From: a virus
Lineage: Duplodnaviria; Heunggongvirae; Uroviricota; Caudoviricetes
Reading direction: 5' to 3' (one strand)
IMG/VR virus record: IMGVR_UViG_2802429253_000001
Span: 1 to 6,245 of that record
Length of the DNA stretch: 6,245 bases
Shown here: positions 1 to 6,245 of the stretch, one piece after another
Layout: each line of letters opens with the position of its first letter
Position numbering within the stretch: position 1 is the stretch's first letter
Notes under the pieces: generated by a model
What the model was told of the DNA's origin: nothing
Database searches by the model: none
The model's input: only the letters and a program-made list of their open reading frames with translations
Translations under genes and position numbers: made by a program

Positions 1-1
1 C

Positions 2-148
2 CATATTCCTGAACAACTGAGCAAACGAGAGAGGTATACCGACAAATGGCAGCGACGCACACACTCCCTCTGGCGTCACCGGGCATGGCACGCATCTGCC
101 TTTACGGGGATTTGCAACGATTTGGCCGCCGCATCGACCTTCGTGTGA
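2..148 (+). CDS. K: 3' end of tail-tip assembly protein K gene (partial, 5' end outside window). Frame 2 is open from the window edge to TGA at 146-148 and overlaps the start of I by 103 nt.
   Basis: Reading frame starting at nt 2 is uninterrupted to the TGA at 146-148. The 103-nt overlap with the I start at 46 matches the lambda K/I overlap as I recall it. The 48 visible codons are too few to identify by sequence alone. Confidence 0.6.
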   Translation, partial: HIPEQLSKRERYTDKWQRRTHSLWRHRAWHASAFTGICNDLAAASTFV

Positions 149-687
149 AAACGGGGGCTGAAGCCATCCGGGCACTGGCCACACAGCTCCCGGCATTTCG
201 TCAGAAACTGAATGAGGGCTGGTATCAGGTGCGCATTGCCGGGCGTGATGCAGGAGAAACCGAATTATCATCCCGTCTTAATGAGCCGCTGGCAAATGGT
301 GCCGTGATCCACATCGTGCCGCGTCTTGCGGGAGCAAAAAGTGGCGGTGTGTTTCAGGCGGTGCTGGGTGCGGCGTTGATTGCTACGGCAATCTGGATGC
401 CGGGGATCAGTATCGCTTTCAGTGACATTCTCTTTTCAATGGGTGCGGCGATGACGCTTGGCGGTGTTGCACAGATGCTGGCACCGAAAGCGAGTACCGC
501 AACAACGACCAGCACGGATAACGGAAAGCAGAACACCTATTTCTCCTCACTGGATAACATGGTTGCCCAGGGCAATGTCCTGCCCGTTCTGTTCGGTGAA
601 ATGCGCGTGGGGTCACGTGTGGTTTCTCAGGAGATCAGTACAGCTGATGAAGGTGATGGTGGTGAAATCGTGGTGATTGGTCGCTGA
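46..687 (+). CDS. I: Tail assembly protein I (lambda gpI family), 213 aa
   Basis: ATG at 46, TGA at 685-687. The N-terminus MAATHTLPLASPGMARICLYGDLQRFGRRIDLRVKTGAEAIRALATQLPAFRQKL and C-terminus DNGKQNTYFSSLDNMVAQGNVLPV..GEMRVGSRVVSQEISTADEGDGG..VVIGR match lambda gpI as I remember it, with a hydrophobic central segment. Position immediately upstream of J. Confidence 0.9.
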   Translation: MAATHTLPLASPGMARICLYGDLQRFGRRIDLRVKTGAEAIRALATQLPAFRQKLNEGWYQVRIAGRDAGETELSSRLNEPLANGAVIHIVPRLAGAKSGGVFQAVLGAALIATAIWMPGISIAFSDILFSMGAAMTLGGVAQMLAPKASTATTTSTDNGKQNTYFSSLDNMVAQGNVLPVLFGEMRVGSRVVSQEISTADEGDGGEIVVIGR

Positions 688-705
688 TGTAACATGTTTT
701 ATGTG

Positions 706-726
706 AAACCGCCTGCGGGCGGTTTT
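706..726 (+). promoter_or_regulatory. Hairpin in the I-J spacer (8-bp stem AAACCGCC/GGCGGTTT, 4-nt loop TGCG, short T tract); possible attenuator or RNA-stability element
   Basis: Read directly: 706-713 AAACCGCC pairs with 718-725 GGCGGTTT. The only T run is TTTT at 723-726, which overlaps the stem, so a true intrinsic terminator is doubtful. Confidence 0.35.
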
Positions 727-747
727 GTCGTTTATGGAGCATGAGGT

Positions 748-3700
748 ATGGGTAAAGGTAGCAGTAAGGGGCATACCCCGCGCGAAGCGAAGGACAACCT
801 GAAATCCACGCAGTTGCTGAGTGTGATCGATGTCATCAGCGAAGGGCCGATTGAAGGTCCGGGGGATGGATTAAAAAGCGTGCTGCTGAACAGTACGCCG
901 GTGCTGGACAGTGAGGGGAATACCAATATCTCCGGCGTCACGGTGGTGTTCCGGGCAGGTGAGCAGGAGCAGACACCGCCGGAGGGATTTGAATCCTCCG
1001 GCTCCGAGACGGTGCTGGGTACGGAAGTGAAATATGACACGCCGATCACCCGGACCATCACGTCGGCAAACATTGACCGTCTGCGTTTTACTTTCGGCGT
1101 GCAGGCACTGGTGGAAACTACCTCAAAGGGTGACCGGAATCCGTCGGAAGTCCGCCTGCTGGTTCAGATACAACGTAACGGTGGCTGGGTGACGGAAAAA
1201 GACATCACCATTAAGGGCAAAACCACCTCGCAGTATCTGGCCTCGGTGGTGGTGGATAAACTGCCGCCGCGCCCGTTCAATATCCGGATGCGCAGGATGA
1301 CGCCGGACAGCACCACAGACCAGCTGCAGAACAAAACGCTCTGGTCGTCATACACCGAAATCATCGATGTGAAACAGTGCTACCCGAACACGGCACTGGT
1401 CGGCGTGCAGGTGGATTCGGAGCAGTTCGGCAGCCAGCAGGTGAGCCGTAATTATCATCTTCGCGGGCGCATTCTGCAGGTGCCGTCGAACTATAACCCG
1501 CAGACGCGGCAATACAGCGGTATCTGGGACGGAACGTTTAAGCCAGCATACAGCGACAATATGGCCTGGTGTCTGTGGGATATGCTGACCCACCCGCGCT
1601 ACGGCATGGGGAAACGTCTTGGTGCGGCGGATGTGGATAAATGGGCGTTGTATGTCATCGGCCAGTATTGCGATCAGTCAGTGCCGGATGGCTTTGGTGG
1701 CACGGAGCCGCGCATCACCTGTAACGCTTACCTGACCACACAGCGTAAGGCGTGGGATGTTCTCAGTGATTTCTGCTCGGCGATGCGCTGTATGCCGGTA
1801 TGGAACGGGCAGACGCTGACGTTCGTGCAGGACCGACCGTCGGATAAGGTGTGGACCTATAACCGCAGTAATGTGGTGATGCCGGATGATGGCGCGCCGT
1901 TCCGCTACAGCTTCAGCGCCCTGAAGGACCGCCATAATGCCGTTGAGGTGAACTGGATTGACCCGGATAACGGCTGGGAGACGGCGACAGAGCTTGTGGA
2001 GGACACGCAGGCCATTGCCCGTTACGGTCGTAACGTCACGAAGATGGATGCCTTTGGCTGTACCAGCCGGGGGCAGGCACATCGCGCCGGGCTGTGGCTG
2101 ATTAAAACGGAACTGCTGGAAACGCAGACCGTGGACTTCAGCGTGGGTGCCGAAGGGCTTCGCCATGTACCGGGTGATGTCATTGAAATCTGTGATGATG
2201 ACTATGCGGGGATCAGCATCGGCGGGCGCGTGCTGGCGGTGAACAGCCAGACGCGGACACTGACGCTCGACCGTGAAATCACGCTGCCATCCTCCGGCAC
2301 CACGCTGATAAGCCTGGTTGACGGACAGGGGAATCCGGTCAGCGTGGAGGTCCAGTCCGTCACCGACGGCGTGAAGGTGAAAGTGAGCCGGGTTCCTGAC
2401 GGCGTTGCCGAGTACAGCGTGTGGGGGCTGAAGCTGCCGACGCTGCGCCAGCGCCTGTTCCGCTGTGTGAGTATCCGTGAGAACGATGACGGTACGTATG
2501 CCATCACTGCCGTGCAGCATGTACCGGAGAAAGAAGCCATCGTGGATAACGGGGCGCACTTTGACGGCGACCAGAGCGGCACGGTGAATGGTGTCACGCC
2601 GCCAGCAGTGCAGCACCTGACCGCAGAAGTCACCGCAGACAGCGGGGAATACCAGGTGCTGGCGCGCTGGGACACGCCGAAGGTGGTGAAGGGGGGGAGC
2701 TTTATGCTTCGCCTGACCGTGGCAGCGGATGACGGCAGTGAGCGGCTGGTCAGCACGGCCCGGACGACGGAAACCACATACCGCTTCACGCAACTGGCGC
2801 TGGGAAACTACAGGCTGACAGTCCGGGCGGCAAATGCCTGGGGGCAGCAGGGCGATCCGGCATCGGTATCGTTCCGGATTGCCGCACCGGCAGCGCCGTC
2901 TCGGATTGAGCTGACACCTGGCTATTTTCAGATAACCGCCACGCCCCATCTTGCCGTTTATGATCCGACGGTACAGTTTGAGTTCTGGTTCTCGGAAAAG
3001 CGGATTGCGGATATCAGGCAGGTTGAAACCACAGCCCGCTATCTTGGCACGGCGCTGTACTGGATAGCTGCCAGTATCAATATTAAGCCGGACCATGATT
3101 ATTATTTTTACATTCGCAGTGTGAACACCGTTGGCAAATCGGCATTCGTGGAGGCTGTCGGTCGGGCGAGCGATGATGCGGAAGGTTACCTGGATTTTTT
3201 CAAAGGCCAGATAACTGAATCCCATCTCGGCAAGGAGTTGCTGGAAAAAGTCGACCTGACAGAGGATAACGCCAGCAGACTGGATCAGTTTTCGAAAGAG
3301 TGGAAGGACGCCAACGATAAGTGGAATGCCATGTGGGGCGTCAAAATTGAGCAGACCGAAGACGGTAAGCATTATGTCGCGGGGCTTGGCCTCAGCATGG
3401 AGGATACAGAGGAAGGCAAACTGAGCCAGTTCCTGGTTGCCGCTAACCGTATCGCGTTTATTGACCCGGCAAACGGGAATGAAACGCCGATGTTTGTTGC
3501 GCAGGGCAACCAGATATTCATGAACGAAGTGTTCCTGAAGTATCTGACGGCTCCCACCATTACCAGCGGCGGCAATCCTCCGGTATTTTCCCTGACACCG
3601 GACGGGCGGCTGACGGCGAAAAATGCGGATATCAGCGGTAACGTGAACGCGAACTCCGGGACGCTCAACAACGTCACGGTAAATGAAAACTGTACGATTA

Positions 3701-4161
3701 AGGGCATGCTGGAGGCGAACCAGGTCAGAGGTGACTTCGTTAAAACTGTCTCCAAATCATTCCCGAAACAGGCTGGTACGTGGGGTAACACGGAAACACC
3801 AAACGGGACGGTTACAGTCACCATTTACGATGATCATAACTTTGACCGCCAGATTATTATTCCGCCCATTATTTTTAACGGTGTGGCGTATGACGATCCG
3901 GGGAGCGGTAATAACCCGGGAGGTACGCGATACACGGGTTATGGTTTTGAAGTTCGCAAAAACGGCGTATTAATCGCATCCAGAGAAACTAAAGGAGCCA
4001 TTCCCGGTAGTTACAGTGCGGTTATTGATATGCCGAGTGGTGGTGGTAGCGTCACTCTGGAGTTTAAGATTTTCCAGAAAGGCAATCAGGGCGCAGGTAA
4101 CATCACAGACTGTACGGTGATTGTGACCAAAAAAGCTGCTTCCGGTATCAGTATTAGTTGA
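748..4161 (+). CDS. J: Central tail fibre / host specificity protein J (lambda gpJ family), 1137 aa
   Basis: ATG at 748 preceded by GGAG at 737-740 (7-nt spacing); TGA at 4159-4161. N-terminus [28 protein letters not shown] and most of the body are near-identical to lambda gpJ (1132 aa) as I recall it. Lambda gene order is preserved. Confidence 0.95.
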
Positions 4162-4178
4162 ATTTTATAACCCCAATA

Positions 4179-4207
4179 CGGGCGCCAGAAATGGCGCCTT
4201 TTTTATT
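4179..4207 (+). terminator. Rho-independent terminator downstream of J (tJ-like)
   Basis: GGCGCC (4181-4186), loop AGAAAT, GGCGCC (4193-4198), then a T-rich run at 4199-4207 (TTTTTTATT). Confidence 0.65.
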
Positions 4208-4228
4208 GCAGAAAAGCGAGAGGTAATT

Positions 4229-4828
4229 ATGCGTAAATTATGTGCTGTTATTCTGTCTGCAGTAGTCTGGCTGGTCGCCGCTGGTACGCCAGCGAGCGCA
4301 GCAGAGCATCAGTCCACACTAAGCGGCGGGTATCTTCAGTCCCATACTGATATGCCCGGCAACGATGACCTGAAGGGCATTAACGTGAAATACCGTTATG
4401 AATTTACGGACACGCTGGGGCTGGTGACGTCATTCAGCTATGCAGGAGACAAGAATCGCCAGCTTACCCGTTACAGCGATACCCGCTGGCATGAGGATTC
4501 CGTGCGTAACCGCTGGTTCAGCATGATGGCGGGGCCGTCTGTACGCGTGAATGAATGGTTCAGTGCTTATGCGATGGCAGGTGTGGCTTACAGCCGTGTT
4601 TCGACGTTCTCCGGGGATTATCTCCGCGTAACTGACAACAAGGGGAAAACGCACGATGTGCTGACCGGGAGTGATGGCGGTCGCCACAGCAACACGTCTC
4701 TGGCGTGGGGGGCTGGCGTGCAGTTTAACCCGACCGAATCCGTGGCCATTGACCTTGCTTATGAGGGTTCCGGCAGTGGCGACTGGCGCACTGACGGTTT
4801 CATCGTGGGTGTCGGTTATAAATTCTGA
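4229..4828 (+). CDS. lom: Outer membrane protein Lom (Ail/Lom/PagC family beta-barrel), 199 aa with N-terminal Sec signal peptide
   Basis: ATG at 4229 preceded by GAGAGG; TGA at 4826-4828. Signal-peptide-like N-terminus [24 protein letters not shown]. Body ([48 protein letters not shown]...[10 protein letters not shown]) is near-identical to lambda Lom as I recall it, and ends in the aromatic residue typical of outer-membrane beta-barrels. Position between J and stf as in lambda. Confidence 0.95.
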
Positions 4829-4854
4829 TTAGCCAGGTAACACAGTGTTATGAC

Positions 4855-4881
4855 AGCCCGCAGATTCTGGCGGGCTTTTTT
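4855..4881 (+). terminator. Rho-independent terminator downstream of lom
   Basis: AGCCCGC (4855-4861), 8-nt loop AGATTCTG, GCGGGCT (4870-4876), followed by TTTTTT (4876-4881). Confidence 0.7.
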
Positions 4882-4892
4882 GTGGAGTGGAT

Positions 4893-6158
4893 ATGGCAGC
4901 AGTAAAAATCTCAGGTGTGCTGAAAGATGGTGCGGGAAAACCAATACAGAACTGCACTATTCAACTGAAGGCAAAGCGTAACAGCACCACGGTACTGGTG
5001 AACACGGTGGCCTCTGAAAATCCGGATGAAGCCGGGCGTTACAGTATGGATGTTGAGTATGGCCAGTACAGCGTCATCCTGCTGGTTGAAGGTTTTCCGC
5101 CTTCACATGCCGGAACCATTACCGTCTATGAAGGCTCCAGACCAGGTACGCTGAATGATTTTCTCGGTGCCATGACGGAAGAGGATGTCATGCCGGAGGC
5201 ATTGCGTCGTTTTGAGGCAATGGTGGAAGAAGCGGCACGCAACGCCGAAGCCGCCTCTCAGAGCGCAGCGGCGGCAAAGAAATCCGAAACTGCAGCGGCA
5301 TCATCGAAGAACGCGGCGAAAACCTCAGAAACGAATGCAGCTAACAGCGCACAGGCGGCAGCGGCCTCGCAGACTGCATCGGCAAATTCCGCGACAGCAG
5401 CTAAAAAATCAGAAACCAACGCGAAAAACAGCGAGACAGCCGCAAAGACGAGCGAAACCAACGCAAAGTCCAGCCAGACGGCAGCGAAGATCAGCGAAAC
5501 AAATGCCAAAGCCAGTGAAACTGCGGCGAAAAGCAGTCAGGATGCAGCAGCCGAAAGCGAGAGCGCGGCAGTCGGTTCTGCGACTTCAGCAGCCGGATCA
5601 GCAACTGCTGCGGCTAACAGCCAGCAAGCAGCGAAGACGAGCGAAACTAACGCAAAGTCCAGCCAGACGGCAGCGAAGACCAGCGAAACGAATGCCAAAG
5701 CCAGCGAAACTGCGGCGAAAAACAGTCAGGATGCAGCAGCCGAAAGCGAGAGTGCTGCAGCTGGTTCTGCAACAGCGGCAGCTAATAGCCAAAAAGCTGC
5801 AAAAGCCAGTGAAACTAACGCAAAGACGAGTGAAACAAAAGCAGCAGCCAGCGAGACAGAAGCAACGTCAGCCGCAACAAGAGCAGAGAATGCAGCCCGG
5901 ATTGCAGAAGATGCCGCTGATCCTGCTTCTGTCCCTCCGCTTCCTGATATCTGGCTACCCTTGAATGATTCTCTGGAAGCGATAACAGGGTATGCCCCGG
6001 GCTATAAAACAATAACCATCGGCAGTGATGAAATAACAATGCCTGTTAATGGCATATGCCAATTTAGCCGCGCTTCATCAGCAACGTATATTGATAAGTC
6101 CGGGCATATTACCGTGGCTGAAGCGGCGCACGAAAAACGCGAAAACGTTTCACGATAA
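4893..6158 (+). CDS. stf: Side tail fibre protein (lambda Stf / orf-401-like N-terminal anchor, long heptad-repeat shaft, short divergent C-terminal domain), 421 aa from the ATG
   Basis: ATG at 4893 with GGAG at 4884-4887 (5-nt spacing). The ORF track begins at an in-frame GTG at 4887, which I judge less likely. TAA at 6156-6158. N-terminus MAAVKISGVLKDGAGKPIQNCTIQLKAKRNSTTVLVNTVASENPDEAGRYSMDVEYGQYSVIL closely matches the N-terminus of lambda orf-401/Stf as I recall it. Confidence 0.85.
   Translation: MAAVKISGVLKDGAGKPIQNCTIQLKAKRNSTTVLVNTVASENPDEAGRYSMDVEYGQYSVILLVEGFPPSHAGTITVYEGSRPGTLNDFLGAMTEEDVMPEALRRFEAMVEEAARNAEAASQSAAAAKKSETAAASSKNAAKTSETNAANSAQAAAASQTASANSATAAKKSETNAKNSETAAKTSETNAKSSQTAAKISETNAKASETAAKSSQDAAAESESAAVGSATSAAGSATAAANSQQAAKTSETNAKSSQTAAKTSETNAKASETAAKNSQDAAAESESAAAGSATAAANSQKAAKASETNAKTSETKAAASETEATSAATRAENAARIAEDAADPASVPPLPDIWLPLNDSLEAITGYAPGYKTITIGSDEITMPVNGICQFSRASSATYIDKSGHITVAEAAHEKRENVSR
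5271..5921 (+). repeat. 21-nt periodic coding repeat: 31 consecutive heptads (consensus A-A-K-x-S-E-T / N-A-K-x-S-x-T) inside the side tail fibre gene
   Basis: Translation of residues 129-345 (track numbering) divides into 31 heptads with no stutter: AAKKSET AAASSKN AAKTSET NAANSAQ ... RAENAAR IAEDAAD. Confidence 0.85.
5439..5795 (+). repeat. Tandem direct duplication inside stf: copy 1 at 5439..5627 (189 bp, 9 heptads), copy 2 at 5628..5795 (168 bp, 8 heptads), with high nucleotide identity
   Basis: Copy 1 encodes AAKTSETNAKSSQTAAKISETNAKASETAAKSSQDAAAESESAAVGSATSAAGSATAAANSQQ. Copy 2 encodes AAKTSETNAKSSQTAAKTSETNAKASETAAKNSQDAAAESESAAAGSATAAANSQK. The copies differ by one heptad (GSATSAA-like) and a few substitutions. 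Confidence 0.85.
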
Positions 6159-6160
6159 AT

Positions 6161-6180
6161 GCGAAAACTTTACTTTTCGC
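6161..6180 (+). other. AT-rich hairpin just after the stf stop (GCGAAAA / loop CTTTAC / TTTTCGC)
   Basis: Read directly: 6161-6167 pairs with 6174-6180. No following T tract, so probably not a terminator on its own. Confidence 0.3.
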
Positions 6181-6193
6181 GCTTCAAACGAAA

Positions 6194-6218
6194 CAGCGGC
6201 ATTGGCCGCTGCTTTTTT
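6194..6218 (+). terminator. Strong rho-independent terminator downstream of stf
   Basis: CAGCGGC (6194-6200), loop ATTG, GCCGCTG (6205-6211), then C and TTTTTT (6213-6218). Confidence 0.75.
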
Positions 6219-6245
6219 ATTCATTAAGTGGAATCACTTCGGGTA

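Follow-up and report, generated by a model that had tools for sequence, protein, structure and literature searches.

A lom cassette with its own terminator between J and stf in the distal tail region of a lambda-like prophage

Q-modified polymerase that sets out from pR' is the established way past the late terminators of phage lambda, and terminators lying just past J in the late rightward operon (tJ), overridden by that modified polymerase, were reportedly described by Luk and Szybalski in 1983. The lom gene of lambda (NC_001416, 18965-19585) occupies the same place between J and stf as the lom gene considered here, and phages 434, mEp460 and Ayreon (OL657226, JQ182728, MF807953) share with our locus the order J, terminator, ribosome-binding site (RBS), 199-aa Lom, terminator, RBS and stf. 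In lambda, lom is dispensable for plaque formation (PMC10695390), and adhesion is reported for lambda Lom, as cited in PMC3594210. The same paper relays the definition of a moron by Juhala et al. (2000) as additional DNA lying between two genes that are neighbours in related phages, with its own promoter and terminator, a deviant G+C content, and expression from the prophage. As to expression, lambda lysogens express both lom and bor (PMC7067206, PMC1151598), lom was not detected in lysogens in an array study that describes little as known about its promoter (PMC2147009), and in phi24B lysogens and induced cells expressed it at similar levels (PMC3342100).

We analysed a window of 6,245 nucleotides, by which we mean the whole stretch of DNA under study, in which lom had been proposed from the sequence to be a classic moron, set between two terminators in an otherwise tightly packed late tail operon.

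Gene order and the lom product

The window corresponds to the distal part of the tail region in a lambda-like prophage, with four genes in the order I, J, lom and stf:

46-687, + strand: I
748-4161, + strand: J, tip attachment / host specificity protein, 1137 aa (Pfam J domains; lambda J in the PDB, E = 0)
4121-4161, + strand: last 13 codons of J, the start of a block conserved among lom loci with other J alleles
4229-4828, + strand: lom, 199 aa, predicted Ail/Lom-family outer-membrane beta-barrel precursor (Pfam PF06316)
4893 (ATG)-6158, + strand: stf, side-tail-fibre gene, 421 aa (Pfam phage_tail_N, 7.6e-67), with an RBS, GGAG, at 4884-4887

Because the region is mosaic, the complete E. coli genomes that match the full window are just 92-95% identical to it, among the matches listed; the closest IMG/VR match is 99.8% identical over 2789-6118. 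The G+C content is 56.5% in I, 56.3% in J, 55.5% in lom, 53.2% in stf and 55.0% in the window as a whole, so that lom has no G+C anomaly relative to its neighbours or to the window. Within stf, tandem repeats with periods of 42 and 189 bp occupy 5412-5843 and encode SETNAK-type units rich in Ala, Ser, Thr and Glu, with a strong skew of A over T. An overlapping open reading frame of 259 aa at 5185-5964, in a different frame from stf, probably results from this repeat composition, and a 564-aa open frame on the - strand (1678-3372), antisense within J, is probably a consequence of the high G+C content of J at third positions (0.67). The 87 nt between the end of stf and the end of the window hold no tfa (tail-fibre assembly gene).

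Homology identifies the product of lom as an Ail/Lom-type, 8-stranded outer-membrane barrel, in agreement with the original prediction. The protein aligns with Pfam Ail_Lom (PF06316) over its full length, all 199 residues on all 199 profile positions, at 400.6 bits (E 1.6e-120; cut-off 23 bits), and among solved barrels it matches lambda Lom (9wso, 1.1e-48), the OmpX group (1qj8, about 8e-20) and Ail (3qra, about 2e-17). Judged by eye, a Sec-type signal peptide of 24 residues, encoded by 4229-4300, precedes AEHQ, and the protein ends in VGVGYKF, with the aromatic last residue typical of outer-membrane barrels. A Shine-Dalgarno sequence, GAGAGG, lies at 4218-4223 (+ strand), 5 nt upstream of the ATG, and the phage 434 record annotates a ribosome-binding site at the same place. 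Since Lom scores under the NCBIfam equivalog cut-offs for both Rck (120.7 against 258) and OmpX (105.5 against 176), it is an orthologue of neither.

The 199-aa allele is common to phages 434, mEp460, cdtI and many Stx phages, and is 44% identical to lambda Lom. Despite this modest identity, the last ~130 nt of lom, the terminator-like hairpin after it and the start of stf are near-identical in lambda and the window, which places a mosaic joint inside lom (window ~4700-4892 against 959-1150 of the fetched lambda locus, L002). The structure of lambda Lom, 206 aa, is chain C of PDB entry 9wso, whose partner chains are neither J nor Stf. Lambda-type lom regions were also present in assemblies labelled Neobacillus, Kitasatospora, Leeuwenhoekiella, Pseudomonas, Shewanella, Bradyrhizobium and others (L015-L025); most of the contigs that hold them have about 1-fold coverage, and several of these measure roughly 48.5 kb. 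Their Lom proteins are all 44% identical to that of the window and are therefore probably encoded by lambda DNA, and these regions look like lambda contamination of the assemblies.

Hairpins in the intergenic spacers

Four hairpins on the coding strand concern us, two of them on either side of lom:

706-733, + strand: hairpin in the I-J spacer, AAACCGCC-TGCG-GGCGGTTT, then TGTCGTTT
4180-4207, + strand: T1, putative intrinsic terminator after J; 8-pair stem at 4180-4199 (6 G-C), GAAA loop, tail TTTTTTATT, -15.1 kcal/mol
4855-4881, + strand: T2, putative intrinsic terminator after lom; 7-pair stem at 4855-4876 (6 G-C), 8-nt loop, tail TTTTTT, -13.3 kcal/mol
6194-6221, + strand: T3, terminator-like hairpin after stf; -12.5 kcal/mol (z = -3.2 for 6159-6245)

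T1 and T2 look like real intrinsic terminators. Each has what the intrinsic-terminator rule describes, a G+C-rich stem of at least 5 pairs, a loop of 3-8 nt and a T-run directly after, and when 39-nt segments were folded and compared with shuffles the z-scores were -3.1 for T1 and -2.6 for T2. The strong + strand hairpins of the window fall exactly in its intergenic spacers. The raw number of terminator-like patterns in the whole window, 9 against 7.2 +/- 3.1 by chance, shows no excess, and we accept T1 and T2 as real because comparison with relatives settles the matter.

For this comparison ~100 related lom loci were fetched, and in all of them one hairpin with a T-run precedes lom and another follows it. 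The 12 distinct alleles of T1 include two stem pairs changed on both sides (G-C to A-U and C-G to U-A), and 100% of the cells in the alignment are paired, against 33-64% when the partner column is slid. The T2 alleles are 96% paired and vary by wobble or one-sided changes only, with no compensatory double changes among the alleles compared. The T2 of the window is a weaker allele; the commoner one has 8 bp, a 6-nt loop and a folding energy of -17.6 kcal/mol. Even in a diverged lom allele (L058) the position of T2 is kept, in the form of a different hairpin. There, within 2600-2745 of that locus, lom ends in YRF, the spacer after it is longer and contains an additional imperfect hairpin, and the terminator directly before stf reads AGCCCGTGGCGTCACTGCTGCGGGCT plus a T-run, its place conserved and its sequence not. 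The GenBank entries for mEp460, 434 and 21 mark T1 as a terminator, and those for mEp460, 434 and Ayreon mark both terminators that flank lom. Rfam gave no match at the gathering score; a weak, sub-gathering match to Trp_leader at 4801-4883 reflects the shape of a terminator only, and we set it aside. The folds and the ~100 loci thus bear out the prediction that lom lies between two intrinsic terminators, at 4180-4207 and 4855-4881.

That these terminators insulate lom in particular does not follow. The I-J spacer (688-747) is 60 nt long and folds at -24 kcal/mol (z = -4.2), and with T3 there is a hairpin 3' of each of the four consecutive genes I, J, lom and stf. Because hairpins also follow I and stf, the arrangement is not an insulation special to lom, as had been claimed. 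The description of the operon as otherwise tightly packed needs a qualification too, since the I-J spacer, at 60 nt and with a hairpin of its own, is of the same kind. The I-J hairpin at 706-733 is identical in lambda; it lies within the essential late tail operon, away from any accessory gene.

The present/absent unit and the search for a promoter

Relatives that lack lom were found by searching with the 3' end of J joined directly to the 5' end of stf. Phages HannyBb and ev207 are 96-98% identical to the window in the J and stf flanks and 673 bp shorter, without lom; they read from the J stop through the same T1 hairpin to TTTTTTATTT and then GTGGAGT..ATG of stf. Phage 21 has the same junction, where its record annotates one terminator, and the lom-less J-T1-stf arrangement is seen in phages 21, HannyBb, ev207 and Tritos. 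In total the junction is present in 18 phage records and in 261 of 5426 complete E. coli genomes, and the T1-lom-T2 unit is present in 4084 of the 5426 (75%), at a median of two places per genome having any match. These relatives define one further feature:

4208-4880, + strand: lom cassette, present/absent unit of 673 bp, comprising RBS, lom and T2

Deleting 4208-4880 in silico recreates the lom-less junction, ...GGCGCCTTTTTTATTTGTGGAGTG..., with boundaries that can be moved by up to 2 nt owing to a TT microhomology. The left edge falls exactly at the end of the T1 T-tract. Since the lom-less relatives keep T1, T1 is the backbone terminator of J and lies outside the cassette; by this comparison the present/absent unit consists of RBS, lom and T2. 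The idea that lom is an accessory unit therefore stands as far as its presence or absence between J and stf is concerned, and fails in counting T1 as part of the unit. Identical T1 alleles occur both with and without lom.

The flanks of the cassette are conserved on both sides. In blastn searches, 71 matching segments that cover lom begin at 4121-4123, in the last 13 codons of J, and the corresponding loci carry other J receptor-binding alleles upstream of this point, a sharp recombination boundary within J; the conserved flank on the right consists of the T2 tail and the stf 5' end. Flanks conserved in this way, the 3' end of J with T1 to the left and the T2 tail with the 5' end of stf to the right, make homologous exchange possible, and recombination within them would add the cassette to, or remove it from, phages that carry different J alleles. 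Taken alone, the junction could reflect either insertion of lom or its deletion between two T-tracts.

Just 21 nt separate the left edge of the cassette from the lom ATG, and six of these are GAGAGG, which leaves no room for a promoter inside the cassette. A tool scan of the whole window found no promoter-like sites on the + strand. We also scored sites with a rough sigma-70 matrix, in which lambda pR reaches 13.5 bits and pRM 9.8 bits, and the best site in shuffled segments has a median of 8.6 bits and a 95th percentile of 11.7. Within the conserved block 4121-4228 no site exceeds 5.0 bits, which is below that median. Extending the region to 3900-4228 brings in TTGATA-16-TAGCGT at 4025, which at 10.1 bits does not exceed the range of the shuffled segments and belongs to the part of J that varies; we rejected it. 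Rejected, too, were TATAAC at 4166-4171, which has no usable -35 and a C at its last position, is not in lambda and is present in lom-less phages, and the hexamers in the T1 tail and the lom leader, which gave no score. We thus concur with the earlier view that the J-lom spacer has no convincing sigma-70 promoter. As consensus matrices miss activator-dependent and alternative-sigma promoters, this result means that there is no recognisable sigma-70 promoter. A search of the available literature for a mapped lom promoter found none, and an EHEC transcriptome paper makes no mention of lom.

Set beside the definition of a moron given above, the unit is extra DNA between adjacent genes (the indel 4208-4880) and has its own downstream terminator, T2, within the indel. 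The sigma-70 consensus scan found no upstream promoter of its own in the 21 nt before the ATG, and its G+C content (lom 55.5%, window 55.0%) is not deviant. lom is not, then, a self-contained promoter-gene-terminator moron: of the classic moron layout, accessory status and the gene's own terminator survive, and the promoter, the deviant G+C and the membership of T1 do not.

Transcription of lom and comparison with described systems

From the T2 tail to the stf ATG there are only 11 nt, so stf has no promoter of its own, and late transcription must therefore pass both T1 and T2. By analogy with lambda, Q antitermination is the most likely means of this read-through: in lytic growth a Q-modified late transcript from pR' would pass the I-J hairpin, T1 and T2, and lom, lying between the last two, would consequently be co-expressed as a late gene. 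In a lysogen, we infer, T1 would halt unmodified polymerase arriving from J and T2 would keep lom transcripts out of stf. With 21 nt upstream of the ATG, any transcription of lom in the prophage cannot begin inside the cassette; its source would have to be either a start that is weak or needs an activator, located at the J stop and T1 or further upstream and leaking through T1, or a start that is unrecognisable to consensus methods. We consider it probable that the locus as a whole is to be read in this way, as a dispensable 673-bp cassette of RBS, lom and T2 that sits at the end of T1, is exchanged via its flanks, has no sigma-70 promoter, and depends on Q for late read-through.

Other readings differ from this one in where transcription starts, in the history of the cassette, or in what the hairpins do. 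On the original prediction lom would be a self-contained moron that includes both terminators, and the 3' end of J would supply it in lysogens with a weak sigma-70 promoter, TTGTGA (4121-4126)-19-TATCAG (4146-4151). The reported expression of lom by the lambda prophage fits this, as does the coincidence that the block conserved among lom loci starts, at 4121-4123, at the proposed -35 hexamer. The candidate itself scores 2.95 bits, far under the best scores of shuffled segments, and falls outside even the lax criteria of the tool, with its 19-nt spacer and a -10 hexamer that lacks T at position 6. TTGTGA is missing from most lom-bearing loci, which read GTGATGAAGAAAGCC... there, while both hexamers are found in the J 3' end of lom-less HannyBb; moreover, a transcript begun near 4158 would reach T1 ~40 nt on, and T1 persists where lom is absent. 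We reject the candidate as a promoter and regard the reading built on it as highly improbable. It is also improbable, if a little less so, that lom is truly promoterless and mainly a Q-dependent late gene, set between J and stf, which both encode receptor-binding proteins. On that reading the barrel would act in lytic growth or at release, perhaps by changing the surface of a dying cell or of its debris, and prophage expression in lambda would amount to leakage through T1 from cryptic starts in J.

The history of the cassette could also run the other way, with lom ancestral and the lom-less phages arising by secondary deletions between the T-tracts of T1 and T2, so that lom would be an eroding resident gene that was never acquired. 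The TT microhomology at the junction speaks for this, both ends lying in similar hairpin-plus-T-run sequence, and so do the far greater frequency of lom-bearing junctions (4084 against 261 E. coli genomes) and a G+C content of lom equal to that of the backbone. An insertion at a T-tract would give the same junction, however, and the sharing of T1 alleles between loci with and without lom fits repeated exchange via the flanks in either direction. Phage 21 and several unrelated isolates share one identical lom-less junction, which marks the lom-less form as a stable, transmissible state. On this evidence an ancestral lom is a possibility to be taken seriously, and a doubtful one. Less likely still, the main work of the hairpins would be to stabilise 3' ends or to act as processing barriers in the long late mRNA, setting the ratios of the I, J, lom and stf messages rather than insulating lom in lysogens. 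Such a role would account for a hairpin after each of the four genes and for the I-J hairpin, whose T-run is interrupted and which lambda shares unchanged in a place that involves no accessory gene; but T1, T2 and T3 carry the full terminator signature, a G+C-rich stem followed by at least 6 T, and the roles of stabiliser and terminator are mutually compatible. We accordingly retain the exchangeable, Q-dependent cassette as the preferred reading.

GenBank annotations and reviews already cover lom, the family it belongs to, both terminators and the accessory nature of the gene, and the arrangement is very common. What the present comparison adds is a refinement: natural lom-less relatives fix the cassette to the base, with a terminator inside it and no promoter, and a cassette so exactly bounded sharpens the old question of where lom transcription starts in lysogens.

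The closest described systems are phages 434, mEp460 and Ayreon, which are ~89% identical to the window over 4000-5000. They differ from it by allele, T2 having 8 bp and a 6-nt loop where the window has 7 bp and an 8-nt loop, and also in the J receptor-binding domain and the stf repeat region. Lambda, too, has a terminator-like hairpin and T-run before lom and a near-identical T2 after it; its T1 is a different and weaker hairpin (-9 kcal/mol against -15.1 in the window), and its Lom has 206 residues where that of the window has 199. With the Ail, OmpX, PagC and Rck barrels, Lom of the window shares a full-length Ail_Lom match and homology to OmpX and Ail, while staying below the equivalog cut-offs that would make it Rck or OmpX. 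As summarised in PMC3594210, the morons of HK97 and HK022 resemble the window unit in being extra DNA with their own downstream terminator and a non-essential, host-directed product; the window unit differs from them in having no recognisable promoter and an undeviating G+C content, and in that its upstream terminator belongs to the phage backbone.

Follow-up and report, generated by a model that had tools for sequence, protein, structure and literature searches.

A lambda-type side tail fibre gene with a long Ala/Ser heptad array, probably a coiled-coil shaft, cut short by a Mu-like prophage

The stretch of DNA analysed (hereafter the window) comprises 6,245 nucleotides, positions 1 to 6,245 of the IMG/VR virus record IMGVR_UViG_2802429253_000001, and carries gpI, gpJ, lom and stf, all on the plus strand and in the same order as in lambda (J-lom-stf) and in PhiR55_1. 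The central tail fibre, or tip attachment protein, gpJ (748..4161, +) is identified by the Pfam domains Phage-tail_3, FNIII-A_GpJ, Ig_J, Phage_Tail_Tip and Ig_GpJ_C, and is followed by lom (4229..4828, +), which codes for an Ail/Lom outer-membrane protein (PF06316, E = 1.6e-120). The stf reading frame opens with an ATG at 4893, from which residues are numbered here, or with an alternative GTG start at 4887; its first 91 residues (4893..5165, +) constitute the StfN collar/anchor domain, the Pfam match to PF08400 covering residues 3-132 of the product (E = 7.6e-67). Since the gene stands after gpJ and lom, and since its PF08400 collar domain shares 89% identity with that of Ur-lambda, the structure of which is solved (StfN, chain 9e7m_Ta, found with E = 4e-50 by PDB sequence search and as the best Foldseek match of the AF2 model), it is a lambda-type stf of the PfN-PCoil fibre family, present here as a truncated copy. 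Over 285 residues, in an alignment containing a 14-residue gap, its product is 60% identical to lambda orf-401, and its DNA is 97.6-97.8% identical to the stf genes of PhiR55_1 and IHE3034.

The truncation is due to a transposable prophage: the gene is interrupted at 6118/6119, after codon 409, and the stf product is thus limited to 423 aa. Up to 6118 the sequence is collinear with the stf genes of PhiR55_1 and IHE3034, so that 5922..6118 (+; residues 344-409) is where the distal part that follows the shaft natively begins, its remainder being missing, whereas 6119..6245 (unstranded) is the right, mom-side terminus of a Mu-like prophage inserted in stf. In an alignment that begins at the terminal base, this segment shares 86% identity with the final 127 nt of Mu and SfMu; in E. 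coli genomes, Mu-like prophage ends lying beside 'protein mom' match it with 94-98% identity. The truncated reading frame takes from it its final 12 sense codons (6120-6155) and its stop codon (6156-6158). A complete distal receptor-binding part with downstream accessory genes, as expected of the family, was not found in the window, homology to the 785-aa Stf stopping at 6118; nor was the stf/Mu junction found in an exact-match scan of the GTDB representative genomes, or in 5,426 complete E. coli genomes.

Between the anchor and this distal remnant lies the most regular part of the gene (5271..5921, +), whose translation gives exactly 31 back-to-back heptads, as had been read from the sequence beforehand, in frame and devoid of any register break; a heptad-state Viterbi tracker follows a single unbroken register across residues 124-345. 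The consensus is [A/N]-A-[K/A]-x-S-[E/Q/A]-T. Ala at position 2 (30/31) and Ser at position 5 (28/31, the other three being Ala) are the best conserved residues, and correspond to the core positions a and d, respectively; Thr occupies position 7 in 21 of the 31 repeats, Lys or Ala position 3 (16/31 and 11/31), Glu, Ala or Gln position 6 (15, 8 and 7 of 31), while position 4 is variable. The sequence-only reading, which had placed Ala at both positions 1 and 2, was accurate for the second of these, whereas position 1 is Ala in 19 repeats and Asn in 7. Gly-containing heptads account for 3/31 repeats, AAVGSAT/SAAGSAT corresponding to residues 226-232. Overall, the array consists of 64.5% Ala+Ser+Thr, 21.7% charged residues and 1.4% LIVMFWY, T representing 8.6% of its bases; no Pfam family covering it was found. 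Such a near-absence of large hydrophobic core residues is unusual in a stable coiled coil, and counts against reading the array as a coiled-coil shaft.

The heptad periodicity is far above chance. At a lag of 7 residues the amino-acid identity is 0.52, against 0.19 +/- 0.024 in shuffled sequences (z = 13.6), and the Fourier power of the protein sequence peaks at periods of 7 (z = 37) and 3.5 (z = 35). At the nucleotide level, identity at lag 21 is 0.52, compared to 0.358 +/- 0.019 in codon shuffles (z = 8.5) and to about 0.28 in gpJ; when the whole window is scanned, values above 0.42 are confined to approximately 5209-5965. The 21-nt period that had been proposed as a check is therefore borne out by autocorrelation, but not by Fourier analysis of the DNA, where the 21-nt fundamental is without significance (z = -0.4) and the signal resides in the 10.5-nt harmonic (z = 24); a 21-nt Fourier peak, taken alone, is a misleading check for this array.

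The strongest DNA period is in fact a longer one, of 189 nt. Autocorrelation is highest at lags 189 and 168, and TRF reports a period of 189 with 82-90% matches; these results, together with a repeat search, delimit a higher-order tandem duplication at 5427..5843 (+), made up of a 189-nt unit (nine heptads), a second copy shorter by one heptad and a partial third copy. Heptads 9-15 and 18-24 are identical at 134/147 nt, the second copy being without one heptad. Periods of 21, 42 and 189 nt are thus nested within the DNA of the array.

The helical region is longer than the regular array. The heptad AASQSAA at 5250-5270 fits the register, and three less regular heptads extend it to residue 99 (nt 5187), so that the helix begins about four heptads upstream of the start first given for it; this opening segment (5187..5270, +; VMPEALR RFEAMVE EAARNAE AASQSAA, the first three irregular) is defined by the register display and by an AF2 helix running from residue 96. 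A short stretch (5166..5186, +) separates the StfN domain from the shaft, the AF2 helix beginning at residue 96 and the lambda domain limits being those of PMC12617516.

The low T content of the repeat gives rise to spurious open reading frames on both strands. One of these (5185..5964, +) would encode 259 aa with 33% Lys+Arg, and its being a real overlapping gene is ruled out by the substitution pattern: with respect to close relatives, 12-13 synonymous and 6 non-synonymous substitutions are counted in the stf frame, against 3 synonymous and 15-16 non-synonymous in the alternate one. The earlier suggestion that the alternate-frame and antisense reading frames are artefacts is consequently supported.

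Comparison with homologues shows that the register is conserved and that length differences are mostly multiples of seven. Lambda, PhiR46_1 and ev243 share the same heptad register counted from the PEALRR landmark; lambda had been suspected of being less regular, and its heptads are indeed degenerate in sequence, but they keep the same uninterrupted register over almost the same length. Insertions and deletions with respect to close homologues are of 7, 7 and 63 residues, and among fibres of one tip type the interval between the landmark and the first Pro beyond the array varies by 7, 63, 98, 105 or 112 residues. Rare exceptions to the rule of seven occur among homologues, in the form of a single 16-residue deletion and of a few such intervals that differ by other amounts. 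The feature by which the family is recognised, Ala/Ser heptads placed directly after the N-domain and varying in length by multiples of seven, is therefore found here. Fibres carrying PF08400 fall into length classes of about 6-10, 14-23, 29-32, 37 and 44-47 heptads, mosaic joints and length polymorphism inside the array are seen among homologues, and the array module matches 19 PHROG tail-fibre families. PhiR55_1 has 32 heptads, ev243 about 18 and a further relative 46, and stf is present in roughly 17,000 copies among complete E. coli genomes.

As for its structure, the AF2 monomer is helical over residues 96-225 and 233-341 (pLDDT ~60-81) and contains no strands; a full-length homologue is modelled with helices at 102-221 and 238-341, interrupted at 222-237, and likewise without beta structure. 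Two properties of a canonical left-handed alpha-helical coiled coil are found in the array, namely an unbroken 7-residue periodicity with 3+4 core spacing, held by Ala (30/31) and Ser (28/31) at a and d, and alpha-helix throughout, according to AF2/DSSP and with moderate confidence. A third, large hydrophobic residues (Leu/Ile/Val) at a/d, is absent, these positions being Ala/Ser and LIVMFWY amounting to 1.4%; the array behaves as a coiled coil whose core, unusually, is made of small residues, a peculiarity also remarked on by Ghosh et al. (PMC3368898). PDB sequence searches found no solved structure over the array, coverage being restricted to the 94-residue N-domain, and Foldseek searches of the AF2 models yielded a convincing match for the N-domain only (9e7m), the long helices being uninformative. 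Among the PDB matches to the array, those to the RNA polymerase II CTD (YSPTSPS heptads), although at the top, are artefacts of periodicity and low complexity, and those to depolymerases (7lzj, 7vyv) and to T7 gp17 are short and weak.

Experimental data are available for related proteins. In E. coli O157 prophage fibres, the Ala/Ser heptad region following PF08400 has been named "PCoil" (Ghosh et al. 2012, PMC3368898); it is alpha-helical by CD, melts reversibly with a Tm of ~49-52 C, is trimeric by SEC-MALLS and appears by EM as a stalk of ~16 nm, while coiled-coil predictors favour a trimer and length differences are multiples of seven. In Ur-lambda gpStf, residues 102-393 have been assigned to a trimeric proximal coiled coil, seen as a trimeric bundle in cryo-EM (Yu et al. 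2025, PMC12617516), and lambda Stf is among the listed long coiled-coil proteins (PMC1322226). Helicity, trimer state and rod shape have therefore been measured in homologues, and we infer by analogy that they extend to the protein considered here.

On these grounds, the proximal shaft of this lambda-type side tail fibre is very probably encoded by the region 5187-5921, as a trimeric coiled-coil spacer that changes in length heptad by heptad. Three Stf chains, the homotrimeric state being known for lambda (PMC12617516) and EPclA (PMC3368898), would each contribute an unbroken alpha-helix of ~245 residues (~35 heptads, of which 31 are highly regular), and together these helices would make up a parallel three-stranded coiled coil whose core is formed by small residues, Ala at a and Ser at d, rather than Leu/Ile/Val. 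The resulting rod, with an estimated length of ~36 nm (245 x 0.148 nm), would join the N-terminal StfN domains to the receptor-binding distal part and act as a spacer setting the reach of the fibre; in lambda, where twelve N-domains make up a collar on the tail (PMC12617516), the StfN collar sits at the tube/tip junction. Unequal recombination would lengthen or shorten the shaft by whole heptads, keeping the helical register at both ends. The product of this particular copy is limited to the anchor, the shaft and 66 distal residues by the Mu-like prophage following codon 409. The extended trimeric helical shaft anticipated from the sequence is thus supported (AF2 helix over 96-341, conserved register, and the homologue data of PMC3368898 and PMC12617516), but is ordinary, the module having already been described for E. 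coli prophage fibres and phage lambda; its role as a spacer between anchor and distal tip holds as far as the position after the N-terminal anchor is concerned, whereas the tip is missing, and there is none to space in this window because the Mu-like prophage end truncates the gene.

The break in the AF2 monomers raises the question of whether the helices fold back at the Gly heptads, so that each chain would form an antiparallel hairpin and the trimer a six-helix bundle roughly half as long. At moderate confidence the monomer is indeed broken and folded back at residues 226-232 (222-237 in the homologue), and an AlphaFold3 model of full-length lambda gpStf is folded back as well (PMC12617516); this arrangement is nevertheless very unlikely, as the AF3 folded model is, according to Yu et al., inconsistent with cryo-ET of Ur-lambda fibres (PMC12617516), the ~16 nm EM stalk measured for a PCoil of ~110 residues suits an extended helix (PMC3368898), and a hairpin is a common artefact of modelling a single chain from a parallel oligomer. 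Moreover, Gly heptads are found in just 3/31 repeats, and the register across them is unbroken and conserved.

The composition of the array, with 64.5% Ala+Ser+Thr, large hydrophobics nearly absent and no Pfam model, could also be that of a low-complexity linker, largely disordered or forming a single alpha-helix (SAH) instead of a packed coiled coil, and, judging from composition, intrahelical salt bridges of the i/i+3 and i/i+4 kind could link the Lys of position 3 with the Glu of position 6. SAH domains are typically rich in the charged residues Glu, Lys and Arg. The 21.7% of charged residues counted here is well below such a composition, it is the small residues, spaced 3+4, that are invariant, a pattern that marks a core and not a helix exposed to solvent, and strict heptad quantisation of insertions and deletions is not expected of a disordered linker; as, in addition, the homologous fragment shows cooperative, reversible melting and a trimer is obtained only with PCoil present (PMC3368898), a linker of either kind is highly improbable. 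Scarcely conceivable is a metastable, weakly hydrophobic coiled coil that turns into a beta-prism on receptor binding, as reported for a 163-residue coiled coil in the F7 pyocin central fibre, a non-contractile tail fibre, with further cases of such a switch predicted (He et al. 2026, bioRxiv 10.64898/2026.01.28.702463): although an Ala/Ser core and a homologue Tm of ~50 C (PMC3368898) suggest modest stability, the pyocin fibres are central ones driving membrane puncture, not accessory side fibres, Ur-lambda side fibres are similar when free and adsorbed, the hinge angle alone changing (PMC12617516), and no beta alternative appears in the AF2 models summarised here.

Taking the region as a trimeric coiled-coil shaft, its closest known counterparts are the PCoils of EPclA/EPclB from E. 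coli O157:H7 (Ghosh et al. 2012, PLoS One 7:e37872, PMC3368898), which likewise follow PF08400 (PfN), are Ala/Ser-rich with a 7-residue period and almost no Leu/Ile, and are measured trimeric alpha-helical stalks differing in length by steps of seven, as does the array described here. The latter is about twice as long (31-35 heptads compared to ~88-116 residues) and far more regular, and in intact stf relatives the shaft is followed by a lectin-like/beta-rich tip, in place of the collagen repeats of EPclA/EPclB; in a full-length homologue the tip, which lies outside the window, gives lectin/CBM-like Foldseek matches from a low-confidence model (mean pLDDT 46.7). The Ur-lambda gpStf proximal coiled coil, residues 102-393 (Yu et al. 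2025, Sci Adv, PMC12617516; PDB 9e7m), occupies the orthologous position in the orthologous gene, with an N-domain ~89% identical, the same register from the PE(A/V)LRR landmark and a length differing by one heptad; the lambda heptads are degenerate and without the recent 189-nt duplication, and lambda Stf continues to a hinge and, with Tfa, to a distal part resembling gp37, whereas the distal part here is of another type and truncated by Mu. In the lateral tail fibre of the T5-like phage DT57C (PDB 8hqz chain d, 'L-shaped tail fiber assembly'), residues 33-227 match the array (E = 2.4e-6; motifs SELNAK, SETNAA), with a register that is not strictly continuous (gapped alignment), and the corresponding paper contains no coiled-coil discussion of the region. 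Residues 170-264 of T7 gp17 match weakly (E = 0.12-0.21), the homology being not significant. The proximal rod of this tail fibre was reportedly described by Steven et al. in 1988 as a three-stranded coiled coil. The likeness lies in the succession of an N-terminal tail-binding domain, a trimeric alpha-helical rod and a distal receptor-binding part, the T7 rod being shorter and with a more conventional core. No atomic structure of a trimeric coiled coil with an Ala/Ser core was found among the PDB matches, and a literature search for alanine-rich heptad tail fibres returned nothing.

It is possible, though rather unlikely, that the nested 21/42/189-nt repeat is an evolvability device, with unequal recombination altering the reach in quantised steps, by ~1 nm for each heptad or ~9 nm for each unit of nine heptads, the shaft serving as the crossover site for tip swapping and the length classes being tuned to the thickness of the host O-antigen or capsule; of this proposal, the polymorphism and the mosaic joints are observed, while adaptive tuning is conjecture. 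Heptad-quantised length and mosaic joints are in any case relevant to the engineering of fibre length and to tip swapping in lambda-based vectors. As far as annotation is concerned, the region is to be described as the coiled-coil shaft (PCoil, or proximal coiled coil) of a truncated side tail fibre, and not as a new element; arrays of this kind mislead automatic pipelines, RefSeq breaking up the intact 787-aa stf of IHE3034 around the array, as two 'pseudogene' fragments.

The 31 Ala/Ser heptads at 5271-5921 (+ strand), which make up the shaft region of the side tail fibre gene stf, lie in a lambdoid prophage, within a run of distal tail genes that are all encoded on the + strand: gpI (46-687), gpJ (748-4161; six Pfam domains specific to gpJ), lom (4229-4828) and the stf-like gene itself (4887/4893-6158, from a GTG or an ATG start; residues are counted here from the ATG), in the same order as in lambda. 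The DNA at 4800-6118, comprising the end of lom and stf, shares 97.6-97.8% identity with the stf genes of E. coli IHE3034 and phage PhiR55_1, where full-length Stf has 785 residues; of 5426 complete E. coli genomes, 4865 contain sequence matching this stretch. Residues 1-91 are the StfN collar domain, identified by PF08400 (E = 7.6e-67) and by the solved chain 9e7m_Ta of Ur-lambda (E = 4e-50; Foldseek 89% identity); one homologue (P0118, 859 aa) carries 67 further N-terminal residues (alignment columns 1-67) before the usual MAAVKISG start, which may reflect a mis-called start or a fusion. The IHE3034 gene (NC_017628; 5088-7451 in the extracted locus) is an intact ORF of 787 aa, but RefSeq/PGAP divides it into two pseudogene fragments labelled 'incomplete' (5094-5460 and 6369-7451) and gives the heptad array no annotation, a split that looks like an artefact of the low-complexity repeat.

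Homology to intact stf ends at 6118, a feature overlooked in the earlier, sequence-only reading of this DNA; at the junction 6118/6119 the window passes from ...ACCGTGGC into TGAAGCGGCGCACG, where PhiR55_1 continues from ...ACCGTGGC into AGGGAATAAC. The segment 6119-6245 is 86% identical to Mu and SfMu, the match beginning at the phage's terminal base, and 94-98% identical to the ends of Mu-like prophages in E. coli genomes: these are the outermost 127 nt, on the right (mom) side, of a transposable Mu-like prophage inserted in stf, and the 421/423-aa product is therefore an insertion-truncated Stf. Anchor and shaft are retained in this product, along with 66 residues of the distal part; 12 codons derived from Mu (EAAHEKRENVSR) complete it, and its stop codon (6156-6158, + strand) lies within the Mu-derived sequence. 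The stf/Mu junction was not found in 5,426 complete E. coli genomes nor in GTDB representative genomes. The distal tip of the intact relatives, missing from the window, may be a beta-rich, possibly lectin-like domain, according to a low-confidence model.

Translation in the stf frame gives exactly the 31 consecutive heptads first reported, and the accompanying claim of an unbroken register holds, a heptad-state Viterbi tracker finding zero shifts over residues 124-345; upstream, AASQSAA (5250-5270) and, before it, three irregular heptads carry the same register back to residue 99. Of the 31 heptads, 30 have Ala at position 2, 28 have Ser at position 5 and 21 have Thr at position 7; Ala (19) and Asn (7) are the commonest residues at position 1, with Lys or Ala at position 3 and Glu, Gln or Ala at position 6. 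Ala, Ser and Thr together account for 64.5% of the residues, charged residues for 22% and large hydrophobics for 1.4%. Gly-containing heptads are confined to heptads 15-16 (AAVGSAT SAAGSAT, 5565-5606) and 24 (AAAGSAT, 5754-5774). Amino-acid identity at lag 7 is 0.52 vs 0.19 in shuffles (z = 13.6), and the protein Fourier spectrum peaks at periods 7 (z = 37) and 3.5 (z = 35). The 21-nt period expected in the DNA is borne out by lag-21 identity (0.52 vs 0.36 in codon shuffles, z = 8.5) but not by the Fourier spectrum of the array, in which the 21-nt fundamental is not significant, unlike the strong 10.5-nt harmonic. The periodic signal is limited to ~5209-5965. A 14-residue alternation, AAKxSET/NAKxSxT, is also present, which TRF calls as a 42-nt period; the dominant DNA period is 189 nt. 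Between heptads 9-15 and 18-24, 134 of 147 nt agree, the second copy being one heptad short, a pattern suggesting that nine heptads were recently duplicated in tandem and that a change of one heptad came afterwards.

Since T makes up only 8.6% of the array bases, few stop codons occur in any of the six frames. Relative to PhiR55_1 and IHE3034, substitutions are 12-13 synonymous and 6 non-synonymous in the stf frame, and 3 and 15-16, respectively, in that of the overlapping ORF 5185-5964; the earlier dismissal of this ORF and of the antisense ORFs as artefacts is correct.

The array is an already known and characterised module. The low-complexity region that follows PfN (PF08400) in prophage fibres of E. 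coli O157 has been named PCoil (Ghosh et al. [quoted passage not shown] Lambda Stf itself is listed among long prokaryotic coiled-coil proteins (Rose et al. 2005, PMC1322226), and the StfN dodecameric collar of Ur-lambda has been resolved as four fibres of three chains, with the start of a trimeric bundle visible by cryo-EM and residues 102-393 modelled as a proximal coiled coil from cryo-ET and segmented AF3 (Yu et al. 2025, PMC12617516). Neither Pfam nor the PDB has an entry that spans the array; phmmer matches in the PDB to the RNA polymerase II CTD (YSPTSPS heptads; E ~1e-4 to 1e-5, queries 4893-6158 and 5196-5942) are false positives, arising because two unrelated seven-residue Ser-containing repeats align in register.

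In the window Stf, AF2 (monomer, 14 aligned sequences) predicts helix at residues 96-225 and 233-341 (pLDDT ~60-81), as it does in a full-length homologue, and the invariant Ala and Ser are spaced 3+4, as are coiled-coil a and d positions. The only helix break in the shaft falls at AAVGSAT/SAAGSAT, and these Gly heptads could be a flexibility point or merely the site where the monomer model folds back. A shaft folded back into a six-helix bundle would accommodate this break, yet is unlikely: the break at residues 226-232 is the same fold-back artefact as in the AF3 full-length gpStf model, which folded back on itself contrary to the tomograms (Yu et al. 2025, PMC12617516). The scarcity of large hydrophobics might be reconciled with a disordered or SAH linker, but this is likewise improbable given the modest share of charged residues, the 3+4 spacing of the invariant small residues and the whole-heptad indels described below. 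A metastable coil that converts into a beta-prism, the behaviour reported for the central fibre of F7 pyocin, is also unlikely, the AF2 monomer containing zero strands.

Helix prediction, conserved register and the characterised homologous module instead support the extended trimeric alpha-helical spacer originally proposed. Three parallel strands would wind into a coiled coil with a core of Ala (a) and Ser (d), giving a shaft inferred to be ~36 nm long (~245 residues x 0.148 nm), which would link the collar domain with the receptor-binding distal part and set the reach of the fibre.

Searched by itself, the array hits 19 PHROG tail-fibre families, and it also aligns with residues 33-227 of chain 8hqz_d, the lateral fibre of DT57C (E = 2.4e-6); it is thus a widespread fibre module. 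Counting from the conserved PE(A/V)LRR landmark, one register is shared by lambda orf-401 (~34 Ala/Ser heptads), PhiR55_1 (~32), PhiR46_1 (~33-34) and ev243 (~18); the lambda and window shafts differ by one heptad, and the BLASTP alignment of the two proteins contains a 14-residue gap. In 54 of 91 PF08400 representatives (350 aa or longer) the array is detectable, with 6 to 47 heptads (mode 29-32); 35 of these have no register shift, and the remaining 19 mostly a single +3 shift near the array's C-terminal end. Register is therefore kept among homologues, one of the points on which the coiled-coil reading had been staked. Indels among close relatives are of 7, 7 and 63 residues, plus one of 16 near the array end, and within a tip type the distances between the landmark and the first proline beyond the array differ, with a few exceptions, by 7, 63, 98, 105 or 112 residues. 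Shaft length would evolve in whole heptads, by unequal recombination between the 21-, 42- and 189-nt repeats.

The 16-residue deletion, not a multiple of 7, concerns homologue P0092 and the '238' length class, in the PYKYVLQP tip type, and the +3 shift of many homologues falls in the same region; a conserved stutter may lie here, just ahead of the shaft-tip junction. Similarity to groups of lambdoid phages stops inside the array at 5362, 5519 and 5783, and these phages (examples are 2G7b with PhiR46_1, ev243, and the Lambda_4C10 group) share the N-domain and part of the shaft before diverging within it. Register is preserved across these joints, and the conserved shaft DNA is suggested to serve as a recombination joint for distal-tip exchange.

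Follow-up and report, generated by a model that had tools for sequence, protein, structure and literature searches.

A tandem duplication, probably old, in the predicted coiled-coil shaft of a lambdoid side tail fibre gene

The window, i.e. the whole stretch of DNA that was analysed (6,245 nt), is one entire contig, PTSB01000055.1 (6245 bp), of the draft assembly GCA_002965125.1. It carries distal tail genes of a lambdoid prophage, with a side tail fibre gene (stf) that runs into one end of a Mu-like element. Genes and domains were assigned as follows:

46-687: gpI, distal tail module
748-4161: gpJ, distal tail module
4229-4828: Lom, distal tail module
4887-6158: stf open reading frame as listed, 423 aa, with stf homology lost after 6118
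4893..6118, plus strand: 5' part (1226 nt, 408 full codons) of the lambda-type stf
4893..5165, plus strand: N-terminal collar domain, which anchors the fibre on the tail (aa 1-91; placed by the match to PDB 9e7m_Ta and the limits in PMC12617516)
5196..5912, plus strand: Ala/Ser-rich heptad region, predicted proximal trimeric coiled-coil shaft (PCoil; placed by heptad register, AF2, PMC12617516 and PMC3368898)
6119..6245, minus strand: right (mom-proximal) end of a Mu-like transposable prophage, apparently inserted in stf

The stf assignment was based on domain matches and gene order. The prophage tail fibre N-terminal domain (PF08400, phage_tail_N) was found at aa 5-134 of the 423-aa ORF (E 7.7e-67), and the 94-aa 'Tail fiber protein' PDB 9e7m_Ta matched aa 3-95 of the product (E 3.7e-50). 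In the lambdoid tail module the gene follows gpI, gpJ and lom, and its collar leads into a long heptad shaft, both as in lambda-type Stf. Collar limits were taken from Ur-lambda gpStf (PMC12617516). Since PF08400 and the collar match lie in ORF 4887-6158, the repeat described below sits within a lambda-type stf, as had been stated in an earlier note on this DNA. Three minus-strand ORFs overlap the repeat (5258-5509, 5537-5698 and 5598-5792); these were judged by-products of GCN-rich codons.

Ur-lambda gpStf (Yu et al. 2025, Sci Adv, PMC12617516) shares with the window gene the position after J and lom, the same collar domain and a long Ala/Ser heptad helix from residue ~102; the Ur-lambda fibre is trimeric. 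It differs in its distal modules and receptor-binding domains, and in that the window gene is truncated. At the DNA level, lambda was alignable by megablast over query positions 13-476 (86-89% identity), with no alignment of its heptad region beyond 5362. Lambda Stf is not known to have a comparable 63-aa block duplication.

Homology of stf to E. coli prophage genes ended at 6118 (megablast). Relatives were collinear with the window up to ...KSGHITVA and continued with GNNVPRFEK... (…HITVAGNNVPRFEK…), whereas the window reads EAAHEKRENVSR followed by a stop codon (…HITVAEAAHEKRENVSR, stop). Positions 6119-6245 aligned on the minus strand to Mu 36591-36717 and SfMu 37020-37146 with 86-87% identity, and 6119 was matched to Mu 36717 and SfMu 37146, the last base of each record. 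The last 127 nt of the window thus resemble the Mu/SfMu right end (attR, mom-proximal) up to its terminal base, which abuts unrelated target DNA as in a Mu-like insertion. Mu itself was only 86% identical to this element; closer Mu-like E. coli prophages carry 'protein mom' at this place. Among 77 complete E. coli genomes covering at least 80% of this stretch, 24 had it at 95-98% identity and the rest at 80-95%; 'protein mom' was annotated at 11 of the 12 listed places that matched 6119-6245. The contig stops 127 nt into the element, and a single end is present; the other end and the 5-bp target duplication lie outside the contig. From these alignments, a Mu-like prophage appears to have inserted in stf at 6118/6119, after codon 408, and with such an insertion the window stf could not make a fibre with a receptor-binding domain. 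Full-length relatives measure 688-790 aa and are accompanied by downstream genes, and at the other loci compared the full-length ORFs had 701-812 codons; the window lacks both the distal/C-terminal receptor-binding domain and the downstream assembly/accessory genes.

The shaft region consists of ~31 consecutive heptads from 5229 to ~5890 without a register break. Heptad position 2 is Ala in 31 of 32 rows and position 5 is Ser in 29 of 32. An AF2 monomer model placed helices at residues 102-226 and 236-340; it was of low confidence (pLDDT 57, pTM 0.23), folded back at a hairpin break at 227-235, and was used for helicity only. Matches of the heptad region to PDB entries were set aside: the top ones were RNA polymerase II CTD heptads (YSPTSPS), a periodicity artefact and not homology, and a weak match to the T5 L-shaped tail fibre had an E of 5e-4. 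The trimeric state was taken from published work on homologues. For Ur-lambda Stf, a scheme of collar (1-91), linker, proximal trimeric coiled coil (102-393), hinge and distal part has been derived from cryo-EM, cryo-ET and modelling (PMC12617516). In prophage fibre proteins of E. coli O157 that share this N-domain, PCoil is an alpha-helical trimerisation rod, with helicity and trimerisation shown by CD, SEC-MALLS and EM, and PCoil lengths differ in multiples of seven (PMC3368898). Like the window gene, EPclA/EPclB (Ghosh et al. 2012, PLoS One, PMC3368898) have PfN (PF08400) followed by low-complexity Ala/Ser heptads; they continue into collagen-like (Gly-X-Y) domains, whereas relatives of the window stf continue into a non-collagen distal module. 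By analogy with these proteins, the repeated block is taken to lie within PCoil, the trimeric coiled coil of Ala/Ser heptads in Stf.

The following features were located in and around the repeat:

5397..5438, plus strand: upstream 42-nt sub-repeat (AAKKSETNAKNSET), like the head of each copy
5439..5627, plus strand: copy 1, 189 nt = 63 aa = 9 heptads (AAKTSETNAKSSQTAAKISETNAKASETAAKSSQDAAAESESAAVGSATSAAGSATAAANSQQ)
5586..5606, plus strand: extra 21 nt of copy 1 (SAAGSAT), with a placement ambiguous by a few bases
5628..5795, plus strand: copy 2, 168 nt = 56 aa = 8 heptads, one GSAT-type heptad fewer than copy 1
5783: mosaic breakpoint, where query coverage of many matches stops; also placed by protein comparison
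5796..5837, plus strand: two downstream head-like units, 42 nt (AAKASETNAKTSET), which match the head of copy 2 at 15/21 and 14/21 nt

Copy 1 directly adjoins copy 2, head-to-tail and in frame. Tandem Repeats Finder (TRF) reported two arrays of period 189, one at 5427-5770 (score 590, 90% matches, no indels) and one at 5441-5843. At an offset of 189, positions 5439-5585 and 5628-5774 were identical at 134 of 147 nt (91%); this 7-heptad core matched unit by unit at 18, 21, 19, 20, 20, 20 and 16 of 21 nt. When the whole copies were aligned with MAFFT, 147 matches, 21 mismatches and one 21-nt gap were obtained, i.e. 147/168 (87.5%), and the longest run identical between the copies was 31 nt. The coordinates, adjacency, reading frame and 21-nt indel given in the earlier note were thereby confirmed by TRF, offset comparison and MAFFT. 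Its description of the copies as near-identical with a few point changes was too strong in view of the 91% (core) and 87.5% (full) identity and the 21 differing aligned positions. Both unit lengths are multiples of 21 nt (189 = 9 x 21, 168 = 8 x 21), and the register is unbroken, in agreement with the proposal that the shaft was lengthened by a whole number of heptads. Calculated with a rise of 0.148 nm per residue, each copy would add roughly 8-9 nm of rod.

Because the region is low-complexity heptad-coding DNA, the copies were compared with a background of 171 in-phase pairs of 147-nt windows from 5229-5900. Background identity had a median of 73/147 (50%), and the best in-phase pair at offsets other than 168, 189 or 210 reached 94/147 (64%), versus 134/147 for the copies. 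Mere likeness of Ala/Ser heptad-coding DNA, without a true duplication, would be in keeping with the related 21-nt units that make up all of 5229-5900 and with the period-21 and period-42 arrays found by TRF. This reading has a negligible probability, given the excess over background and the identity of ~70% of synonymous sites between the copies (pS 0.30). The repeat is a true nucleotide-level tandem duplication, far above chance for such DNA, and the case of similarity at the protein level only, which the earlier note had named as refuting it, does not apply.

Shorter homologies flank the block. Period-42 arrays were reported by TRF at 5412-5500 and 5618-5719, and the upstream sub-repeat at 5397..5438 could be among the short homologous stretches at which the original unequal exchange was templated. 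In the TRF output a partial third copy begins with the units at 5796..5837.

The gap that accounts for the one-heptad difference was placed by MAFFT at 5598-5618. By hand count from the sequence, the extra unit of copy 1 is identical to the preceding heptad unit at ~14/21 nt, and is therefore not a fresh slip. Copy 2 comprises 9 heptads in most of the other alleles (…GSASAAAASATASANSQK; …AAAGSASAAAASATASANSQK). The 8-heptad copy 2 of the window type goes with a particular distal module (…TSETKAAASETEATSAATRAENAARIAEDAADPASVPPLPDIW…), which was collinear in ~133 complete-genome records. Hundreds of E. coli prophage stf genes were collinear with the window to ~5783 and then continued into another distal module. 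As the 8-heptad copy 2 accompanies its distal module and the others switch at ~5783, the indel lies at a mosaic junction and is itself inherited.

For the age of the duplication, the window was compared with complete genomes and with other two-copy alleles. Out of 5426 complete E. coli genomes, 1025 carried the two-copy stretch 5418-5783 as a collinear block of unchanged length with 93-97% identity, and the two-copy block was also present in the isolated phages PhiR55_1 and 2G7b. The 147-nt cores of 8 two-copy alleles were then compared. Copy 1 differed from copy 1 of other alleles at 0-12 of 147 nt, copy 2 from copy 2 likewise at 0-12, and copy 1 from copy 2 within one locus at 10-17, so that the cores grouped by copy position and not by allele. 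Between copy 2 of the window and that of CE10, E. coli B, 04-00955 or PhiR55_1 there were 2-4 nt differences, versus 13 between the two copies of the window. Of these 13 core differences, 10 were synonymous and 3 non-synonymous (dS 0.38). Across alleles, dS between copies was 0.29-0.55, i.e. 2-3 times the orthologous means of 0.15 and 0.14, and dN was 0.009-0.055 (dN/dS ~0.07). The low dN/dS indicates that the copies have been under purifying selection since the duplication.

The spread among genomes, the grouping by position and the dS values together mean that the duplication predates the diversification of the allele family. The earlier note had regarded it as recent, i.e. as an isolate-specific product of slippage or unequal recombination. 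Adjacent, in-phase copies with a 91% identical core are what such an event would leave. The reading as recent is nonetheless wrong and such an origin very improbable, since the same architecture is present in about one fifth of the complete genomes, copy 2 of the window is closer to copy 2 of other alleles than to its own copy 1, and the dS between the window copies is high; the copies are neither closest to each other nor absent from relatives.

The chance that the repeat was expanded or collapsed during short-read assembly is likewise very slight. The window is the whole contig of a draft assembly, as such an artefact would require, but 366 nt aligned to 366 nt in a single piece in more than 1000 finished genomes and in phage genomes, by which an assembly artefact is excluded. 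No identical inter-copy run exceeds 31 nt, so that ordinary k-mer sizes resolve the two copies. The suggestion that the repeat can break short-read assemblies was not borne out here, as the draft contig runs straight through it.

Two amino-acid polymorphisms were found in both copies across alleles, S/N in K[SN]SQ and E/Q in AAA[EQ]SES. Because they are common to both copies, some inter-copy gene conversion is likely to have occurred, and the relative age based on dS is approximate. If conversion had been repeated (concerted evolution), the duplication would be much older, with copies kept alike and an apparent age that is underestimated. Besides the shared polymorphisms, this is favoured by diagnostic site 50, which has the copy-2 base in some copy 1s, and by the inter-copy recombination that is clear from the single-copy chimeras described below. 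We consider it unlikely, as core offsets 5, 20 and 143 are fixed between the copies in all 8 two-copy alleles and copies cluster by position, not by allele; any conversion would therefore have been patchy and not homogenising.

Single-copy alleles were found in at least 4 complete genomes (CB209, MSB1_4I, FFFEB2 and AVS0655), in the isolated phage IdasGreatGrand and in two draft contigs (L011 and L012). Collapse artefacts were rejected as the explanation of the two draft-contig cases, as single-copy alleles also occur in finished genomes and in an isolated phage. Nine majority diagnostic sites were used to distinguish copy 1 from copy 2. In pattern 111212222 the change from copy 1 to copy 2 lies between offsets 77 and 143, and in pattern 111222222 between offsets 20 and 50. 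Phage IdasGreatGrand had 211212222, with the switch between offsets 77 and 143. FFFEB2 had 111211111, which was read as copy 1 throughout with no switch at the nine scored sites. By eye from aligned rows, L011 equals LF82 copy 1 up to GGTTCTGC and LF82 copy 2 thereafter. Judged by these sites, the single-copy alleles are chimeras of a copy-1 head and a copy-2 tail, with at least two clear crossover positions and with FFFEB2 as a case without a located junction. The two clean switch points differ, so at most one of them could be ancestral; they represent separate deletions of 189 nt, produced when the copies recombined unequally. Different unit numbers with chimeric junctions are the marks of a copy-number-variable repeat; such alleles were rare, with ~5 single-copy versus ~1050 two-copy records.

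Homologous proteins were surveyed with the best 120 clusters per search, giving 176 clusters in all, mostly of partial (contig-end) proteins. RRFE-to-PLPDxW spacers of 145, 152, 159, 180, 194, 201, 229, 243, 250 and 257 aa were recorded among these 176 clusters; the lengths differ by multiples of 7, and the 194-aa class is exactly 63 aa below the 257-aa class. A motif for the block occurred twice in 120 of the 176 listed clusters, once in 20, three times in none and not at all in 36. These counts are minima, since the motif misses variant copies (in 2G7b one block was scored and two are present). Among the clusters listed only losses were seen, and no expansion beyond two copies. A synthetic three-copy protein query was covered to at most 72% within the best 120 clusters per search, mostly partial proteins, and no three-copy allele was found among them, which is weak evidence for the absence of such alleles. 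APEC E12049 and LF82 have about the same receptor-binding end, and all 106 gapped positions between them fall within the coiled-coil region. Counted from the translations, their RRFE-to-PLPD spacers are 152 aa (APEC E12049) and 257 aa (LF82) and thus differ by 105 aa, which equals 15 heptads. With a similar receptor-binding end on shafts of unequal length, shaft length and receptor-binding module reassort independently. The view of the repeat as a site of fibre-length variation was supported by the chimeric single-copy alleles in complete genomes and an isolated phage; 'length-variation hotspot' is right in a modest sense, the variation being rare and the block not a high-frequency contingency locus.

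Taken together, a block of 63 residues (9 heptads) in the proximal trimeric PCoil shaft of a lambdoid stf was very probably duplicated in tandem and in frame long ago, and is inherited in a common E. coli allele. Judging from the anatomy of the region, the duplication probably started in a single-copy ancestor by unequal homologous exchange or slippage between flanking 21/42-nt heptad-coding sub-repeats. A unit length divisible by 21 nt keeps the heptads in register and simply lengthens the rod, and the duplication would then have spread with the allele. Afterwards the copies diverged mainly at synonymous sites under purifying selection. Occasional recombination between them gives exact 189-nt deletions and so single-copy alleles with a shorter shaft. 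The window genome inherited the block with a very common prophage stf allele, the duplication not having arisen in the isolate, and the one-heptad difference between the copies together with the window-type distal module.

Unequal crossing-over in in-frame tandem repeats leads to length variation of fibrous coiled-coil proteins. The window block resembles such cases in that its units are in frame and in register and that deletion products are chimeric between neighbouring copies; it differs in that its copies share only 87-91% identity and seldom vary in number. Heptad-quantised length variation of the PCoil-type coiled coil has already been published. The 9-heptad tandem duplication itself is apparently undescribed in PMC3368898, and a literature search yielded only general PCoil and Stf papers.

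A further proposal is that the 63-residue block acts as a length cassette, so that its gain or loss by unequal recombination, at ~9 nm per copy, would tune the reach of the side fibre whatever receptor-binding domain it bears. We regard this as quite doubtful. If true, fibre reach could match the thickness of the O-antigen or capsule layer of the host, and the predominance of two copies would reflect selection on fibre length; the Gly-containing heptads that end each copy, where the AF2 model breaks (227-235), might then add a flexible joint.

As a property of lambdoid side tail fibres the repeat is ordinary; it has been sequenced before, and its concept is published. It is fixed in a common tail-fibre allele of E. 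coli prophages (about one fifth of complete genomes), matters little beyond bookkeeping, and should not be taken as a sign of recent rearrangement or misassembly. The stf of the window is dead regardless, the gene apparently being interrupted by the Mu-like prophage. The independent reassortment of shaft length and receptor-binding end is relevant for the engineering of lambda-type Stf chimeras.

Hundreds of E. coli prophage genes for the lambda-type side tail fibre (stf) were collinear with the window until approximately position 5783, and beyond this point switched to another distal shaft and receptor-binding module. The breakpoint falls inside the tandem block of copy 1 (5439-5627) and copy 2 (5628-5795), and the window gene itself is interrupted further downstream.

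Window ~5783: mosaic recombination breakpoint, within the tail of copy 2
Window 6119-6245: Mu-like transposable prophage, right end (mom-proximal), junction with stf at 6118/6119

The adjoining Mu-like end cuts stf short after codon 408, and the stop of the listed stf ORF (6156-6158) lies within the Mu-like sequence. The window is an entire draft-assembly contig (GCA_002965125.1; PTSB01000055.1) and carries a single end of the Mu-like prophage. The contig probably terminates here owing to repeats of Mu-like or tail sequences within the source genome. In complete E. coli genomes no whole-contig match of at least 99% was found, the best being 93-95%.

Related stf loci in three E. coli strains showed the following.

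CE10 (L001), 2167-4521: stf, two 'incomplete' pseudogene pieces in RefSeq
04-00955 (L003), 2164-4539: stf, 'incomplete' N-terminal piece and separate intact CDS in RefSeq
BL21 (L008), 1306-2502: homologous stf, 5' side cut by an IS3-family element

For CE10 and 04-00955, RefSeq left the heptad-repeat region without annotation, and an open reading frame of 797 and 804 codons, respectively, spans it. This annotation in both strains looks like an artefact caused by the low-complexity repeat. What remains of the gene in BL21 begins within the heptad region, a short way 5' of copy 1; besides the Mu-like end in the window, this is a second case of a mobile element disrupting stf.

Plasmids gave 117 matching places in total, and part of the same coiled-coil block was present at 85-94% identity in the following.

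H114, H115 and H184: matches on E. coli plasmids of 106,011 bp
H183: further plasmid match

The plasmid genes with the partial block are annotated as 'phage head spike fiber domain-containing protein', and their carriers, roughly 106 kb in size, are possibly phage-plasmids.

In the AlphaFold2 (AF2) monomer model of Stf, the long helix was interrupted at residues 227-235 (nt ~5571-5597), with pLDDT below 50 at residues 223-237. The break coincided exactly with the heptads containing Gly (VGSATSAAGS) in the terminal part of copy 1. In such a model the interruption is probably an artefact of monomer fold-back; alternatively, residues 227-235 could form a flexible spot.

When the protein encoded by window positions 5190-5930 was searched against PDB sequences, the top matches were RNA polymerase II CTD repeats (E ~3e-5). 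Kinship with the CTD was rejected, the matches being spurious and due to periodicity, and they call for caution when such heptad regions are annotated.

Follow-up and report, generated by a model that had tools for sequence, protein, structure and literature searches.

A side tail fibre gene of a lambdoid prophage very probably interrupted by a Mu-like transposable phage

The window analysed here is the entire 6,245-bp draft contig PTSB01000055.1 of assembly GCA_002965125.1, in which the side tail fibre gene (stf) of a lambdoid prophage comes to an abrupt end. Two unrelated sequences meet at bases 6118/6119, within codon 409 of the 785 that the gene normally has; upstream of the join the sequence is that of a known E. 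coli prophage fibre, and downstream of it lies what its sequence identifies as the right end (attR; 6119-6245, minus strand) of a Mu-like transposable phage, inverted with respect to stf. It is very probable that such a phage, or a derivative keeping its right end, transposed into stf. The short fibre end is the product of an ordinary insertion event and does not represent a new fibre tip.

The stf gene and its distal module

The truncated, chimeric stf frame spans positions 4893-6158 on the plus strand, starts with ATG, encodes 421 aa ending in ...HITVAEAAHEKRENVSR* and is the gene called on the contig. It lies directly after J and lom (Pfam assigns an I-like protein, J and Lom in the window, and the gene order is J-lom-stf) and begins with PF08400, the N-terminal domain of prophage tail fibres, which is the attachment part and resembles that of lambda Stf (4899-5288, plus strand, E = 7.7e-67), both being features of a lambda-type Stf. 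An Ala/Ser/Thr/Glu-rich repeat shaft with a strong AT skew follows on the same strand (5289-5918), in which Tandem Repeats Finder detected tandem periodicities of 42 nt (14 aa) and 189 nt (63 aa). The first-pass annotation had described the 3' part of the gene as richer in AT, and this was confirmed, with a GC content of 0.460 over 5922-6245, compared with 0.545 over 4893-5921 and 0.560 in the Ala-rich shaft. The module boundary it considered probable is also real: at ~5919-5922 a lambda-like N-terminal domain plus shaft (GC 0.54) passes into a non-lambda distal module (GC 0.43), making the gene a mosaic.

When the protein was compared with lambda orf-401 by BLASTP only residues 3-273 aligned, with 60% identity, while lambda orf-314, the distal half of Stf, displayed no significant similarity to the window protein or to its intact homologue. 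The C-terminal ~79 aa are indeed unlike lambda Stf (774 aa in Ur-lambda), as had been noticed; however, they do not form the single domain of about 75 residues described at that time, but two pieces, 67 fibre residues and 12 residues encoded by Mu-end DNA.

The first piece (aa 343-409, DPASV...HITVA; 5919-6118, plus strand) covers the opening 67 residues of a distal module that is low in GC and 443 aa long; the module belongs to a side tail fibre of 785 aa that is widespread in E. coli prophages. Its DNA is 99.1-99.4% identical to E. coli genomes, and in all listed E. coli matches to 5800-6245 the fibre homology ends at 6118. The insertion site is present uninterrupted in 138 complete genomes; in E. 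coli Z247 and N3 the same fibre sequence runs on to 785 aa, and homologues, with which the window frame is in register through aa 409, extend another 376 residues in a single frame past the truncation point. The possibility that the tail is the conserved end of a fibre family had been raised: there is a family match, to PHROG 1419, but it is internal, as only residues 4-69 of the 79-aa tail align and they cover just positions 358-423 of the 793-position profile. Colinearity with the full family length (~790 positions) is lost, the window copy retaining 409 of 785 homologous residues. The spike-fibre-like NF048003 domain, at aa 422-627 of the intact protein, is missing, and about 85% of the distal module has gone; the N-terminal attachment domain and the shaft are kept. 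The window stf is a truncated member of the PHROG 1419 / 785-aa fibre family, and the suspicion that the gene end is abnormal and the product about half of the expected length was well founded. The intact RefSeq protein, WP_061089081.1, goes by the names "prophage tail fiber N-terminal domain-containing protein" or "phage head spike fiber domain-containing protein".

Downstream of stf in the intact relatives there is an 89-aa ORF and then a Peptidase_S74-containing fibre protein; a tfa-type chaperone gene, for which a check downstream of stf had been suggested, is neither annotated nor detected there. The distal module of these relatives is PHROG 1419 / NF048003-like, in place of a lambda-like distal region accompanied by tfa.

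Two of the three readings originally offered for the gene end can be judged against these data, namely that of a short but complete fibre whose tip is novel, and that of a proximal adaptor whose distal part is encoded separately. The frame does stay open for 421 aa before a terminator-like hairpin, and the stf of lambda PaPa is split as well (orf-401 and orf-314). Nevertheless, homologues continue in one frame well beyond the break, the stub represents an inner segment of its family profile, the last 12 residues and the stop codon consist of Mu attR DNA, the hairpin travels with Mu-like elements and not with stf, and the 421-aa end was found in no other genome of the collections searched. Taken as one alternative, both readings are extremely improbable; the short fibre is refuted by the intact genes, and the adaptor found no support.

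The junction and the Mu-like right end

Across the join the intact allele reads GTGGC followed by AGGGAATAAC, the uninterrupted stf continuation being GTGGCAGGGAATAAC..., whereas the window reads GTGGC followed by TGAAGCGG. Base-level alignment places the start of the Mu terminus, TGAAGCGGCGCACG..., exactly at 6119, and its terminal TG (6119-6120) sits precisely where the fibre homology breaks off. The segment 6119-6245 aligns with Mu 36591-36717 and SfMu 37020-37146 at ~86%, and with the ends of E. coli Mu-like prophages annotated "mom" at up to 97.7%, several of them at ~96-98%; these matching ends lie in many different genes, for example flhA, torZ and yeaE. The 27-nt Mu terminus is matched at 6119-6145, the last base being A for G, both purines, with 0 such matches expected by chance.

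Three MuA-binding sites are predicted in this segment. R1 (CGGCGCACGAAAAACGCGAAAA; 6124-6145, plus strand) matches Mu R1 in all but the final base, where A replaces G, and has 4 mismatches to the 22-bp consensus, as does the R1 of Mu itself; R2 (6146-6167, plus strand) has 1 mismatch to YGTTTCAYTNNAARYRCGAAAR, and R3 (6174-6195, minus strand, inverted) also has 1 mismatch to the consensus, against 0.01 matches expected by chance. The consensus used is what we take to be the 22-bp MuA site, and its 3' part agrees with the annotation of D108, whose record places transposase-binding sites at the R1 and R2 offsets. R3 is conserved in Mu and SfMu. The existence of R1-R3 has been stated in the literature (PMC3362531); in the SfMu paper (PMC4406740) we found no statement on attR or on a target duplication. 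The last 12 nt of the window (6234-6245, minus strand) translate as YPK*, apparently the last three codons and the stop of mom, the body of that gene lying beyond the contig end; in Mu itself mom ends at 36602, which leaves 115 nt to the right end, and the offset of the stop is equal here. The closest relative of this end belongs to a Mu-like prophage that is complete, its genes running from the MuA and MuB homologues to com and mom. A fibre gene is present in that prophage too, named "prophage tail fiber N-terminal domain-containing protein" by PGAP.

On the strength of these alignments and sites 6119-6245 is the attR of a Mu-like transposable phage, and the host genome would carry at least one such phage. 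The inverted orientation of the element lets stf read straight into the Mu right end, which accounts for the 421-aa product: residues 1-409 are fibre-derived, and an accidental readthrough of 12 codons (EAAHEKRENVSR) plus TAA (6120-6158, plus strand) passes through R1 and R2. Of the readings first offered, that of a truncated fibre came closest. The truncation is real; its agent, however, was Mu transposition and not recombination with downstream cargo, the Mu-like right end starting to the base at 6119. Neither tRNA/att-site integration nor type III effector cargo, both considered and rejected, has any trace within the visible 127 nt. Recombination of homologous fibre genes, considered on account of the fibre gene in the Mu-like relative, was likewise rejected, as it is the Mu terminus, and not any homology between fibre genes, that marks the break.

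GTGGC (6114-6118), which abuts the Mu terminus, is the presumptive 5-bp target pentamer. The target preference of Mu is 5'-CYSRG-3' (PMC7350765); GTGGC fits its central Y-S-R (T-G-G) and leaves the outer C and G unmatched, a fit that arises about 1 in 8 times by chance and weighs little, the preference being only ~7-fold. In the proposed event MuA would have bound R1-R3 together with L1-L3 at the opposite end, cleaved the DNA at the terminal CA-3', and transferred the cut ends to target phosphates with a 5-bp stagger. Because Mu ends join a target staggered in this way, a second GTGGC and the remainder of stf would be expected past the Mu left end, ~35-37 kb away; the far junction should read from a Mu-like left end (reverse complement of the TGTATTGATTCACTTGAAGTACGAAAA type) into GTGGC AGGGAATAACGTTCCTCG..., the distal 376 codons of stf.

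The junction was spanned by 0 of 5,426 complete E. coli genomes and was unmatched in GTDB species representatives, IMG/VR viral contigs and JGI metagenome contigs. Its 421-aa product had no entry among protein clusters looked up by exact sequence, though the index of encoding contigs contains it. As a single occurrence with no independent replicate, on a short draft contig that ends just 127 nt past the join, the junction could be a chimeric assembly, with the real stf intact in the genome. Against this, the join coincides, to the exact base, with the terminal TG of Mu, as transposition would produce; at the join there is no sequence common to both partners by which an assembler might be misled; the contig was reported in 2 samples; and an overhang of 127 nt would be normal for a true unique-to-repeat edge in a de Bruijn assembler run at k = 127. 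We therefore consider an artefact very unlikely.

A sub-variant of the Mu insertion, which does not contradict it, is that only a remnant lies past 6245, either the Mu right end alone or an element made defective by deletion, in place of a full 35-37-kb prophage; such a remnant would go back to an old insertion that was later deleted. Defective prophages are common and no more than 127 nt of the element are visible, any left end, transposase genes and 5-bp duplication lying beyond the contig. On the other side, the end is ~96-98% identical over ~127-129 nt to the ends of complete Mu-like prophages, R1-R3 are undecayed, the adjoining stf DNA has kept ~99% identity with intact alleles, a hint that the event was recent, and the absence of the insertion from the 5,426 complete genomes is as expected if it is recent and strain-specific. 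A remnant is accordingly unlikely.

The hairpin and the contig end

The terminator scan located a GC-rich hairpin set between an A-run and a T-run (6194-6218, stem and loop at 6194-6211), in the interval that separates R3 from the mom stop; the hairpin is followed by CTTTTTTATT and starts 35 nt past the stf stop codon. Its predicted fold is -14.1 kcal/mol on the plus strand (z = -3.6) and -16.1 kcal/mol on the minus strand, while the equivalent segment of Mu folds at only -4.5 and -3.6. The first-pass annotation called it a strong terminator; the hairpin and T-run are there, but they lie in DNA of the Mu lineage and are not an intrinsic terminator belonging to stf. An identical hairpin is found in a Mu-like prophage of E. 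coli 06-00048, at an unrelated locus, and it recurs with Mu-like ends beside mom at many unrelated chromosomal sites, while the 3' surroundings of intact stf genes are different. This hairpin is specific to the lineage of the Mu-like element and, going by its modelled folding, is probably a bidirectional terminator. A search of 4700-6245 against Rfam at a permissive E-value gave chance-level hits only, far below the gathering scores, and no known structured RNA.

The contig ends 87 nt after the stf stop and exactly 127 nt into the Mu end. Base 6245 is a contig end and not a biological boundary, because the sequence stops 127 nt into the Mu end as it would where an assembler meets a repeat; an overhang of this length would be the signature of a k = 127 de Bruijn assembler, and it suggests more than one flank for the Mu end within the genome or the culture. 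The earlier remark that no long frame continues downstream holds as a fact of sequence but is uninformative with so little DNA left, while the importance it attached to what lies beyond 6245 was upheld.

A more doubtful extension, to which we would give limited credence, is that the insertion, instead of being a fixed and silent prophage within a prophage, is a snapshot of a Mu-like phage in active transposition, or else that the hairpin acts as a bidirectional insulator. Under the former, the contig would end one k-mer into the Mu end with several flanks joined to it in the sequenced culture; under the latter, the hairpin would block host or lambdoid late transcription entering the Mu end and mom transcripts leaving it. 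Either, if true, would extend Mu biology modestly and would not amount to a new kind of system.

Consequences and comparison with known systems

With stf interrupted the lambdoid prophage would be unable to make functional side fibres, and if the insert is full length the prophage would be too long for cos packaging, the ability to be packaged probably having been lost. For annotation purposes the 421-aa "tail fibre" is an insertionally truncated, pseudogene-like product, neither a short fibre nor a new receptor-binding tip, and residues 410-421 should stay out of fibre domain libraries. Where an ORF ends abruptly in unfamiliar sequence and a neat hairpin follows close to the end of a contig, the combination can be recognised as the mark of a mobile-element terminus.

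Among known systems, lambda Stf has a homologous N-terminal domain and proximal shaft (60% over ~270 aa), and the gene order J-lom-stf is common to both phages, whereas orf-314 is unrelated to the distal module of the window prophage. In lambda PaPa stf is disrupted too, there by a frameshift that splits it into orf-401 and orf-314, and here by the insertion of a transposable phage. The 785-aa fibre (PHROG 1419; WP_061089081.1) occupies the same place after J and lom, has the same N-terminal domain and shaft, and shares 99% DNA identity with window positions 5800-6118; the window copy ends at residue 409 of 785 and lacks the NF048003 domain and the C-terminus. Mu and SfMu (genus Muvirus) have R1, R2 and an inverted R3 at the same offsets, with the mom stop, apparently as in the window, ~115 nt from the end, although the overall identity of Mu to the window end is only ~86%. 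Both carry an invertase, while none is annotated beside com and mom in the closest complete relative. Finally, the 18-nt segment between R3 and mom is AT-rich and barely folds in Mu and SfMu, whereas in the window it forms the GC-rich hairpin CAGCGGCATTGGCCGCTG, at -14 to -16 kcal/mol.

Tail-tip genes and the end of the contig

The window carries lambda-type tail-tip genes, all on the plus strand: an I-like gene (46-687, PF06805), J (748-4161, 1,137 aa, with the full set of J domains), lom (4229-4828, PF06316) and a stf-like ORF (4893-6158) encoding 421 aa from its ATG, with a PF08400 prophage tail fibre N-terminal domain. Exact-protein look-up showed the window to coincide with an entire draft contig of 6,245 bp (PTSB01000055.1, assembly GCA_002965125.1); base 6245 is therefore a contig end and not a biological boundary. 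The databases disagree on the 421-aa product, which is present in the encoding-contig index and absent from the protein-cluster collection.

The last ~500 nt of J (3662-4161), encoding the C-terminal receptor-binding domain, have a GC content of 0.47 vs 0.56 for the whole gene, which points to a further mosaic receptor-binding module. J also contains an antisense 564-aa open frame (1678-3372, minus strand), where regional GC reaches 0.66; given this high GC and the well supported J domains on the plus strand, it is most likely a composition artefact. A second terminator-like hairpin lies in the lom/stf gap (4855-4876, plus strand; AGCCCGC...GCGGGCT, then TTTTTTG), and the E. coli N3 locus (L001, about 7056-7077) has one with the same stem and another loop; a weak Rfam Trp_leader match at this hairpin probably reflects mere terminator likeness.

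The join between stf and a Mu-like right end

The first-pass annotation had described an stf gene with an AT-richer, non-lambda distal end followed by a hairpin, and these sequence facts were correct on recomputation: the ORF ends in ...KSGHITVAEAAHEKRENVSR*, and GC falls from 0.545 in 4893-5921 (shaft 0.560) to 0.460 in 5922-6245. Segment 5922-6245 joins two unrelated sequences. When window 5800-6245 was compared by megablast with 5,426 complete E. coli genomes, 200 matched and among the matches listed all end at query base 319 (window 6118), with 99.1-99.4% identity up to that base; 80% coverage of the query was reached in none of the 5,426. The residual 127 nt match, on the opposite strand, the last 127 nt of Mu (36591-36717) and SfMu 37020-37146, both at about 86% identity. 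Mu-like prophages of 93 E. coli genomes match it too, at their mom-proximal ends and with up to 97.7% identity; these prophages adjoin genes as unrelated as flhA, torZ and yeaE, as well as a permease gene and a T6SS/Rhs region.

In the alignment the Mu terminus (TGAAGCGGCGCACGAAAAACG...) begins to the base at 6119, and its 27 nt are found without mismatch (0 expected by chance). R1 (6124-6145) differs from Mu R1 at the last base alone (A for G, both purines), having, like Mu's own R1, four mismatches to the MuA consensus by manual count. R2 (6146-6167, plus strand) and an inverted R3 (6174-6195, minus strand) each show one mismatch to the 22-bp MuA-site consensus, with 0.01 matches expected by chance. 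Each Mu end has three MuA sites, the right-hand ones being R1-R3 (PMC3362531), and the D108 GenBank record has transposase-binding sites annotated at offsets equal to those of the window. Moreover, the final minus-strand codons of the window read Y-P-K-stop, at the same offset as the end of mom in Mu, 115 nt from the right end.

A chimeric assembly of stf and Mu DNA is unlikely, as the join falls on the exact Mu terminus, the partners have no sequence in common there and the contig is on record in two samples. The Mu-derived part (6119-6245), furthermore, measures exactly 127 nt. De Bruijn assemblers at k = 127, a common maximum assembler k-mer, extend a unique edge by exactly k bases into the neighbouring repeat, so the exact overhang would also argue against a chimeric join. 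It suggests that, in the source assembly, the Mu end acted as a repeat or branching node linked to more than one flank by several Mu copies, heterogeneous insertion sites or ongoing transposition.

The closest complete relative of this Mu end is an element of ~35 kb by annotation in E. coli 06-00048, with genes for Mu transposase, AAA ATPase, Gam, Mor, head proteins, tail sheath, baseplate, tail fibre, Com and a mom-position ORF; that the window holds the edge of a solo or defective end, instead of a complete element, seems to us rather improbable. The tail fibre of this element (L009 35297-37546) bears the same PGAP name as lambdoid Stf, 'prophage tail fiber N-terminal domain-containing protein', which hints that Mu-like and lambdoid phages may have fibre modules in common. 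The stf/Mu junction was absent from all four collections searched, including the 5,426 complete E. coli genomes. That Mu-type phages disrupt genes is textbook knowledge, and each of the two components closely resembles annotated sequence; the novelty is limited to this particular junction.

The intact fibre gene and its internal boundary

The homologue in E. coli Z247 is a single annotated 785-aa CDS, and the same 785 codons are open in E. coli N3 (L001 7094-9451). There the RefSeq/PGAP annotation is split into a partial pseudogene (7094-7460) and a 'phage head spike fiber domain-containing protein' (8240-9451), a discrepancy that looks like annotation inconsistency and not biology. The window protein stays in register with these homologues through Ala409, after which the intact gene reads GTGGC|AGGGAATAACGTT (…VAGNNVPRFEKYGLLIENQ…) and the window GTGGC|TGAAGCGGCG; it follows that residues 410-421 (EAAHEKRENVSR) and the TAA are read from R1 and R2 of the Mu end. 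The uninterrupted site was found, with a 241-nt probe at ≥80% coverage, in 138 complete genomes. Within the last 79 residues just 4-69 align, to positions 358-423 of 793 of the PHROG 1419 tail protein, while the intact distal part spans 358-793 (E = 1.4e-185). Missing from the window copy is the spike-fibre domain NF048003 (NCBIfam), which occupies residues 422-627 in the intact protein and in sequence weakly resembles the head spike fibre of the Rhodobacter GTA (6tb9, E = 0.0014).

Two proposals of the first-pass annotation, a complete short fibre and an adaptor with a separate distal gene, are both refuted by the 785 codons in Z247 and N3, the Mu terminus at 6119 and the PHROG 1419 match ending at 423/793. 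The odd stf end is fully explained, the lineage-specific hairpin aside.

The suspected module boundary stands as a true mosaic join at ~5919-5922, internal to the fibre family and not at the gene end: in the intact gene, GC is 0.542 in the N-terminal domain and shaft and 0.432 across the entire 443-aa distal module. Lambda orf-401 aligns to stf residues 3-273 alone (60% identity), and for lambda orf-314, the distal Stf half, no significant similarity was found in the window protein or in its full-length homologue. As the Mu-end DNA is likewise AT-rich (GC 0.441), fibre stub and Mu end resemble one unit. Within 5412-5843 the shaft consists of 42-nt (14-aa) units nested in tandem copies (about 2, at 82-90% identity) of a 189-nt (63-aa) repeat; the assembly and annotation of genes in this family probably suffer from such repeats.

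The tail-fibre cluster of the related intact prophage in E. coli N3 is followed directly by a gene for anti-phage defence, Avs2 (AVAST type 2; L001 11635-16089). Some form of cargo does lie there at the position that the first-pass annotation had flagged; in the window the join is a Mu end.

The hairpin and the predicted consequences of insertion

The hairpin picked up by the terminator scan (6194-6211, then CTTTTTTATT) folds at -14.1 kcal/mol, far more stably than shuffled sequences (z = -3.6). It had been taken for a strong terminator, but it lies in Mu-derived DNA, between R3 and the mom stop, is identical in the 06-00048 prophage, at an unrelated locus, and is not a terminator of stf. In this E. 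coli Mu-like lineage the R3-to-mom-stop segment is a GC-rich 7-10-bp hairpin, whose outer CAG...CTG is common to Mu and SfMu; both of these have AT-rich sequence in its place, and the Mu segment barely folds (-4.5 / -3.6 kcal/mol, vs -14.1 / -16.1 in the window). Flanked by an A-run and a T-run, one on each side, it may act as a bidirectional terminator specific to this lineage, for mom and incoming transcription.

In Mu transposition MuA assembles on R1-R3 and L1-L3 and cleaves at the terminal CA-3'; both ends are joined to target phosphates 5 bp apart, and repair duplicates the 5-bp target. Applied to the stf junction, this textbook scheme would place the far junction, a second GTGGC plus codons 409-785, beyond the Mu left end. 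GTGGC, the pentamer adjoining the Mu end, is a weak test of the CYSRG target preference (PMC7350765), its central T-G-G fitting the Y-S-R core and its outer bases not.

The product would retain the attachment domain and shaft without nearly all of the distal module, and so could presumably not serve as a normal side fibre; a 35-37-kb insert, if present, would also lengthen the lambdoid genome beyond what cos packaging allows. A parallel to the truncated stf is found in lambda PaPa, which is fibreless through an stf frameshift.
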